In this document: positions 1 to 64,000 of the stretch, in pieces | Layout of the letters: each line of letters begins with the position of its first letter | Numbering within the stretch: position 1 is the stretch's first letter | Source: Dehalococcoidia bacterium | GTDB lineage: Bacteria > Chloroflexota > Dehalococcoidia > DSTF01 > RBG-16-68-14 | DNA length: 64,000 nt | Reading direction: 5' to 3' | Assembly: GCA_040882355.1 (NCBI GenBank) | Contig: JBBEBM010000052.1 | Coordinates: 1 to 64,000 of the forward strand | Notes under the pieces: generated by a model | The model's database searches: none | Seen by the model: only the letters and a program-made list of their open reading frames with translations | Told to the model about the DNA's origin: nothing | Translations under genes and position numbers: made by a program

Positions 1-1034
1 AAGGGCCGGACGCGCTCCGCTACGGCGGCCACCAGGGCTACGAGGGCCTGCGCGACTGGCTCGCCCAGGAGTGGGGCGGGCGCGACGGCATGGCTCTCAC
101 CGCGGCCAACTTCACGATCACCAACGGCGTCTCGGGCGCGCTCGCCAACGTCTGTGAAGCGTTCCTGGACGAAGGCGACATCGGGCTGATCGAGTCGCCG
201 ACGTACCCGGGCGGCGCCGGCACGATCCGCGGCTGCCTGGGCGATACGGAGCCCGTCACCGCCGACAACCGGGGCATCGTGCCCAACGCGCTGGAGGAGA
301 CGATCTCGCGGCTGAAGGGCGAAGGGCGCCGCGTCAAGCTGATCTACACGATCCCGACGTTCCAGAACCCGACCGGCGTCGCGATGACGCTCGAGCGACG
401 GAATGCCGTCGTCGAGATCTGCCAGCGACACGAAGTGCTGATCGTCGAGGACGACGCCTACGGCGACGTGCGCTTCGAGGGCGAGCGGCTACCGTCACTC
501 TTCGCGGTCGCAGGCGGCGAGGGCGCGGTCTTCCTGGGCACGTTCAGCAAGACGGTCGCGACGGGCCTGCGCATCGGCTGGGTGCTCGGCAGCGAGCCGG
601 TCATCGAGGCACTCGTGAAGATGCGCTTCGACATGGGCGTGAGCCCCTGGCCGCAGCGCGTGCTCGCCGAGTACGGCTCGAGCGGCATGTGGGCCAAACA
701 CGTCGCGAAGATGAACGACGTCTACCGACGCAAGCGCGACACGCTGGTGCAGGCGCTGGAGGAACGCTGCTCTCGCTACCTGACCTGGAACACGCCGGAG
801 GGCGGCTACTTCCTCTGGCTCAGGCTCTCAGACGACGTCGACCCGGCAAAGCTGGGCCAGGCTGCGCGCGAGATCGGCGTCTCGTTCGTCGGCGGGCAGG
901 CGTTCAAGCGCGACGACGAAGGCCGGCGGTACATCCGGCTCGCCTTCAGCTTCGTGAACGAGCAGGAGATCCCGGAAGGGATCATGCGCCTGGGTCGAGC
1001 GCTGGAGCAGGCGTCAGGCGGCGGCGCGAAGTAA
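1..1034 (+). CDS. PLP-dependent aminotransferase, class I/II (LysN/ARO8/MocR-like); 5' end lies outside the window
   Basis: The frame is open to the window edge (..ALRYGGHQGYEGLR..). Motifs YTIPTFQNPTG, IVEDDAY and GTFSKTVATGLRIGW (PLP lysine). Confidence 0.9.
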   Translation, partial: GPDALRYGGHQGYEGLRDWLAQEWGGRDGMALTAANFTITNGVSGALANVCEAFLDEGDIGLIESPTYPGGAGTIRGCLGDTEPVTADNRGIVPNALEETISRLKGEGRRVKLIYTIPTFQNPTGVAMTLERRNAVVEICQRHEVLIVEDDAYGDVRFEGERLPSLFAVAGGEGAVFLGTFSKTVATGLRIGWVLGSEPVIEALVKMRFDMGVSPWPQRVLAEYGSSGMWAKHVAKMNDVYRRKRDTLVQALEERCSRYLTWNTPEGGYFLWLRLSDDVDPAKLGQAAREIGVSFVGGQAFKRDDEGRRYIRLAFSFVNEQEIPEGIMRLGRALEQASGGGAK

Positions 1035-1068
1035 GCGCAATCAACCGCTACGGCGCAAGGAGCGTGCC

Positions 1069-1368
1069 ATGTCTCCCACCACCCGCGCGGTGCCACGACC
1101 GTTCAACTACCACTGGGGCAGCGGCCAGGTCGTCGAAGAGGCGTCCTACACCGGCGAGCATCACGAGCCGGCGATCCAGCTCCTGCAGTACGATGAGGGC
1201 GAGGCGGCGGGCGGCTGGCAGGTGCGCTTCTGCTTCTACAACCGCGATGGCCGCTTCCAGCGCTCGCCGCTCATCGTCGGGCAGGAGGAGATCGACGGCC
1301 TGCGGGCGGCGCTCGCGGAAGCACCGCGACTGCGCGAGCTCCTGCGCCGGTTGGTGAGCGATGCTTGA
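1069..1368 (+). CDS. hypothetical protein (99 aa)
   Basis: AAGGAG RBS upstream; typical GC3-rich codon use; overlaps the next gene start. Confidence 0.75.
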   Translation: MSPTTRAVPRPFNYHWGSGQVVEEASYTGEHHEPAIQLLQYDEGEAAGGWQVRFCFYNRDGRFQRSPLIVGQEEIDGLRAALAEAPRLRELLRRLVSDA

Positions 1369-2089
1369 GCCCGAGCCGCAAGACGACCTCCTGAGCCGGC
1401 CCGAGTTCCGCGCGGGCGCATCGGCCGTTGTCGGTGGGGTGGTGGGCGGCCTGATCGTCCTGATCGTCGTGCTCATGTTCGGCGGCGACGACGGCGGCAA
1501 CGGCGATGACGAGCAGGTCGTGACGACTCCTGCCGCGGCGACGGCGACGCAGGCCGCAGGCGCCACCCCTCAACCCAGCGCCGCGCCCACCGTCACCACG
1601 ACGCCCGCCGGCCCGACCGACCCCGTCGAAGCGCTGGAGGCGTTCCTCAGCGACGAGTTCGGCGAGCCGCACATCGGCGACTGCCCGCAGGAGATCCCGC
1701 CCAGCGGCGTGCCCGACGGCTACTGCTCTACCAATATCAACGACTCCAACGACCTGAAGGCGTATTTCATCGGCCCGCCGTTCAGCGAGGGCGTCGGCGA
1801 GGTCGTGCTGACGCGGAGGCCGGACGGCTCTTGGGACGCGACGTTCGTCGCAGCACCGCCGCTGGGCGAGCTGATCTCCGTCGGGAAGGACGCGATGGTC
1901 TACGGCACCGGGAGCTGCCTCCGCTTCCATCCGGAGCCCAAGCAGGATAGCCCCGTCACGACTTGCAAGTTCGACGGCACGACCGCGCCGGTCGTCGAGG
2001 GCCCCGTCGAAGACGGCGACGTGACCTGGTGGCGGCTGGAAGGCCTCGGCTGGGGGAGCGGTCAGTTCCTGAGCCCGCCCGCTCCGTAG
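1361..2089 (+). CDS. membrane-anchored protein with Pro/Thr linker and C-terminal SH3b-like domain
   Basis: N-terminal TM helix and TPAAAT..PT linker; C-terminal CLRFHPEP...VVEGPVE.DGDVTWWRL..GWGSGQFL resembles bacterial SH3. Confidence 0.65.
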   Translation: MLEPEPQDDLLSRPEFRAGASAVVGGVVGGLIVLIVVLMFGGDDGGNGDDEQVVTTPAAATATQAAGATPQPSAAPTVTTTPAGPTDPVEALEAFLSDEFGEPHIGDCPQEIPPSGVPDGYCSTNINDSNDLKAYFIGPPFSEGVGEVVLTRRPDGSWDATFVAAPPLGELISVGKDAMVYGTGSCLRFHPEPKQDSPVTTCKFDGTTAPVVEGPVEDGDVTWWRLEGLGWGSGQFLSPPAP

Positions 2090-2110
2090 GGGAGGCCTTC
2101 TAGGCCTCCC
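2085..2110. repeat. GTAG-type REP-like hairpin between convergent genes
   Basis: cGTAGgggaggcct-tct-aggcctccc; its TAG is the stop codon of 1361..2089. Confidence 0.55.
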
Positions 2111-2137
2111 GCTGCGCCGCCTCGGAAGCCCGCGAAC

Positions 2138-2782
2138 CTACTCCGCGCCAGCACCCGCCTCGGGCGTGCCGAGCGAGACCGGCGTGGGGAAGGGCGGGAG
2201 CGGCAGCGGCACCTCGTGCACCTCACCGAGCTGGCCCAGATCGTACTCATCGTGGCCCCAGAACATCTCCGTCCCGCGCTCCCCCAGCGGGACAACGATC
2301 CACAGCCTCGTGAAGATTTGTGGAGTAGGCTCGGCGAATGCACCAATTGAACCCGTCCGGAACCGACCGGATGCAACGAAGATCACCGCTGACGCATCAT
2401 CCGCCACCGCCCAGGAGCTGTCCTCGCGGTCGGGGTCGAGCACGGCGCGCGCGTCACCAATCGTCGCCTGCACGTAGGAAAGAGAATCGGGTTCGACAAG
2501 CACCAGGGGCGGCTTGAAGGAAAGCATATCGCGAGCGAAGCCGGCCGCCTCCTCTACGTCGTCTGCAGCATCCTTGAGCACGTAGTCCCAGGTGGGAACC
2601 GGAGCGGGTGTTGGAAAGTTCGTCGGGATAATGAGATCCCTCGGAAGCCCTGTAGGGAAATCCTCAGTCGCGAACGCTTCCGACGCCGGGTCCGTGGTCG
2701 CCGTCTCTGCGCATCGCGCGCCCACACCAATCAAGGCTGTGAGCAGAGCCAAGAACGCGAGGATAGAAACGCGCGCAATCAC
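2138..2782 (-). CDS. secreted or lipoprotein-like hypothetical protein (possible immunity partner of the upstream hydrolase)
   Basis: GTG start after AGGAGG; hydrophobic signal segment followed by Cys (GARC); atypical codon use. Confidence 0.6.
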   Translation of the reverse strand: MIARVSILAFLALLTALIGVGARCAETATTDPASEAFATEDFPTGLPRDLIIPTNFPTPAPVPTWDYVLKDAADDVEEAAGFARDMLSFKPPLVLVEPDSLSYVQATIGDARAVLDPDREDSSWAVADDASAVIFVASGRFRTGSIGAFAEPTPQIFTRLWIVVPLGERGTEMFWGHDEYDLGQLGEVHEVPLPLPPFPTPVSLGTPEAGAGAE

Positions 2783-2793
2783 ATCTGCACCTC

Positions 2794-3669
2794 CTAGTAA
2801 CACAGGAAGATCGAGTTGTCGTTATCCCACATATCGAACCCGTAGATGTAGTGGCCTTGGGTGAAGGCCGTAAAGGTCTGGTTCTTGGCTATCGCGAATG
2901 TAGTCTCGCACACGTCGTCAGTAGCGTACTGCCAAGACTGCGCGGTGAAGCCAAGACTGTTGAGGTTCGCGATTGTAATATTCAGTTCCCCTTGGTCCGC
3001 TCCCCAGAACGCGAACCAGAAGTAGTAAGCATGGAGCGTGCTCGCATCGGCGGGACCTGTGATGTCCGCCCACTGATAGGGACTGCTGTAGAAGCCCGGC
3101 ACTCCGCCGTAGCTGCTGATTTGGTCCGCGAAGCCGAGGAGTACCCACCGGTTCGTTGCCTGGTTGTCGCATCTCCACCTCGCCAAGTCGTTTGAACACG
3201 ACTGCGGGCCCGTCCAAACATGCTCAACGTCGGCGTACTGCTTGGCGACTGGTCCCGTATAGCCGGAGAGCGCAACCGCATAGACGAACATCGTGGCCTG
3301 GGCCTGTCCCCACTCATAGGCGTTGCCCGTGAAACCGCAAGTATTCTGACCGTGGTAATAACTTGTGAGAAACCAGAACGCGTTGACAGTATCGTTGTAG
3401 TACGCAGAATTGAGCGTAGCAGCTGCCCCGGCGAAGTCGTCATTGAGGGCCGTGCTTGCGGAGCAGTGACTGCTGCCGAGATTGCCGTCATGGGCATCCA
3501 AGATTCCAAATGCTATCTTGTCCCGCTCGTATCCGACGTTTCCGTCGTAGCAGCACGACGAGAAGCCACCGCTACCGAACAACGTACCAGCCAGAAGCGA
3601 CAGCGAAAGCGCCATGAGCGCAAAGAGGACCCTCCTCCGCACCTTCCTACGCTGCTCGGGCGAAGCCAT
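2794..3669 (-). CDS. secreted glycoside hydrolase, GH25/DUF1906-like (putative muramidase)
   Basis: Signal peptide; motifs ADVEH, PGFYSSPYQW, FWFAFW and SWQYA resemble GH25-type barrel lysozymes; lower GC than flanks. Confidence 0.55.
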   Translation of the reverse strand: MASPEQRRKVRRRVLFALMALSLSLLAGTLFGSGGFSSCCYDGNVGYERDKIAFGILDAHDGNLGSSHCSASTALNDDFAGAAATLNSAYYNDTVNAFWFLTSYYHGQNTCGFTGNAYEWGQAQATMFVYAVALSGYTGPVAKQYADVEHVWTGPQSCSNDLARWRCDNQATNRWVLLGFADQISSYGGVPGFYSSPYQWADITGPADASTLHAYYFWFAFWGADQGELNITIANLNSLGFTAQSWQYATDDVCETTFAIAKNQTFTAFTQGHYIYGFDMWDNDNSIFLCY

Positions 3670-3970
3670 GTGTGCCTCCGTTTCTCACACTCACCACCGC
3701 GAGGATCGCCAGCCCCAGCAAGAGCACCGGCAGGTGCGTCCCCAGCAGCGTCCATTCGGGACCGCTCGGCGCGACGCCATCGAAGATGGCTGTCACCTGC
3801 ATGTGATGGCCTGTCTCGCGAGACCAGCGCTCCCAGAACACGCCGACACCCGCGGCACCGTCGATCATGAACAGCGCGGCCGCTGGGATGAGGCGACCAT
3901 AGAACAGGGCCAGCGTAGCCAAGAAGACAAGTAGGCCGGACAGCGTTGCCAGTGAGTCCAGGTTGGGCAT
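3647..3970 (-). CDS. small multi-TM membrane protein
   Basis: 2-3 hydrophobic segments; overlaps the start of the GH25-like gene. Confidence 0.55.
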   Translation of the reverse strand: MPNLDSLATLSGLLVFLATLALFYGRLIPAAALFMIDGAAGVGVFWERWSRETGHHMQVTAIFDGVAPSGPEWTLLGTHLPVLLLGLAILAVVSVRNGGTHGFARAA

Positions 3971-4031
3971 AAGTGTTCCGCCCTTCCGCCATCCCTTAGC
4001 CTGCCGGCCAGGGTCTACCAAGCCTGCACAG

Positions 4032-4061
4032 ACAATAATCCCGCCGTGCCGGGTTTGTCAA
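4032..4061 (-). promoter_or_regulatory. sigma70-like promoter for the 3970-2138 operon
   Basis: Minus strand TTGACA-N18-TATTGT. Confidence 0.45.
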
Positions 4062-4116
4062 GAGGTCTCGCGTGAAAAGTTCGATAGGTTCTTCGGCGTG
4101 ATCTGCGGGCCGTCCC

Positions 4117-4905
4117 CTACGGCACCGGCTCGTCGCGCCACTGAGGCTCGCGCTTCTCCGCCCAGGCGCGCGGGCCTTCGCTGGAGTCGGGGTGGCCGCG
4201 CAGGCTGCCGCTGCGCTTGAGCGACGCGGCGAGCGCTTCGCTGAGCGGCATCTCCAGCGTCTCCCACATCGCGCGCACGGCCTGCTCCACGGCGGCGGGC
4301 GAGTTCGACGCCACCTTGCGCGCGATATCGAGCGCGGTGTCGCGCAGCGCTTCGGGCGTCGTCACCTCGCTGACGAGACCGAGCTGGAGCGCTCGCTGCG
4401 CGTCGATCGATTCGTGGCGGCCGGTGATCAGCATGCGCATCACGGCCTCGAACGGGATCTTGCGGGCGAGCACCACCGGCCCTACGGGCGCGAGCAGGCC
4501 GAGGCTGACGCCGGTGTTGGAGAAGCGCGCGTTCTCCGACGCGATGACGATGTCGCTGTCGCCAACGAACATCAGCCCGCCGCCGACGCAGTGCCCGTTG
4601 ACCGCGGTGATGATCGGCTTCCAGACGTCGTTCTGGCGGCCCGTGACGCCCAGGTCCATCGGCTCGCCAGCGCCGTCGCTGCGCCGCTGGAGGCCGGGGT
4701 CCCGCAGGTCGACGCCGGTGCAGAAGTAGCGGTCGCCCGAGGCGGTGAAGACGATGGCGCGCACGTCGCGGTCGTCGCGCGCCCGCTGCCAGGCGGCGGG
4801 CAGCTCTTCGCGCATCACCTTGAAGCTGAGCGAGTTGGCCTGCTCCGGCCGGTCGAGGATGATCAGGGCGACGTGGTCGATCTTCTCGTAATGGACGTCG
4901 GGCAC
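4117..4905 (-). CDS. enoyl-CoA hydratase/isomerase family protein
   Basis: FCTGVDL, KPIITAVNGHCVGGG and C-terminal EGPRAWAEKREPQW crotonase motifs. Confidence 0.92.
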   Translation of the reverse strand: MPDVHYEKIDHVALIILDRPEQANSLSFKVMREELPAAWQRARDDRDVRAIVFTASGDRYFCTGVDLRDPGLQRRSDGAGEPMDLGVTGRQNDVWKPIITAVNGHCVGGGLMFVGDSDIVIASENARFSNTGVSLGLLAPVGPVVLARKIPFEAVMRMLITGRHESIDAQRALQLGLVSEVTTPEALRDTALDIARKVASNSPAAVEQAVRAMWETLEMPLSEALAASLKRSGSLRGHPDSSEGPRAWAEKREPQWRDEPVP

Positions 4906-5010
4906 GGCGGGCTCCTCCCGGGCGATCTGCCGTCGCCTAGTGTAGCAAGAGGGGCTGGGGTGGGTAACCTCATCTGGCAGTCGATAATATAGGATGAGGG
5001 CGATGAGTCG

Positions 5011-5469
5011 ATGGTCAAACTGACAGCCAGACAGACCGCCGCCGTGTGTTGCTGGCTTGGAGCCGCTGCGGTCCTCATTGTTGGCATCATCTGGTATGTC
5101 ACGTACATGACCGGTCTCGACCCTGATGACCCGCTCTACTCCGAGTCAGCGGCCTGGGCTGTGATCCTGATCGGGGGCGGGACCTTCGCGGCAACGGTCG
5201 TTTTGGCGGGCGCCGCGCTCCTCTTTTCACCGGAGCAACGATTCCTCCGCCGGGCCTACGGGTGGGTGCTCGCCCTTTCTCTCCTCATTGCAGGAGTACT
5301 GGTTGTCGAAGGCGTCGACCGAGGTATGGGGCTAACGTTGCTGCTCCTTAGCAGCGTCTCACTTTTGGTCTTGTGGATGACGGCGGCGGTGAAATGGGAG
5401 GGACGTCCCGCACTTGCCGCCGCGCTGCTCTTGCTTGGTGGTGCAGCCTTAGTCGCGTGGACGTTCTGA
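5011..5469 (+). CDS. hypothetical membrane protein (about 5 TM)
   Basis: Multiple hydrophobic segments; lower-GC codon usage. Confidence 0.65.
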   Translation: MVKLTARQTAAVCCWLGAAAVLIVGIIWYVTYMTGLDPDDPLYSESAAWAVILIGGGTFAATVVLAGAALLFSPEQRFLRRAYGWVLALSLLIAGVLVVEGVDRGMGLTLLLLSSVSLLVLWMTAAVKWEGRPALAAALLLLGGAALVAWTF

Positions 5470-5499
5470 CGGGTCGATTACCCGCATCGAGCGCAGTCG

Positions 5500-6711
5500 C
5501 TAGCGGACGCGTGCGGGCCGGCGCCAGCCGAAGCTGCCGCCGCGACGTCCGCGGGAGCCGTTGGCGGGTCGCGCGGGCGGTGGGATGACGGGTTTGCCGT
5601 CCGCAGTCATGCGGGGAAGCTTGCGACCGAGGCCGCGCTCGATCTCGTGCCAGGTGGGCAGGTCGGCGGGCGCAAGGAGCGTGATCGCCCGTCCGGAACG
5701 GCCCATGCGGCCCGTGCGCCCAACGCGATGCGTGAACAGCTCGTGCGTGTCCGGCAGGTCGAAGTTGATCACGCGCTCGATGTGGAGCACGTCCAGGCCG
5801 CGCGCGGCGACGTTGGTCGCTACCAGCACGGGCGGCTTGCCGGCGCGGAAGCCGTTCAGCACGCGGTCTCGCTCCTGCTGGCCGAGGTTGCCCTGGATCA
5901 CGCCGACTTGATAGCCGAGACGCTGCAGACGAAGTCCAAGCTTGCGCACGCCGTGCTTCGTTCGCCCGAAGACGAGCGTCCCACCCGAGGTCGGCTCGTT
6001 CAGCAGCCGGCAGAGCACATCGACCTTGTCCTCGCTCCAGATTTCAATCACGACGTGGTCGATATCCGGCCCATCGTCCTCGCCGGCGCCGAGCTCGATC
6101 ACCTGCGGGTCGCGGAGGTACTTCGCGGCGATGCGGTGCACCCAGGCGGGCGTTGTCGCGGAGAAGAGCGCGGTCTGGCGCTCCTTTGGGGTCGCGCCCA
6201 GGATGCGCTCGATGTCGGGCGCGAAGCCGCGGTCGAGCATCTCGTCCGCCTCGTCGAGGACGAGGTAACGCACGCCGTCCAGGCGCATCGAGCCGCTGGT
6301 GAGCAGGTCGACGAGCCGGCCCGGCGTGCCGATGACGATCTGCGCCCCCTTCCTGATCGCGTCGCGCTGCGGGCCGATCGCGCGGCCGCCGTAGACGAGC
6401 ACCGTTCGCAGGCCCGTCCCGGCAACGAGCTTGGAGAGCACGCCGCCAACCTGCTGCGCCAGCTCACGCGTCGGCACGACAACGAGCGCCCGCACCTGCC
6501 GGTCGGCAGGGTCGAGCTGCTGGACGAGCGGGAGCCCGAATGCGAGCGTCTTGCCCGAACCGGTGGGCGCCTGCCCGATCACGTCGCGTCGCTGGAGGAG
6601 GAGCGGGATCGCCTGGGCCTGGATCGCCGTCGGCGTCTCGACCTCCATCGCGTCGAGCGCTTTGAGTAGTGAGGGATGAAGTTGGAATTGGTCGAATGTT
6701 GTCACAGACAT
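5500..6711 (-). CDS. DEAD-box ATP-dependent RNA helicase
   Basis: Q motif, APTGSGKT, PTRELA, TPGR, DEAD, SAT, ARGLD, HRVGRTGR. Confidence 0.97.
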   Translation of the reverse strand: MSVTTFDQFQLHPSLLKALDAMEVETPTAIQAQAIPLLLQRRDVIGQAPTGSGKTLAFGLPLVQQLDPADRQVRALVVVPTRELAQQVGGVLSKLVAGTGLRTVLVYGGRAIGPQRDAIRKGAQIVIGTPGRLVDLLTSGSMRLDGVRYLVLDEADEMLDRGFAPDIERILGATPKERQTALFSATTPAWVHRIAAKYLRDPQVIELGAGEDDGPDIDHVVIEIWSEDKVDVLCRLLNEPTSGGTLVFGRTKHGVRKLGLRLQRLGYQVGVIQGNLGQQERDRVLNGFRAGKPPVLVATNVAARGLDVLHIERVINFDLPDTHELFTHRVGRTGRMGRSGRAITLLAPADLPTWHEIERGLGRKLPRMTADGKPVIPPPARPANGSRGRRGGSFGWRRPARVR

Positions 6712-6878
6712 GCCTTTCGTCAGGGGATACCTTCTCGACGACCGGCACGAAATGCGGAGTCTGGAGGAGAGGATCGTAGCGGACGTATACTGAAGTACTC
6801 TATGTCAACATGATACCGCGAGAGCGGTTCATCTCGCAAGAGGGGAGGCGGCGCCTCAGATTCGGGCAATCGAGACCC

Positions 6879-7286
6879 CTACGCGCTGGGCCGGAAGCGG
6901 GGGAGGGAGATCTCGTCCGAAACGGCCTCGAACGTGACCTGGACGGACAGTCCGACGGCGAGCAGAGCGAGGTCGGCCGAGCGGTCCCAGTTGGCCATGA
7001 CCCGCACCCCCTCCTCCAGGTCGACAAGGAGGACGGCGTAGGGCGCCCAGTCTCGAAAGGGGGGAGCCGGGTTCTGATGGACGACGGAGTAGGTGTGGAC
7101 GGTACCCCGCCCGCTCGTCTCCAGCCACTCCGTCTGATCCGACCAGCAGCGCGGGCAGTAGCGGCGGGGGTAGAAGTAGGGGCGGTCGCAGGCGCGGCAG
7201 TGCATGATCAGCAGCCGGCCTTCGCGGCAGGCCTGCCAGAAGCGCTCCGACTCCGTGTCGAGCTGCGGCAGGTACCAGTCGTTCAT
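6879..7286 (-). CDS. Zn-ribbon/OB-fold protein (DUF35), partner of the thiolase-like protein
   Basis: CRAC...CPRC zinc ribbon; SGRGTVHTYSVVH...PYAVLLVDLEEGVRVM. Confidence 0.92.
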   Translation of the reverse strand: MNDWYLPQLDTESERFWQACREGRLLIMHCRACDRPYFYPRRYCPRCWSDQTEWLETSGRGTVHTYSVVHQNPAPPFRDWAPYAVLLVDLEEGVRVMANWDRSADLALLAVGLSVQVTFEAVSDEISLPRFRPSA

Positions 7287-7292
7287 CCGCGC

Positions 7293-8441
7293 TCAGTCCT
7301 TCGCCAGCACGACGGTCGTGCAGTGCGACATGTAGCCGCCGGTGGCGTTGCAGACGGCGATGCGCGCATCGGGGACCTGCGCCGTCGATTCGCCGCGGAG
7401 CTGTCGGGCGGCCTCGATGAGCAGGAAGATGCCGCGCATGCCGGGGTGGTTGCTGGAGAGACCGCCGCCGTCGGTGTTCGTGGGCAGCGCGCCGTCGTGG
7501 GCCAGCTTGCCGTCCTCTACGAACGGACCACCTTCGCCGGGCGCGCAGAAGCCGAGCGCCTCCAGCGTCATCAGCGCCATGATCGTGAACGCGTCGTAGA
7601 TCTCCAGCACGTCCACGTCCTTGGGCGCGATGCCCGCCTCGGCGAAGGCGGCCGGGCCGGAGCGCGCGGCGGGCGACACGGTCAGATCCTCCATCTGCGA
7701 CATCGTGAGGTGCGATTCGGCGCTGGCCGAGCCGATCACCCAGACCGGCGGCTTGCGCAGCGAGCGCGCGCGTTCCGCGGTCGTCAGGAGAATGGCGCCG
7801 CCGCCGTCGGTGCGGAGGCAGCAGTCGAGCAGGTGGAGCGGGTCGGCTATCAGCTTCGAGCTGAGCACGTCGTCGACGGTGATCGGGTCGCGCATAACGG
7901 CGTTCGGGTTGCGACCGGCGTTCTTGCGCGTGGCGACCGCGATCGCTGCGAGCTGCTCCGACGTCGTGCCGTACTGGTGCATGTGGCGGCGCGCGATCAT
8001 CGCGTACTTGCTGATCAGCGTCGGGCCGAAGGGCACTTCGTACTGGTTCGGCCCGCGCGGGCTGAGGGCGGCGTCGGCGGAGCGAAAACGGCGCGCGACG
8101 TCCGATTTGGCGGTCGAGGCGTACACGAGCAGCGCTGTCGAGCACTTGCCGCCGGCGATCGCGAGGAACGCGTGCTCGACGAACGTCTCCCACGACGAGC
8201 CGCCGACGAGCGTGCCGTCCATGAAGCGCGGGTGGAGGCCCAGGTACTCGCTGAGCTGGAGGATGTGCATCGGGTCGGTGCCGCCGCAGGAGAAGAGCCC
8301 GTCGATCTCATCCTTCGAAACGCCGGCGTCCTCGATGGCGCGGACGGCGGCCTGGGCGTGCAGCTCGTGCACCGTCTTGTCGGGCACGGTGCCCAAGTCG
8401 GACTCGGCGACGCCGACAATGGCGACCTTGCGGTCAGGCAT
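7293..8441 (-). CDS. thiolase-like protein (SCP-x/Ltp2 type)
   Basis: VAIVGV, DCCLRTDGGGA, EIYDAFT and NTDGGGLS.NHPG; adjacent DUF35 gene. The usual N-terminal catalytic Cys position reads VGGSS. Confidence 0.9.
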   Translation of the reverse strand: MPDRKVAIVGVAESDLGTVPDKTVHELHAQAAVRAIEDAGVSKDEIDGLFSCGGTDPMHILQLSEYLGLHPRFMDGTLVGGSSWETFVEHAFLAIAGGKCSTALLVYASTAKSDVARRFRSADAALSPRGPNQYEVPFGPTLISKYAMIARRHMHQYGTTSEQLAAIAVATRKNAGRNPNAVMRDPITVDDVLSSKLIADPLHLLDCCLRTDGGGAILLTTAERARSLRKPPVWVIGSASAESHLTMSQMEDLTVSPAARSGPAAFAEAGIAPKDVDVLEIYDAFTIMALMTLEALGFCAPGEGGPFVEDGKLAHDGALPTNTDGGGLSSNHPGMRGIFLLIEAARQLRGESTAQVPDARIAVCNATGGYMSHCTTVVLAKD

Positions 8442-8643
8442 CGTCCAGTCCAGCAACTCGGAGTGTCTGACTCACCAGGTCTGTCAGATTCTTCGCTTCG
8501 CTCAGAATGACAGGGTGCGCGACGCCAGCGTCGGCGATGGCGCGGACGGCGGCCTGAGCGTGCAACTCGTGCACGGTCTTGTCGGGCACGGTGCCGAAGG
8601 CGGACTCGGCGACACCAACAATGGCGACCTTGCGGTCAGGCAT
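8434..8643 (-). CDS. 69-aa mini-ORF: thiolase N-terminus plus repeat-derived tail (copy 2)
   Basis: MPDRKVAIVGVAESAFG...ILSEAKNL...GLDDA*; its stop overlaps the thiolase ATG (ATGCCTGA). Confidence 0.45.
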   Translation of the reverse strand: MPDRKVAIVGVAESAFGTVPDKTVHELHAQAAVRAIADAGVAHPVILSEAKNLTDLVSQTLRVAGLDDA

Positions 8644-8845
8644 CGTCCAGTCCAGCAACTCGGAGTGTCTGACTCACCAGGTCTGTCAGATTCTTCGCTT
8701 CGCTCAGAATGACAGGGTGCGCGACGCCAGCGTCGGCGATGGCGCGGACGGCGGCCTGAGCGTGCAACTCGTGCACGGTCTTGTCGGGCACGGTGCCGAA
8801 GTCGGACTCGGCGACGCCAACGATGGCGACCTTGCGGTCAGGCAT
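8636..8845 (-). CDS. 69-aa mini-ORF: thiolase N-terminus plus repeat-derived tail (copy 3, carries the strong RBS)
   Basis: AAGGAG 5 nt upstream of ATG 8845; its stop overlaps the ATG of copy 2. Confidence 0.5.
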   Translation of the reverse strand: MPDRKVAIVGVAESDFGTVPDKTVHELHAQAAVRAIADAGVAHPVILSEAKNLTDLVSQTLRVAGLDDA

Positions 8846-8916
8846 CGACGCTCCTTGTCGAAGGCCAGGCTCTAGCCTGGCGATGAGCGGCGGCGTGTCT
8901 CGATCGGGGCCACGAA

Positions 8917-8947
8917 AGATGCTTCGCTTCGCTCAGCATGACAGGGT
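8917..8947 (-). repeat. GTCATNCTGAGCGAAGCGAAG-type dispersed repeat (also about 8485-8517 and 8687-8719; a related copy at about 61038-61064)
   Basis: Minus-strand accctgtcat(g/t)ctgagcgaagcgaag(c/a)atc occurs three times. Confidence 0.75.
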
Positions 8948-8967
8948 CGGCACCCAGCCTCCAGCCT

Positions 8968-10152
8968 CTAGCTGGCCGGCAGGCCGAGGCCGCGGATGGC
9001 GATCACGTTGCGGATCACCTCGCTCGTGCCGCCGCCGATCGTCGCGGCGACGCTCCCGAGGTAGTCGCGTTCGATCTGGCCGTTCATGGGCACCCGGGGC
9101 GACGTCGGCCGGAGTTGGCCGTGCAGGCCGAAGAGCTTCGAGCCCGTTGCGGCGACGCGCTGCATCAGCTCGCTGCCGAAGAGCTTGCTGATGTTCGCCT
9201 CGTACGTCGGCACGATGCCCTGCGCCTGCATGGTCGGGATTCGGTACGAGAGCCACGTGCCCAGATGGAGCTCGATCCAGCGCTCCACAAGGGCGTGGCG
9301 GGCAGGCAGGTCGCGGCGCATCGTTACGCGCTGCTCGCGGATCAGCTCGGCGAAGCGCTCGAGGGTGCGTCGGATGCGGGCGTAGAACTGGATGCCGGAA
9401 CGCTCGAAGTCGAGGGCGACAGCGACGTGGTACCAGCCGCGGTTCAACTCGCCGACCAGGTACTCCTTCGGGACGCGCACGTTGTCGAAGAAGACCTCGT
9501 TGAAGTCGGCCTGGCCAGCCAGGTTCACCAACGGCCGGACGGTGATGCCCGGCGTGTCCATGGGCAGGACGAAGGTGCTGATCCCCTTGTGCTTGGGCGC
9601 CTCCTGGTCGGTACGCGCGGCGAGCCAGCCCCACTGGGCGCGGTCCGCGTAGGAGGTCCATATCTTCTGGCCGCTGATCACGAAGTCATCGCCATCCTGG
9701 ACGGCCTTCGTCTGTAGCGCGGCGAGGTCGGACCCGGCGCCGGGCTCGGAGTAGAGCGTGCACCAGACGTCCTCGCCTTCAGCGATGCGGGAGAGAAAGC
9801 GCTGCTTCTGCCCGTCGCTGCCGTAAAGCATGATGGCAGGCCCCACCCAGAGCACGCCCATGTCGATGGTGCCGGGCGCATCGTAGTAGGCCATCTCCTC
9901 GTTGTAGATGAGCTGCTGCATGTGCGATGCGCCCAACCCGCCGTACTCCTCCGGCCAAGCGATGGCGAGCCAGTTGCGCTCCGCCAGCTTGCGGACAAAG
10001 TCCCGCTCGAGCTGCCAGCGCTCCTCGCCGCCATCGGCGCCGGCCTCCTCGTACATGCCGCGCGGCTCCCAGTCAGCGGGCAACGCCTCATGGAGGAAGT
10101 CGCGCAACTCCTGGCGAAAGGCGTTCTCTTCGGGCGTCAGACGAAAGTCCAT
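8968..10152 (-). CDS. acyl-CoA dehydrogenase (FadE26/29/34-like)
   Basis: WPEEYGG, YSEPGAGSDL, GQKIWTS, FNEVFFDNVRVP, TIGGGTSEVIRN. Confidence 0.95.
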   Translation of the reverse strand: MDFRLTPEENAFRQELRDFLHEALPADWEPRGMYEEAGADGGEERWQLERDFVRKLAERNWLAIAWPEEYGGLGASHMQQLIYNEEMAYYDAPGTIDMGVLWVGPAIMLYGSDGQKQRFLSRIAEGEDVWCTLYSEPGAGSDLAALQTKAVQDGDDFVISGQKIWTSYADRAQWGWLAARTDQEAPKHKGISTFVLPMDTPGITVRPLVNLAGQADFNEVFFDNVRVPKEYLVGELNRGWYHVAVALDFERSGIQFYARIRRTLERFAELIREQRVTMRRDLPARHALVERWIELHLGTWLSYRIPTMQAQGIVPTYEANISKLFGSELMQRVAATGSKLFGLHGQLRPTSPRVPMNGQIERDYLGSVAATIGGGTSEVIRNVIAIRGLGLPAS

Positions 10153-10258
10153 GAAGCAGTCGTGGCAGTATAGCGTGAAGGCGACATTGGGCGAAGGCGC
10201 GCGCGGCCGCGCGCGCCTGTCACGCTGCCCACGCCCTCAAGGAGCGTCGACAGAATAA

Positions 10259-10288
10259 ACAAGAGCGCCCCTTTCGGGGCGCTCTTGT
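10259..10288 (-). terminator. intrinsic terminator of the large surface-protein gene
   Basis: 13-bp perfect stem acaagagcgcccc/ggggcgctcttgt followed by a U-rich tail on the minus strand. Confidence 0.8.
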
Positions 10289-10312
10289 ACTACTTTCGAC
10301 GTTCGCGTTCGC

Positions 10313-12817
10313 TTAGGTGCCGGAGCAGCTGTGGCCGAACTGAGCCACCACAGACCCGACGTCGCCGATCGAAGTGATCCCATCGGGTGGCTTCAGGTTC
10401 CACTGGTTGCCAGCCAGCGCGCCGTTGCGGTCGGCGCTGGGGTGGTAGTTCGCCCTGGAGCCCGAGGGCACGATCGCGACGTTCGGCGTCGAGTTCGGGT
10501 CGCTGGTCCGCGTGAACGTGCCCGGCCCCGTGTCGTTCGCGCCGAAGCGGCCCACCACGGCGCCGATGTCGCCCACCGCCACGATGCGGTCCTTCGCCAG
10601 CGGCAGACCGGTCCACTGTTCGAAGAAGTCCCAGCGGTTGTACGGGTCACGCACGCCACCATCTTGGTGAGTGCCGGTAGCCTTCAGCTCCTGCTCGTCG
10701 CGGCAGGCGTCAAGGTCGGTGTCGACCGAACGGAGGCCGGGCGCGGGCTGCGCTGAGTAGCGCGGCCCCTGCGGAGCGACGTCGATCTGGGCTGTCGTGA
10801 ACACGGGCGTGGGGGTCCCCGTGCAACTGCTGTTCGCGGGGTAGAACGTGATCACCGCGCTATTGGGCGGATCCTCATGCCCCGTGCGCGCGTTGAGCGA
10901 CGCCGTGGTATCAACGTCCACGTTGTTCGTCGGGCCGGTCGGCGGCAGGTCCACGTTCTCGAAGCAGTCGACCGTCGTGATGGTGTTGCCACTGACCGTC
11001 CCGCTGATTACGCGACGTGTCGTATTCACGTTCACGTAGCTCGAGTCCGGACTGGTGTCCGGAGCGAACGGCGGAGGCGAGCCCGGCAGGCCGTCACCGC
11101 CTGTGCCCAGCACGGAGCTGTCCGTGTAGCACATGGATGGCGCGGTCAGCGTACCCGCCGAAATCACGAAGTCCACGATGCAGTGCGAGTACTGACCCTG
11201 GATGACATTGCAGTCGTCCGGGTCAGCGCCGTCGGCACCGTCGCCGCCGCCGTTGTCGATGCCGTCGTAGCAGGAGTTCGCGCCGCCGCTGTCGCCGCCG
11301 GTGTCCTCCGTGCCGTCGATGTCCGCCGGGACAGCCGTGAAGGCCAGGCTGTACGCGCCGTTGAAGTCGGCGTCGCTGTCGTACGGGTTGTACGGGTCGT
11401 CGCCGCACTTGTTCGCGGGCACGTCCTGGAGCACTTCGCCGCTGTCCGTGCAGCCGTCGCCATCGGAGTCCTGGGCGGTGTCCTGCGAGGCGACCTCAAG
11501 CTGGCCAGTGATGGCCGGCTTGCCCAACGGCGTCAACGCCAGGCAGGCGGCGTTGGTCTGCGAGAAGAAGATCTGAACGGTGCCCTGGCCGGTGGTCGCG
11601 TCGATCACGGCCACGGTGAGCACGTTCGGGCCCAGCGGCGGTCCGACGTCGGCGAAGCAGCCGGTCGTCGTGATATCGCCGGTGCCCGGGCTGTAACTGC
11701 CGGTGTTCACCGTCGGCGAAGCCGAGGTGAAGCCGGTGGCGACGCGCTCGCCGGCCCGCGGCGAGGGCGCGCCCGGCAGGCCATCGCCTGCGGACGGCAG
11801 CGCGCTGCCGCTGGCCCCGCCGATGGCCGGCGAGTCCGTGTAGCACTGCACCGTCGTCGCGATGCTGTTGTCGCCAGTGTCGTGGTCCGTGTACCCGATG
11901 CAGTGGAAGTAGCTGCCCGGGACCAGCGCCTCGGTGGTCGTGTTCCAGTCCGCCCGGATGGCGGTGGCCGAGATGCTGACCGGACCTGAGAAGTCGGTCA
12001 CGGAGTCGTTCGGGTTGTAGGGGTCGTCGCCGCAGGCTTCTGGCGCGACCTTCGCCAGCTCGTCCGAGTCCGTACAGCCGTCACCGTCAAAGTCGGTAAG
12101 GCTGCCGCGCCAGGGAGCGCCCGGGTTCGGGGTCGCGCCGCCGCCGCTGCTGGCACGGTACAGGTTGATCGGCTGGTCGTTGATGAACGGAGCGTCGCCG
12201 GCCTCAGGGATACCAGCGGTGCAGTCCGCGTTCGACTGGTTTGAGAAGATGTCGACCGTGCTGCTGAGGATGCCATCGTCGTCATCCGTCTTCGCGTTCG
12301 GGAAGCTGGTGCTCACGATGACGTTGGGACCCAGCGTGCCACCGAGGTTAGCGAAGCAGCCGTTGAGCGACAGCGTGCCGCCGCTGAAGCTCCCGGCGAG
12401 CTTCGAGGGCGCTGCCGCCGTGTACGGCGGGGGCGGCACCGGCCCCGGAACCAGGTTCGCCGTGTCTACCAGCGGCGACCCCGGGCCAAGGCTCGGCGTG
12501 TCGATGTAACAGACCAGCGTCGCCTTGACATCGGTGCCGCCGTCCTGGTCGATGCGGGCGATGCAGTGGAACAGGCCCGTCGCCTTCGCGTTTGCGTGGA
12601 CGAGGACATCATAGACGCCCGACAGGTTGCCGGTCGTGCCCGGCTTTGGCGTGGGTGTCGGCGACCCCGTGGGCGTCGGCGTAGCCGTGGGGTTGGTGGC
12701 GAACACCGTTTCGATGCTGCCGGAGCCAGCCAGCGCCAGGACGACCAAAAAGACTGCCGCGACGGTTGCCGCGACGGCGCCCAGGGCGATGACGGAACCG
12801 GACCTCATGCGATGCAT
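10313..12817 (-). CDS. large secreted surface protein with three internal Cys-containing repeats and a dockerin-like ('flexitail'-type) C-terminal tail
   Basis: Signal peptide and PT linker; three domains of pattern HCI...CY.D...CF..., separated by DxDxDGC.D..E Ca-binding-like motifs; C-terminus GDIGAVVGRFG...GDVGSVVAQFGHSC. Confidence 0.85.
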   Translation of the reverse strand: MHRMRSGSVIALGAVAATVAAVFLVVLALAGSGSIETVFATNPTATPTPTGSPTPTPKPGTTGNLSGVYDVLVHANAKATGLFHCIARIDQDGGTDVKATLVCYIDTPSLGPGSPLVDTANLVPGPVPPPPYTAAAPSKLAGSFSGGTLSLNGCFANLGGTLGPNVIVSTSFPNAKTDDDDGILSSTVDIFSNQSNADCTAGIPEAGDAPFINDQPINLYRASSGGGATPNPGAPWRGSLTDFDGDGCTDSDELAKVAPEACGDDPYNPNDSVTDFSGPVSISATAIRADWNTTTEALVPGSYFHCIGYTDHDTGDNSIATTVQCYTDSPAIGGASGSALPSAGDGLPGAPSPRAGERVATGFTSASPTVNTGSYSPGTGDITTTGCFADVGPPLGPNVLTVAVIDATTGQGTVQIFFSQTNAACLALTPLGKPAITGQLEVASQDTAQDSDGDGCTDSGEVLQDVPANKCGDDPYNPYDSDADFNGAYSLAFTAVPADIDGTEDTGGDSGGANSCYDGIDNGGGDGADGADPDDCNVIQGQYSHCIVDFVISAGTLTAPSMCYTDSSVLGTGGDGLPGSPPPFAPDTSPDSSYVNVNTTRRVISGTVSGNTITTVDCFENVDLPPTGPTNNVDVDTTASLNARTGHEDPPNSAVITFYPANSSCTGTPTPVFTTAQIDVAPQGPRYSAQPAPGLRSVDTDLDACRDEQELKATGTHQDGGVRDPYNRWDFFEQWTGLPLAKDRIVAVGDIGAVVGRFGANDTGPGTFTRTSDPNSTPNVAIVPSGSRANYHPSADRNGALAGNQWNLKPPDGITSIGDVGSVVAQFGHSCSGT

Positions 12818-13024
12818 GCGTTTCCTCCTGTATCTGTGGTGTACATGGGGTTTGGTTCAACTTCGTTGGAAATGGAAGCTTGGCCGTTCCCTCCTTCCCA
12901 CTGCACTCGTGTCCAGCAGATCTTAGCCATGCGATATGAATGCGTCGAAGTATCCGGGCCTGACTGCCTCGGTTGCGGAGGAGATGCCACCTGTGCCCTG
13001 TCCCTAGGCACTATCAGTGCGCAG

Positions 13025-13053
13025 AGTATCGTACATTTGCGGGCCAATGTCAA
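13025..13053 (-). promoter_or_regulatory. sigma70-like promoter implying a 5' UTR of about 200 nt for the surface-protein gene
   Basis: Minus strand TTGACA-N17-GATACT. Confidence 0.45.
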
Positions 13054-13232
13054 GCGGCTCAGCCGGGCACGGTATCGCCTGGCGACACCCAGATGCCTCC
13101 AGCCGCTGCTTGCCATTCGCGAGGCGCTCCTGCGGCCGGCGCGGCCGTTGCCTAGGCTGTTCCGGCTTTCGCAGGCATGCCCCTTAGCGTATAATCGCTC
13201 GTGCTCTCGGGGCACGTTCGGAAGGAGAGGGA

Positions 13233-14006
13233 ATGAAGCTACCGGGGAAGGCCGCCATCGTGACCGGGGCGGCGCAGGGCATCGGCCGGGCGTACGCGCT
13301 GCGCTTCGCCCGGGAAGGCGCCGCCGTCGCCATCATCGACCTGCGAGAGGATGAGGCGCAGGCGACCGCTGCTGAGATCAGCGCCTCAGGCGCCCGCGCG
13401 CTCGCCATCCGCGCCGACGTGACGAGCGAGGAGCAGATGGCGGCGGCGGCGAAGCAGGTCGCAGAGGGGTTCGGGCGGATCGACGTGCTGGTGAACAACG
13501 CCGCCCTCTACGGCGGCATGAACATCGGCGACCAGAGCATCGAGTACTTCGAGAAGCTGCTCCACATCAACATCCTGAGCGTCGTGGTATCTTCCCGGGC
13601 GGCCTTTCCGTACATGAAGCGGCAAGGCGGCTCGATCATCAACATCTCGTCAACCGCAGCCTATCCGTTGCCGATCCCCATCGGCGGAGAGCTGGAGACC
13701 GTGCCCGTGAGCGGCTACGCCGTCTCGAAGGCGGCGGTGATCAACCTGACGAAGTCGATGGCCGCGGCGATCGGGCGCTACAGCATCCGCGTGAACTGCA
13801 TCGCGCCGGGCCTGACGATGAGCGAGGCGACGAAACAGATCGTGCCCGACTTCTTCATGGACAAGCTGACGGAGGCGACCGCTCTCAAGCGCCGCCTGGA
13901 GCCGGACGACCTGGCCGGCACGGCCGTCTACCTCGCCTCCGACGATAGCGCGCTGATGACCGGCCAGGTGCTGGTCGTCGACGCCGGCCTGATCATGCTG
14001 GGCTGA
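13233..14006 (+). CDS. short-chain dehydrogenase/reductase (SDR)
   Basis: TGAAQGIG, NNA, YAVSK, IRVNCIAPG; TATAAT at about 13190 upstream. Confidence 0.95.
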   Translation: MKLPGKAAIVTGAAQGIGRAYALRFAREGAAVAIIDLREDEAQATAAEISASGARALAIRADVTSEEQMAAAAKQVAEGFGRIDVLVNNAALYGGMNIGDQSIEYFEKLLHINILSVVVSSRAAFPYMKRQGGSIINISSTAAYPLPIPIGGELETVPVSGYAVSKAAVINLTKSMAAAIGRYSIRVNCIAPGLTMSEATKQIVPDFFMDKLTEATALKRRLEPDDLAGTAVYLASDDSALMTGQVLVVDAGLIMLG

Positions 14007-14008
14007 CG

Positions 14009-15502
14009 ATGGGCGCCGCAAAGCAGCCAACCGCGTACCAGATGTACATCGACGGCCGCTGGGCCGGCGCCGAAAGCGGCGCCTCCTTCGACGTCCTCAA
14101 CCCGGCGACCGAGGAGGTGATCGCGACCGCGCCCGAGGCGAGCCGCGATGAGATGCGGCGTGCCATCGCGGCGGCGCGCCAGGCGTTCGACGAAGGCCCC
14201 TGGCCGCGCATGGCGCAGCGGGAGCGGGCGCGCATCCTCCAACAGATCGCCGACGGCCTCTCCGCGAACCGGGAGCGGCTCGCCGGGCTGCTCACCGCCG
14301 AGGTCGGGTGCGCGCAGTTCCTGGTGCCGATCCAGCTCGACGACCCGATCAGGTTCGCCCACTACTACGCGGAGCTGACGCCCAAGATCGACTTTGAAGA
14401 GCCGCTGCCGCCGCTGGTCGGCGATACCCACTTTGGTCCAGCGGCGATGACGCAGATGCTGGTCGTCCGGCAGCCGATCGGCGTGGTAGGCGCGATCAAC
14501 ACCTGGAACTTCCCGCTCTACGTGCTGATCCAGAAGGTGCTGCCGGCGCTGGCATCGGGCTGCACCCTGGTGGTGAAGGCTTCACCCTTCGCGCCGCTGC
14601 TCAACCTGGAGGTCGCTCGGATCATCGACGAGACCGATCTGCCCACGGGCGTCTTCAACGTCGTCACCGGCGAGAGCGCGGAGCTGGGCGAGGAGATCGT
14701 CGCGAACCAGATGGTCGATAAGGTCTCGTTCACTGGCAGCGTGCCGACGGGGAAGCGCATCGCGGAAGCGGCGGCGCGCAATCTGACGCGCGTCCACCTC
14801 GAGCTGGGCGGCAAGTCCGCCGCCATCGTGCTCGACGACGTCGACCTGGACCTGGTGGCGCCCGCGCTCACCGGCCCGACGTTCGTGCACGCCGGACAGG
14901 CCTGCGCCGCCTCGACGCGCTGCCTGGTGCCTGCGAAGCTGTACGACCGGGCGCTGGAGAAGATGGTTGGCTTCGTCACCAAGCTGAAGGTCGGCAACCC
15001 ATCCGATCCTGCCGTGATGGTCGGCCCTCTCATCCGTGAGGTGCGCCGCACGGCTGTCGAAGAGTTCATCCGCGTCGGACGGGAGGAGGGCGCCACGCTA
15101 GCCACCGGCGGCAAGCGGCCCCCCGACGCCGAACGCGGCTACTTCCTGGAGCCGACGATCTTCAGCGACGTGCGCAACGACATGCGCATCGCCAGCGAAG
15201 AGATCTTCGGGCCGGTGCTCGCCGTCATGCCCTACAGCGACATCGACGAAGCGGTGCGCATCGCGAACGACTCGCGCTACGGGCTGAGCGGGAGCGTGGT
15301 GACTTTCAGCCCCGCCCGCGGCCTGGAGGTCGCGAAGCGGCTGCGCACCGGTTCCGTGCTGATCACGCGCGGTGGCGGCTCGCCTGGCGCGACGACGTTC
15401 ATGGTGGCGCCCTTCGGCGGTTTCAAAGAGAGCGGCATCGGCCGCGAGGGCGGGAAGTATGGCGTCTTCGAGTTCACGGAGATCCAGAGCATCGCCTGGT
15501 GA
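14009..15502 (+). CDS. aldehyde dehydrogenase
   Basis: WNFP, FTGS, LELGGKS, GQAC (catalytic Cys), EEIFGPV, PFGGFKESGIGREGG. Confidence 0.96.
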   Translation: MGAAKQPTAYQMYIDGRWAGAESGASFDVLNPATEEVIATAPEASRDEMRRAIAAARQAFDEGPWPRMAQRERARILQQIADGLSANRERLAGLLTAEVGCAQFLVPIQLDDPIRFAHYYAELTPKIDFEEPLPPLVGDTHFGPAAMTQMLVVRQPIGVVGAINTWNFPLYVLIQKVLPALASGCTLVVKASPFAPLLNLEVARIIDETDLPTGVFNVVTGESAELGEEIVANQMVDKVSFTGSVPTGKRIAEAAARNLTRVHLELGGKSAAIVLDDVDLDLVAPALTGPTFVHAGQACAASTRCLVPAKLYDRALEKMVGFVTKLKVGNPSDPAVMVGPLIREVRRTAVEEFIRVGREEGATLATGGKRPPDAERGYFLEPTIFSDVRNDMRIASEEIFGPVLAVMPYSDIDEAVRIANDSRYGLSGSVVTFSPARGLEVAKRLRTGSVLITRGGGSPGATTFMVAPFGGFKESGIGREGGKYGVFEFTEIQSIAW

Positions 15503-15580
15503 GGCCTGGGACGCTATAATCGGGGCGCCTTCGCCCGCAACTCGTTGGGAGGGACACGCAGCTTGATCAGGGAGGCCGGC

Positions 15581-16927
15581 ATGTTGCCCACTCACTCACG
15601 GTTCGTCTGGTTGGTAGGCGCGCTCGTCGTCGCGCTCGCCTTCGTCTTCGCGGCCTGCGACGACGAAGGGGACGGCGGCGATGACGGCACGCCCGGCGCG
15701 GAAGCGACGGCGCTGCCGAGCCTAACGCCGGTCGATCCGGCGGACATCGTCAGCGCCGAGGACGTGCTGGCGAAGGACGGGGCGGCCACGAACGAGGACG
15801 AGGTGAAGTGGGGCTTCATGTTCGAGCTCTCCGGAGGCATCCTCGAGGGCTTCGGCGTGCCCACCAGCGACGGCGTGAAGATGGCCGTGCAGGAGATCAA
15901 CGACGCGGGCGGCTTCCAGGTCGGCGACACGGTCTACACGATCAACCTGGTCGAAAAGGACACGACGTCCAGCGTCCCGGTGACGAGAGCGGTGACGCAG
16001 GAGCTGATCCAGGACGACGGCGTGAATGTGATCTGGGGGCCGGCAACGCTGGGCGAGCCCGAAGCGACGCAGATCACACAACCCCAGCAGGTCCTCCACC
16101 TCTGCCCGTGCCAGCAGCGCGAGACGACGGCGCTGAGCAGCATCGAGAAGGCGCGGGGCGAATCGAAGTGGGCCTTCCAGACACTGCTCCCATTCAGCCT
16201 GCTGATTCAGCAGGGCGCCCGAAACTTCATCGAAGACTGGCCTGAGATCAAGACCATGGCGATGCTCTGTCAGGACACATCAACAGGCCGCGACATCTGC
16301 GGCCGCACCAGGGAGGCCTACACGGCTGTGGGCATCGAGATCGTCTCCGAGGACTACTTCCCGGCCCAAACGACCGACTACAACGCCTATCTCACGAAGA
16401 TCAAGCAGAACGACCCGGACTATCTGTACAACTACAACGACCCGCCCGGCGACGCGGCAATCGTCCGCCAAGCACTGGAGCAGGGCGTCGGCCGGCTGCT
16501 GAACGTGAACGTCCCCGCCAACTTGGTGGAGGCGCTCGTCGGCGTCCCGCTGACGGTCCCGGTGATCGTCGGCGCCGCGCCCCGGCAGCACGTGTTGCCG
16601 ACGTCGGAGGCGGCCGCCGCCTACTTCGAGCGCTACGCAGCATACAAGGGAGGCAGCCTCGACGGAACTCCCGCGGCGTTCGTCTCGCTGCTCACGTATG
16701 ACTACGTCTACATGCTTGTCGCGGCAATGCAGCAGGCGGGCACGGTGGAGGACACGACGGCGATCGCCGACGCCCTCGAGAAGGTTCACTACAGCGGCGC
16801 GGCGGAGGACAACATGTTCTTCAACTCGCGCCACTTCGGCGTCCACGGCACCGACCCGTGCATCGTGGAGCAGGACAAGCCGATCACCTGCGAGCACTCG
16901 CCGCCGCCGCCGGAGGCGAACTACTAG
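15581..16927 (+). CDS. LIV-type ABC transporter substrate-binding lipoprotein
   Basis: Lipobox FAAC; AVQEINDAGG; TDYNAYLTKIK; YDYVYML..AMQQAGT; precedes livHMGF-like genes. Confidence 0.9.
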   Translation: MLPTHSRFVWLVGALVVALAFVFAACDDEGDGGDDGTPGAEATALPSLTPVDPADIVSAEDVLAKDGAATNEDEVKWGFMFELSGGILEGFGVPTSDGVKMAVQEINDAGGFQVGDTVYTINLVEKDTTSSVPVTRAVTQELIQDDGVNVIWGPATLGEPEATQITQPQQVLHLCPCQQRETTALSSIEKARGESKWAFQTLLPFSLLIQQGARNFIEDWPEIKTMAMLCQDTSTGRDICGRTREAYTAVGIEIVSEDYFPAQTTDYNAYLTKIKQNDPDYLYNYNDPPGDAAIVRQALEQGVGRLLNVNVPANLVEALVGVPLTVPVIVGAAPRQHVLPTSEAAAAYFERYAAYKGGSLDGTPAAFVSLLTYDYVYMLVAAMQQAGTVEDTTAIADALEKVHYSGAAEDNMFFNSRHFGVHGTDPCIVEQDKPITCEHSPPPPEANY

Positions 16928-16954
16928 GGCTCGAACTGTCACACAAAACGCAGC

Positions 16955-16982
16955 GCGCCCCGTTCGCAACGTAACGGGGCGC
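16955..16982 (+). promoter_or_regulatory. intercistronic hairpin after the binding-protein gene
   Basis: gcgccccgtt-N8-aacggggcgc. Confidence 0.45.
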
Positions 16983-17073
16983 TTGCTATAATCGACCTCA
17001 CCACGCCCCTGTCAAGCAGATGTCGACGCGGCACGCCCGTCGATTCGGACCGGGCTGGTGGGGAGGTGAGGCC

Positions 17074-17964
17074 GTGCATCCTGAGTTGACCGAGTTCCTC
17101 CAACAGATGTTCAACGCCCTGACGATCAGCGGCGTCTACGCGCTGATTGCACTGGGCATCACGATCGTCTTCGGCCTGACCGGGATCGTGAACTTCTCGA
17201 TCGGTCAGTTGCTGACGCTCGGCGCGTTCCTCACCTTCTCCTTCTGGGACAACGACCGCGTCTCGTTCTTCCTGGCCGTGCCGCTGGCGGCAGCGTCCGT
17301 CGGGCTGCTGTCCGTGGCGCTGGAACGAGCCGCGTTTCGGTTCACCCTAGAGCAGCCGATCAACGGCTTCATCGTGTCGCTCGGACTGATCCTGGTCCTC
17401 CAGAACATCATCATTGAGTTCTGGGGCACCGACCCCAAGGCGATCACGCCGCCCTTTACGAACGTCTGGGACGTGGGCGGCGTGCGCATGCCGGTGAACA
17501 CCTGGTTCGTGATCTTGGTGACGGTCGCGATTATCGTGCTGCTTTTCGTGGGGCTGCGCTACACGCGATACGGACGGGCGATGCGCGCTTGCGCCGAGGA
17601 CCGCGACGCCGCCGCCCTGATGGGCATCCCCGTCGGCACGGTGATCGCCGGCACCTTCGCGATCGGCGGAGCGCTGGCTGCGATCTCCGGGGGCCTCCTC
17701 GCGTCGCTCTATCCGATCCATCCCTACGTCGGGGCGCTCTACTTGCTGAAAGGCTTCGCTGTGGCGCTCGTCGGCGGCCTCGGCAACATCGAAGGGTGCG
17801 TCGCCGCCGCCCTGCTGATCGGCTTGACGGAAACGATGGCAGCGGGTTACCTCGCCGGTGAATGGCGCGACGCCTACACCTTCGGCCTGATGATCCTGAT
17901 CCTGCTGATGAGACCGACCGGCCTGTTTCCAGCGCGCGGCCGGCTGCAGGAAACGCTGCAGTAG
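17074..17964 (+). CDS. livH: branched-chain amino acid ABC permease (LivH-like)
   Basis: YALIALGITIVFG..GIVNF, TRYGRAMRA..EDRDAAALMGI, VGGLGNI, RPTGLF. Confidence 0.9.
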   Translation: MHPELTEFLQQMFNALTISGVYALIALGITIVFGLTGIVNFSIGQLLTLGAFLTFSFWDNDRVSFFLAVPLAAASVGLLSVALERAAFRFTLEQPINGFIVSLGLILVLQNIIIEFWGTDPKAITPPFTNVWDVGGVRMPVNTWFVILVTVAIIVLLFVGLRYTRYGRAMRACAEDRDAAALMGIPVGTVIAGTFAIGGALAAISGGLLASLYPIHPYVGALYLLKGFAVALVGGLGNIEGCVAAALLIGLTETMAAGYLAGEWRDAYTFGLMILILLMRPTGLFPARGRLQETLQ

Positions 17965-17985
17965 AGCGCGAGGAACAGCGGCAAC

Positions 17986-19143
17986 GTGGTCACGGCAACC
18001 GGCAGTCTCCAGAGCTTCACCAGGCAGTACCCGCTGTCTGACCTGCTGAGCATCCGCCTGCCCCTGGCGGTCCTGCTGATCTTGCCCGTGTTCGCCCCGG
18101 CGATCTTCCCCACATCGCGACTGCTGAGCCTGGCGGTTACGGCCGCGATCTACGTGATCGTCGCCAACGGACTGCACGTCGTCTTCAGCTACGCCGGTCA
18201 GCTCTCGCTGGCGCAGACCGCCCTCTGGGGGCTGGGCGCGTACACCTCGGCGCTGCTGCTCAACCATTTCGGGCTACCCACGTTAGTCCTGATTCCGGCC
18301 GCCGGATTGATGGCCGCGTTGGGGGCGGTCCTCATCGGCATCCCGGCGTTTCGCACGGCGGGATTCAGCTTCGCGATCATCACCTTCGCCTTTGCGGAGA
18401 TCATGCGGCTCATCGCCAACAACTGGGATGAGCTGACCAACGGGAGCATCGGCATCACGGTGCTGGATCCGCCTGATGCGTTCGGCCCGGTCCAATTCGG
18501 CACCTTCGAGCATCTCCCGAACTTCTACCACCTGACCCTGGCCTTTTCCTACCTGAGCCTGATCGGGATCTTCCTCATCCGGCAGTCCAGCCTGGGCAAG
18601 AACTTCATCGCCATCCGCGAGAACGAAACGCTGGCGAAATCAATCGGCATCAACGTCTACGTCTACAAGCTGATCGCATTCGCGATCAGCGGCTTCTTCG
18701 CGGGCGTCGCGGGTGTTTTCTTCATGTACCACCAGAAGCACATTGAGCCAGGGCCGCTCAGCCCGTTCGCTGCGTTCGCCACGATCCAGTTCCTGCTCAT
18801 GATTCTGATCGGCGGACGGCGGAGCATGCTCGGCCCGACGATTGGCGCCATCGTCGTCGTCTTCGGACCAGAGCTCGTGAACGCCCTCCTGGGCGACTGG
18901 CTGACCTTCAACCGATCGCAGATGATCTTCGGAGGCCTTCTCGCGCTGTCCGTGCTGACAGCGCCGAACGGCATCGCCGGGCAGACACGAGACGGCTACA
19001 ACACGTTCGTCGCGACGCTGCGCAGCTCGCGCGAACGGGGGCATCATCCCGTCTTCTCGTTCCTCCTGGCGTTCAGCCGGGCGACGATACCCTCCCGCTT
19101 CCGGCCCCGAGACGAATCGTTGGACAAGGAGGCGCAGCTATGA
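17986..19143 (+). CDS. livM: branched-chain amino acid ABC permease (LivM-like)
   Basis: GQLSLAQ...GLGAY, AIRENE.LA.SIGIN, KLIAFAIS, PNGIAG. Confidence 0.9.
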   Translation: MVTATGSLQSFTRQYPLSDLLSIRLPLAVLLILPVFAPAIFPTSRLLSLAVTAAIYVIVANGLHVVFSYAGQLSLAQTALWGLGAYTSALLLNHFGLPTLVLIPAAGLMAALGAVLIGIPAFRTAGFSFAIITFAFAEIMRLIANNWDELTNGSIGITVLDPPDAFGPVQFGTFEHLPNFYHLTLAFSYLSLIGIFLIRQSSLGKNFIAIRENETLAKSIGINVYVYKLIAFAISGFFAGVAGVFFMYHQKHIEPGPLSPFAAFATIQFLLMILIGGRRSMLGPTIGAIVVVFGPELVNALLGDWLTFNRSQMIFGGLLALSVLTAPNGIAGQTRDGYNTFVATLRSSRERGHHPVFSFLLAFSRATIPSRFRPRDESLDKEAQL

Positions 19144-19886
19144 CTGGCCTTCTGTCCGTTGAGGGGCTGTCGAAGAGCTTCAGCGGCGTCCATGCTATCG
19201 AAGAGGTCGACATCACTGTGCATCAGGGTGAGATCCTCGGTCTTGTTGGACCGAACGGTTCGGGTAAGACGACACTCTTCAACTGCATCACCGGCTTCAT
19301 GGAGCCGACGCGGGGTCGCATCTTCTGGCGCGGCGCCGAGATCACGGGCCATGCGCCGGACCAGATCGCGCGTCAGGGGGTGGTGCGCACGTTCCAGCAG
19401 AAGATGGTCTTCCCAAACGCGTCCGTCGGTGAGAACGTCGAGATGGCATGGCAGGGCGAGTGCGACGACGGCGACGACGGCGCCACGTTCAAGACCTGCG
19501 TGGACATCCTGGACTTCCTGGGCCTCGCGCAGGTGCAGGAGCGGCTGGCCAGCGACATTCCGTTCGGGCACGCGCGCAAGCTGGGCATGGGCCTGGCTCT
19601 GGCGGCGAACCCGCGACTGCTGTTGCTGGACGAACCCGCGGCCGGGCTGGACCAGGAGGAGACGCGCGAACTGGGCGAATTGATCGTGAGAGTCAGGGGC
19701 CTTGGCATCACCGTCTGGGTCATTGAGCACGACATGCCGCTCGTGATGTCGCTCTGCGAGCGCCTGATCGTGTTGCACGCCGGGCGCAAGATCGCTGAGG
19801 GCGAGCCGACCGTCGTCGCGCGCGACCCGCGCGTCATCTCCGTTTACCTGGGAGAGAAATTTGCTCGGAGTTCAGCAGCTCACTAG
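19140..19886 (+). CDS. livG: ABC transporter ATP-binding protein (LivG-like)
   Basis: GPNGSGKTT, RTFQ, LLLLDEPAAGL, IEHDM, YLG. Confidence 0.92.
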   Translation: MTGLLSVEGLSKSFSGVHAIEEVDITVHQGEILGLVGPNGSGKTTLFNCITGFMEPTRGRIFWRGAEITGHAPDQIARQGVVRTFQQKMVFPNASVGENVEMAWQGECDDGDDGATFKTCVDILDFLGLAQVQERLASDIPFGHARKLGMGLALAANPRLLLLDEPAAGLDQEETRELGELIVRVRGLGITVWVIEHDMPLVMSLCERLIVLHAGRKIAEGEPTVVARDPRVISVYLGEKFARSSAAH

Positions 19887-20577
19887 CTTTTACGGACCCA
19901 TACAGGCCCTGCGCGGCGTCTCGGTCGACGTGCAGGAGGGCGAGGCCGTCGCCGTGCTCGGCGCGAATGGCGCGGGCAAGTCGACGCTGCTGCGCACCAT
20001 CTCCGGCCTGGTGAAGCCACGGACGGGCTCGATCAGCTATCGCGGCCACGAGATCGCCGGGCGCAGTCCGGACCAGATCGTGCGGCTCGGAGTCGTCCAG
20101 GTGCCGGAGGGCCGGCGTATCTTCTCACAGATGACAGTGCTCGAGAACCTTCAGATGGGCGCCTACACGCGATCGAACGGCACGAGCACCAGCGAACACC
20201 TGGACTTCGTCTTCTCCGTCTTTCCGGACCTGCGCGAAAAACGCGGCCAACTCGGCGGGGAGTTGAGCGGCGGTCAGCAGCAGATGCTGGCCATCGGCCG
20301 CGCCCTGATGAGCGAGCCGTCGATGCTGTTGCTGGACGAGCCTTCGCTGGGCCTCTCGCCGATCATGGTGGAGCAGCTAGCCGGGACGATCACATCCATC
20401 CGCAGAGACCTCGGCATGTCGATCCTGCTCGTCGAGCAGAACGCGGGCCTTGCTCTGGAGCTGACGAGCCGGGTCTTCGTGATGCAGACCGGCCAGGTGG
20501 TGCTGATCGGCTCGACCGAGGAGATCTCGCTGGCGAAGATCCACGAGGCCTACCTCGGAACCGTCGCGACCGGATAG
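19861..20577 (+). CDS. livF: ABC transporter ATP-binding protein (LivF-like)
   Basis: GANGAGKST, VPEGRRIF, LSGGQQQM, LLDEPSLGLSP, VEQN. Confidence 0.92.
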   Translation: MLGVQQLTSFYGPIQALRGVSVDVQEGEAVAVLGANGAGKSTLLRTISGLVKPRTGSISYRGHEIAGRSPDQIVRLGVVQVPEGRRIFSQMTVLENLQMGAYTRSNGTSTSEHLDFVFSVFPDLREKRGQLGGELSGGQQQMLAIGRALMSEPSMLLLDEPSLGLSPIMVEQLAGTITSIRRDLGMSILLVEQNAGLALELTSRVFVMQTGQVVLIGSTEEISLAKIHEAYLGTVATG

Positions 20578-20658
20578 CGACTACGCCTGCTCTTTTCTCG
20601 ACAACCCCGCTGCTGCTAGAATGCACCGCGACTGAACCTAGACTGGGGGTAGCAGCGC

Positions 20659-21558
20659 ATGGCATTGCTTGAGGGGAAGGTCGCGATCGTGACCGGCGCG
20701 GGACGCGGCATCGGTCGCGGCGAGGCCGTGAAGCTCGCGGCGCACGGTGCACGCGTGATCGTCAACGACCTCGGCGTCGCCGTCGACGGTTCCGGCACCG
20801 ACAAGTCGCCGGCCGAAGAGGTCGTCGACGAGATCGGGGCCGCGGGCGGCGAGGCCGCGCCCAACTTCGACGACTGCTCGACCTGGGACGGCGCGGAGCG
20901 GCTGGTACAGCAGGCGATCGACTCGTGGGGCCGGCTCGATATCCTGGTGAACAACGCCGGCATCCTGCGCGACAAGATCATCTGGAACATGACGGAAGAC
21001 GACTGGGACGCGGTGATCCGCGTGCACCTCAAGGGCACGTTCTGTCCCACGCGACACGCCGTCGGTCACTGGCGGGCGCTGCACAAGGCGGGCGAGCAGG
21101 TCTACGGCCGGGTGATCAATACCACGTCCGCCGCCATGCTCGGCAACCCCGGCCAGGCCAACTACAGCGCGGCCAAGGGCGGCATAGCGGCGTTCACGCA
21201 GACGGTCGCGGTCGAGACGCAGACGATGGGCATCACCTGCAATGCCATCAGGCCCAGCGCCGCGACGCGCATGACCCAAGCGTTCGACACCGCTGGCGAC
21301 CCCGACCAGTTCAACCCGCGCGACCCGGCGAACGTCGGCGAGTTCGTCGCGTACCTGGCGTCGCCGGCGGCGGGCTGGATCTCGGGCCAGGTCTTCGCGG
21401 CATACGGCGACCGGATCATGCTCACGAAGGGCTGGCACAATGTCGAGACGATCGAGAAGAAGGGCGCCGCCTGGACCGCGGAGGAGCTGGTGACGGCGAT
21501 GCCCAAGATGGCCGGTATGGCGCCGGTGCCGATGATCGAGCAGCTCGGCTTCGGATAG
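20659..21558 (+). CDS. SDR oxidoreductase (MFE-2/3-hydroxyacyl-CoA dehydrogenase-like)
   Basis: TGAGRGIGR, VNDLG, NNAGILRD, GQANYSAAK. Confidence 0.93.
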   Translation: MALLEGKVAIVTGAGRGIGRGEAVKLAAHGARVIVNDLGVAVDGSGTDKSPAEEVVDEIGAAGGEAAPNFDDCSTWDGAERLVQQAIDSWGRLDILVNNAGILRDKIIWNMTEDDWDAVIRVHLKGTFCPTRHAVGHWRALHKAGEQVYGRVINTTSAAMLGNPGQANYSAAKGGIAAFTQTVAVETQTMGITCNAIRPSAATRMTQAFDTAGDPDQFNPRDPANVGEFVAYLASPAAGWISGQVFAAYGDRIMLTKGWHNVETIEKKGAAWTAEELVTAMPKMAGMAPVPMIEQLGFG

Positions 21559-21629
21559 AGCTTAGAGCCACCGCCGACTGAAGTCGGTGCCATGACCGTA
21601 CGCAAACACACCGACACGAGGTTATTGCG

Positions 21630-22436
21630 ATGTCCGACTACAGCCAGTACCGCACGATCATCGTCGAGAAGGCGAACAAGGTCGCGACGATCACGCTCAA
21701 CAGGCCCGACCGGCTGAACGCCGTCGGCGACGGCATGCACGAGGAGCTGGAGGACGTCTTCGGCCGGCTCAACGGCGACACGGACGTGAACGCCGTGCTC
21801 TTCACCGGCGCCGGCCGCGCGTTCTGCGCGGGCGGCGACATCAGCAGCATGGGCGGCGCTGAAGACGCCGAGCCTCGGCCTGCCGCCCAGATCAGCATGA
21901 GCCGCGGGCCGCGGCGGCTCATCCTGAACATCCTCGAAGTCGAAGCGCCGATCGTCGTCGCGATGAACGGCGACGCGGTCGGCCTCGGCGCGACGCTGGC
22001 GCTCTTCGGCGACATCATCGTCGCGTCGGAGAGCGCGCGCATCGGCGACACGCATGTCCGCATGGGCCTCGTCGCGGGCGACGGCGGCGCGGTGATCTGG
22101 CCGCTGATGGTCGGTGTGCACAAGGCGAAGGAGGCGCTGCTGCTGGGCGAGCTGATCCCGGCGGCCGAAGCGGAGCGCATCGGGCTGTTCAACCACGTCG
22201 TGCCCGCGGACGAGGTGCTGCCGAAGGCGCGGGACCTGGCCGAACGGCTCGCGGCCGGGCCGACCTGGGCGGTGCGCTGGACGAAGTCATCGATCAACAA
22301 GCTGGTGCGCGAGCGGATGAACCTGATCCTGGACACATCGCTCGCCTTCGAGGCGCTCACCGTGACGACCGACGACCACCGCGAGGCGGCGCAGGCCTGG
22401 ATGGAGAAGCGCAAGCCGGACTTCCAGGGGCGATGA
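21630..22436 (+). CDS. enoyl-CoA hydratase/isomerase family protein
   Basis: LNRPDRLNA, AFCAGGD, GDAVGLGAT, MEKRKPDFQGR. Confidence 0.93.
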   Translation: MSDYSQYRTIIVEKANKVATITLNRPDRLNAVGDGMHEELEDVFGRLNGDTDVNAVLFTGAGRAFCAGGDISSMGGAEDAEPRPAAQISMSRGPRRLILNILEVEAPIVVAMNGDAVGLGATLALFGDIIVASESARIGDTHVRMGLVAGDGGAVIWPLMVGVHKAKEALLLGELIPAAEAERIGLFNHVVPADEVLPKARDLAERLAAGPTWAVRWTKSSINKLVRERMNLILDTSLAFEALTVTTDDHREAAQAWMEKRKPDFQGR

Positions 22437-22495
22437 TCTCGCGCCTGCAGGTTGAGACCCGCAGCTTCTTCAGGGCAACGCCACCGCAGCGGACC

Positions 22496-22530
22496 ATTAT
22501 AGGGGCGGGTTTGAAACCCGCCCCTATAAT
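22496..22530. repeat. perfect 35-bp palindrome (REP-like) between convergent genes
   Basis: attataggggcgggttt-g-aaacccgcccctataat; same family as 40359-40383. Confidence 0.8.
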
Positions 22531-22537
22531 GTCTCCG

Positions 22538-23788
22538 TCAGGCTGAACCTTGACCCACCGTGTCCGCAAACTTGAACATCGCCTTCACGGCACCCGACTT
22601 CCCCTTGTCTCGCAGCGTCATGAAGGCGTCTCGATAGCTCCTCAGCGGGAAGTGGTGGGTGACGATCGGCGTCACGTCCAGGCCGCGCGCGAGCAGCTCG
22701 AAGTAGATCTGCATGGCGTGGAGCCGGCGGCCCTCGAACGTCTCGACGCCGAACGCGTTCGAGCCGATCACTGAGATCTCCTTGAAGTAGAGCGGCGTCC
22801 ACTCGAAGCGCTTCGGCGCCTCGACGCCGCTGACGACCAGCTTGCCACGCGCGCTGGCGATGCGCAGCCCCAGCGCCACGCTCTCCGGCGATCCGACGGT
22901 GTCGTAAATTACGTCCACGCCGCGCAGGAGCCAGGGCTCGCCCTGCCAGGGCCGGAGCAGCTTCTGGCCTGCGTGCCGCGCGACGGCCTCGACGATCGCC
23001 TCGTGGCCCTCCGGCAGCACCTCGCTTGCACCGAGTTGTTGAGCGAGCGCGACCTGGTGCGGGTAGCGGGCGACGGCGAAGATGAACAGCTTCGGGTAGA
23101 ACATCCGCAGAATTGCGATCGCGAGCAAGCCGAGGGTGCCGCAGCCGAACACGAGCGTCGACGCGTCGTCGGAGGGCGGCGGAGACAGTAGGATGCTGTG
23201 GAGCGAGACCGAGAACGGGTCGGCGAGGGCCGCCGCATCCCAGCTCACACCGTCCGGGACCGGGATCACCTGCGACTCGTGGGCGATGATCCGCTCGGCG
23301 AAGCCGCCGGGCACGTCGCTGCAGTTGCCGGCGTGGATGCCAGGCGACAGGCGACCTTCGGTGAAGCGCTCGCAGATTGAGTAGTCGCCGTTCGCGCAGG
23401 CGGCGCAGGGCGGATCGATGCCGCGCGGGCCGCACGAGAGCCAGGGGTTGAGCACAACGCGTTCGCCAACCTTACGCCCTCGCACCGCCGGCCCGACCTC
23501 CTCGATGACGCCCGCCGCCTCGTGGCCGAGCACCTGCGGGAAGGAGATGACGGCCGTCATCGGGTTGTCGCGGTGACCTTTGAGGAAGACCTGTTTCGCG
23601 TCGCTGCCGCAGATGCCGCATTGCACCGTGCGCAGCACCAGCCAGTCGTCGCCGGGCAGCGGGGGTACCGGGATGTCCTCGAGCTTGATCGACGACCACG
23701 GCCCGAGGAACGCCGACGGCGAGAACGTCGCGAGCGCGCGCGTGACAGCGAGGCGGGACAGACTGTAGCGAAAGACGAGCGCCTTCAT
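22538..23788 (-). CDS. zinc-dependent alcohol dehydrogenase (MDR family)
   Basis: CGICGSD, LGHE, structural-Zn Cys cluster, GCGTLG. Confidence 0.93.
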   Translation of the reverse strand: MKALVFRYSLSRLAVTRALATFSPSAFLGPWSSIKLEDIPVPPLPGDDWLVLRTVQCGICGSDAKQVFLKGHRDNPMTAVISFPQVLGHEAAGVIEEVGPAVRGRKVGERVVLNPWLSCGPRGIDPPCAACANGDYSICERFTEGRLSPGIHAGNCSDVPGGFAERIIAHESQVIPVPDGVSWDAAALADPFSVSLHSILLSPPPSDDASTLVFGCGTLGLLAIAILRMFYPKLFIFAVARYPHQVALAQQLGASEVLPEGHEAIVEAVARHAGQKLLRPWQGEPWLLRGVDVIYDTVGSPESVALGLRIASARGKLVVSGVEAPKRFEWTPLYFKEISVIGSNAFGVETFEGRRLHAMQIYFELLARGLDVTPIVTHHFPLRSYRDAFMTLRDKGKSGAVKAMFKFADTVGQGSA

Positions 23789-23858
23789 GCGAAGGCATGC
23801 TACGGGCGGGAGGAGGAGGTGTCAACTGGCGTTGGACGGCCAGCGGCGGCTCCGCCGC

Positions 23859-23884
23859 CAGGGCGCACGGCCGTGCGCCCCTAC
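23859..23884. repeat. GTAG-type REP element
   Basis: gggcgcacggccgtgcgcccctac palindrome ending in CTAC. Confidence 0.65.
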
Positions 23885-23966
23885 AGGCCCGCGCTTGCCG
23901 GCGCCAGGCCCTCCCATGTACGGTTAGCGAACCAGCGACTAGCTACTGGCGACCAGCAACCAGACG

Positions 23967-24749
23967 ATGCCCTACCTCCACCTAGACGGCTGCGATCTGT
24001 ACTACGAGACGGCGGGCCACGGCCCGGCGCTCGTATTCGCGCACGGCCTGGGCGGCAACCACATGTCGTGGTGGCAGCAGGTGCCGCACTTCCGCGACCG
24101 CTACACCTGCGTAACGTTCGCGCATCGCGGCTTCGCGCCGTCGCGCGAGGCAGTGGGCGGGCCGGGCCCCGCCGCGTTCATCGACGACATAGAGGCGCTG
24201 ATCGAGCACCTCGGCTTCGAGGACGTACGGCTGGTCGCGCAGTCGATGGGCGGTATGGCAGCGTTGGGCTATGCGCTGCGCCACCCGGAGCGCGTTCGCG
24301 CGCTCGTGCTAGCAGCGACGGGCGGCGCGACGATGAACCAGGAGCTGCGACGCATCTTCGTCGAGCACCGCGCGCGCAACCTGGAAGCGCCGCTCTTCGC
24401 GAAGGGCATCCACCCGGCGGCGGGCGAGCGCATGGCGCGCGAACAGCCCGACCTCCACTTCCTCTACTGGCAAATCTCGGACTTGAGCGACGACCTCGAC
24501 CGCGAAGCGCTGCGCGCGAAGGCGCTGGCGCAGCCGCGCAACTCGCCGGAGGAGGTCGCGGCGCTGGGCGTCCCAATCCTCTGCGTCACGGGCGAAGAAG
24601 ACGTCGTCGTGCCAACGGAAGCGATCGAGCTGCTCGCTTCGCTGATCGGCGCGCGGCTGGAGCGCGTGCCTGAGGCGGGGCACTCCGTCTACTTCGAACG
24701 CGCCGCCACCTTCAACCGGCTCGTCGACGAGTTCCTGGTGACGGTGTAG
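23967..24749 (+). CDS. alpha/beta hydrolase
   Basis: HGLGG, AQSMGG nucleophile elbow, GEED, AGHS. Confidence 0.92.
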   Translation: MPYLHLDGCDLYYETAGHGPALVFAHGLGGNHMSWWQQVPHFRDRYTCVTFAHRGFAPSREAVGGPGPAAFIDDIEALIEHLGFEDVRLVAQSMGGMAALGYALRHPERVRALVLAATGGATMNQELRRIFVEHRARNLEAPLFAKGIHPAAGERMAREQPDLHFLYWQISDLSDDLDREALRAKALAQPRNSPEEVAALGVPILCVTGEEDVVVPTEAIELLASLIGARLERVPEAGHSVYFERAATFNRLVDEFLVTV

Positions 24750-24752
24750 GCG

Positions 24753-27116
24753 ATGGCGCGCAAGGCGACAGCGGACGTTTCGAAGTCGCGTGTCAGGCTG
24801 CGCGGCGCCGGCGCCGGCGTCGAGGTCGACATGTCGCTGGAGACGGGCCACTACAGCGTGAGCGACGGCCAGGGCTACACCCCTGTCACCGCGGCCCACG
24901 CCTACGCCGACTTCGATCAGGGCAACGTGGCCATAGCGACATTTGACACGCGCCTGGAAGTACACAATGCTCCAGAGCGCTTCACGGACGCCCATGGCAG
25001 TGGCATCCGAACCATACTGGCGACGGGCGTCTACAACGCCCTCCGCCTCTACCTCGAAATCGCGGTCTATGATATGCACCCGTTCGCGCTCCTGCGAATC
25101 GGCGTCGAGAACCATGGGAAGCGCGCACGGAAAGGGACCACCCTGCGCCCGCTCGTCGCAACGTGGCCGCAAGGTCTGGCGCTCGGCCTTCCGCAGGAGT
25201 GGCGTTTCTTCCGCCACGGCTGGCAATCGTGGACGCCGACCCTCTCGCTGAGCGCGGCCCAGCGTGACATCGATGCGCATCCGCCCGTGCACGCGCCGGC
25301 GCCACCGCCGAGCCGACGCGGCGCGTTCGCGTCGGAGGAGGTTGGAGTGCTCGTCGACCCGGGCACCGGGCGGCAGCTCCTGGCCGGCTTCGTGACGGCG
25401 CGCTCGCAGTGGACACAGGTGCACGCCGATGCGAGCCGGGGCACCGTTGAGGCGACCGCCTTCTGCGACAGCGCGTTGCTGCGGCCTGGCGACACCACCT
25501 GGTCCGAGCACCTGCTCATCGACGTAACGGACGACCGCCAAGCCGCGTTCACTCATTACGCCGAGGCGCTCGGGCGAGAGATGGGCGCTCGTGTGCCAGT
25601 AGCGGCGCCTTCCGGCTGGTGCTCGTGGTACGAGTACTTCACGGCCGTAACCGAAGAGGACCTGCTGAAGAACCTGCGTTTCCTTCAGGAGCACCGCAAC
25701 GAGCTGCCCGTGCAGCTCGTGCAAATCGACGACGGCTACCAGGCCGACATCGGCGACTGGACGACCACGAACGAGAAGTTCCCACACGGCATGGCCTGGC
25801 TCGCGCGCGAGATCCGCGAGGCGGGCTTCACGCCCGGCATCTGGCTCGCGCCGCTGCTCGTCAGCGAGCGGTCGCGGCTGTTCGCGGAGCACCCGGACTG
25901 GGTCGTGCGAGACGACGAGGGCGAGCCCGCACTCGCGATGCGCAACTGGGGCCGACGCAACTTCGCGCTCGACTGCACACACCCGAAGGCGGAACGCTGG
26001 CTGCGCGACCTGTTCCGCGAGGTCAGCGAAGATTGGGGCTACGACTACGTCAAGATCGACTTCCTTTATGGCGGTGCGATCGCCGGCCGCCGACACGACA
26101 AGAACGCGTCTCGGATCGAGGCGTACCGACGCGGGCTGCAGGCGGTCCGCGCGGGCGTCGGCGAGGAGCGCTTCGTGCTCGGCTGCGGCGCGCTGATGGG
26201 GCCGAGCGTGGGCCTGGTCGACGGCATGCGCATCGGGCCGGACGTGGCGCCCTGGTGGCGCTTCAACCGCCCGACCGACCCGCCCCGGGAGCGCGGCCGG
26301 CCGCGCGCCGGCGGCGAGCCAAGCGTGGAGAACGCGCTGCGCAACGTCTTCTCGCGCTCGTGGATGCATAACAGGCTCTGGGCGAACGATCCCGACTGCC
26401 TGCTGGCGCGCGAGCATCGCACGAAGCTCACGCTGCCCGAGGTGCAGTCGCTGGCGACGGCGATCGCGCTCTCCGGCGGCATGGTGCTGATGAGCGACGA
26501 CCTGACGCGGCTTTCCCAAGAGCGGCTCGACATCATCTCGCTCCTACTGCCGCCGTTGGGCGACGAACCGTACTGCCCGGACCTGCTCGAGTCCGGTCAG
26601 CCATCCACGCTTCGGCAGTCCGTGAGCCTCGTCGAATCTGACGAGTATGGGCAGATCGTCGGCCACTTCAATTGGGAGCGCCGCCGCCGCACACTGGAAG
26701 CCGCAGTGCCGCCCGGGCCACATCACGTGTTCGAGCTTTGGGAGGAGCGCTACTACGGAGTCCACGAGCGCAGGGTCACGCTGCCGGACGTGCCGTCGCA
26801 CGGCGTGCGGCTACTGGCACTCCACGGCACACAGGACGTGCCCCAACTTCTGGCAACCACCTTCCACTACTCGATGGGCGGTAAGGAGATAGAGGACGTG
26901 CGGTTCGACGGACGGCGCGACGAGCTGCGCATCGACCTGCAGCCGGTCGCGAAGCGGCGCGGAGCGGTCTACATCCACGTGCCCAGCGGCTATCGCTTCG
27001 CGGACGCGGACCTGGATGGAGCAGCACTGACGGCTGAGCGCAAGGAGCCGGGCGTGCTCGCGTTCCGCTTCGATCTGACGCAGCCTGCGCGTCTCACGGC
27101 GCGCTTCGTGCGCTAG
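24753..27116 (+). CDS. alpha-galactosidase (GH36)
   Basis: GWCSWY, QIDDGYQ, KFPHG, PGIWLAP, YVKIDFL, MRIGPD, NDPDC. Confidence 0.92.
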   Translation: MARKATADVSKSRVRLRGAGAGVEVDMSLETGHYSVSDGQGYTPVTAAHAYADFDQGNVAIATFDTRLEVHNAPERFTDAHGSGIRTILATGVYNALRLYLEIAVYDMHPFALLRIGVENHGKRARKGTTLRPLVATWPQGLALGLPQEWRFFRHGWQSWTPTLSLSAAQRDIDAHPPVHAPAPPPSRRGAFASEEVGVLVDPGTGRQLLAGFVTARSQWTQVHADASRGTVEATAFCDSALLRPGDTTWSEHLLIDVTDDRQAAFTHYAEALGREMGARVPVAAPSGWCSWYEYFTAVTEEDLLKNLRFLQEHRNELPVQLVQIDDGYQADIGDWTTTNEKFPHGMAWLAREIREAGFTPGIWLAPLLVSERSRLFAEHPDWVVRDDEGEPALAMRNWGRRNFALDCTHPKAERWLRDLFREVSEDWGYDYVKIDFLYGGAIAGRRHDKNASRIEAYRRGLQAVRAGVGEERFVLGCGALMGPSVGLVDGMRIGPDVAPWWRFNRPTDPPRERGRPRAGGEPSVENALRNVFSRSWMHNRLWANDPDCLLAREHRTKLTLPEVQSLATAIALSGGMVLMSDDLTRLSQERLDIISLLLPPLGDEPYCPDLLESGQPSTLRQSVSLVESDEYGQIVGHFNWERRRRTLEAAVPPGPHHVFELWEERYYGVHERRVTLPDVPSHGVRLLALHGTQDVPQLLATTFHYSMGGKEIEDVRFDGRRDELRIDLQPVAKRRGAVYIHVPSGYRFADADLDGAALTAERKEPGVLAFRFDLTQPARLTARFVR

Positions 27117-28318
27117 GGCGTCGCTGTCGGCGCCGGCGGGACCGGCGTGTCGGTCGGCTCCGGCGTGTCGGTTGACTCCGGGGTGTCGGTCGGCTCGGGC
27201 GTATCCGTCGGAGGCAGGGCCGTTCCGGTCGGCGTTTCGGTAAACGTCGGCGTCGCCGATGCCGTCGGGGTGCCGGTGATCGTCGGCGTCGGGGTGGGCG
27301 TGCCGGTGCCGGCTGACTCGTCGTCGAAGGCGCCGGCGCCGCAGAGCGCGGCGAGCGCGATGACCAGCACGAGCAGCCCGCCGCCTGCGAACGCGAAGAA
27401 CATGCCCCGGCCGCCGCTGAACGTGCGCCGAAACCAGTCGCCGAAGCCGTCGCCGCCGCTGGAGACGGGGAACGGCGCCATCGTCTGCGCGCCCGCTGCG
27501 ACAGCGGCGGGCGCCGGACCCGCCGCCTCGCCGGTGTTCACGGCCTGCAGGATGCGCGAGAGGATGGTGTCCTCCCAACTGGGCGGCGCGGAGACCGGCG
27601 TGATCGTGGCCAGCACCTCGGCGGCGGTCGGATAGCGGCGCCGCGTCGACTGACACGCCTGGCAGGCCTGGAGGTGCTCCATGACGCGCCGGCGGAGCTG
27701 CGGCGTCCACTCCTCATCTCCTACGAGGAAGTCGAGGTCGAGGCACTCGCGCCGGCCGCGGCTGAGCAGCAGCAGCGACGTAAACGATTCTTCCAGCGCC
27801 TCTCGAGTGCGCACGACCCGTCCCTGCACCGTCTCCGGGCGGCTGCCGATGATCGTGGCGATCTCGTGCGCTTCGAACTCCTGGCGCACCTGGAGATCGA
27901 GCAGCTCGTACTCCTCCGGCTTGAAGCCGCGGGCGGTCTGCCAGACCAGGCGGGCGAGCTCGGGCAGCTCAGGCGCGAGAGCGGGGTTGGCGAGCAGCGC
28001 CGCGTCGGCGGCGACGAAGGGCTCTTCGCCTTCCAGCACCGGACCGCGGTGGCGCCTGATCCGGTCGACGAGGTCGCGGCGGGCGATCGCGAAGAGCTGC
28101 ACTCGAAAGGAGCCGGGCGGCGGGCTCGCGCGGAGGCCCTGGTAGACGCGAAAGAACGACGCCTGCGTCACCATCGCCGCCAGATCGCGGTCCCGGCTCA
28201 GCCGCAGCGAGAAGTCGTAGACGTGCGGGAAGTAGCGGCGGTAGAGCTCGACGAAGGCCTGCTCGTCCGTGGCGGCCCGTTGCGCGAGTTCCTCGTCGCT
28301 CGAAAGATCGCTGTCCAT
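27113..28318 (-). CDS. ECF sigma factor fused to a zinc-binding anti-sigma motif, TM helix and Pro/Thr tail
   Basis: Sigma2/sigma4-like regions (AFVELYRRY...; EIATIIG.RPETV..R..R.R); HLQACQAC (HxxxCxxC); TM; TP repeats; GGAGG RBS. Confidence 0.85.
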   Translation of the reverse strand: MDSDLSSDEELAQRAATDEQAFVELYRRYFPHVYDFSLRLSRDRDLAAMVTQASFFRVYQGLRASPPPGSFRVQLFAIARRDLVDRIRRHRGPVLEGEEPFVAADAALLANPALAPELPELARLVWQTARGFKPEEYELLDLQVRQEFEAHEIATIIGSRPETVQGRVVRTREALEESFTSLLLLSRGRRECLDLDFLVGDEEWTPQLRRRVMEHLQACQACQSTRRRYPTAAEVLATITPVSAPPSWEDTILSRILQAVNTGEAAGPAPAAVAAGAQTMAPFPVSSGGDGFGDWFRRTFSGGRGMFFAFAGGGLLVLVIALAALCGAGAFDDESAGTGTPTPTPTITGTPTASATPTFTETPTGTALPPTDTPEPTDTPESTDTPEPTDTPVPPAPTATP

Positions 28319-28383
28319 GCGTCGTCCTCCCGGTGTATTGCGTCCGAGTATAGCACCCTCGCGTGCTATACTCCGCACGCCTT

Positions 28384-29415
28384 ATGAAGGCCGGAAAGCT
28401 CCCTCAGGCGCTGCTCGCCTCGCTCTTGTCGCGCCTTCCGCCCGATCCCAGGCTGCTGCTCGGCCCGGGCGTCGGTCGCGACGCCGCCGCCATCGACCTG
28501 GGCGACGGCCGCGTCCTTGTCGCGAAGACGGACCCGGTCACCTTCGCGACGGATCGGATCGGGCGCTACGCCGTCAACGTCAACGCCAACGACATCGCCT
28601 GTCTCGGAGCGCGCCCGTCGTGGTTCATGGCCACGGTGCTTCTGCCGGAAGGCGCGACGCCGGAGCTGGCGGAGGCGATCTTCGAACAGGTCCGCTCGGC
28701 CTGCGACGAGCTCGGCATCGTCCCGGTGGGAGGTCACACGGAGATCACGATCGGCCTCGACCGGCCGATCATCGCCGGCGCGATGCTCGGCGAGACGACC
28801 GCGGACGCGCTCGTGCGCCCGGACGGGGCGCGGGCCGGCGATCACGTCCTGCTCACCAAGGGCCTCGCTATCGAGGGGACGGCGCTGCTCGCGCGCGACG
28901 CGCCCGGTGCGTTGCGTGCGAGCAGCGTCCCGGACACAGTCATCGACGCCGCGGCACGCCTGCTCGACCGGCCCGGCATTAGCGTCGTCCGCGACGCGCA
29001 CACCGCGTGCGCGACGGGCCACGTCCACGCCCTGCACGACCCAACCGAGGGCGGGCTGGCTACGGCGCTTGAGGAGCTGGCGCTGGCAGCGCACCTGAGC
29101 ATGACCGTCCGCACCGAGGAGATCGCCGTGCTGCCGGAAACGGACGCCGTCTGCACCGCGCTCGAGCTCGACCCGCTGGGCCTGCTCGCTTCCGGCGCGC
29201 TGCTCATCGCCGTCTCGGACGCCGGCTGCGACGCCGTCCTGACAGCGATTCGCGCCGAAGGCATCGAGGTCGCTTGCATTGGGACGCTGGCATCCCTTGA
29301 GCGAGCGGGTATAATAGAAGACGCCCGCACCCACACGCCACTTCCCCGCTTCGAGCGTGACGAGCTGGCCCGCTTTCTGGAGACGCTGAGCGGGGAGGAA
29401 GGCGAGCGACAGTAG
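28384..29415 (+). CDS. AIR synthase-related protein (HypE-like family)
   Basis: GPGVGRDAA, TDPVT, NANDIA, GGHTE, HDPTEGG, DPLGLLASG. Confidence 0.88.
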   Translation: MKAGKLPQALLASLLSRLPPDPRLLLGPGVGRDAAAIDLGDGRVLVAKTDPVTFATDRIGRYAVNVNANDIACLGARPSWFMATVLLPEGATPELAEAIFEQVRSACDELGIVPVGGHTEITIGLDRPIIAGAMLGETTADALVRPDGARAGDHVLLTKGLAIEGTALLARDAPGALRASSVPDTVIDAAARLLDRPGISVVRDAHTACATGHVHALHDPTEGGLATALEELALAAHLSMTVRTEEIAVLPETDAVCTALELDPLGLLASGALLIAVSDAGCDAVLTAIRAEGIEVACIGTLASLERAGIIEDARTHTPLPRFERDELARFLETLSGEEGERQ

Positions 29416-29470
29416 GCCTGGTGATCGCCGGGCGACAACGTCGAGACAGAGAAGCAGAGGTAGAGCAACC

Positions 29471-30868
29471 ATGGCAGAAGCGAGACCAGGCACCATCGGC
29501 GAATTGCGCGCGTCGGGCTATCAGGTCGCCTCCGTCAAGGAGGAGTTGCGCCGCAACCTGATCAACAAGATCCAGACGAAAGCCGACCTCCTGCCTGGCA
29601 TCGTCGGGTACGACGAGTCGGTGATCCCGGCGCTGGAGAACGCGATCCTGTCCGGCCAGGACATCATCTTCCTCGGCGAACGCGGACAGGCCAAGTCGCG
29701 CATCATCCGCACGATGGTCGCCCTGCTCGATCAAGAAGTGCCGGTCATCTCCGGCTGCGAGATCAACGACAACCCATACGAGCCGATCTGCAAGCGCTGC
29801 CGTGACCTGATCGCCGAACAGGGCGACAGGGTCGCACTCGACTGGCTGCCGCGCGAGCAACGTTACGGCGAGAAGCTCGCGACGCCGGACAGCACCATCG
29901 CGGACCTGATCGGCGAGGTCGACCCGGTGAAGGTGGCCGAGGGCCGCTACCTGAGCGACGAGTTGACGATCCACTACGGCCTGATCCCGCGCACCAACCG
30001 GGGCATCTTCTGCATCAACGAGCTGCCCGACCTGGCCGAGCGTATCCAGGTGGGCCTGCTCAACATCATGGAGGAGCGCGACGTCCAGATCCGGGGCTAC
30101 CGCATCCGGCTGCCGCTCGACGTTTTCCTCGTCGCCAGCGCGAACCCGGAAGACTACACGAACCGCGGGCGGATCATCACGCCGCTGCGCGACCGCTACG
30201 GCGCGCAGATCCGCACCCACTACCCGCGCAGCGTCCACCACGAGATCTCGATCATGGACCAGGAGCGCAAGCGCTTCGACGACGACTACCACGTCGTCGT
30301 GCCCGAGTACATGAAGGAGATCGTCGCGGAGATCACGCGACTTGCCCGCCGCAGCCCGGACGTCAACCAGCGCTCCGGCGTCTCGGTGCGCGCCTCGATC
30401 GCCAACTACGAGAGCCTGCTCGCGAACGCGATGCGCCGCGCGATCCGCCTCGGCGAGACGGACGTCGTGCCCCGCATCAGCGACCTGCCCTACGTCATCC
30501 CGGCGCTCAGCGGCAAGGTGGAGCTGGAGACAGTCGAGGAAGGCAAGGACGAGCAGATCATCGAGAAGCTGATCCAGGGCGCCGTCGTCGCGGTCTTCAA
30601 CCGCTACCAGAACGTCGTCGACCTGGAGGACGTGGTCACGCGCTTCAAGAGCGGCCTCTCCGTCGAAGTCTCCGACATGCTCCCTTCGAAGGAGTACATC
30701 AAGATGGTGAAGCAGGTCGACGGCCTCGATCGCGCCGTCGCGAAGCTGGAGCCGGGCGAGAACCTGGCCGTCATCGCCTCCGCCGTCGAGTTCGTCCTCG
30801 AAGGGCTCCATCTCAACAAGCGGCTGAACAAGGACCGCACCGGCTCGCGCACGCAGTACCGCGGCTGA
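29471..30868 (+). CDS. AAA+ ATPase, Mg-chelatase-like (Rv0958 type)
   Basis: Walker A GERGQAKS, GIFCINELPDL, ASANPEDY; paired with the VWA gene. Confidence 0.9.
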   Translation: MAEARPGTIGELRASGYQVASVKEELRRNLINKIQTKADLLPGIVGYDESVIPALENAILSGQDIIFLGERGQAKSRIIRTMVALLDQEVPVISGCEINDNPYEPICKRCRDLIAEQGDRVALDWLPREQRYGEKLATPDSTIADLIGEVDPVKVAEGRYLSDELTIHYGLIPRTNRGIFCINELPDLAERIQVGLLNIMEERDVQIRGYRIRLPLDVFLVASANPEDYTNRGRIITPLRDRYGAQIRTHYPRSVHHEISIMDQERKRFDDDYHVVVPEYMKEIVAEITRLARRSPDVNQRSGVSVRASIANYESLLANAMRRAIRLGETDVVPRISDLPYVIPALSGKVELETVEEGKDEQIIEKLIQGAVVAVFNRYQNVVDLEDVVTRFKSGLSVEVSDMLPSKEYIKMVKQVDGLDRAVAKLEPGENLAVIASAVEFVLEGLHLNKRLNKDRTGSRTQYRG

Positions 30869-31038
30869 CGCCAGAAGCTTGCCGCCAACAACAATGGCCG
30901 CCCGGGTTCGCTCGGGCGGCCTTGCTGTCCCGCAGTCGCCTGCTGATTGAGTACGCACCTGAAATCGGGGCCCTGCGCGCTTCCCAAGGCGGTATAATGG
31001 AGGCCGCATTGAGGTAGCGCCTGAGGAGTGATGTAGAC

Positions 31039-33210
31039 ATGGTGGCTTTTCGGTATTCAGAATGGGACGGCACGCAGGAGATCCCCCCGCTCGATCCGGA
31101 CGACGTGCTGGAGGCGCTCACTGACGACCTGATGAACTTCGGCGACCTGCAGCACGCGCTGCGCAACCTGCTCCAGCGCGGCATGCGGAACCCCATGGGC
31201 CAGCGCATGCAGGGCCTGCGCGACCTGCTGCAGCAGCTCCGTCAGCAGCGCCGCGGCACCCTCGACCGCTACAACCTCAGCTCCGCCTTCGAAGACATTG
31301 AGCGACGGCTGGAGGAGATCCTCGATCAGGAGCGCTCGACCCTCGACCGGCGCCTGGCGGAGTCGGACCAGCCGCAAGGCGACGCCTCGGCCGGCGAGCC
31401 GTCCGAAGGCTCGCAGCCGTCCGCAGGCTCTTCTGAGGGCGCTCAGTCTCCTGAGGGCGCACCGTCGCAGGCGCAGGCGTCCGGCCAGCAGCAGAGTGGC
31501 CAGGGCAGCGAAGGCGCCCAGGCCGGTTCGTCATCGCAGGGCGGAAGCGACCAGGAGCAGTTTGCCCAGATGCTGCAGAACATCGCGCAGCGCAAGCAGC
31601 AGTTCCTGGAAGGCCTGCCGGAGGACATGCCGGGCAAGATCAAGGAGCTCCAGAACTACGAGTTCATGGACCCGGAGGCGCAACACCAGTTCCAGGAGCT
31701 GATGGAGATGCTGAAGAAGGCGATGATGGAAACCTTCTTCAAGGACATTCACCAGCAGATCGCGAACCTCTCGCCCGAGGACCTGGCGCGCATGAAACAG
31801 ATGGTGCGCGACCTCAATCAGATGATCTCAGAAAAGATGGCCGGCGGCGAGCCGGACTTCGACCAGTTCATGCAGCAGTACGGCGACCTCTTCGGGCCGA
31901 ACCCGCCCCAGTCGCTCGACGAGCTCATTGCCCAGATGCAGCAGCAGGTCGCTGGCATGCAAAACCTGCTCGACAGCCTCCCCGGCGACATGCGCCAGCA
32001 GCTCCAGGACCTCCTGATGGACAAGGTCGGCGACCCGGACCTCCAGGGTGAGCTGGCCGAGCTGGCCGCGAATCTCGAGTTCATGTACCCCATGCGCGAC
32101 CTGCGCAACCAGTACCCCTTCCGCGGCGACGAGGAGCTCGACCTCAACGAGGCGATGCAGCTCATGGACCGCATGCAGTCGATGGACGAGCTGGAGCGCC
32201 AGCTCGAGCGCACCCAGTACGGGGGCGACATCGATGACATCGATCAGGAGAAGCTGGAGGAGCTGCTGGGCAAGGAGGCGCGCGAGACGCTCGACCAGAT
32301 CCGCCAGTTCCTGGAGATCCTTGAAGAAGCCGGTTACATCCGGCGCAAGGGGAACACCTGGGAGCTGACGCCGCGCGGTACGCGGAAGATCGGCCAGAAG
32401 GCGCTGGGTGAGATCTACTCCCGGCTACGCAAGGACGCCTTCGGCAAGCACTCGCTCCGCGACGCCGGCACCGGTGTAGAACGAGCGGACGACACGAAGA
32501 AATACGAGTTCGGCGATCCGTTCCACCTGTCGCTCGACCGCACGATCATGAACGCCCTCCAGCGCGAGGGCCCCGGCGTGCCGGTGAAGGTGAACAAGGA
32601 CGACTTCGAGGTCTACCGCTCGGAGCAGCTCACGCAAACGGCGACGGTGATGATGGTCGACCTCTCGTGGTCGATGGCGCTGCGCGGCAGCTTCCAGGCG
32701 GCGAAGAAGGTGGCGCTGGCGCTACACAACCTGATTCGCACACAGTTCAGCCGCGACAGCCTCTACATCATCGGCTTCTCCGCCTACGCCCGCGAGCTGC
32801 AGGCGGAGGAGCTGCCCTACGTTCGCTGGGACGAATCGGTGCTGGGGACGAACATGCACCACGCGTTCATGCTCGCGCAGCAGCTCCTCGCCCGGCACAA
32901 GGGCGGCACGCGCCAGATCATCATGATCTCGGACGGCGAGCCGACAGCGCACCTGGAGCGCGGCCGCTCCTACTTCGCCTACCCGCCCAGCCCGATCACG
33001 ATCCGGGAGACGCTGAAGGAAGTGCGCCGCTGCACGAAGAAGGACATCACGATCAACACCTTCATGCTGGACCGCAACTACTACCTCAAGGAGTTCGTGA
33101 ACCAGGTCGCGAAGATCAACAAGGGGCGCGTCTTCTACACCACGCCCGACAAGCTGGGCCAGTACATCCTGGTCGACTACGTCGCGAACAAGCGCAAGAA
33201 CATCCGGTAG
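31039..33210 (+). CDS. VWA domain-containing protein (Rv0959 type)
   Basis: FRYSEWDG start; MIDAS DLSWSM...TN...ISDGEPTAH; low-complexity Q/S/G insert. Confidence 0.9.
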   Translation: MVAFRYSEWDGTQEIPPLDPDDVLEALTDDLMNFGDLQHALRNLLQRGMRNPMGQRMQGLRDLLQQLRQQRRGTLDRYNLSSAFEDIERRLEEILDQERSTLDRRLAESDQPQGDASAGEPSEGSQPSAGSSEGAQSPEGAPSQAQASGQQQSGQGSEGAQAGSSSQGGSDQEQFAQMLQNIAQRKQQFLEGLPEDMPGKIKELQNYEFMDPEAQHQFQELMEMLKKAMMETFFKDIHQQIANLSPEDLARMKQMVRDLNQMISEKMAGGEPDFDQFMQQYGDLFGPNPPQSLDELIAQMQQQVAGMQNLLDSLPGDMRQQLQDLLMDKVGDPDLQGELAELAANLEFMYPMRDLRNQYPFRGDEELDLNEAMQLMDRMQSMDELERQLERTQYGGDIDDIDQEKLEELLGKEARETLDQIRQFLEILEEAGYIRRKGNTWELTPRGTRKIGQKALGEIYSRLRKDAFGKHSLRDAGTGVERADDTKKYEFGDPFHLSLDRTIMNALQREGPGVPVKVNKDDFEVYRSEQLTQTATVMMVDLSWSMALRGSFQAAKKVALALHNLIRTQFSRDSLYIIGFSAYARELQAEELPYVRWDESVLGTNMHHAFMLAQQLLARHKGGTRQIIMISDGEPTAHLERGRSYFAYPPSPITIRETLKEVRRCTKKDITINTFMLDRNYYLKEFVNQVAKINKGRVFYTTPDKLGQYILVDYVANKRKNIR

Positions 33211-33242
33211 GGGCTTGGCGGGTCAGCGAGACTAACTGAGCT

Positions 33243-34085
33243 GTGGCGAACACTCCAGCATCCTGGATGCTCCAGGCGAACCCCAAGACGTTCAATCTAA
33301 ACCGTGCGCTACAAGCGTACAAGGAAGTGACTTGGCTCGTGCAGGCTCATGCCTCGAGGATCAAGCCAGGAGATACGGCCTTCATCTGGCGATCGGGGCC
33401 GGAAGGTGGCATCGTCGCAGTCGCCGAGGTGTTGACAGTCCCGCAGGAGTTTCCGGCCAATCCGCCAGCGCACAAGGGATTCTATCGAGATCCAACCAAG
33501 TTTGAGGGCCTCCGGCAGCGGGTGCGGATCCGGATCACCGACGTGCTGGACGAACCCATCTACCGGAAGGACCTCAAAACGCACCCGCTTCTTTCTGACC
33601 TAGCCATTTTGAGTTCACCGGAGGGCACCAATCGGGCCGTAACCGAAAGACAAGCAAGTGCGCTGGAGGAGGAATTACGATCACGTCTGGGCTCCGCGTG
33701 GCGACTCCCGTCAAGCGCGGCGGCAGATTACGATACCCCGGAGTTCTCCGAAGGCCGGCTAGCTGAGCGCAAGCATCAGACGCGTGAGCGAAATGATCGG
33801 GTCGCGGTCGCAAAGAAGCGGGACGTGCTGGGGCGGGGAGGTTGCCTGGGGTGCGAGGTGTGTGGCTTCGACTTCCCGTCCGCGTATGGCACTCTTGGAG
33901 CAGGGTCTGAGGTCCACCACCTTGTTCCGGTGTCCGCCTGGCCCCCCGGCGAACGCAAGACACGCCTCGAAGACTTGGCGGTCGTGTGTTCCAACTGCCA
34001 TCGAATGCTTCATCACATGAAGCCTTGGCCGTCGGTAGCTGATCTCAAGCACCAGATGCGCCACGTGAGCAGGCGCGGCGCGTAG
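33243..34085 (+). CDS. EVE domain-HNH endonuclease (putative modification-dependent restriction enzyme)
   Basis: N-terminal EVE-like W..QANP.....W......IKPGD.AFIW.SG...GIVA; C-terminal McrA-like CEVCGFDF...EVHH...VCSNCHRMLH; lower GC. Confidence 0.85.
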   Translation: MANTPASWMLQANPKTFNLNRALQAYKEVTWLVQAHASRIKPGDTAFIWRSGPEGGIVAVAEVLTVPQEFPANPPAHKGFYRDPTKFEGLRQRVRIRITDVLDEPIYRKDLKTHPLLSDLAILSSPEGTNRAVTERQASALEEELRSRLGSAWRLPSSAAADYDTPEFSEGRLAERKHQTRERNDRVAVAKKRDVLGRGGCLGCEVCGFDFPSAYGTLGAGSEVHHLVPVSAWPPGERKTRLEDLAVVCSNCHRMLHHMKPWPSVADLKHQMRHVSRRGA

Positions 34086-34089
34086 CCCG

Positions 34090-34503
34090 CTACCCCTCGA
34101 AGTCGCCCTCGTAGAGCTGGAGAAGGACGCCTCCCGAGTCACGCGGGTGAACGAAGACCTCCTTGTACGGCCCGTGCTCGCGTCCGCCGAACGGCTCGTA
34201 GCCATACTCCTTCAGGGCAGCCGTAGCCTTCGCGACGCTCTCCACCTCGAACGTGACGTGGTGGAAGCCCGAGCCGCGCTCGCTCAGGAATCGCGTCAGG
34301 AAGCTGCTCTCGTCGCAAGGCTCCAGCAGCTCCCACTGTGTGCCGCCGCCGGGGATGTCCAGCGTAGCGCCGTTGTAGCCGGCAATGGGGTTCGACCAGC
34401 GGCCCAGGAGCTTCATGCCGAACAGCTCCGTCAACATCGGGAGCCGGTCGTCCAGCTTCGGGACCACCATGCAGATATGATCGATGCGCTTGATGCCGAG
34501 CAC
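34090..34503 (-). CDS. VOC family protein (methylmalonyl-CoA epimerase-like)
   Basis: IDHI, ELLEP, RG.GFHHVTFEV, FVHPRDSGGVLLQL. Confidence 0.88.
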   Translation of the reverse strand: MLGIKRIDHICMVVPKLDDRLPMLTELFGMKLLGRWSNPIAGYNGATLDIPGGGTQWELLEPCDESSFLTRFLSERGSGFHHVTFEVESVAKATAALKEYGYEPFGGREHGPYKEVFVHPRDSGGVLLQLYEGDFEG

Positions 34504-34602
34504 TCGCTCCTCCTTCTGTAAACAACGCTACGATTATATGAGGACGGTGTATTTGAGAACAGGATAATACGGTTAACTTGGTGAAACCGGCTTCGAAACC
34601 CC

Positions 34603-34630
34603 TTGACACAGATAGGAATCGTGGTAGTAT
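34603..34630 (+). promoter_or_regulatory. sigma70-like promoter upstream of the riboswitch
   Basis: TTGACA-N16-TAGTAT with extended TG, in an AT-rich intergenic segment. Confidence 0.65.
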
Positions 34631-34696
34631 GTTATTGTAATCACAATCACGGATGAGCCCGGCAGGTCATCCACGCTCCTTGTAAAGGGAGGCACT

Positions 34697-34805
34697 CTGC
34701 CGAATCCGCCCAGGAACGGGGGACCCACCACAGTTGGGGTGAATCTCGCGCCAGCGAGTAGGGCAAGCCTTTCCGCCCGAACCCGTCAGCTAACCCCGGA
34801 GGCAG
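34697..34805 (+). ncRNA. cyclic di-AMP riboswitch (ydaO/yuaA class)
   Basis: Conserved blocks in the expected order: GCCGAATCC, GGAACGGGGGACCCA, GGGGTGAAT, CCCGAACCCGTCAGCTAACCCCGGAGGC; closing pair ctgcc/ggcag. Confidence 0.92.
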
Positions 34806-34851
34806 CCGAAAGGCCAGGCACGGTTTGCTCGCAAGCATGGAGGAGGGTCAC

Positions 34852-35064
34852 ATGATGCCTAACGTCGCCTTGCCCCGGATTTGCCCCCGCTGTCGTGGCT
34901 CCATGATCCCGGAGCGCGACTGGTATGGCGAGTACAGCACGTGCCTGTGCTGCGGCTACGTTCACGAGGCCGTCTCCACGCCGCCCATCGAGCTGCTGGA
35001 GGAAGAGGAGAACGGTCAGCGCCAGCGGCGCCGCCAGCCCTCGCACGGCAAGATCCGGCTCTAG
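34852..35064 (+). CDS. small Zn-ribbon protein (70 aa) under riboswitch control
   Basis: GGAGG RBS; CPRC...CLCC; acidic then basic tail. Confidence 0.8.
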   Translation: MMPNVALPRICPRCRGSMIPERDWYGEYSTCLCCGYVHEAVSTPPIELLEEEENGQRQRRRQPSHGKIRL

Positions 35065-35279
35065 ACCAGCGCCGCTCGGCCGCAGCTCCGTTTTCTGGCT
35101 TTCCTTACCCGATACGATTCTGTATCTGGGAACAGCCTGAGCCCCCTTTCCACCTCGGTAAAGGCAACCTCCCCCTCCTGCTCCCCAGTTCCCACTTCAC
35201 CAGCCCCATCGCCGCGCCCAAGAGCGCTCTAGAGGCTCCCCACGCCTCTAAGGAAATAAGGGAGTCCGCCTAGGGCCCG

Positions 35280-35294
35280 TCAGGGTTCTCCCTA
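35280..35294. promoter_or_regulatory. 15-bp imperfect palindrome (candidate NarL/LuxR-type operator)
   Basis: TCAGGGTTCTCCCTA, about 25 bp upstream of a TACAAT -10 box (35319-35324); similar sites at 38645, 46094, 53997 and 54010. Confidence 0.5.
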
Positions 35295-35377
35295 ATGGAG
35301 CGCCTCCTGCTGCGGGCGTACAATCCCCTCGTCAGCAAGTGATGGCCTCCTGAAACGAGGCCCGGGAGAGGAAGATC

Positions 35378-35623
35378 ATGGCACGCAACAAAGCCACAGT
35401 CTGCACCCACCGCTGGATGCTCGGGAACCCCGGCTTCCGGCAGGTGCGCGGCGTATGCCGTCGCTGTGGCGCGCGCAAGATCTTCCCTTCGGGGCTTGAG
35501 ATCATGCAGGTCAAATCAGAGTTCGAGGAGCTGGCCGCCAGCCACCCAGTCTTCCCCGCGGGATCGGCGCCCCCGGAGGAGACCGTCTACGTTCAGGGTT
35601 GGCGCGCCGTCAGCTTGTCATGA
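35378..35623 (+). CDS. small putative Zn-finger protein (81 aa)
   Basis: GAGG RBS; CTHRW...CRRCG metal-binding pattern. Confidence 0.7.
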   Translation: MARNKATVCTHRWMLGNPGFRQVRGVCRRCGARKIFPSGLEIMQVKSEFEELAASHPVFPAGSAPPEETVYVQGWRAVSLS

Positions 35624-35696
35624 GGAGATTGGTGTGGTAGCGTCGCCGCAGGACGAGACCCATCGGTCGATTGTGACTAGCGAAGGAGCGCACCCA

Positions 35697-36485
35697 ATGC
35701 AGCCAGCTAACCCCTCACGCACGCCCGCCACACGCTCTAAAAGCGTCGCCGAACGGCCGGGGTGGACCCGCGCCAGCGCCCAGCGCATTCGCGTCCTCAT
35801 CGTGGACGACCACGCGATCCTCCGGCAGGCCCTCCGGCAGTTGCTGGAACAGGAGCAGGAGCTCGAGATCGTGGGCGACGCCGCCAACGGGCGCGATGCC
35901 CTCGTCTGCGCCGAGAAGCTCCAGCCCGACGTCGTCCTCATGGACATGGTGATGCCCGGCCTGAACGGGCTGGAGGCGACGCGCCAGATCCGAAAACGCT
36001 TCCCCAAGACCCGGGTGCTCATCCTCACCGGCTACATGGAAGACGAGCAGATCCTGGGCGCCCTGCGCGCCGGCGCTTCCGGCTACGTCGTGAAGCGCTC
36101 CGACACGGAGGAATTGCTGCTGGGCATTCAGGCGGTGCACCGCGGCAACACTTACTTCAGCTCCACCATCTCAGATGGCGATGCCATCAACCAGTTCCTC
36201 TGGCAGGCGAAGAAGGAAGAGGGCAAGGTCGGCTACGAGTTGCTCACCAGCCGCGAGCGCGAGGTTCTTCAGCTCATCGCCGAAGGCTACTCCAACCAGC
36301 GCATCGCGCAGGAGCTCTACATCAGCGTGAAGACCGTGGAAGCCCACAAGGCCCACATCATGAGCAAGCTGCACGCCCGCAACCGCACGGACCTGATCCG
36401 CTACGCCCTGCGCAAGGGCCTGGTGGGTCTGGACGCGCCGCCGGACGTGCCCGACGAACAGCAGGAGACGCTGCAGGCGGGCTGA
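35697..36485 (+). CDS. NarL/LuxR-family response regulator
   Basis: IRVLIVDDH, DVVLMD, LT, YVVK; HTH LTSREREVLQLIAEGYSNQRIAQELYISVKTVEAH. Confidence 0.96.
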   Translation: MQPANPSRTPATRSKSVAERPGWTRASAQRIRVLIVDDHAILRQALRQLLEQEQELEIVGDAANGRDALVCAEKLQPDVVLMDMVMPGLNGLEATRQIRKRFPKTRVLILTGYMEDEQILGALRAGASGYVVKRSDTEELLLGIQAVHRGNTYFSSTISDGDAINQFLWQAKKEEGKVGYELLTSREREVLQLIAEGYSNQRIAQELYISVKTVEAHKAHIMSKLHARNRTDLIRYALRKGLVGLDAPPDVPDEQQETLQAG

Positions 36486-36515
36486 TCGATTGATCTGCCG
36501 CGCAGCCGGAGGACT

Positions 36516-36791
36516 ATGGAACAGACGCCCTTCGCCGAAGCATCCCTGTCGGACGCCAAGCCCGTTTCATTGCAGGGCGTCTACCTCAGCCGCCTCCAGC
36601 GGCTGCTCCGGCTGCGCCGCCGTCACGAGCACGAACTGAACGGTCAGGGCATCCTCCTGCTCGACCGCTCCATCTTCGCCGCCTACTGCGACTGCATCGA
36701 AGTCGGCGCCGACGAGAAGGCGCGCAGCGTCCTCCGCAGCGCCAACTTCCCCCTGAACGACGACCCGATCGCCGGCGGCCAGGCCGCCTGA
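36516..36791 (+). CDS. hypothetical protein (91 aa)
   Basis: GGAGG RBS; GC3-rich; lies within the operon. Confidence 0.75.
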   Translation: MEQTPFAEASLSDAKPVSLQGVYLSRLQRLLRLRRRHEHELNGQGILLLDRSIFAAYCDCIEVGADEKARSVLRSANFPLNDDPIAGGQAA

Positions 36792-36804
36792 CCAGGAGCG
36801 ACCC

Positions 36805-37179
36805 ATGGCAACGATCCTCGTCGTGGACGATGAACCCGCCATTCGCGCCTTCGTTCAGGCGGCCCTTCAGCAGGCGAATCACCGCGTGCTGGAGGCGGGC
36901 GACGGCTCAAGCGCCCTCCGCGTGGCCTCCGCCGAGCAACCCGACCTGGTCCTGCTCGACATCGCCCTGCCTCACCTGAGCGGCATCGAGGTGTGCCGCC
37001 AGCTTCGCCGGGAGCCGGACACATCACGCACGCCCGTTCTGTTTCTCACCGGCTTGCCCGACCAGGGCGCCCAGGACACGGCCGGCTCCGGCGCGCAGGG
37101 CTACCTGGCGAAGCCGTTCAGCCCCGGGCAACTCATCTCACGAGTGGACGATGCGTTGCGGCTGACGCAGATTCAGTAG
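36805..37179 (+). CDS. single-domain response regulator (receiver only)
   Basis: ILVVDDE, DLVLLD, FLT, YLAKPF. Confidence 0.93.
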   Translation: MATILVVDDEPAIRAFVQAALQQANHRVLEAGDGSSALRVASAEQPDLVLLDIALPHLSGIEVCRQLRREPDTSRTPVLFLTGLPDQGAQDTAGSGAQGYLAKPFSPGQLISRVDDALRLTQIQ

Positions 37180-37224
37180 CCGCCAAACAGCCTGGCAGCT
37201 TCCCGGCCGCCTTTGTTCTCCCCC

Positions 37225-37252
37225 TCACGATAGCCATTCCCCCTGCCGATAC
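37225..37252 (+). promoter_or_regulatory. candidate sigma-28 (FliA/WhiG) promoter for csrA
   Basis: TCAC-N16-GCCGATAC against the consensus TAAA-N15/16-GCCGATAA. Confidence 0.45.
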
Positions 37253-37373
37253 TTATCCAAGCCAGCGATGATGGGGTATCACCCCGCCATCGACGCTTGT
37301 TCTGCGGCGTTCGCAGAGGAGACGGGCTGTCGCTCGCTCCTGGCGGCCGGCGCCGAGAAGCAAGGAGAGCCAG

Positions 37374-37625
37374 ATGCTGATTCTGACAAGGAAGATCGAC
37401 CAGGGGATCGTAATCTCGGGCAATATCTACGTCCGTGTCCTGGGCGTGGAGCGCGATCGGGTGAAGATCGGCATCTCGGCCCCGTCCGAGATCACCGTGC
37501 TCCGTCAGGAGCTGCTCGACCCGGACCGGAAGCCCCGCGGGGAGGTAGAGGGCCAGAATGCCGGCGCCAACGGCGGAAGGGCCGCGCCCGTGGTGGGAAA
37601 CGAGGAAGTGGAAAAAGAAGACTAG
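37374..37625 (+). CDS. csrA: carbon storage regulator CsrA
   Basis: MLILTRK..Q.I.I..NI.VRVL.V..DRVKIGISAPSEITVLRQEL. Confidence 0.95.
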   Translation: MLILTRKIDQGIVISGNIYVRVLGVERDRVKIGISAPSEITVLRQELLDPDRKPRGEVEGQNAGANGGRAAPVVGNEEVEKED

Positions 37626-38608
37626 CCGGCCACCAGCGTGAGCGCCGGGCGCGCACGCTTCGCGGAACTCGACTTGCCGCCGCCCTGAATCACCGTGAGG
37701 GGCGGCGGTTCTGCGTCCCGGGACGTCGCCGGCATCCGCATCGTTCCGCCGAAGCTCATCGACTGCCGGGCCGCCCACCAGAGGCCGGCGGCCTGCGCCC
37801 AGCGCTCGCCGTTGCCGAAGGACGCGTCGCGATCGGCGACGGCGCGGAGGAAGCGGCGGCACTCTTCCAGCAGCGGGTCGACCGCCGGCTGAGACAGGCC
37901 GGGTACCGGCGCCGCGAGCTCGCCATCGCCGGTGATACGGAGCGTAGCGACCGTGTGCGGGTCGTCCAGGACAATGGTGTGTTCGGCGGTTACGGCTACG
38001 ATCTGGTCGACGCTGGTCGCCTCAGCAAGGCTCACCGTGGCTTCCACGGGCGGGCCCTCCGGCTGCTGAAGCAGGAGGAAGACAGCGCACGGCTCGCCAA
38101 CGTGGTCGCGACGGCTGGCGGCCGCCGTGACGGAACGCGGTGTCTCCCCCAGCAGGGCGAGACACGTCGCCAGCTCCTCCGCCGCCAGCTCATCGATGCG
38201 CCGCGGGCCGTCCGCCGGTGCCGTACGGAGCAGCCGCAGATAGAGCGGCCGCCAGAACGGCTCGTCGCCTTGCAGAAGACGCTTGAGAAAGGCGAATCCC
38301 GGCTGGTGCTGGAACGGCTCGGCGAAGCGAAGCTGGGCGCCCTGTCGCCGGCTCACCTCAACCAGGACGTTCGTCTGCCACGGGCTCAGCGTGAAGGGGG
38401 CGCCGTAGAGCACCGCCACGCCGTTCTGTAGCGCCTCCTTCGCCCGCGCGAACGGGTCGACGGCGCACGGAGCGATGACCAGCGCATCGGCTCCCGGCAG
38501 CTTCTCGATCGACCGGCAGACGCGCGCGAACGGGCGCAAGACGCGCGCCCAGCGTTCGGAATCGGCGCCCTCGCCGAGCAGGACAACTCGAGTGCGGTGA
38601 TCGCTCAT
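37622..38608 (-). CDS. degenerate Gfo/Idh/MocA-like oxidoreductase-fold protein
   Basis: The overall pattern (DALVIA...AKEAL.NGVAVL..PFTL...; C-terminal DPL.EECR.FL.AV) fits the family, but GxGxxG and EKP are not intact. Confidence 0.65.
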   Translation of the reverse strand: MSDHRTRVVLLGEGADSERWARVLRPFARVCRSIEKLPGADALVIAPCAVDPFARAKEALQNGVAVLYGAPFTLSPWQTNVLVEVSRRQGAQLRFAEPFQHQPGFAFLKRLLQGDEPFWRPLYLRLLRTAPADGPRRIDELAAEELATCLALLGETPRSVTAAASRRDHVGEPCAVFLLLQQPEGPPVEATVSLAEATSVDQIVAVTAEHTIVLDDPHTVATLRITGDGELAAPVPGLSQPAVDPLLEECRRFLRAVADRDASFGNGERWAQAAGLWWAARQSMSFGGTMRMPATSRDAEPPPLTVIQGGGKSSSAKRARPALTLVAG

Positions 38609-38710
38609 AGGGACAGGATAACGATGCCTAGGGAAGCTGACTCTTGGGGAATGCCCTGAGGTGTGGCGGGAAACGTCCTCAGGCGAGCGGCGAGCCGCCC
38701 TGATTTCGGA

Positions 38711-39715
38711 TCAGGCGGCGTCCTGCAGCTCCTGCGTCAGAGCCGTGCGCAGCCGCCGGATGGCCCGGTGGCGGAGCTGCGAGGCGCGCGATTCCGAGAT
38801 ACCGAGCGCCCGCCCGATGCTCTTCAGCGAGCGAGACTGCATGTAGTAGAGCTGGACGATGGCCCGCTCGCGGTCAGGGAGCTGGTCTACCGCCTCGTAG
38901 AGCTTGTGGCGTACCATGGTGTCCTGGGCGCGAGTGTCGGGGTCGATGGTGGGGTCCTCGTCCGCCATCTCCCAGAGCTTCTCGGTCTGACCGTTCACCG
39001 CCGTCTCCGCCAGGCCGTCGAGCGAGATTACGTGGATGTTGCTGGTGCGGAGCGTGGCCAGAAAGTCCTGGTGCGAGAGGCCCATCTGGTCCGCCAGCTC
39101 GGCCTTGGTCGGTGACCGGCCGAACCGGACGTGGAGGGCGGCGCTGGCGCGCTCCACGTCGCTCGAGAACTTCTGGAGCGAGCGGGGCAACGGATGGGCC
39201 GCGCGCAGAGCGTCCAGGATCGCGCCCCGGATGCGCGGCAGGGCATAGGTGGAGAACTTGGCGCCCCGGTTCGGGTCGAACGCGCGGTAGGCCTCGATCA
39301 GGCCCTGCACGCCGCAGCTAATCATGTCTTCGTACTGGAGGATGCCGGCGCCCGTGGAGCCGACCGCGATTCGATTGACGGCGTGCCTGACAAGCGGCAT
39401 GTAGTCCTGGATCACCTTGCCCAGGTCAGCATCGATCTGGTGCGGGCCCTCGTTGGCGTGGATCGGAATGGGCGTGACGTCAGCGCTCGGAGTCGGCGCG
39501 CCCTTGACAGCGGCTGGCTCCTGTTTCTTGCGGGCGCGAAGCGGGATGGGCTTTCGGCCGGCGCCCTTGATTGGGGCGCCGTTGGCGAGTTGCGGCTGCT
39601 GCTTCTTGCGGACACGAAGCGGAACCGGCTTGCGGTTCGCGCTCGTAGTCTTACGCCGGACCCCGGATCGGGGCTGAGCACCTGTTGAGGCGCCCTCGGC
39701 ACGAAGAGAGGGCAA
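38711..39715 (-). CDS. FliA/WhiG-family (sigma-28) RNA polymerase sigma factor with basic N-terminal extension
   Basis: YMPLVR, GLIEA...FDPNRGAKFSTYA.PRIRGAILD.LR, GRSPT..ELA, LKSIG..LGISESRASQL; proposed TTG start 5 nt after GGAGGT. Confidence 0.92.
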   Translation of the reverse strand: MPSLRAEGASTGAQPRSGVRRKTTSANRKPVPLRVRKKQQPQLANGAPIKGAGRKPIPLRARKKQEPAAVKGAPTPSADVTPIPIHANEGPHQIDADLGKVIQDYMPLVRHAVNRIAVGSTGAGILQYEDMISCGVQGLIEAYRAFDPNRGAKFSTYALPRIRGAILDALRAAHPLPRSLQKFSSDVERASAALHVRFGRSPTKAELADQMGLSHQDFLATLRTSNIHVISLDGLAETAVNGQTEKLWEMADEDPTIDPDTRAQDTMVRHKLYEAVDQLPDRERAIVQLYYMQSRSLKSIGRALGISESRASQLRHRAIRRLRTALTQELQDAA

Positions 39716-39944
39716 GTTGCACCTCCGATATCTATGCCGGCGGGTTGGGTCACCCGATGGACAGGTCGTTTTCCGTTCGTCTGTGACAGTATCGCTGGAT
39801 ACCCGATGCCTTCCTATGCGGAGAATCCCCAAGCCGGGCTCCAGGGCGACCCTAGAACGAGCGCTCACATCCCCGACGCGTCATCGGGCGGTTTGCGTAT
39901 CTTGCGAGGCAGGCAGGAGAATGGGAGGCGAACGGAGGACCTAC

Positions 39945-40349
39945 GTGGTTGGCAACTGTCAGATCAAGGGCCGCTTTCGCGCGTGCGGGAAGCCGGGCGC
40001 CGCCGTCTGCCAGTACTGCGGGCGCAGCTTCTGCCCGGCGCACGGCGTCCGCCTGGACGACGCGCAGGAGATCTGCGCCCGCGCGACATGCCAGGCGAAG
40101 AAGGCGGACGTCGAGCGCTTTGCCGTCTACAAGCGGGAGGTCACCGAGCGCAACGAACGGCGCACCTGCGGCGAGCCCGACTGTGTGTCAGCGCCGGGCG
40201 GCCAGTGCTCCAAGTGCCAGGGCCTCTTCTGTATGGGACACCTGTCGGAACGCGAGATCGACCAGTGGCAAGACGGGTCAATGGCGCGCGTTCGTGGCGT
40301 CCTTTGCCCTCATTGCGTCAAGCGCCGCGGGCTATGGGAGCGGGGGTAG
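39945..40349 (+). CDS. Cys/His-rich double zinc-finger protein (AN1/B-box-like)
   Basis: GTG after GGAGG; CQYCGRSFCPAH and CSKCQGLFCMGH plus extra Cys pairs. Confidence 0.8.
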   Translation: MVGNCQIKGRFRACGKPGAAVCQYCGRSFCPAHGVRLDDAQEICARATCQAKKADVERFAVYKREVTERNERRTCGEPDCVSAPGGQCSKCQGLFCMGHLSEREIDQWQDGSMARVRGVLCPHCVKRRGLWERG

Positions 40350-40358
40350 GACGGCATT

Positions 40359-40383
40359 GGGCGGGTCTGAGACCCGCCCCTAC
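40359..40383. repeat. GTAG-type REP element between convergent genes
   Basis: gggcgggtct-g-agacccgcccctac. Confidence 0.7.
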
Positions 40384-40438
40384 ACATGGCCCTCCGGTCA
40401 GACTCCAGGCTGAAGCCTAGCCTTCGGTAGAAAGGGTG

Positions 40439-41212
40439 CTACCACGCCCCCCTGGGCGCGCCGCTCTCGACGCCTTCCCCGGCGAGGTGGGCGTGGAGGA
40501 ACTCGCGGACGCGCTCCATCGCCTCGCGCGGCACGGCCGTGTGGCCGCCCGGGTAGAAGAAGACCCGCTTCGGACCGGAGAGGGCGTCGTAGAGCTGGAA
40601 GGCCGACTCTCGCGAGAAGATCTCGTCCTCCGTTTGGTTGATCATCAGCACGGGGCGCGTGATCGTGCGCGCGGCCTCCGCGAGCCCTCCCGGCCGGTTG
40701 CCGATCACGCCGCCGATGGCGAAGACGGCGCAACGGAAGCGCTCCTCCGCAGCGACGGAAGGCACACCCAGCACCGTGCCCATTGAGAAGCCCAGATACG
40801 CGGCCCGGTCGATGCCCACGTCCGGCAGCTCGGCGCACGCGTCGACGGTGCGCTGCCAGTCGACAGCCATCGCGTCGTACGTCTCGCGGTCCGTCAGCAC
40901 CTCGCGGGCGCGCAGACCCACCTGTTCGACGCCTTCCGGACGCCGTTCGCCGTGCACAGGGCCATCGATAACGGCGACAGCCCAGCCCTCGCGTCGCACG
41001 AGCCAGCGCGCGATCGACTGCATCTGCGGCTCGTCCTTCGAGCCGCCCGCGCCGTGCCCGAGCATGATGACCGGTCGCGGCCCGCTGGCGTCCTCAGGCG
41101 TGAGCACGAGCGCCGGCACGCGCCGGTCTTCGGACCCGGCGATCCACAGGTGCCGGGTGCTGACCCCCTTCTCCGTCTGGGGCCGGCCGAGTTCCAATAT
41201 CGCGTTGCTCAT
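40439..41212 (-). CDS. alpha/beta hydrolase (dienelactone hydrolase-like)
   Basis: GHGAGG, GFSMG, EDE, PGGH. Confidence 0.88.
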   Translation of the reverse strand: MSNAILELGRPQTEKGVSTRHLWIAGSEDRRVPALVLTPEDASGPRPVIMLGHGAGGSKDEPQMQSIARWLVRREGWAVAVIDGPVHGERRPEGVEQVGLRAREVLTDRETYDAMAVDWQRTVDACAELPDVGIDRAAYLGFSMGTVLGVPSVAAEERFRCAVFAIGGVIGNRPGGLAEAARTITRPVLMINQTEDEIFSRESAFQLYDALSGPKRVFFYPGGHTAVPREAMERVREFLHAHLAGEGVESGAPRGAW

Positions 41213-41229
41213 GATCTCCCCCTATCGTG

Positions 41230-42486
41230 TTACTCGGCACCTTCGCCGAGAGCCGCACGGTCTTCCGTCGCGAAGTGGTGCCAGGCGCCGCGCGACATCA
41301 CGCAGCGGTCGGCCTCCACCAGCTCCTCCATGAACCGTAGCCGCAGGCGATGCGCCTCGGCGTGGTTAGGGTCGTCGCGCAAGACGATCTGCACCAGCTC
41401 GACCGCCTCCTGGCGCTGCCCTTCGCCCCAAATGGCCTCAGCGCGCGACAGGATCGCCGCGTCGTCGCCGATCAGGCTGCGCAGCTCGCGGGCGACCGTG
41501 CGCCGGGGCACCGGAAACAGGTCGGACGGGTCGCCGTCGAACCAGCCGTCGTAGCCGCGGCGGATCGCCATCACCGCGAACTCGACGCGCGAGTACGTCT
41601 GACGGAGGTGCGGGCTGTCCTCCAGCTCCGGCGGCAGTCGCACCTCGGCGACCATCTGGTCGAGCGACTGGCCTTCGTTCATGCGCCGCACGACCTCGTC
41701 ATGGATGAAACGCAGGCCGCGCACCGTATCGCCGAGCACGGAGTCGACGTCCGCGCCGCTGACGAGGCCCACGCCGTGGCCCGGCGCAACCGCCTTCGGC
41801 TTCAGCGCCGCGATGCGCTCCAGCGTCTCGATCCAGCCGGCGCCGAAGCGGGGCACCTTGTACGGGTTGCCCAGGTTGGGCAGAACGCTGATCAGGAAGT
41901 CGCCGGCGAAGACGACGCCCGCGTCCGGCACGTGAACGACGGTCGCGTCGTCGGTCTCGCCGCGGCCGTGGAACAGCTCGAAGCGCCGCCCGCCCAGCTC
42001 GAAGTCATAGCGGTCCCAGTAAACGATGTCCGGATACTTGTACTGACGCTCGATCGGAGGGATCGCGAGGTGGAACTGGATGCTGTTGATCCGCGCGAGA
42101 TGCGGCCGGAGCTGCTCGTACTTGCGCAGGCGCTCCGGCAGGAAGCCGTGCCCGATCACCTGCGCCTCCGGCGTCAGCTCGCGAAAGCGCGGCTCGAGCA
42201 GCACGTGGTCCTCGTGACCGTGGGTGTAGATCACGTAGCGCACGGGCGCGCCGCCTGTCGTGCGTGCCAGCTCTTCGTACACCTCGCGACGGTGCATGCC
42301 CGAGTCGATCAGCACGACGCCCCCCGGCGTCACCACCCAACCGGCGTTGCTGCCCGCCGCGATCCAGTACACGCCCTCGGCGACCTCGACGGCCTTGTAG
42401 TCGGTTACCGGGAACATGAGCGGCGAACGGGCGCGGATGCGCTCCGGGTCGGGCAGGTCCTGGAAGTGGCGCGGCTGGTAGTTCAT
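41230..42486 (-). CDS. alkyl sulfatase-like MBL-fold hydrolase
   Basis: THGHEDH, GETDD, AGD, PNLGNPYK, PGHG, YDGWFDG dimerisation region. Confidence 0.88.
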   Translation of the reverse strand: MNYQPRHFQDLPDPERIRARSPLMFPVTDYKAVEVAEGVYWIAAGSNAGWVVTPGGVVLIDSGMHRREVYEELARTTGGAPVRYVIYTHGHEDHVLLEPRFRELTPEAQVIGHGFLPERLRKYEQLRPHLARINSIQFHLAIPPIERQYKYPDIVYWDRYDFELGGRRFELFHGRGETDDATVVHVPDAGVVFAGDFLISVLPNLGNPYKVPRFGAGWIETLERIAALKPKAVAPGHGVGLVSGADVDSVLGDTVRGLRFIHDEVVRRMNEGQSLDQMVAEVRLPPELEDSPHLRQTYSRVEFAVMAIRRGYDGWFDGDPSDLFPVPRRTVARELRSLIGDDAAILSRAEAIWGEGQRQEAVELVQIVLRDDPNHAEAHRLRLRFMEELVEADRCVMSRGAWHHFATEDRAALGEGAE

Positions 42487-42717
42487 GGCGGCTCGTGCGA
42501 TGGGTATTGTACACGACGCCGAGGGTCGAGGGTCAGGGGTCAACGGAGGGGACAGCATGCCGCCGACTTCCAGTCGGCGGTCGCACACATCCTTCGACGA
42601 GCAGCGATGCGCGACAGCAGGCGGCGTGGCGAAATTCCTCGCCGGTAGCTACCCTGGCGTTTGCGGTTGGGGAGGGACGAAGAACAGGGATCGACAGGAA
42701 AGGAAAGGAGCCTAGCC

Positions 42718-43083
42718 ATGGGACGCCCCGTCATTCACTTCGAGATCGCAGGGAAGGACGCGAAGAAGCTGCAGCAGTTCTACGCCGAGCTGTTCGACTG
42801 GAAGATCGATGCCAACAACCCGATGAACTACGGCGCCGTCGAGACCGGGGCCGAGGGTGGCATCAACGGCGGCATCTTCGAGGCGCAGGGGGACATGCCC
42901 GCCTATCTCACCATCTACGCCCAGGTCGATGACTTGCAGGCATACCTGGACAGGGCGGTCAGCCTGGGCGCCACGCCCGTCGTGCCGCCCACACCGATCC
43001 CGGGCATGGGTGGCTTCGCGCTGTTCACCGACCCTGAGGGCAACCTGATGGGCATCTTCAAGGAGGACAGCAGCCAGGCCTGA
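42718..43083 (+). CDS. VOC/glyoxalase family protein
   Basis: VIHFEI, FYAELFDW, GINGGI, FTDPEGN. Confidence 0.9.
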   Translation: MGRPVIHFEIAGKDAKKLQQFYAELFDWKIDANNPMNYGAVETGAEGGINGGIFEAQGDMPAYLTIYAQVDDLQAYLDRAVSLGATPVVPPTPIPGMGGFALFTDPEGNLMGIFKEDSSQA

Positions 43084-43086
43084 GAC

Positions 43087-43973
43087 CTAGCCGCCGGAGC
43101 CATCTGTGTCGAGCGCCCGGAGAGGGAGCGGCAGCGCGCCGGTGTTGAGCAGCGCGCTCAGCATCTCGGCATCGTCCCTGCCTAAACCCGTAATCACGCC
43201 GCTCTCGGTGATCCGTGACTGGACACGAGGCGCGATCATCGTCCCGTCTTCACCAAGAACGGGCTCGCCGTCAAGGAAGAAGGCGATGGGAAGGTTGGGA
43301 TGGCGAGACGCTCCGTGACCTGGCTCGTGAGGGCAGACCCATCATCGTCCAACTCAAACATGAGCAGCCACGAGTTCGTGATGTCCAGCGTGTCGGGATT
43401 CTCAACGACCGATGTTCCGCTGAAGTACACGCTGGTCAGCTCGACCTGCGCGTCGCCGAGTTCGCCGCTGGCCGGCTCCCAGACGATCTGGTCCGCAGGC
43501 GGGTTGTTCGCTGATGCGCTCGAGTCTGAGCGGGCCCAGGGAACGAACTCCACCGTGCCGCCTTCGACGATAATGTCCGGGGCGTCCCGCACGGGGCGAC
43601 AGGACTGCCGTGAGTATTGCACAGTACCGCCCTCGATCACCGCAACATTCCCGGCCTCATCAGTCACCGGTTCGCAGAACTGCAGCAGGCCCCGGCGCGA
43701 AATCGCGTCGATCGTCTCCTCTGGCGTCGACTCCGGCAGCTCGATGATGATCTGCTCCCCTTCACGCCGGACCTCGGCGTCTGCGAGGTCAAAAGCGACC
43801 AACCTCTCCTCAAGCACGTCCACCGCCTCGTCTAGGCCACGGTCCCGGTCGACATAGTCGAACGCCTCATCAGGGACCAGGACAATCCGCGCCGTCGGTT
43901 CGTCGTCGCCATCGCAGGCGCTGAGGGTGAGGGAGATCAGGATCCCCATGACGAAAGCTAGTGTACGGACCAT
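43087..43973 (-). pseudogene. SecD periplasmic (P1) domain lipoprotein, frameshifted near 43300
   Basis: Lipobox LSAC; VLEERL..F...EVRREG..IIIELP; the SecD-like tail IAFFLDG...APRVQSRI...VITG...LLNTGALPLPL* continues in another frame. Confidence 0.75.
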
Positions 43974-44007
43974 AGTGCCGCCTACTTCACAAGGGTCGTG
44001 ACGCGCC

Positions 44008-44643
44008 CTACCCCGCCGTCGCGCCCCAGCGTTCGTGGTACATTACCTCTTCGACGGGCCGGCGGTCGGCGGGGCCGTACTTGCCTTTGGGATAGCCGAC
44101 AGGGATCAGCGCGACCGTCTCGACGTCCGCCGGGATACCGAGCAGCTCCTTCACCTCCGCCTCGTGCAGCTTGTGGAGCGTGGTGAGGGAGGCGCCCAGC
44201 TCGAGGCCACGCGCGGCGAGGAGCAGGTTCTGCACCGCCGGGAAGATCGAGCCGTACAGGCTGGCGGACGCCGCGTTGCCAGGCACGGGCACGCCGTGCG
44301 TGCAGACCAGGATGAACACCGGCGCCTCGGCCAGATGGAACGCGAGGTGCTCGGCCGAGCGGTACGTGCGCGCGAACGAGCCCTCGAACTTATCGCGCTG
44401 CTCCTGCGGGATCGCTCCGTACGTCTTGTCCCAGGCGTCTCGATACCACTCACCGATCTTCTGCTTCGTCTCGGCGTCACGGATTACGATGAAGGCCCAG
44501 GGCTGGCGATTGCCTCCGCTGGGCGCGCGGATCGCCGCGTCGATCAGCTTCCGGATCAGGTCGTCGGGCACCGGGTCGGGCCTGAGGCGGCGCAGCGCCT
44601 TCTGGCTGTACATCGCTTCGAAGAGACCGATTTCGGCGGGCAT
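44008..44643 (-). CDS. nitroreductase family protein
   Basis: AIRAPSGGNRQPW, SIFPAVQNLLLAARG, IPVGYP. Confidence 0.93.
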   Translation of the reverse strand: MPAEIGLFEAMYSQKALRRLRPDPVPDDLIRKLIDAAIRAPSGGNRQPWAFIVIRDAETKQKIGEWYRDAWDKTYGAIPQEQRDKFEGSFARTYRSAEHLAFHLAEAPVFILVCTHGVPVPGNAASASLYGSIFPAVQNLLLAARGLELGASLTTLHKLHEAEVKELLGIPADVETVALIPVGYPKGKYGPADRRPVEEVMYHERWGATAG

Positions 44644-44698
44644 TGGGGGTTCCTTTCGTGTGCGGACCACGCGTGGCGGAGCAACACCGTCCGACCCG

Positions 44699-45793
44699 CT
44701 ACGGATCCAGCGCGAGCCGGAGCAGCTTATCAGTGCGGGACTCCGGACACCAGATCGCGCCGTCCTGGTCCTCGACGATCGTGCGGCACTCCGAGTCCGG
44801 CGATGGGATGGCGAACGCTTCGAACGTCTTCGACGCCGGGTCGAAACGCAGGACGCTGTTCGACGTGAAGTCGCTCAGCCAGACGCCGCCATCTTGAGCG
44901 ACGATGATCGCGTAGGGAAGCGCGTCGGCCGCGGGCAGGGTGAACTCCTCGAAGCGCTGCTCGTCCGGATCGTAGTAGCCCAGCTTGCCGGCGTTGTACT
45001 CGGTGAACCAGACGCCGCCGCCCGCGTCGACGGCGATGCGCCGCGCCCCCTGGTCCAGCGTGGGCGGCGTAAGCTCCTCGACCTGCTCGGTCGCCGGATC
45101 GTAGCGTCCGATCTTGTGGCCCTGCAGCTCCGCCCACCAAACGACGCCGTCTTGATCGACCGCGATGCCATACGGGACCGATTCGCCGGTGGGCACGCTC
45201 ACCTCCAGGATCGCCCCGGTGTTCCGGTCCAGGCGGGCGATCGCGTCACCACGCGACTCCGTGAACCACAGGTTGCCGTCCGGATCGAAGGCGATGGAGT
45301 GCGGGCCGGTGTTCGGCGAAGGGATGGCGAACTCCTGGAACTCCTCGGTCTGCGGGTCGAAGCGCGCCAGCTTGCTCACGCCGATGTACGTGATCCACAC
45401 GAAGCCATCCGGATCGACGCCGATGCCGTGCGGGCTGGCGTTCGCCGTCGGCACTTCCCACTCGTCGAACTGCTCGCTGCCCGGGTCGAAGCGGCCGAGC
45501 TTGTTTCCCACGTTCTCCGTGAACCAGATGCGCCCCCCGCTATCGACGGCGATCGAGTGCGGGCGCGCGCCCTGCGCCGGCAGATCGAACTCATCGATCT
45601 CGACGCCGTCCTGCGCGCCTGGAGTCGCGCCCGGGCCGGATGTGGCGGTGGCGGCTCCGCCGGCGGCCGTCGGCTCGCCCGTCGCGCCGCGGTCCACGGG
45701 CGCCTCGCTGTCGCCGCCGTCATCGCAAGCGGACGCGAGCGCCAGCGCGCCGATGGCGGCCAGCGCGATGAGCGCATGTACGCGCCTGCGCAT
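44699..45793 (-). CDS. Vgb-like (virginiamycin B lyase fold) beta-propeller lipoprotein
   Basis: Lipobox ASAC; about seven P.GIA.D.DG.VWFTE...KLGRFDP repeats. Confidence 0.85.
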   Translation of the reverse strand: MRRRVHALIALAAIGALALASACDDGGDSEAPVDRGATGEPTAAGGAATATSGPGATPGAQDGVEIDEFDLPAQGARPHSIAVDSGGRIWFTENVGNKLGRFDPGSEQFDEWEVPTANASPHGIGVDPDGFVWITYIGVSKLARFDPQTEEFQEFAIPSPNTGPHSIAFDPDGNLWFTESRGDAIARLDRNTGAILEVSVPTGESVPYGIAVDQDGVVWWAELQGHKIGRYDPATEQVEELTPPTLDQGARRIAVDAGGGVWFTEYNAGKLGYYDPDEQRFEEFTLPAADALPYAIIVAQDGGVWLSDFTSNSVLRFDPASKTFEAFAIPSPDSECRTIVEDQDGAIWCPESRTDKLLRLALDP

Positions 45794-45815
45794 GAGAGAG
45801 GTGCGGAGCACGCGC

Positions 45816-46028
45816 CTACAGCTTCATGGCCAGCATCTCGCGGGTGAGGCGCCCCTTGTCGCGAAGGTGGACGCGCACGTCGATGACGCGCACCTTCAGC
45901 GGGCGCCCGTCGCCCTGGTGGATGTAGACCTCATCGCCCTTCTGAAAGCGGTAGTCGCTGGCGAACTGGGCGATGAGCTCCTGCTTCTTCTCGCTGAACG
46001 GGTCGGATTCGTAGATCTCGGTCTCCAC
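45816..46028 (-). CDS. small hypothetical protein (70 aa)
   Basis: GTG after AAGGAG; GC3-rich. Confidence 0.7.
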   Translation of the reverse strand: METEIYESDPFSEKKQELIAQFASDYRFQKGDEVYIHQGDGRPLKVRVIDVRVHLRDKGRLTREMLAMKL

Positions 46029-46093
46029 AGCGCCGCTCCTTATGGAATGTTGCGCCCCATGGTAGCAGGGATCGAGAGCCGCGCGCCGAAAAC

Positions 46094-46134
46094 GAGGGGT
46101 TACCCCTATAGTCATCTCCTTAGGCGGAGGCGAT
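46094..46134 (+). promoter_or_regulatory. 15-bp palindrome (46094-46108) overlapping a candidate sigma-28 promoter (46107-46134)
   Basis: GAGGGGTTACCCCTA; TATA-N16-GGCGATAA. Confidence 0.4.
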
Positions 46135-46181
46135 AATCGATGCGCAAGAAGCGAATATCCCGCAGCGCAAGGAGATGCCGA

Positions 46182-46826
46182 ATGGTCCAGCAAGCCAGCA
46201 ACCCGGAACCCTCGATCGCCCTGCACGAAGAGCTCGACTTCGCCCTTCGCACGCTGGAGTCGTGCCTCGCCGAGGCCGGCCGGGCCGTCTCGGCCGTGCG
46301 CAGCCTGCTGCCGCGCATCGCCTCGTTGAGCGAGGCCGTCGGCGAGCTGGAGACCGCGATGGACCGCGCGCGCCAGCGCCTGAGTGCGTCGCCCGCCTAC
46401 AGCGCCCCCACGTCGCAGCCTACGCTTTCACCCGTGCCGCCATCGCAGCCGCCCGTAGAGTTCCCTACACCCGCGCCCTCCTTCACGCCGGAGCCAGCAC
46501 CGTCCTTCGACGACACTTCACAGAGCGAGGATGACGAGCCGGCCTCGAGCAAGACCCCGTCCCACTGCCTGCGGCTGGACGTTCGCAGCAAGAGCGGCTC
46601 GCTTGAGCTGAAGGCCGTAGACGACGCGGTCAACGAGAACACCTCTGTCGTCGACGTGGCCCTCCTGGAGTACGACGGCCGCAACGCGACCCTGCGGGTT
46701 TGGATCGAGACCTCGGCCGACCCCGAGACCGTGCGCGAGGCGCTGCTGGACAGCCTGCAGCGCAACCTGGCAGGCCACCAGGACGCGGACGTCACCCTGG
46801 ACTACGAGCAAGCGCCGGCCGCTTAG
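46182..46826 (+). CDS. hypothetical protein: coiled coil, Pro-rich linker, small alpha/beta C-terminal domain
   Basis: AAGGAG RBS; heptad-like N-terminus; ends QAPAA. Confidence 0.8.
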   Translation: MVQQASNPEPSIALHEELDFALRTLESCLAEAGRAVSAVRSLLPRIASLSEAVGELETAMDRARQRLSASPAYSAPTSQPTLSPVPPSQPPVEFPTPAPSFTPEPAPSFDDTSQSEDDEPASSKTPSHCLRLDVRSKSGSLELKAVDDAVNENTSVVDVALLEYDGRNATLRVWIETSADPETVREALLDSLQRNLAGHQDADVTLDYEQAPAA

Positions 46827-46858
46827 GGAACCGCACTTCACACGCACAGATCGCAACG

Positions 46859-46883
46859 ACGCCGCCCTCAAACTGGGGCGGCG
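46859..46883. terminator. hairpin between convergent genes
   Basis: acgccgccc-N7-gggcggcgt. Confidence 0.5.
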
Positions 46884-46916
46884 TTCCTTAGTCTCCGTGC
46901 CGTGCTGGAGGGCTTG

Positions 46917-47990
46917 CTAGGCCGCCGCTTCGCCGGACGCGGCTGCTTCGAGCAGGCGTCGCTCGGCAGTCGCGACCAGCTCCTCGGCGGTCGCGCCGTC
47001 TTCGGGCATGGTGGCGGTGGCGCAAGCGATCTGGACGCTCAGGTCCTGCATGTCGGTATGAGGCAGCGTGACTGTCTCCAGGCTGGCCAGGAGCCGGCCT
47101 CTGGCGATCTCGGCGCCCTCCTGCTCTGCCTCCACCAGGATCGTCGCGAAGCCGTCCTCATGATAGGCGCCCAGGAAGTCGGTGTCTCGCATCGCGTCGG
47201 TCAGCCGGCCCGCCACCTGGCGCAGCACTCGCTCGCCCAGGAAGCGGCCGTAGCGCTCGTACAGCTCGGCCAGATTGACTACGCGCATGAACACGACGGA
47301 GAGCGGGCGGTCGTGGCGCTCGGCGCGCCGGATCTCCTGCGCGAGCTGCTCGACGAAGCGGCGCTCGTCGTGGACCCAGCGGACGGCGTCCAGCTCGCCC
47401 TGCTTTCGCCCCATCTCCTCTTCGCGCACATTGGTGAGCGCGACGGCGACGTGGCTGCCCAGCAGCTCCGCCTGCTCAAGCGTAGCGGGGGGCTTCGCGG
47501 GCAGCAGCAGCAGCAGCAGGCCCTGGCTCTCGCCGCGCCATGCGAGCGGAGCCAGCCACGCCTGGGCGACGCCCAGCGAGCGCTTCGCTTCGTCGACCCG
47601 ATCAGGGTCGATCGTCAGCGGTAACACGGCGGCCAGGTCGTCGTAGGCGGTAGCACGCCCGTCCCGCAACGCCGCAGCGTACGCGGGGCGCTCGCCAGGA
47701 TCCAGCGTCAGCGCCGAAAGCTCGGTCCCAAACGCCTGGTGCACCTTCGTCAGATGGCGCTTGCGCTCGCTGGAAGCGGGGCGTTGGGCGGTCAGCTTCT
47801 CGGACGAGTCCATCAGGAACAGGAATGTGTAGAGGGCGCCCAGGCCCCGTTCGGCGGCGGTGCTCACCGCGTCGGCCAGCCACGAGACGTCCTGCGCGCT
47901 GTGGACCGCCAACAGCGATTCCAGCAGCGGCGAGACGATCGTCTCGACGGCCGAGCCTTCCTGCGTCTCCTGGTGCTTCTTATTCAGCAT
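46917..47990 (-). CDS. GAF-like plus degenerate GGDEF protein (putative c-di-GMP receptor)
   Basis: EIRRAERHDRPLSVV, ERYG...G..VLRQVA..L...MRDTD-FLGAY-HEDGF; RxxD I-site intact, active site degenerate. Confidence 0.8.
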   Translation of the reverse strand: MLNKKHQETQEGSAVETIVSPLLESLLAVHSAQDVSWLADAVSTAAERGLGALYTFLFLMDSSEKLTAQRPASSERKRHLTKVHQAFGTELSALTLDPGERPAYAAALRDGRATAYDDLAAVLPLTIDPDRVDEAKRSLGVAQAWLAPLAWRGESQGLLLLLLPAKPPATLEQAELLGSHVAVALTNVREEEMGRKQGELDAVRWVHDERRFVEQLAQEIRRAERHDRPLSVVFMRVVNLAELYERYGRFLGERVLRQVAGRLTDAMRDTDFLGAYHEDGFATILVEAEQEGAEIARGRLLASLETVTLPHTDMQDLSVQIACATATMPEDGATAEELVATAERRLLEAAASGEAAA

Positions 47991-47996
47991 GCTCGC

Positions 47997-48461
47997 TCAT
48001 CGTCCCTGCCGTTGCTGCTCCAACACTTGAATCAGATTCGCCAGGGAGGCGGCCATCTGGCCCACCGTGTTCTCCAGCCGGTTCACCGTCGCCTCCAGCC
48101 CCTCGAACGCGACCGCAGGCGCGTCTCCAGAGAGGGCCGCGGCGTCCAGCAGATCTCGCGTCGTCTCCTCCAAGCGCCGCTGCTCCTCCACCAGTGCCCC
48201 AACCTGCTGGCGCAACGCCTCCAGGTCGCCGCGTTCCGGCGCTGGGGCGGGCGCCTGCGAAGGCATAGCCCGCCCGGCGAGCGCGCGCGCCAGCTCCTCG
48301 ATGCTCAGCGTCGCGCGCGTCGAGGCGACCGACGCCTCGCTCGCAAGACGCAGCAGGCGCCAGGCGCCGACGATGGCCACCAGGCACAGGATGAGAAGAG
48401 CGGCCAGGCCCGAGATCGCCGCGACCGCCGCGGCTACCTCGAACGCTTCCTCTCCAGTCAC
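47997..48461 (-). CDS. membrane-anchored coiled-coil protein
   Basis: N-terminal TM followed by heptad repeats; directly upstream of the GGDEF gene. Confidence 0.75.
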   Translation of the reverse strand: MTGEEAFEVAAAVAAISGLAALLILCLVAIVGAWRLLRLASEASVASTRATLSIEELARALAGRAMPSQAPAPAPERGDLEALRQQVGALVEEQRRLEETTRDLLDAAALSGDAPAVAFEGLEATVNRLENTVGQMAASLANLIQVLEQQRQGR

Positions 48462-48608
48462 TCGCTGCCTTCCTCCGACAGTCCGTGAGGCTCCCTCCTT
48501 CCGCTGCCGACGGTGCTAGATCGCTCCTTCGTATGATGGTCGGTCAGATTCGAATGCCCCTAAAGGCCGTTCGGCGGGGGCGATTCCCGATTCCCGGCCC
48601 CCTTCTGC

Positions 48609-48922
48609 CTAGAGGAACTCAAGAAGATAACGGTTCACCTCCTCGAAACGTTCCTGCTGCGTCCAGTGCCCGCAGTCCAGATACTGCAAGGTCAGATTCG
48701 GCACCCAGCGTTCCAGGCCCTACGTGAGCGGCAGGCCGAGCGCTCCGTCATGCACACCCCAGAGTACCAGCGTAGGCGCGTGTACCGTTAGATCTGGTGA
48801 CGCCACGAGTACCAGAACTCTGGGAAGCCGTGCAGCAGCACCACCAGCGGCCCGTGGCCCGCCTCCACCCAGTGAAGGCAGATGCCGTTGACGATCTCCT
48901 CTCGATGGGTCCACGGCTCCGT
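48609..48922 (-). pseudogene. epoxide hydrolase-like alpha/beta hydrolase remnant
   Basis: [21 protein letters not shown] is joined out of frame to PTLVLWG..D.AL...T*GLERWVP..CGHWTQQE. Shows a large internal deletion, an in-frame stop, and ACG at the expected start. Confidence 0.85.
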
Positions 48923-49308
48923 CGCGACCCTCATGCGCCGGCATGATAGCATGGCGCTTCGCGCTCAGAACCCAGACCCTAGAACCTAGAACCGGCCACG
49001 GGAGGTCCTTCCACCGCCCGTAAGCGCGCCGTTCGACGTTTGATTGACCAGTCCGTTTTGCAAAAACGTCCTTCTGAGCGGACTGCCTCCGAATCCGGCC
49101 GACGCTGCGCGCTGCAGGCTGTGAATCTGAACGGGTTGTTTGATTGATCCCCGTGTCCCGTTACAGCGCAGGCGTGAGCGTCGCAGCGCAACGCGGACGC
49201 CAAGCGAGTCAGGGTAGGGCAGAAACGGGATAGCGCGCAGAGGACGATGGCACAGATGGTCCCGCGCCGGCTGCGGTCGCCGCCCTCGCTCTGCTAGCAT
49301 GGTGATCG

Positions 49309-50178
49309 ATGAGCATACGACGCCTCCTCGCCACGATGGGTCTGCTCGCGCTACCGCCGTTCGGCGTCAGCCTGCTCTTCGAACGCGTCGTGCGACGCAA
49401 CGTCTTCCGCACCGGCCCCTATGAGCGAGGCGTGCCCGAGGCGATCGGCGTGCCCTTCGAGCAGGTACCGTTCTGGACCGTCGACGGGCACGAGCTGGAG
49501 GGCTGGCTCTTTCACGGCGGCGCCTCGCCCGCGACGCTGCTCTTCATGCACGGCACGAACTACAACGCCAGCGACATGTGGCTGACGGAGGAGCGCGCCC
49601 AGCTCTTCGGCGGGTTCCTGCGCGGCATCGGCTGCAACTTCTTCGTCTTCGACTACCGGGGCTACGGCCCGAACGACGGCGAGACGACGGAGCGCGGCAC
49701 CTACCTGGACGCGGAGGGCGCCCTCGCCTACCTGCACAACCGGAAGGAGATCGACGCCGCCCGCATCGTCTTCTACGGCTTCTCGCTGGGCACCGGCGTG
49801 GCGACCGAGCTGGCGACGCGCGAGCCGTCCGCCGGCCTCGTCCTGCGCGCGCCCTACACCTCGATGCGCGACATGGTGCGATGGCGCTACCCCAAGATGC
49901 GCCTGCCGCTGACGTTAGCGCCGTGGCTGCCGCGCACCCGCTACGACTCCGCCGCGAAGATCGGCCGCGTCCGCGTGCCGGTGCTCGTCATGCACGGCGA
50001 CGCCGACGAGCGGGTGCCCTACGAGATGGGGCTGCGCCTCTACGACCTGGCGCCGGAGCCGAAGACCTTCGTCACATTCCCGGGCGCCGCCCACCAGGAC
50101 TTCCCGCTCGACCTCATGGTGCCCGCCATCCGCCGCTTCCTCGACCAGACCGTGGGCGCGGTGGTGGCGACGGGGTAG
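49309..50178 (+). CDS. alpha/beta hydrolase (ABHD13/Bem46-like)
   Basis: FMHG, FDYRGYG, GFSLG, HGDADE, AAH. Confidence 0.9.
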   Translation: MSIRRLLATMGLLALPPFGVSLLFERVVRRNVFRTGPYERGVPEAIGVPFEQVPFWTVDGHELEGWLFHGGASPATLLFMHGTNYNASDMWLTEERAQLFGGFLRGIGCNFFVFDYRGYGPNDGETTERGTYLDAEGALAYLHNRKEIDAARIVFYGFSLGTGVATELATREPSAGLVLRAPYTSMRDMVRWRYPKMRLPLTLAPWLPRTRYDSAAKIGRVRVPVLVMHGDADERVPYEMGLRLYDLAPEPKTFVTFPGAAHQDFPLDLMVPAIRRFLDQTVGAVVATG

Positions 50179-50204
50179 GGGCGGGCGAACAGGTTGCACC
50201 TCCC

Positions 50205-50435
50205 CTAGAATAGGCGCGTGACGCCAAGCACGACCATGAGTCCGCCCCAAACCGCTAGGAAGATAGGGGTGACCCTCCTTGTGACCGCGTAGCCCCAGGG
50301 GTAGCGGTCCTTGTCCACCTTCGTCCCGAGAGCTGCGCTCGTGCTAGCTAGCCAGTCGGCCGGTCCGAGCAACATGTACGCAGCGGCCGCGATAGCGGCA
50401 ACGCCCAAGACCAAGGCCGCGATGGGCATAGACAT
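50205..50435 (-). CDS. small 2-TM protein, putative immunity protein
   Basis: ATG overlaps the RHS-ORF stop (TGATG); two hydrophobic helices; lower GC. Confidence 0.6.
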   Translation of the reverse strand: MSMPIAALVLGVAAIAAAAYMLLGPADWLASTSAALGTKVDKDRYPWGYAVTRRVTPIFLAVWGGLMVVLGVTRLF

Positions 50436-51073
50436 CAGAAGATTGAAGGAAACACGTAGTAGCAAGACGCGTAGAGACTGCCAAGGCCTGGTGACCACGA
50501 GATGCCGTACTCATGGAACCAGTTCCCTCCTTCCTTGCCGGTACCCCCCACGCCGAACTGTGCGGCTGGGCCGAATCCGTGGAACACGCTGACGCTGGCA
50601 CCAAGAAATGCGCAATTCATGCCTTCGCTGATGGACTGTCCTGGTGCGAGGGTGAGTGAAACGCCCGGGAACAGTACGCCTGTGGATGCTCCGACATATG
50701 GGTGCACCTTAGTCGTACCTACCTGCCACTGGACGCCGACCGTAGGGCACGTCACGTTGCCCCAGCACGGAGCAGAGACGCTGAAGTCAAGGTACCCTAG
50801 ATCGCGCGGGTCGAGCGACCACAGGCCCAGCGGGTCGACGTAGCGGGCCGGGTTGTTGCGCACATACGTGTACGCGTGCTGCGACTGCGGGTTGCCCACC
50901 ACGCCCATCCACGGGTCGCGGCTGAGGAAGCGCCCGTTGGCGGGGTCGTAGAAGCGCGCGCGCAGGTAGTAGAGGCCTCCGTACTGGCCCAGGTCCGCCC
51001 CGCGCACCTCGGGGTCCTGCAGCTCGCCTGTGAAACGGAATGGGTGCGTCATATGCTGCGCCATGCCACTCAT
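50435..51073 (-). CDS. orphan RHS repeat-associated core plus C-terminal putative toxin domain
   Basis: FRFTGE...LYYLRARFYDP..GRFLSRDP...Y.YVRNNP..YVDPLGL, then about 125 aa of lower-GC variable tip; no upstream RHS repeats. Confidence 0.85.
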   Translation of the reverse strand: MSGMAQHMTHPFRFTGELQDPEVRGADLGQYGGLYYLRARFYDPANGRFLSRDPWMGVVGNPQSQHAYTYVRNNPARYVDPLGLWSLDPRDLGYLDFSVSAPCWGNVTCPTVGVQWQVGTTKVHPYVGASTGVLFPGVSLTLAPGQSISEGMNCAFLGASVSVFHGFGPAAQFGVGGTGKEGGNWFHEYGISWSPGLGSLYASCYYVFPSIF

Positions 51074-51115
51074 ATTATCGGCCGTCGCGCGCTGAGTTGC
51101 CAGATCGCGGATAGG

Positions 51116-51143
51116 CGAAGGCCCTCCGGGTTGGAGGGCCTTC
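51116..51143 (-). terminator. hairpin downstream of an LPxTG gene (duplicated at 54036-54068)
   Basis: cgaaggccctcc-gggtt-ggagggccttcg. Confidence 0.65.
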
Positions 51144-51167
51144 GGATCGTTCGTATTCGGAGCGCGG

Positions 51168-52541
51168 TTAGCCGCGCCGCATGCGCAGGCTCAGCGCGCC
51201 CAGACCGAGCGCGGCCAGGCCCGCTGAGAGCACGAGCCAGGTGGTCGTGTCACTGGCGCCGCCACCAGCGCCCGTCGGGGGCAGGGCAACGCCCACCTCC
51301 ACCGCGAGCACCTCGGCGAAGGCGCCGCACGTCGCCAGCACCTCTACCGTGCCGACGGTGCTGCCTACGTCCAGCGTGGTCGTCGCCTGGCCGTTGGCGT
51401 CTGTGGTCACGGGGCCTTCGCCCACGCTGGCATCGTCGCCGGGCTGGCTGTAGATGCGGAACGTGCACTCGGCGCCCTCGATCGGGCTGCCGTCGGCGTC
51501 CGTGGCCGTCGCGGTGACGTCTACCGTGTCACCAGGCGCCGGCGAATCGTCGGAGACCGTCACGTCCACACCGCCGGTGGGCGCGCCCGGCGTTTCGCCC
51601 GGCGGGGTCGTCGCGGTCGGCTCGGGCGGCGGCGCGACGCCGAAGTCCCAGTTGAGCACCTCGCCGAGCTGCTGCTCGCTCAGGCCGTCGAGCAGATCAC
51701 TGCCCACAGCCGGGTTCGTGTCGAAGGCCGTGGCGCCCGTGGCAGCGTCCTCATTGGTCTGGCTGAGCTGGTTGAAGAAGAGGAGCGCGCGCGTGGCACC
51801 CGCAGGCACCGTGATGTCGAACGTGGCGAGCACGCCTTCCGTACCCGCGCAGTTAAACACGGTTTGCGAGACGCTCGATGACGTTACCGCCGGTGATCCG
51901 GGCCCGAACAGCACGTGCGTGTTCACGGGATCGCTCGGCTCCTCATCGTCGTCGGCGGTCACTACCCAGCGGTCCGCGGCGGCGAAGGCCGTGTCACCGC
52001 TGCTGCTACCCGTAACGACCGTACTCGAATCAGAGCCAACGTTTGTCGTCCAAGTGGCTGTCGTGTTCACATCAGCGTCACCCGTGTTCGTCAACGTGAC
52101 GTACGCGCGCAACGTGGCGGTGTCCGCCGCCGCGTAGTACTGCATCGTCACATCCAGACCCGACATCGACGACGGGTCTCCCTCGAATGTCGAACCGGTC
52201 ACTGTGGTGCCCGGCGGGTCGTAGATAGCGTTGTCCAACCACAGGATGAGGCCGTTGTCATAGGCGTCGCTCTGCGCGCCGATTGTAGTCGTGTCGCCGG
52301 GATCCAGCGTAGCGTCGTCAACGGTCATGCCGCCGAATTCGCTGTCACACTGCCCGCCCGTCGGAAGGCCGTTATCCGTCCCTCCTTCGTTGTCGACGTC
52401 CCACTCCGATCCGCCGGGCCCGCCGCCTGTGAGCGTCTCGCCGCCTGCAAGCGCACGGGGCGCCATGGTACCGCCGATGACCGCCAACGCCGCGAACGCA
52501 GCGAGCACCGCCAGTCCCTTCACGATATTCCTTATACGCAT
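51168..52541 (-). CDS. secreted surface protein with C-terminal Ig-like domain and LPxTG sorting signal
   Basis: Signal peptide; VTATATDADG.P..GA...TTDANGQAT (Big_1/invasin-like); LPPTG-TM-RMRRG. Confidence 0.88.
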   Translation of the reverse strand: MRIRNIVKGLAVLAAFAALAVIGGTMAPRALAGGETLTGGGPGGSEWDVDNEGGTDNGLPTGGQCDSEFGGMTVDDATLDPGDTTTIGAQSDAYDNGLILWLDNAIYDPPGTTVTGSTFEGDPSSMSGLDVTMQYYAAADTATLRAYVTLTNTGDADVNTTATWTTNVGSDSSTVVTGSSSGDTAFAAADRWVVTADDDEEPSDPVNTHVLFGPGSPAVTSSSVSQTVFNCAGTEGVLATFDITVPAGATRALLFFNQLSQTNEDAATGATAFDTNPAVGSDLLDGLSEQQLGEVLNWDFGVAPPPEPTATTPPGETPGAPTGGVDVTVSDDSPAPGDTVDVTATATDADGSPIEGAECTFRIYSQPGDDASVGEGPVTTDANGQATTTLDVGSTVGTVEVLATCGAFAEVLAVEVGVALPPTGAGGGASDTTTWLVLSAGLAALGLGALSLRMRRG

Positions 52542-52559
52542 CTTTTCACCTCCTGTGTG

Positions 52560-53840
52560 CTAACGTATCCTGCTTGCAATTCGGCGGCGCATGGTCAGCG
52601 CGCCCAAACCAATTGCTGCGAGTCCTACCGCCAGAGCGACGGCCCACGCCGGCGTGCCGTCCGGTTCACCAGCAGCGCCCGTAGCCGGCAGCTCCGCCGG
52701 CGAAACGACTACGTCCAGCACCTCCGTGAAGGCACCACACGTCGCTTCGACCTGCACAGTACCGGGCGTCGTGCCCGCGTGCAGCGTTGTCGTCGCTTCG
52801 CCGTTCGCGTCGGTGGCCACCGGGCCCGCTTCGACGGTTGCGTCGTCGCCCGGTTGGTCGACAATCTCGAAGGTGCAGTCCTGCCCTTCGATCGGGTTGC
52901 CTTCGTCGTCGGTGACCGTCGCCGTCACGTCGACGTCGTCGCCCACGCCGACCTCTTCGTCCTCAACGGTAACGTCGACGCCACCGCCGGGCGGCGTCTC
53001 CGTGGGCGTGGGCTCCTCGCCTTCGCCGACGAGCAGCTTGACGTCGTCGACGCCGGCGTTGAAGAAGAACTGGTTGTCGACCAGCGCAAAGCGGATGCAG
53101 ACCGACTGCCCCGCGAGCGCGCTGAGGTCAGCGGTCACGGGGTCGTACCCCGACTCGTTCGGGTCGCCCGGATCTGTTTGATAGACGTTCATGAGCACGT
53201 CGCCGCTGGCCAGGGTGAACGGGTCACCGTCCATGCCGGCGGTCGAGACGATGTCCGCGCGGAACTGCTGGTTGGCCCCGGGCTTGCCGTTACCGAGTGG
53301 GAACGCCTGGCCCTGCGGCTTTCCGCCGCCGAGGAAGGGGTCGAGCGTCGGCGGCGTGTGGTACTCGCCGTCACCCTTGCCCTCCACGTTGAGCAGGTAG
53401 AGTTGGAAGCTGAGTTCGGCGCTCGCGCCGGCGGGGATGTCGACGCACTGGTAGAGGACAGACGACGACGGACCATCCTGGTCGCTCATCGCGGCGGTCT
53501 CCCCTTCCGGTGGCGGCTCTACCGTACTGCCAGAACCGCCGCCCCCCTCCTTGCCCTTGGGCAGCGGGCCCTTCTCGATCGGCCCGTCGAAGCCGCAGAC
53601 GATGCCACTCTTGGTGCCCGTGATGCCGGGCGCCAGGGTGCCGCTCTGCGGACACCAGGTACCGTTGGCATCCACGCCGTCCCAGTCGACTACCGTCCAG
53701 CCGTCGAGCTCGCCGGCCTCGAAGCCGCCGTTCTCGACGATGTTCTCCGGATCTACCGCGGCGACGCTCGACGGCCATGCCGCCGGCAGTAGCGTCGCGA
53801 CCAGCAGAACCAGGCCTCCCAAGAGGGGTAGCTTGCGCAT
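52560..53840 (-). CDS. secreted surface protein with CBM-like N-domain, Ig-like domain and LPxTG signal
   Basis: MRKLPLL signal; NIVENGGFEAG..GW...LYQ...VDDVKL jelly-roll pattern; LPATG-TM-RRR. Confidence 0.88.
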   Translation of the reverse strand: MRKLPLLGGLVLLVATLLPAAWPSSVAAVDPENIVENGGFEAGELDGWTVVDWDGVDANGTWCPQSGTLAPGITGTKSGIVCGFDGPIEKGPLPKGKEGGGGSGSTVEPPPEGETAAMSDQDGPSSSVLYQCVDIPAGASAELSFQLYLLNVEGKGDGEYHTPPTLDPFLGGGKPQGQAFPLGNGKPGANQQFRADIVSTAGMDGDPFTLASGDVLMNVYQTDPGDPNESGYDPVTADLSALAGQSVCIRFALVDNQFFFNAGVDDVKLLVGEGEEPTPTETPPGGGVDVTVEDEEVGVGDDVDVTATVTDDEGNPIEGQDCTFEIVDQPGDDATVEAGPVATDANGEATTTLHAGTTPGTVQVEATCGAFTEVLDVVVSPAELPATGAAGEPDGTPAWAVALAVGLAAIGLGALTMRRRIASRIR

Positions 53841-53996
53841 GAAATGAACCTCCCTGTTCGAGACCCGCGCGCGTGGGGCGGGATGCTGCATCCTGGTCAG
53901 TACGGCTAATTGTGCAGGCGAATCGACGTTTGTGTCAAATGCCAAGCACCCCTATGCCGTCCGTGACATTGTTGCGCCGCTCCACGCCTGTGTCAC

Positions 53997-54024
53997 TCGG
54001 GAGTTTCCCTAAGGGTTCTCCTGA
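53997..54024. promoter_or_regulatory. two overlapping 15-bp palindromes upstream of a sigma70-like promoter (53909-53938, minus strand)
   Basis: TCGGGAGTTTCCCTA and TAAGGGTTCTCCTGA; the promoter reads TTGACA-N18-CACAAT. Confidence 0.5.
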
Positions 54025-54035
54025 CGGCGCTCAAT

Positions 54036-54068
54036 GGCGAAGGCCCTCCCATCCGGAGGGCCTTCGCC
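54036..54068 (-). terminator. hairpin downstream of an LPxTG gene
   Basis: ggcgaaggccctcc-catcc-ggagggccttcgcc. Confidence 0.65.
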
Positions 54069-54089
54069 TCGATCGTATTCAGAGCGCGG

Positions 54090-55562
54090 TTAGCCGCGCC
54101 GCATGCGCAGGCTGAGCGCGCCCAGCCCAAGCGCCGCCAGGCCGGCCGCCAGCAGCAGCCAGTTCGACGCGTCGCTGGAGGCGCCCCCACCGCCGGTCGA
54201 GGGCAGGCCCACGCCCACGTCCACGGCGAGCACTTCGGCGAACGCGCCGCAGGTGGCGAGCACCTCCACGGTGCCTATGGTGCTGCCGACGTCCAGGGCC
54301 GCGGTCGCCTGGCCATTCTCGTCGGTGGTTACCGGGCCTTCCTCGACGCTGGCGTCGTCGCCTGGCTGGTTGTAGATGCGGAACGTGCACTCCGCCCCTA
54401 CGACCGGGTTGCCGTCGGCGTCCGTCGCGGTCGCGGTCACGTCCACCGTGTCGCCTGGGGCGACCGAGTCATCGGAGATAGTCACATCGACCCCACCCGG
54501 CGACTCGCCGCCACCCGGCGACCCGCCGCCACCCGGCGGCGCGGGCGACGTCGGCGTCGGCTGGAAGACCGGCGGCGGCGCGCCCGCCTCACCGGCGAAG
54601 AGTTCGGCCCGGACGGTCACCGTCTCACCGGCGCCCAGGCTGTAGGCGGTGCCGGGCGTTGCGCCGTAGAAGTACAGAATCGCGCTGTCGTCGTCAGGGC
54701 CGCTGTTGTTGGGATCGGTCGTGTAGTCGAACGCGCTGCTGTAAGCGGTCCCCCAGTCGGCGTACATCAGCAGCTCGGGCGGTGTCGGCGGCGGCTGCAG
54801 GCCGGACGCGCCCGCCGTGCCGAACACGGCCAGCAGCGGGCTCTCCGGGCAGTCGTTGTCCTCGACACGGTACGCCGGGAACGTCGGCGCGGCAAATGTA
54901 CCTTCCGTCGTGAGCGTCGCCCCGACAGGATTGCCCGCACCATCGATCGGCGTGAAGGTCGGCCCATCGTCACAGGACATCTGGATGTCCCACTGGTAGC
55001 GAATACCGACATCGGTCGTCGCGCTGCCCGTGTTCTCGACCGTGGTCGTCAACTCGATGATGGAGTCGGTCAGCGTGGTGCCGATGATGTTCCAGCGCTG
55101 CGTGACTTGAAGGTCGTCCGACGATCCTGTCACGTCGTAGGTCGTCTCGTAGCCCGTGCTGCCAACGGCGGTCGTGCCTGTCGCATAGCCATCCAGATCG
55201 CTCACCGTGTTCCCCGACGTGGGGCCGTCCACGGTCTGGACGTAATCCGTGGCCGATGTGTAGGAGCGGACCGTCGTGTAGGAGCTCCAGGCGTCACCGA
55301 TGTCGCCGTTATAAAGAACGTTCTGGCGGGTAGACTGGTCAACGGTCACCGGGTGGGACGGTCCCGTGCCAGCGGTGTACACGCCGATGCCATCGGCGGC
55401 CGCGGCATCCTCGACGAAGATATCGTAGATGCCGTTGGTCGCCGTGCTTTCGGCCGACGTGGACCGCACGAAGGCGAACGCCGCGACGACCGCGACGACC
55501 ACCAGCACTGCCGGGAGCCACCAGGCCCTCTTCAGGCTTGCCTCATTGGCTTTTGCGTGCAT
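54090..55562 (-). CDS. secreted surface protein with C-terminal Ig-like domain and LPxTG sorting signal
   Basis: GGAGG RBS; signal peptide; unique Thr/Asp-rich beta domain; LPSTG-TM-RMRRG. Confidence 0.88.
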   Translation of the reverse strand: MHAKANEASLKRAWWLPAVLVVVAVVAAFAFVRSTSAESTATNGIYDIFVEDAAAADGIGVYTAGTGPSHPVTVDQSTRQNVLYNGDIGDAWSSYTTVRSYTSATDYVQTVDGPTSGNTVSDLDGYATGTTAVGSTGYETTYDVTGSSDDLQVTQRWNIIGTTLTDSIIELTTTVENTGSATTDVGIRYQWDIQMSCDDGPTFTPIDGAGNPVGATLTTEGTFAAPTFPAYRVEDNDCPESPLLAVFGTAGASGLQPPPTPPELLMYADWGTAYSSAFDYTTDPNNSGPDDDSAILYFYGATPGTAYSLGAGETVTVRAELFAGEAGAPPPVFQPTPTSPAPPGGGGSPGGGESPGGVDVTISDDSVAPGDTVDVTATATDADGNPVVGAECTFRIYNQPGDDASVEEGPVTTDENGQATAALDVGSTIGTVEVLATCGAFAEVLAVDVGVGLPSTGGGGASSDASNWLLLAAGLAALGLGALSLRMRRG

Positions 55563-55715
55563 ATCCAACCTCCCTTTCGGACTGCTCAAAGCCGCCTCTC
55601 CGCTTCTGCTCGTTGTCTGAGTCATTGTTAGCCGAAGGAACGCTAGTGTCAACCTGGTGAAGCGCGGCCCGGCATGAGGGCAAACCCCGATCTTTCCTCG
55701 AGCGCGCCGCTTTGG

Positions 55716-56414
55716 TCAGGGGCTCGGCTCGAAGTCGGCCCCGGCGATCACGGTAAGCTCAGCCTGGCCCCAGGCCTGAAGCTGGCCGTCGGGGCCAAGC
55801 GCGATCGCGGCGTCCTCCGGAAGGCCGATACCAAGCATCCCGGCGTGTTCCAGCAGCGCCGCGCGTAGACCCGCATGGCGCGCCGGCGTGTGGTGCACCG
55901 AAACGACCGCTCGCGCCAGCCACGCCCAGCCTTGGAGCACACCAATGCTGGGATTGAGTGGCACGCCTCGCTCCGCCAGCGCGATGGCGCCTGCGCTCAT
56001 CCCGACGATGACGGCGCCCGCGTCGTGCGCGGCCGCCAGCGCCTCGAGCGCCGGCGTGCCGGTCACGCTCTTCAGCAATTCGACCGTCTCGCCGCCGCCG
56101 AAGTAGATCAGGCCAGCCCGCCGCAGCAGCTCTGCATTGGCGGGGTCGCTCGCCGAGGCCCTGTCCAGGACCGGGACGACGTACCCCGCCGGGGCGCCCA
56201 GCCGTCGGTACGTCTCGAGGAACGACTCCCCATAGTCGGGCGGGCACGCCGCGGCCGGCATGAACGCGATCGGCCGTTCGCGGTCCATCAGGTCGATCGC
56301 CGCGCGGTCGATCGCTTCTGTCGCGCGCCACTCGTCGCTCGTCCCGCCGATCAGCACGATCCAGCCCGCGCCCGAGCGCCAGCTCACTCGATCTGATCGA
56401 AGGGTGTGCGGCAT
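55716..56414 (-). CDS. peptidase S51 family (cyanophycinase/peptidase E-like)
   Basis: LIGG, IYFGGG, VGMSAGA, GIGLPEDAA. Confidence 0.82.
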   Translation of the reverse strand: MPHTLRSDRVSWRSGAGWIVLIGGTSDEWRATEAIDRAAIDLMDRERPIAFMPAAACPPDYGESFLETYRRLGAPAGYVVPVLDRASASDPANAELLRRAGLIYFGGGETVELLKSVTGTPALEALAAAHDAGAVIVGMSAGAIALAERGVPLNPSIGVLQGWAWLARAVVSVHHTPARHAGLRAALLEHAGMLGIGLPEDAAIALGPDGQLQAWGQAELTVIAGADFEPSP

Positions 56415-56416
56415 CG

Positions 56417-57334
56417 CTACATCGCCCGCAGGAGCTTGATGCGGTCCTGGATAGGCGGGTGCGTCGCGAAGAAGTTATTGAGAAAGCTGCCGTGCTCACG
56501 CAGGGGGTTGTTGATGTAGAGGTGCGCCGTTGCCTTGTTCGCGACCTCCAGCGGGTCGGGGTCGGCAGCGATCTTCTCCAGCGCGCGAGCCAGCCCTTCC
56601 GGGTAGCGCGTCAGCAGCGCACCCGACGCGTCCGCCAGATACTCGCGCTGACGCGAGACCGCGAAGCGAATGCCCTGCGCGATGAGCGGAGTCAGGATGG
56701 CCGCAGCGATCGCGAGCACGTAGATGAAGATGACCGCGGCGCCACCACCCTTATCGCGGTTGCCGGGACGGCGGCCCGCGCCGAAGAACGTCAACCGCAG
56801 CAGCAGGTCGGCCATCAGCGCCGCCAACCCGACGAGCACGACGACGATCGTCATCACCCGAATATCGTAGTTGCCGATGTGCGACAGCTCGTGCGCGAGA
56901 ACGCCCTCCAGCTCCAGCGGTTCGAGCTTCTGAAGCAGACCGCGCGTGACGCAGACCGCGGCGTGCTGCGGGTCGCGGCCGGTGGCGAAGGCGTTCGGCG
57001 AGCCGTCCTCGATGACGTAGACCTTCGGCATCGGCAGCCCCGCGCCGATGCACAGGTTCTCGACGGTGCGGTACAGCTCCGGCTCCTGCTCCTTCGTCAC
57101 CTCATGCGCGCCAGAGATCGCGAGGGCGACGTTCGCCGACGCGTAGTAGCTGAACAGCGCGAAGATGAGGAACGGGATGATCAGCAGCGGGGCGTACGGG
57201 TACGGCAAGCCCACGACCAGGCCGATGACGATCGACATGCCGGCGAGCAGCGCGACGAAGCCGACGAGCAGCAGCATGGTGTTCCGCCTGTTCTGATCGA
57301 CCCGGTCATAGATGAGGACGGGCTGCTCGACCAC
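56417..57334 (-). CDS. htpX: M48 zinc metalloprotease HtpX
   Basis: PNAFATG, AHELSH, SRQREYLAD, THPP; follows lemA. Confidence 0.93.
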   Translation of the reverse strand: MVEQPVLIYDRVDQNRRNTMLLLVGFVALLAGMSIVIGLVVGLPYPYAPLLIIPFLIFALFSYYASANVALAISGAHEVTKEQEPELYRTVENLCIGAGLPMPKVYVIEDGSPNAFATGRDPQHAAVCVTRGLLQKLEPLELEGVLAHELSHIGNYDIRVMTIVVVLVGLAALMADLLLRLTFFGAGRRPGNRDKGGGAAVIFIYVLAIAAAILTPLIAQGIRFAVSRQREYLADASGALLTRYPEGLARALEKIAADPDPLEVANKATAHLYINNPLREHGSFLNNFFATHPPIQDRIKLLRAM

Positions 57335-57423
57335 GAACCGTCCTACGCTGGGGTCGCGTTATGCCGCCGGGTGAAGCCGGCGGCAGCGTCGCGTGGCCGA
57401 ATGTCGCGCCGTTGCACAGGACG

Positions 57424-58005
57424 CTACGTGGCGGTCGTGGACGAGAAGCTGACCTGGACGTCTTCGCGCGCCGCCTCTTCCGCCTCGAAGAACTCGAAAG
57501 GCTGGAAGTTGAACATGTGGGCGATGAAGACGTTGGGGAAGACCTGAATGCGCGCGTTGAAGTCCATCACGTTCTTGTTGTAGAACTGCCGCGCAAACGC
57601 GATCTTCTCCTCGATGTCCGACAGCTCCTGCTGGAGGGCCAGGAAGTTCTCGTTCGCGCGAAGTTGCGGGTAGTTCTCCGCAACCGCAAACAGCGAGCGC
57701 AGCGTCTGGGTGAGGGCGTTGTCCGCCTGCGCCGCCTGGCCAGGGCTGCCCGCCTGCTCCAGCGCGGCCCGGGCGCGGGTGACGTTCTCCAGCACCACGC
57801 GTTCGTGGGCGGCGTAGCCCTTCACCGTCTCGACCAGGTTCGGGACCAGACTGGCGCGGCGCTTGAGCTGCACGTCGATGCCGGACCACGCCTCGTTCGT
57901 GCGGACGCGCGAGCGGATCAGCCCGTTGTAGATGCCCAGGAAGGCCAGCCCCGCGATCAGCACCACGCCAAGCAGCACCGCGAGGACGATGATCACAACA
58001 AACAT
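57424..58005 (-). CDS. lemA: LemA family protein
   Basis: WSGIDVQLKRR..LVPNLVETVKGYA.HE, AVAENYPQLRAN, ARQFYN. Confidence 0.96.
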   Translation of the reverse strand: MFVVIIVLAVLLGVVLIAGLAFLGIYNGLIRSRVRTNEAWSGIDVQLKRRASLVPNLVETVKGYAAHERVVLENVTRARAALEQAGSPGQAAQADNALTQTLRSLFAVAENYPQLRANENFLALQQELSDIEEKIAFARQFYNKNVMDFNARIQVFPNVFIAHMFNFQPFEFFEAEEAAREDVQVSFSSTTAT

Positions 58006-58138
58006 GCCGTAACTCCCCTCTGTTCTACCCGCGCCATTCTAACACAAAGGGCCCTTCTGCTTTGACAGCCCCGAATCTAGGGAGGTTAAATGATTGTGTC
58101 ACGATTCACGCGCGCCGGATTCGAGGGGAGCCTGCACC

Positions 58139-59353
58139 ATGGTCGCCGTCCAGTACAACCCGTTCGTCCCTGAGACTCGCGCCAACCCCTACCCCGTCTA
58201 CCGCCAGCTTCGCGAGCAGGACCCTGTGCACCGGAGCGAGGTTATGGACGGTTGGGTGCTCACCCGCTACGAAGACGTCGTCTCGACTCTGAAGCACCCG
58301 CGCATGTCCGCCGACCGCCGGCGCGCGCGCAACCGGCTCGCCCAGCAGATCTCGGAGCAGATGCAGCAGCGCGGCCCGCTCGGCACTGCGCAGACCATGC
58401 TCACGGCCGACCCACCGGAGCACACGCGCCTGCGTGGCCTGGTCAGCAAAGCGTTCACCATGCGCGCCGTCGACGCCATGCGGTCACGCATCCAGCAGAT
58501 CGTCGACGAGATCCTCGATGGCTTGGAGGCGAAGGGCGGCATGGACATCATCTGGGACCTCGGTTACCCGCTGCCCGTGATCGTGATCGCCGAGCTGCTG
58601 GGCGTGCCGCCGGAACGGCGGGACGACTTCAAACGCTGGTCGGACGACATCGTCGCAACGCTCGGCGGGCCGATGGTCGCGCCGGAGGTGGCGGAACGCG
58701 GCATGCAGTCGGCTCTGGAGATGGCGGAGTTTTTCCACGTCGTGATCGACGAGCGCCGGCGAGAGCCGAAGGACGACCTGCTGAGCGCGCTCATCGCCGC
58801 CGAAGAGCGGGGCGAAGTGCTCAGCGAAGAGGAGCTGCTGGCGACGTGCATCCTGCTGCTCGCCGCCGGCAATGAAACGACGACGAACCTGATCGGCAAC
58901 GGCACGCTCGCGCTGCTGCGCAACCCGGAGCAGCTCACGCTCCTGCAGAACGACCTCTCGCTGGTCGATTCAGCGGTGGAAGAGCTGCTGCGCTATGACG
59001 GACCGGTGCAGGGCACGGCGCGCGTCGCGCTGGAGAACGTCGAGATCGGCGGGCAGGCGATCGAAGAAGGACAGCTCGTCATGACGCTGCTCGGCGCAGC
59101 GAACCACGACCCGGCCGTCTTCACCAACCCGGACGAGCTGGACATCACGCGCCAGGACAACCGCCACGTGGCGTTCGGCTACGGCATCCACTTTTGTCTG
59201 GGCGCTCCGCTCGCGCGGATGGAGGGCCAGATCGCGTTTCGTTCGCTGCTCCAGCGCTTCCGCAGCCTCCGCCTCGCCAGCGACGACGTCGAATGGGGCG
59301 GCTCCTTCATCCTGCGCGGCCTCAAGACCCTCCCCATCACCTTCGAGGCGTAG
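58139..59353 (+). CDS. cytochrome P450
   Basis: DPPEHTRLR, AGNETT, EELLR, FGYGIHFCLG heme motif. Confidence 0.97.
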   Translation: MVAVQYNPFVPETRANPYPVYRQLREQDPVHRSEVMDGWVLTRYEDVVSTLKHPRMSADRRRARNRLAQQISEQMQQRGPLGTAQTMLTADPPEHTRLRGLVSKAFTMRAVDAMRSRIQQIVDEILDGLEAKGGMDIIWDLGYPLPVIVIAELLGVPPERRDDFKRWSDDIVATLGGPMVAPEVAERGMQSALEMAEFFHVVIDERRREPKDDLLSALIAAEERGEVLSEEELLATCILLLAAGNETTTNLIGNGTLALLRNPEQLTLLQNDLSLVDSAVEELLRYDGPVQGTARVALENVEIGGQAIEEGQLVMTLLGAANHDPAVFTNPDELDITRQDNRHVAFGYGIHFCLGAPLARMEGQIAFRSLLQRFRSLRLASDDVEWGGSFILRGLKTLPITFEA

Positions 59354-59395
59354 CGCCTCCCGGCACCGCCCGGGTCGTCGGTCGCGTCGAAACGC

Positions 59396-59424
59396 TTGAC
59401 AACTGCTGTCCGCAGTGCTAGGGT
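59396..59424 (+). promoter_or_regulatory. sigma70-like promoter
   Basis: TTGACA-N17-TAGGGT with extended TG. Confidence 0.45.
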
Positions 59425-59520
59425 AGCGGCATCAGGTCGCTGGTGGCCTGAATAACCCTGCCCTCAAGCTCAAGTTGCGTTCGGTCAGCACCAATGCTGT
59501 CCACGGGGAGGGTCTAACCA

Positions 59521-60924
59521 ATGAAGCGTCGGCTGTTTGTGTTCGCCGCAGTTGGCGTCGTGGCAGCGCTTGGCACGGCGGGTATGTTTGTGTTCCATCA
59601 ACCGGAGAGCCCCGCATCCGCGGCCGGGCCCGTCGACGCCTCGGGTTGGTGGGAGTCTGAGGCGACGGGCGACTTCACCGAGTCCTGCCTGACGTTTGTC
59701 GAGCAAGACGGCACGGCACTCTCTTGGTCCGGTACCTGCTCCTTCACAGGCATCACGAACGCCACTGGCACGATCGATACAACGACTGGCGAGTTCACAG
59801 CCAGCGGCACGAATGGAACCGTAGCAGTCAACTACGTTGGCACCATCGCCAAGGACGGCCAGACATCCAGCGGCACCTGGACCGCGGACACGCTTTCGGG
59901 GAGCTTCAGCGGAGTCCGCGTGCCGCCACCAACGGCCACTCCCACCCCCAGCATCACGCCAACCGCAACGCTCACTCCCACAGCGACGCCCTGCCCGCCT
60001 GAGGGTTGCCCGACACCGACCGCAACGGCCACGGCGACCGCGACACGAACGCCGACGCGCACCCCCACCATCACGCCAACACGCACCAGTACTTCGACGC
60101 CGACGGTTACACCGACGCCTTCAGCGATCCTGCGTATCGCTCCCGCTGAGACGCAAGCCGACCGGGGCGCGGTAGTCTTTATCGAGGTGCGCGCGGACGC
60201 CGTGGCGAACCTGGGCGCGTACTCGTTCGATCTGACCTACGATCCGCAGGTGCTCACCGCGATCTCCGCCGGCAACGGGCCCTTCCTGGGAAGCAGTGGC
60301 AGAACTGTTACCTGCATCCCGAAGGAGCAGAGTTCCGGGCTGGTCGCGATGGCGTGCGTGACGACCGGTTCAGCGCCAGGGGCGTCAGGGAGCGGCCTGC
60401 TGGCGACTGTCGCGTTCGCCACGTCCTGCAGCGGTGGCAGCAGCAGCGTGGCCTTTGCGCAGGCGCAGCTCGCCGAGCCGCTTGGAACTGACATCCCTAT
60501 CCAACAGGTCGTCAGCGGTTCCGTGACGCTCGGCGACGAGCCCTGCGCCTCGCCGGAGCCGGACGCCGACCTGGACGGCTGCAACGACGCATCTGAGATA
60601 GGCACCGACCCCGCGTACGGTGGCATGCGCGACCCCGGCTACTTCTGGGATTTCATGGACCAATTCACCGGCTCACCAGCAACGCGTGACCGAGTGATCG
60701 CTGTCGGCGATATCGGCGCCGTCGTTACCCGCTTCGGCACCAGCGGTGATCCAGGCGTCTACCCGCTTACCGTCCCGTTGAGTGGCACCGGCTACCATAC
60801 GAGCGCCGACCGCAACGGCTCGATGCCCGGGCAAAACGCGTGGAACCTGCAGCCGCCCAACGGCGTCGTGTCCATCGGTGACGTTGGCGCTGTCGTCGCG
60901 CAGTTCGGGCATAGCTGCGCCTGA
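59521..60924 (+). CDS. secreted protein: small beta domain, Pro/Thr linker, cohesin-like domain, dockerin-like ('flexitail'-type) tail
   Basis: NLGAYSFDLTYDP.VL...G.FLGS...SGSGLLATVAF (cohesin-like); tail homologous to that of 10313..12817. Confidence 0.85.
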   Translation: MKRRLFVFAAVGVVAALGTAGMFVFHQPESPASAAGPVDASGWWESEATGDFTESCLTFVEQDGTALSWSGTCSFTGITNATGTIDTTTGEFTASGTNGTVAVNYVGTIAKDGQTSSGTWTADTLSGSFSGVRVPPPTATPTPSITPTATLTPTATPCPPEGCPTPTATATATATRTPTRTPTITPTRTSTSTPTVTPTPSAILRIAPAETQADRGAVVFIEVRADAVANLGAYSFDLTYDPQVLTAISAGNGPFLGSSGRTVTCIPKEQSSGLVAMACVTTGSAPGASGSGLLATVAFATSCSGGSSSVAFAQAQLAEPLGTDIPIQQVVSGSVTLGDEPCASPEPDADLDGCNDASEIGTDPAYGGMRDPGYFWDFMDQFTGSPATRDRVIAVGDIGAVVTRFGTSGDPGVYPLTVPLSGTGYHTSADRNGSMPGQNAWNLQPPNGVVSIGDVGAVVAQFGHSCA

Positions 60925-61212
60925 CCCCGTCTTCACCTCCCAACGGCGCCACTGCCCCCTTAGCGCTCTCTCGCCCCAGCCTTACTCTAGCCTCGACAAC
61001 CCGGCGAGGGGATGCGGCGCTCAGCGTCCGCGCGCCAGAGCCTGCCCTCGAGCGGAGCGAAGGGCCCCCAGGAGGTGATTCGAGGCGCTTCGCCCGAAAA
61101 AGGCCAATTGGCAAAACAAACTGCCACCTTCCGGGCTGCCTAGCGCGCGCGACACCGCCCATCACTTACCCACGCGCAACTGGTCGCGGCCCGGCGGGCG
61201 CGTCGCCCGGTT

Positions 61213-61363
61213 CTAGCAGGCTGCCTAAGAGCGGGGGTGCAGGGGGCGCTGCCCCCTCTGCCGGGGGGTCTGGAGGTGTCCCCTCAGATTCACCAATACT
61301 CCCCTGGGCGGGCGGGTGGGAGAGAATGGCATTGGTTCTTTTGCTCTTTCAGCACCCTGCTAG
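61213..61363 (+). mobile_element. MITE-like non-autonomous element
   Basis: Terminal inverted repeats ctagcaggctgc / gcaccctgctag; the interior is homologous to 63677-63810 in reverse orientation. Confidence 0.6.
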
Positions 61364-61531
61364 GTTCTGGTTCTTGGTTCTGCGTAGCCAGCTTGTGCGT
61401 CACAGCGCCGTCGTGTACCTTATGACGGGTTCGCGTTTTGCTTCACAATCGGGCGGGCCAGAGGGCTCTCGGCCCCTCACGGTCGCCTTTCGACACGCGC
61501 CCCCCGAGACCGGCGAAGGAGGACTCGTCAC

Positions 61532-62335
61532 GTGCATATCGTGTGCTGCGTGAAGCAGGTGCCTGACTGGGACATCCCACCATCCAGCTTCAAGGTGGAC
61601 GAAGCGACGAATCGGGTCGTGCCACCGCCCGGCGTCGCTCCGGTGCCCAGCCAGTTCGACAGCATCGGCGTGGAGGCGGCGATGCGCGTCAAGGACCAGC
61701 AGCCCGACACCAAAGTCACCATCATGAGCATGGGGCCTGAGGGCGCCCGCGACGCCATCAAGCACAGCCTGGCCATGGGCGCCGACGAGGGCGTCCTGCT
61801 CACCGACGCGCTCTTCCAGGACCTCGACTGGTACCAGGTGGCGCTCGTGCTCTCGACCGCCGTCAAGAAGCTGGGTGACGTCGACCTCGTCGTTTGCGGC
61901 CGCCAGGCGGTCGACTGGGACATGGGCGTCACCGGCTCCGGCGTCGCCGAGCTGCTCGGCTGGCCGGCGCTCACCATCGGCAAAGACGTCCAGGTGCGCG
62001 ATAGCACGATCGCCGTCGAGCGCGTGCTGATGGACGGGTTCGAGACGGTCGAGGCGCCGCTGCCCGCCGTCGCCACGGTCAGCAATGAGCTGGGCGAGCC
62101 GCGCTACCCCAAGCTGCAACAGATCATGCAGGCCGCGCGCAAGCAAGTCACTATCTGGTCGGCGGCGGACCTTGGCCTGGACGCGAGCCAGCTCGGGCCG
62201 GACGCGCGCAAGCTCACCCTGGAGCGCCTCTACATCCCGGTCTCAGACACGCAGGTCGAGATCATCGAAGGCGACACCCCGGACGAGAAAGCGCAGAATC
62301 TCGCTCGCAAGCTGAGCGAAGCGAAGCTCATCTAG
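61532..62335 (+). CDS. etfB: electron transfer flavoprotein beta subunit
   Basis: CVKQVPD, AMGADE, GRQAVD, EPRYP. Confidence 0.93.
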   Translation: MHIVCCVKQVPDWDIPPSSFKVDEATNRVVPPPGVAPVPSQFDSIGVEAAMRVKDQQPDTKVTIMSMGPEGARDAIKHSLAMGADEGVLLTDALFQDLDWYQVALVLSTAVKKLGDVDLVVCGRQAVDWDMGVTGSGVAELLGWPALTIGKDVQVRDSTIAVERVLMDGFETVEAPLPAVATVSNELGEPRYPKLQQIMQAARKQVTIWSAADLGLDASQLGPDARKLTLERLYIPVSDTQVEIIEGDTPDEKAQNLARKLSEAKLI

Positions 62336-62365
62336 CAAAGCCCGGAGCCAGGAGGAGGACTGCGG

Positions 62366-62662
62366 ATGTACGGCACCGTCGGACACATGAAGGCGAAGCC
62401 CGGCAAGCTTGACGAGATCATCGCGCTCACCACGGGCATGGTCGATCGCCGCAAGCCGAAAGGCTACCTCGGCGAGTACGTGTACCGGCTCGACAGCGAT
62501 CCGGACGAGTTCATGCTCGTCGTTCTGTTCGAAAACCAGGAGAGCTACTTCGCGAACGCGCAGGACCCGGCGCAGGACGCGGAGTACCGGAAGCTTCGCG
62601 AGCTGCTCGCCGCCGACCCGCACTGGCACGACGGCGAAGTGATCCACAGCCACCTCGAGTAG
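62366..62662 (+). CDS. ABM-like (dimeric alpha-beta barrel) protein
   Basis: KAKPGK...GY.GEYVYR.D....F..VV.FE..ESY.ANA..P.....Y......L...P.W.DGEV. Confidence 0.75.
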   Translation: MYGTVGHMKAKPGKLDEIIALTTGMVDRRKPKGYLGEYVYRLDSDPDEFMLVVLFENQESYFANAQDPAQDAEYRKLRELLAADPHWHDGEVIHSHLE

Positions 62663-62702
62663 CGCGGCCGCTCGTTGAGAATTCAGCCCTGAGGAGTAGA
62701 CG

Positions 62703-63680
62703 ATGGCAGTCACGATTCTCGTCGTAGGTGAGGTAGCCGAAGGAGCGCTGGTGCCGATCAGCGCCGAGATGCTGGGCGCCGCCCGGCGGCTGAACGCCGG
62801 CACCGTCGGCTGCGCGCTTACAGGCGCCGGCGTCGAGGCGTTGGCGAAGGACGCGATAGCGTTCGGCGCGGACGAGGCTTACGTCGTCGACGACACGCAG
62901 CTCGCCGAGTACAACAGCGACGCTTACATCCAGGCGATGCAGAAGGTGGTCGAGCAGGCCTCGCCGTCGATCTTGCTCTTCGGTCAGACGAACCTCGGCC
63001 GCGATCTCGCGCCGCGACTCGCGTTCCGCCTGAACACCGGCGTCGTCATGGACAGCACGGAGCTGGCAATGGCGGGCGACCGCCTCGCCGCCACCCGCCC
63101 CGCTTACGGCGGCAACGCGCGCGCTGTCAACGTCGTGCGCGGCAACCCGCAGATCGCGACCGTCCGCGCGAAGTCACAGGACGCGCTGGAGCGCGACGAC
63201 TCGCGTCAGGGCCAGGTGACGAAGGTCGACGCCGGCATCGACGCCTCGGCGATCCGCGTGAAGGTCACGGAGCGCAAGCCGCTCGCTGCGGAGGGCATTC
63301 GCCTGGAGGACGCCGACACCGTCGTCTCGGGCGGGCGGGGCATGGGCGGCCCCGAGAACTTCGACGTGATCGAGGAGCTGGCGCACGCGCTCAACGGCGC
63401 TGTCGGCGCGAGCCGCGCCGTCTGCGACCTGGGCTGGCGCCCGGTCTCCGACCAGGTTGGCCTCACCGGCAAGGTCGTGAGCCCCACGCTCTACATCGCC
63501 GTTGCGATCTCCGGCGCCAGCCAGCACATGGCCGGCTGCTCCGGCTCGAAGAACATCGTCGCGATCAACAAGGACGCGGATGCGAACATCTTCAAGGCCG
63601 CGCGCTTCGGCATCGTGGAGGACTACGCGAAGGTGATGAAGCCGCTGATCGAAGCCGTGAAGAAGGAAAAGGGCAGCTAG
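62703..63680 (+). CDS. etfA: electron transfer flavoprotein alpha subunit
   Basis: RPAYGG, VVSGGRG, GASRA, QVGLTGK, ISGASQH, AINKD. Confidence 0.95.
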
Positions 63681-63810
63681 CGCTGTTGCGAACGACTCGC
63701 TAATGTCTCTCTTCCCACCCGCCCACCCAGGAGAGTTGTTAGTTCTGGGGGACACCCCAGACTCCCGGCAGCGGGGCTCCGCCCCCCTACACTCCCCGTT
63801 CCCGGACGCC
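63677..63810 (-). repeat. second, diverged copy of the 61.2-kb element
   Basis: Reverse complement reads gtgtagggggcggagccccgctgccgggagtctggggtgtccccc...cctgggtgggcgggtgggaagaga. Confidence 0.7.
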
Positions 63811-63877
63811 CACTCCGCAGGAGCGACCACTTGAGAAGCTGCGGATTTCAATCCGCGGAAGGCGATACCACTCAACC

Positions 63878-64000
63878 ATGAGCGAACTCAGCAAGCTGCT
63901 GCGAAAGATCTCGCGCCATGAGCCCGCGCCGCTGGGATTCGGGCGCGGCCCCACCAAGCGCGCCCCCACGATGCTGCTCGCCGCCATCGCGAGCGAGCGC
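63878..64000 (+). CDS. hypothetical protein, truncated by the window end
   Basis: MSELSKLLRKISRHEPAPLGFGRG..., open to the edge. Confidence 0.55.
   Translation, partial: MSELSKLLRKISRHEPAPLGFGRGPTKRAPTMLLAAIASER

Follow-up and report, generated by a model that had tools for sequence, protein, structure and literature searches.

The gene cluster at positions 34852..40349 of the window, i.e., the whole 64,000-nucleotide stretch of DNA analyzed here, is probably the regulatory remnant of a Dehalococcoidia flagellar cluster that has lost its structural genes and would now operate as a lifestyle circuit linked to pili and c-di-GMP. Sequence comparison establishes gene content, gene order, orthology, and conserved DNA motifs, from which the regulatory steps described below are inferred. 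An ORF check recovered nine ORFs in the order given by the original prediction, and these genes as well as the ydaO riboswitch turned out to be real by ORF, Rfam, and Pfam/NCBIfam analysis. The set is contiguous as proposed but does not form a single operon because csrA and the gfo-like gene are convergent and the genes of the sigma factor and ZnZn divergent. Zn1, Zn2, U91, and ZnZn reach none of the curated Pfam/NCBIfam cut-offs, and each of these small ORFs has conserved homologues among relatives in our alignments. The source genome (G000) is 93.9% complete with 3,129 proteins in the gene calls made for this analysis, and the claim of a conserved cluster that is dedicated to regulation and free of flagellar genes holds both there and across 61 searched genomes of the order. 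A literature search, with most subscription journals outside its coverage, found no description of this cluster. One soil RNA run (0.06 of words matched, contigs only, mostly less than 90% alike) gave no sign of transcription or habitat.

The link to flagella comes from flagellated relatives, where the riboswitch-Zn1 unit, Zn2, U91, or the receiver adjoins the NarL-type regulator, and an orthologue of this regulator lies immediately 5' of flbD in 9/14 genomes examined. The head of the region in G006 reads DUF3870, Zn2, narL, U91, HK, and REC, followed by flagellar and chemotaxis genes over 27.8 kb, at the far end of which csrA and the gfo-like gene face each other (csrA><gfo) beside flagellin. 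Within the order, loci L126 and L130 read DUF3870-Zn2-narL-U91-HK-REC-csrA><gfo, and the cluster genes of G006, G010, and G015 find their best G000 matches in the window genes. Both ends of the G006 flagellar cluster are thus joined in the window, which argues that it is a regulatory remnant. The module is missing at the flagellar operon head in G047, G003, G048, and G141, and in G056 it is present but located elsewhere. Conservation of gene order was borne out at the order loci but is incomplete, since the cluster is broken into three loci in family f4, and narL and gfo are gone from the locus in G305. Flagellin was found in 0/61 genomes of the order carrying the cluster. Searches of G000 gave no match for flagellin, FlhA, FliW, or FlgM, FliW was found in 0/7 order genomes, and Tad-pilus cpaB is present in 60/61. 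Related genomes in these counts are non-independent samples.

The regulator operon starts with Zn2 (35378..35623, + strand; alignment A6), an 81-aa CxHxW..CxxC protein that has two paralogues in G000 and also precedes narL in the flagellated genomes G006, G195, and G210. It is followed by the NarL/LuxR-type response regulator (35697..36485, +), which matches PF00072 and PF00196 (REC and GerE HTH) and has the DD, D, T, and K residues that presumably form the phospho-acceptor pocket. This protein shares 64-75% identity with the flbD-linked regulators of G015, G006, and G010, compared to 36-40% for the other NarL-type proteins of G000, and a tree was also used to assign orthology; its identity across families is 72-90%. 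Next comes U91 (36516..36791, +), a 91-aa three-helix protein of no known family in 33/34 order genomes that lies after narL and before flbD in G010 and before HK-REC-flbD in G006. Its predicted model (pLDDT 79) has no clear fold match, and the best hit of a fold search (Z 7.5) fell among unrelated helical bundles and is uninformative. We rejected U91 as an RsiG because the RsiG motif is missing. The receiver-only response regulator (36805..37179, +; PF00072) is the best G000 match of the G006 receiver preceding flbD. The window has no histidine kinase, as originally noted, but G000 holds one elsewhere: at G000:C17:95715-98207 lies a match, 50% identical over 641 aa, to the hybrid kinase found next to the sigma gene in relatives. 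The PAS kinase of G006 shares only 34% identity over 206 aa with the order kinases, too little to establish orthology.

Upstream of Zn2-narL lies a palindromic box (AGGG-N4-CCCT) with a spaced -10 element (35281..35324, +), a candidate site of the NarL-type regulator assigned solely by linkage and symmetry. The box is conserved at Zn2 promoters, and the window copy is the top genome match of a matrix trained on other genomes. With a matrix built from 17 Zn2 promoters and a background of 1,852 upstream regions, 8/10 flbD upstream regions rank in the top 0.5% (the box was missed in G026 and G141). A second window copy before gfo (38615..38658, -), also seen at family f1 loci, is in the top 0.9% of these 1,852 regions. 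Before the sigma gene, a degenerate box with a -10 element (39788..39830, -) is conserved across families; its window copy scores a weak 5.7 (top 8%) with the Zn2-trained matrix and exceeds the 99th percentile with a flagellar-trained matrix that is not independent because its sites were chosen with the former. The box is enriched upstream of sigA (19/41 regions above the 95th percentile) and precedes the cluster sigma of family f5 in 3/3 cases as well as the second sigma-28 of some flagellated genomes, but 0/16 sigB upstream regions exceed the 95th percentile. A genome-wide scan gave 11 matches vs. 4 per shuffle, an excess too small for a wider regulon to be defined. The box before flbD, the regulator operon, and (more weakly) the sigma-28 gene suggests a cascade from regulator to sigma-28, and on its linkage (9/14) and shared box (8/10), the NarL-type protein is a candidate flagellar master regulator.

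At the 5' end of the cluster, a sigma-70-type housekeeping promoter (34603..34630, +) with 10/12 consensus matches, conserved in the family alignment and the sole site of its kind within 34400-40500, precedes the leader of riboswitch and Zn1. The c-di-AMP (ydaO) aptamer (34688..34819, +) sits in this 5' leader 32 nt before Zn1 and is the sole Rfam match in the window (RF00379, 95.6 bits vs. a gathering score of 38); G000 has one DAC gene. Zn1 itself (34852..35064, +; alignment A1) is a 69-70-aa zinc-ribbon protein (CxxC..CxxC) without a family name, whose basic C-terminal tail is invariant. Strong matches occur in 34/34 order genomes and many genomes of the class, its 357 homologues are either nameless or weakly auto-named, and the ESM Atlas matched Zn1 and U91 only to unnamed clusters. 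The riboswitch is immediately 5' of Zn1 in 73/80 loci of relatives, and Zn1 opens the flagellar region in G015, G099, G134, G199, G195, and G210. Leader folding left Shine-Dalgarno access unshifted in 13/34 leaders, with the other 21/34 not parsed, and no terminator-like site was found between aptamer and Zn1. Because the next operon is served by a promoter of its own, control by c-di-AMP is evident for Zn1 only. At the opposite end, ZnZn (39921..40349, +) is a double Cys/His-rich protein with invariant Cys/His in alignment A7 and a single weak, nameless PHROGs match; its linkage is loose (<=10 kb from Zn1 in 11/80 loci), and it is absent from the flagellar loci examined.

The csrA gene (37374..37625, +; PF02599, 67.9 bits), in addition to which G000 has two further csrA genes, lies inside a flagellar or chemotaxis cluster in G006, G010, G195, G210, G026, G065, G007, and G002. 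Convergent on it and downstream of the sigma gene, an ORF at 37622..38608 (-) has no Pfam match, and its predicted model shares the two-domain fold of Gfo/Idh/MocA proteins (Foldseek E 8e-17, TM about 0.72). Gfo/Idh/MocA oxidoreductases carry NAD(P)-binding GxGxxG and EKP motifs. Among the Gfo-like proteins, GxGxxG occurs in 2/36 and EKP in 0/36, and the motifs of a twin C-terminal tail are kept in 35/36 and 34/36, so that we regard them as probable pseudo-enzymes. The csrA><gfo pair is also found in flagellin contigs of G006 and G010; the G006 protein has no BLASTP match in G000 and was recognized by profile (E 2e-20) and tail. These twin L-x-hydrophobic tails (34-35/36) resemble, by sequence likeness only, the LKxh consensus peptide of ClpX adaptors of the SspB/RssB type (PMC7226468), and a ClpX-like gene is present in G000. 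A role as FliW replacement was rejected since G006 and G010 carry both proteins. Complex prediction of sigA with the Gfo-like protein scored 0.00, which speaks neither for nor against an interaction.

The orphan sigma-28 gene sigA (38711..39715, -) exceeds the TIGR02479 cut-off (198.1 vs. 189.6) and has sigma regions 2, 3, and 4. Its start is most likely TTG 39715 (about 334 aa) because the Shine-Dalgarno sequence and TTG are conserved in the sigA family. In a sigma phylogeny, sigA forms a clade of its own (99/100 support), separate from that of the flagellar FliA; an AU test gave p=0.043 against one clade only, the group having been named after a tree was seen. We rejected sigA as the flagellar FliA of Dehalococcoidia given this separate clade, 35-42% identity, and no flagellar genes. 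A second sigma-28 is encoded on C47 of G000, and FliA/WhiG-like sigmas occur in 18/18 order genomes searched.

What these sigmas may transcribe can be read from conserved promoters. Upstream of csrA lies a conserved sigma-28-type promoter (37224..37252, +; -35 TCAC, -10 GCCGATAC), whose strict -10 motif is present in 35/36 csrA upstream regions vs. 0-1/36 for six control motifs. TAAA-N15-GCCGATAA-type promoters are conserved in the order, with two sigma-28s present as possible readers, and the motif fits the FliA/WhiG consensus in the accessible parts of published work (PMC8325347, PMC13595943). It precedes cpaB in 25/71 cases vs. 1-2 for controls, including 24/25 (four families) in the lineage holding the cpaB of G000 but 0/14 in family f2, although both sigmas are kept there. 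Among independently transcribed HD-GYP genes of G000, 3/6 have the motif (p=6e-5), as do 10/19 HD-GYP genes in relatives' loci. Across G000, the count is 29/1,892 vs. 7-18 for controls, so that only about 15 sites exceed background. Sigma-28 promoters are not conserved before Zn1 (0/82), Zn2 (1/33), narL (2/37), sigA (4/36), sigB (0/24), or ZnZn (0/14). The predicted sigma-28 outputs are thus Tad pili, HD-GYP enzymes, and csrA, with no sporulation genes among them.

If the cluster is a flagellar remnant, a kinase, probably the hybrid kinase flanking sigma in relatives, would phosphorylate the NarL-type regulator, perhaps with the receiver-only protein relaying phosphate to it. The regulator would bind the GGG-N4-CCC box and activate weak sigma-70 promoters of Zn2-narL-U91-REC and sigA-gfo, and from the same box it would drive the flbD-mot-fli-flh-fliA operon of flagellated relatives, where this makes it a candidate flagellar master regulator. 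Sigma-28 (sigA, its paralogue sigB, or both) would transcribe the Tad pilus operon, HD-GYP c-di-GMP phosphodiesterases, and csrA as the non-flagellar arm of its regulon, and c-di-AMP would control Zn1 via the riboswitch. Such a circuit would likely switch surface attachment and c-di-GMP state. The suspected bearing on lifestyle is supported.

A more ambitious joint reading, which we consider doubtful, combines a NarL-type master regulator of flagella and its operator with three unnamed small proteins (one directly c-di-AMP-controlled). After loss of the flagellum, this whole hierarchy would run Tad pili and c-di-GMP turnover via a replacement sigma-28, its level set by the Gfo-fold pseudo-enzyme as anti-sigma or protease adaptor in FlgM's place; if so, c-di-AMP would be tied to the top of the motility hierarchy. 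Rather unlikely, in our view, is that the module predates its flagellar link as a general master circuit for lifestyle or cell cycle, with the window as intact core and flagella as one output among several. This would fit riboswitch-Zn1 and U91 in G025, G105, G123, and G157, which have no FliA/WhiG-type sigma above cut-off, Tad sigma-28 sites already in the best cpaB loci of 5/18 flagellated genomes, and the box before non-FliA sigma-28 paralogues of families f29 and f33. However, a single contiguous flagellar block of G006 has csrA><gfo at one end and Zn2-narL-U91-REC at the other, ends that the window joins, and this alternative differs from a flagellar remnant mainly in the direction of history. 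It is improbable that the cluster is a switch for dormancy or differentiation like that of WhiG in Streptomyces. The best PDB sequence match of sigA is indeed a Streptomyces-type WhiG (E 3e-42), and according to the accessible text on Actinoplanes, TcrA and FliA sigmas there tie flagella to the formation of sporangia and to dormancy (PMC13083903). But prediction points to pili, HD-GYP genes, and csrA as targets; the WhiG c-di-GMP contacts K57, G61, and R62 (PMC8325347, as far as accessible) align to R/N/R in sigA, which lacks this triad; and the RsiG motif E-x3-S-x2-R-x3-Q/H-x3-D occurs once in 3,129 proteins, inside a 509-aa protein and in no small one. A stand-alone new switch of this kind, as first envisaged, is not supported either, its parts tracing back to the head and tail of the Dehalococcoidia flagellar cluster. 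Least credible of all is a decaying leftover of genes without common function whose motif matches are inherited noise: losses in G305, the split in f4, and the missing cpaB site in f2 stand against high identity across families (sigA 64-83%, the regulator as above) and promoter motifs that are fixed amid unalignable intergenic DNA.

Reading the cluster as a flagellar remnant provides a named candidate and DNA site for flagellar gene control, for which none is described for this phylum in the literature covered. It would also be a clean case of a regulatory hierarchy that outlives its machine, the remaining targets being recognizable by their conserved promoters. It further connects a c-di-AMP riboswitch with the start of a motility region and puts four unnamed protein families and one probable pseudo-enzyme into context.

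Several known systems resemble parts of this arrangement. In Bacillus, NarL-type DegU with SwrA activates a class II operon ending in sigma-28 (SigD), and csrA lies in the flagellar cluster as part of a CsrA-FliW-flagellin system; unlike there, FliW and flagellin are absent in G000. Flagellar cluster 3 of Dehalococcoidia appears to match the flbD-mot-fli-flh operon headed by our module, though no mention of a master regulator, box, riboswitch, or small proteins is made in the accessible text; the same source infers that the ancestor had flagella and that basal orders lost them (PMC10284905). In Actinoplanes missouriensis, the response regulator TcrA activates flagellar units and several sigma-28 genes (FliA1-3), which like in G000 are multiple paralogues in one genome; this organism is flagellated, however, its circuit controls sporangia, and the accessible part of the account does not mention a riboswitch, CsrA, or our small proteins (PMC13083903). 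WhiG regulons of Rubrobacter and other actinobacteria share the FliA-type promoter and a sigma-28 that, by prediction, drives type IV pili and c-di-GMP enzymes in cells that do not sporulate, but there, as far as the accessible texts go, c-di-GMP arms the anti-sigma RsiG (PMC8325347, PMC13595943), whereas G000 belongs to a different phylum and has Tad pili, no small RsiG-motif protein, and no K-G-R triad. In non-flagellated Legionella, regulators of the flagellar regulon similarly outlive the flagellum, with FliA and FlgM kept according to the accessible text (PMC5655016); in G000, by contrast, FlgM, FliW, and flagellar FliA have been lost, and it is the upstream regulator module, csrA, and two other sigma-28s that persist.

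The window cluster (34600-40349) is real, and the riboswitch and nine open reading frames of the original prediction lie where they had been placed. A c-di-AMP riboswitch at 34688-34819 (95.6 bits) precedes the small zinc-finger-type gene Zn1, which is followed by Zn2, a NarL-type regulator gene, a gene for a 91-aa protein (U91), a receiver gene, csrA, a Gfo/Idh/MocA-like gene (gfo), the sigma-28 gene sigA and ZnZn. Four of the products are assigned to families by Pfam and NCBIfam, namely the NarL-type regulator, the receiver, CsrA and the FliA/WhiG sigma factor (above its cut-off); in these databases none of Zn1, Zn2, U91, the Gfo-like frame and ZnZn reaches cut-off. Searches of the source genome (G000; 93.9% complete) for flagellin, FliW, FlgM and FlhA gave no match.

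G000 encodes one diadenylate cyclase and carries five c-di-AMP riboswitches, of which the four outside the window (L002-L005) stand before a low-GC stretch in which no clear open reading frame is seen (contig C13), a short receiver-like frame (C42), a small lipoprotein-like frame (C74) and a Thr/Pro-rich protein of secreted appearance (C4), respectively. It also has three csrA genes; the other copies lie at C42:76494-77244 and C36:18723-18956, one of them immediately 5' of an ECF sigma gene. Elsewhere (C54:62259-66760, L174), a pair of short and nearly identical peptide genes adjoins asparagine-synthase-like and PqqD-like genes; by sequence appearance, this looks like a lasso-peptide cluster.

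The cluster is conserved among relatives. The 80 GTDB records with Zn1 relatives are nearly all labeled Dehalococcoidia, Chloroflexota or Chloroflexia, and the riboswitch stands immediately 5' of Zn1 in 73 of 80 Zn1 loci. The genes, which had been proposed to form a dedicated circuit, recur together in synteny comparisons: the regulator gene, csrA, gfo and the sigma gene fall within 10 kb in 23 of the 80 loci, 22 of which also have Zn2 and U91. The remaining loci include short contigs, more distant relatives and family f4, in which the cluster is divided among three loci. Within the non-flagellated Dehalococcoidia order of G000, Zn1 has strong matches in 34/34 genomes and U91 in 33/34; the search found a FliA/WhiG-like sigma in 18/18, the Gfo-like family in 17/18, cpaB in 60/61 and flagellin in 0/61 (the sigma, flagellin and cpaB tallies take in the unpublished genome G244, on which no claim rests). 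Flagellin is present in 34 of 45 further genomes of the class, a sample picked mostly for possession of a FliA/WhiG-like sigma. A hybrid kinase gene is divergent from the sigma gene in many relatives, and its G000 match sits on C17.

DUF3870 and a small ABM-like gene accompany Zn1, Zn2 and U91 in several families (L038, L041, L289, L301). An AAA ATPase-like and vWA-like pair, named by sequence appearance (29471-33210), adjoins the module in the window, in L040 and L042, and stands beside riboswitch-Zn1-narL in the flagellated genome G056. An EVE-domain and HNH endonuclease gene (33243-34085) between the vWA gene and a VOC gene, which we take to be a possible modification-dependent restriction gene, was not found in the related loci compared.

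In flagellated genomes, the distance between fliA and the Zn1 and U91 matches is 12-17 kb, and these regions were therefore compared. In 9 of 14 flagellated genomes (G015, G099, G134, G199, G006, G010, G195, G210 and G026), the orthologue of the regulator gene lies immediately 5' of flbD-motAB-fliL-fliM/N-fliOPQR-flhB-flhA-flhF-PilZ-fliA, as named by Pfam, and in 6 of these 9 riboswitch-Zn1 heads the flagellar region. The orthologue is located elsewhere in G056 and is not at the operon head in G047, G003, G048 and G141; the count leaves out G007, G065, G108 and G177, where contig ends interrupt the locus. The gene order in G006 runs DUF3870, HD-GYP, Zn2, narL, U91, kinase and receiver; a 27.8-kb stretch of flagellar and chemotaxis genes comes next, and after it convergent csrA and gfo adjoining flagellin. 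Without the structural block, this is the order in the window, L126 and L130. The convergent pair is likewise on the flagellin contig in G010. Just 5' of csrA in G006 (L339), before the flagellin cap region, are cheC-, cheD-, cheY-, cheB-, cheR- and cheX-like genes, named by sequence appearance.

The window genes are the best G000 matches of the G006, G010 and G015 genes. The window regulator is 64-75% identical to its orthologues there, compared with 36-40% for the next G000 paralogue, and is nested among flagellar-linked copies in a tree. The window cluster thus very probably descends from the Dehalococcoidia flagellar cluster, and reading it as a regulatory remnant fits the scenario in the available text of PMC10284905, in which flagella are inferred to be ancestral in Dehalococcoidia and lost in basal orders. 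Other flagellum losses with regulators kept are seen in G168 (L293; riboswitch-Zn1-narL-fliA) and G030 (L187; fliA-csrA-narL-like), in neither of which flagellin was found.

The original prediction had left the sigma factor between FliA, WhiG and a new clade. In sigma trees (57 rows; also 110 rows by FastTree), sigA forms a separate clade (support 99/100) that lies apart from the flagellar FliA clade of 19 rows; its grouping with sigB, the second sigma-28 of G000, and with the second sigma-28s that some flagellated genomes carry is weak (85/85). A single clade of sigA with FliA was marginally rejected by an AU test (p=0.043), for a group picked after seeing a tree and with long branches present. 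Judged by its sequence, sigA is different from the old flagellar FliA. The WhiG residues that contact c-di-GMP according to the accessible part of PMC8325347, K57/G61/R62, align to R/N/R in sigA. In the sigB block (C47:74769-78928, L059), sigB is followed by a MASE9/HD-GYP gene that has a sigma-28 promoter, then by a GGDEF gene and the gene of a Cys-rich protein that has no name (family F7); the block was found again in most order genomes examined. In family f19 (L177-L186), a second sigma-28 gene, derived from the FliA clade, comes before response regulator and kinase genes; this type of sigma is retained also in two genomes without flagellin.

Upstream alignments of Zn2-narL, sigA and gfo share a palindrome, AGGG-N4-CCCT (the box). 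A half-site lies about 22 bp 5' of the box, and some 20 bp 3' of it there is a -10 element of sigma-70-like type. With a matrix built from 17 Zn2 promoters of genomes other than G000, 8 of 10 flbD upstream regions rank in the top 0.5% of 1,852 G000 upstream regions (those of G026 and G141 are missed), and narL promoters in flagellated genomes are also picked out. The box precedes the cluster sigma gene of family f5 (3/3) and second sigma-28 genes in f29 and f33, and none of 16 sigB genes. Before sigA it is degenerate, with 19 of 41 copies, the window copy not among them, exceeding the 95th percentile. Linkage and symmetry suggest that the regulator binds the box. Another copy, at 46101, lies 5' of an unnamed 214-aa gene (46182-46826, +) facing a GGDEF gene (46917-47990, -); in family f1, too, the cluster has these genes at its side.

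A strict sigma-28 -10 motif is found in 35/36 csrA upstream regions (controls 0-1) and is absent within 200 bp upstream of the C42 and C36 csrA copies. Across G000 it precedes 29 of 1,892 genes (control motifs 7-18), with full-consensus sites before csrA, the cpaB-cpaE-cpaF-tadB-tadC operon (C2) and a GAF-HD-GYP gene (C4); 3 of 9 HD-GYP genes have a site, or 3 of the 6 that are preceded by a gap of their own (p=6e-5). We sampled 71 of 111 listed cpaB matches (the 30 best, 40 more in list order and that of G000), and 25 of these 71 have a site 20-250 bp upstream (controls 1-2). In the tree of this sample, sites occur in 24/25 genes of f1, f4, f79 and the main f3 branches, 0/14 in f2, 0/3 in a second f3 branch and 1/29 among other paralogues. 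A relaxed motif is present at the best cpaB locus in 5/18 flagellated and 3/3 f5 genomes, so the pilus link looks inherited rather than newly acquired. A solo gene (C31:2983-3198, L158) without a Pfam match, Flp-pilin-like by its motif, has a sigma-28 -10 motif 69 bp upstream. The motif consensus concurs with PMC8325347 and PMC13595943, in whose available portions the reported targets of WhiG include c-di-GMP enzymes and type IV pili. Overall, a cascade from the regulator to sigma-28 is likely.

Among the small proteins, Zn1 is a zinc ribbon whose basic tail is invariant in the alignment, and none of its 357 homologues is reliably named; U91 is predicted to be a three-helix protein, for which a fold search gave no clear match. 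The Gfo-like protein, called degenerate in the original prediction, keeps the family fold and lacks the usual cofactor and catalytic motifs. In almost every locus its gene lies 3' of sigA, and the two reading frames often touch. The protein terminates in two hydrophobic motifs, a twin tail also carried in G006, which resemble the LKxh ClpX-docking consensus in the accessible text of PMC7226468. An anti-sigma factor or protease adaptor is a plausible guess, albeit a rather doubtful one.

Our literature search found no description of the window cluster, which has an unnamed candidate master regulator, a candidate operator and unnamed small proteins. In its mode of working, the cluster resembles known regulator-to-sigma-28 hierarchies as well as those WhiG regulons that have pili and c-di-GMP enzymes as outputs. 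However, it is not a member of the FliA-FlgM system, nor of the WhiG-RsiG one.
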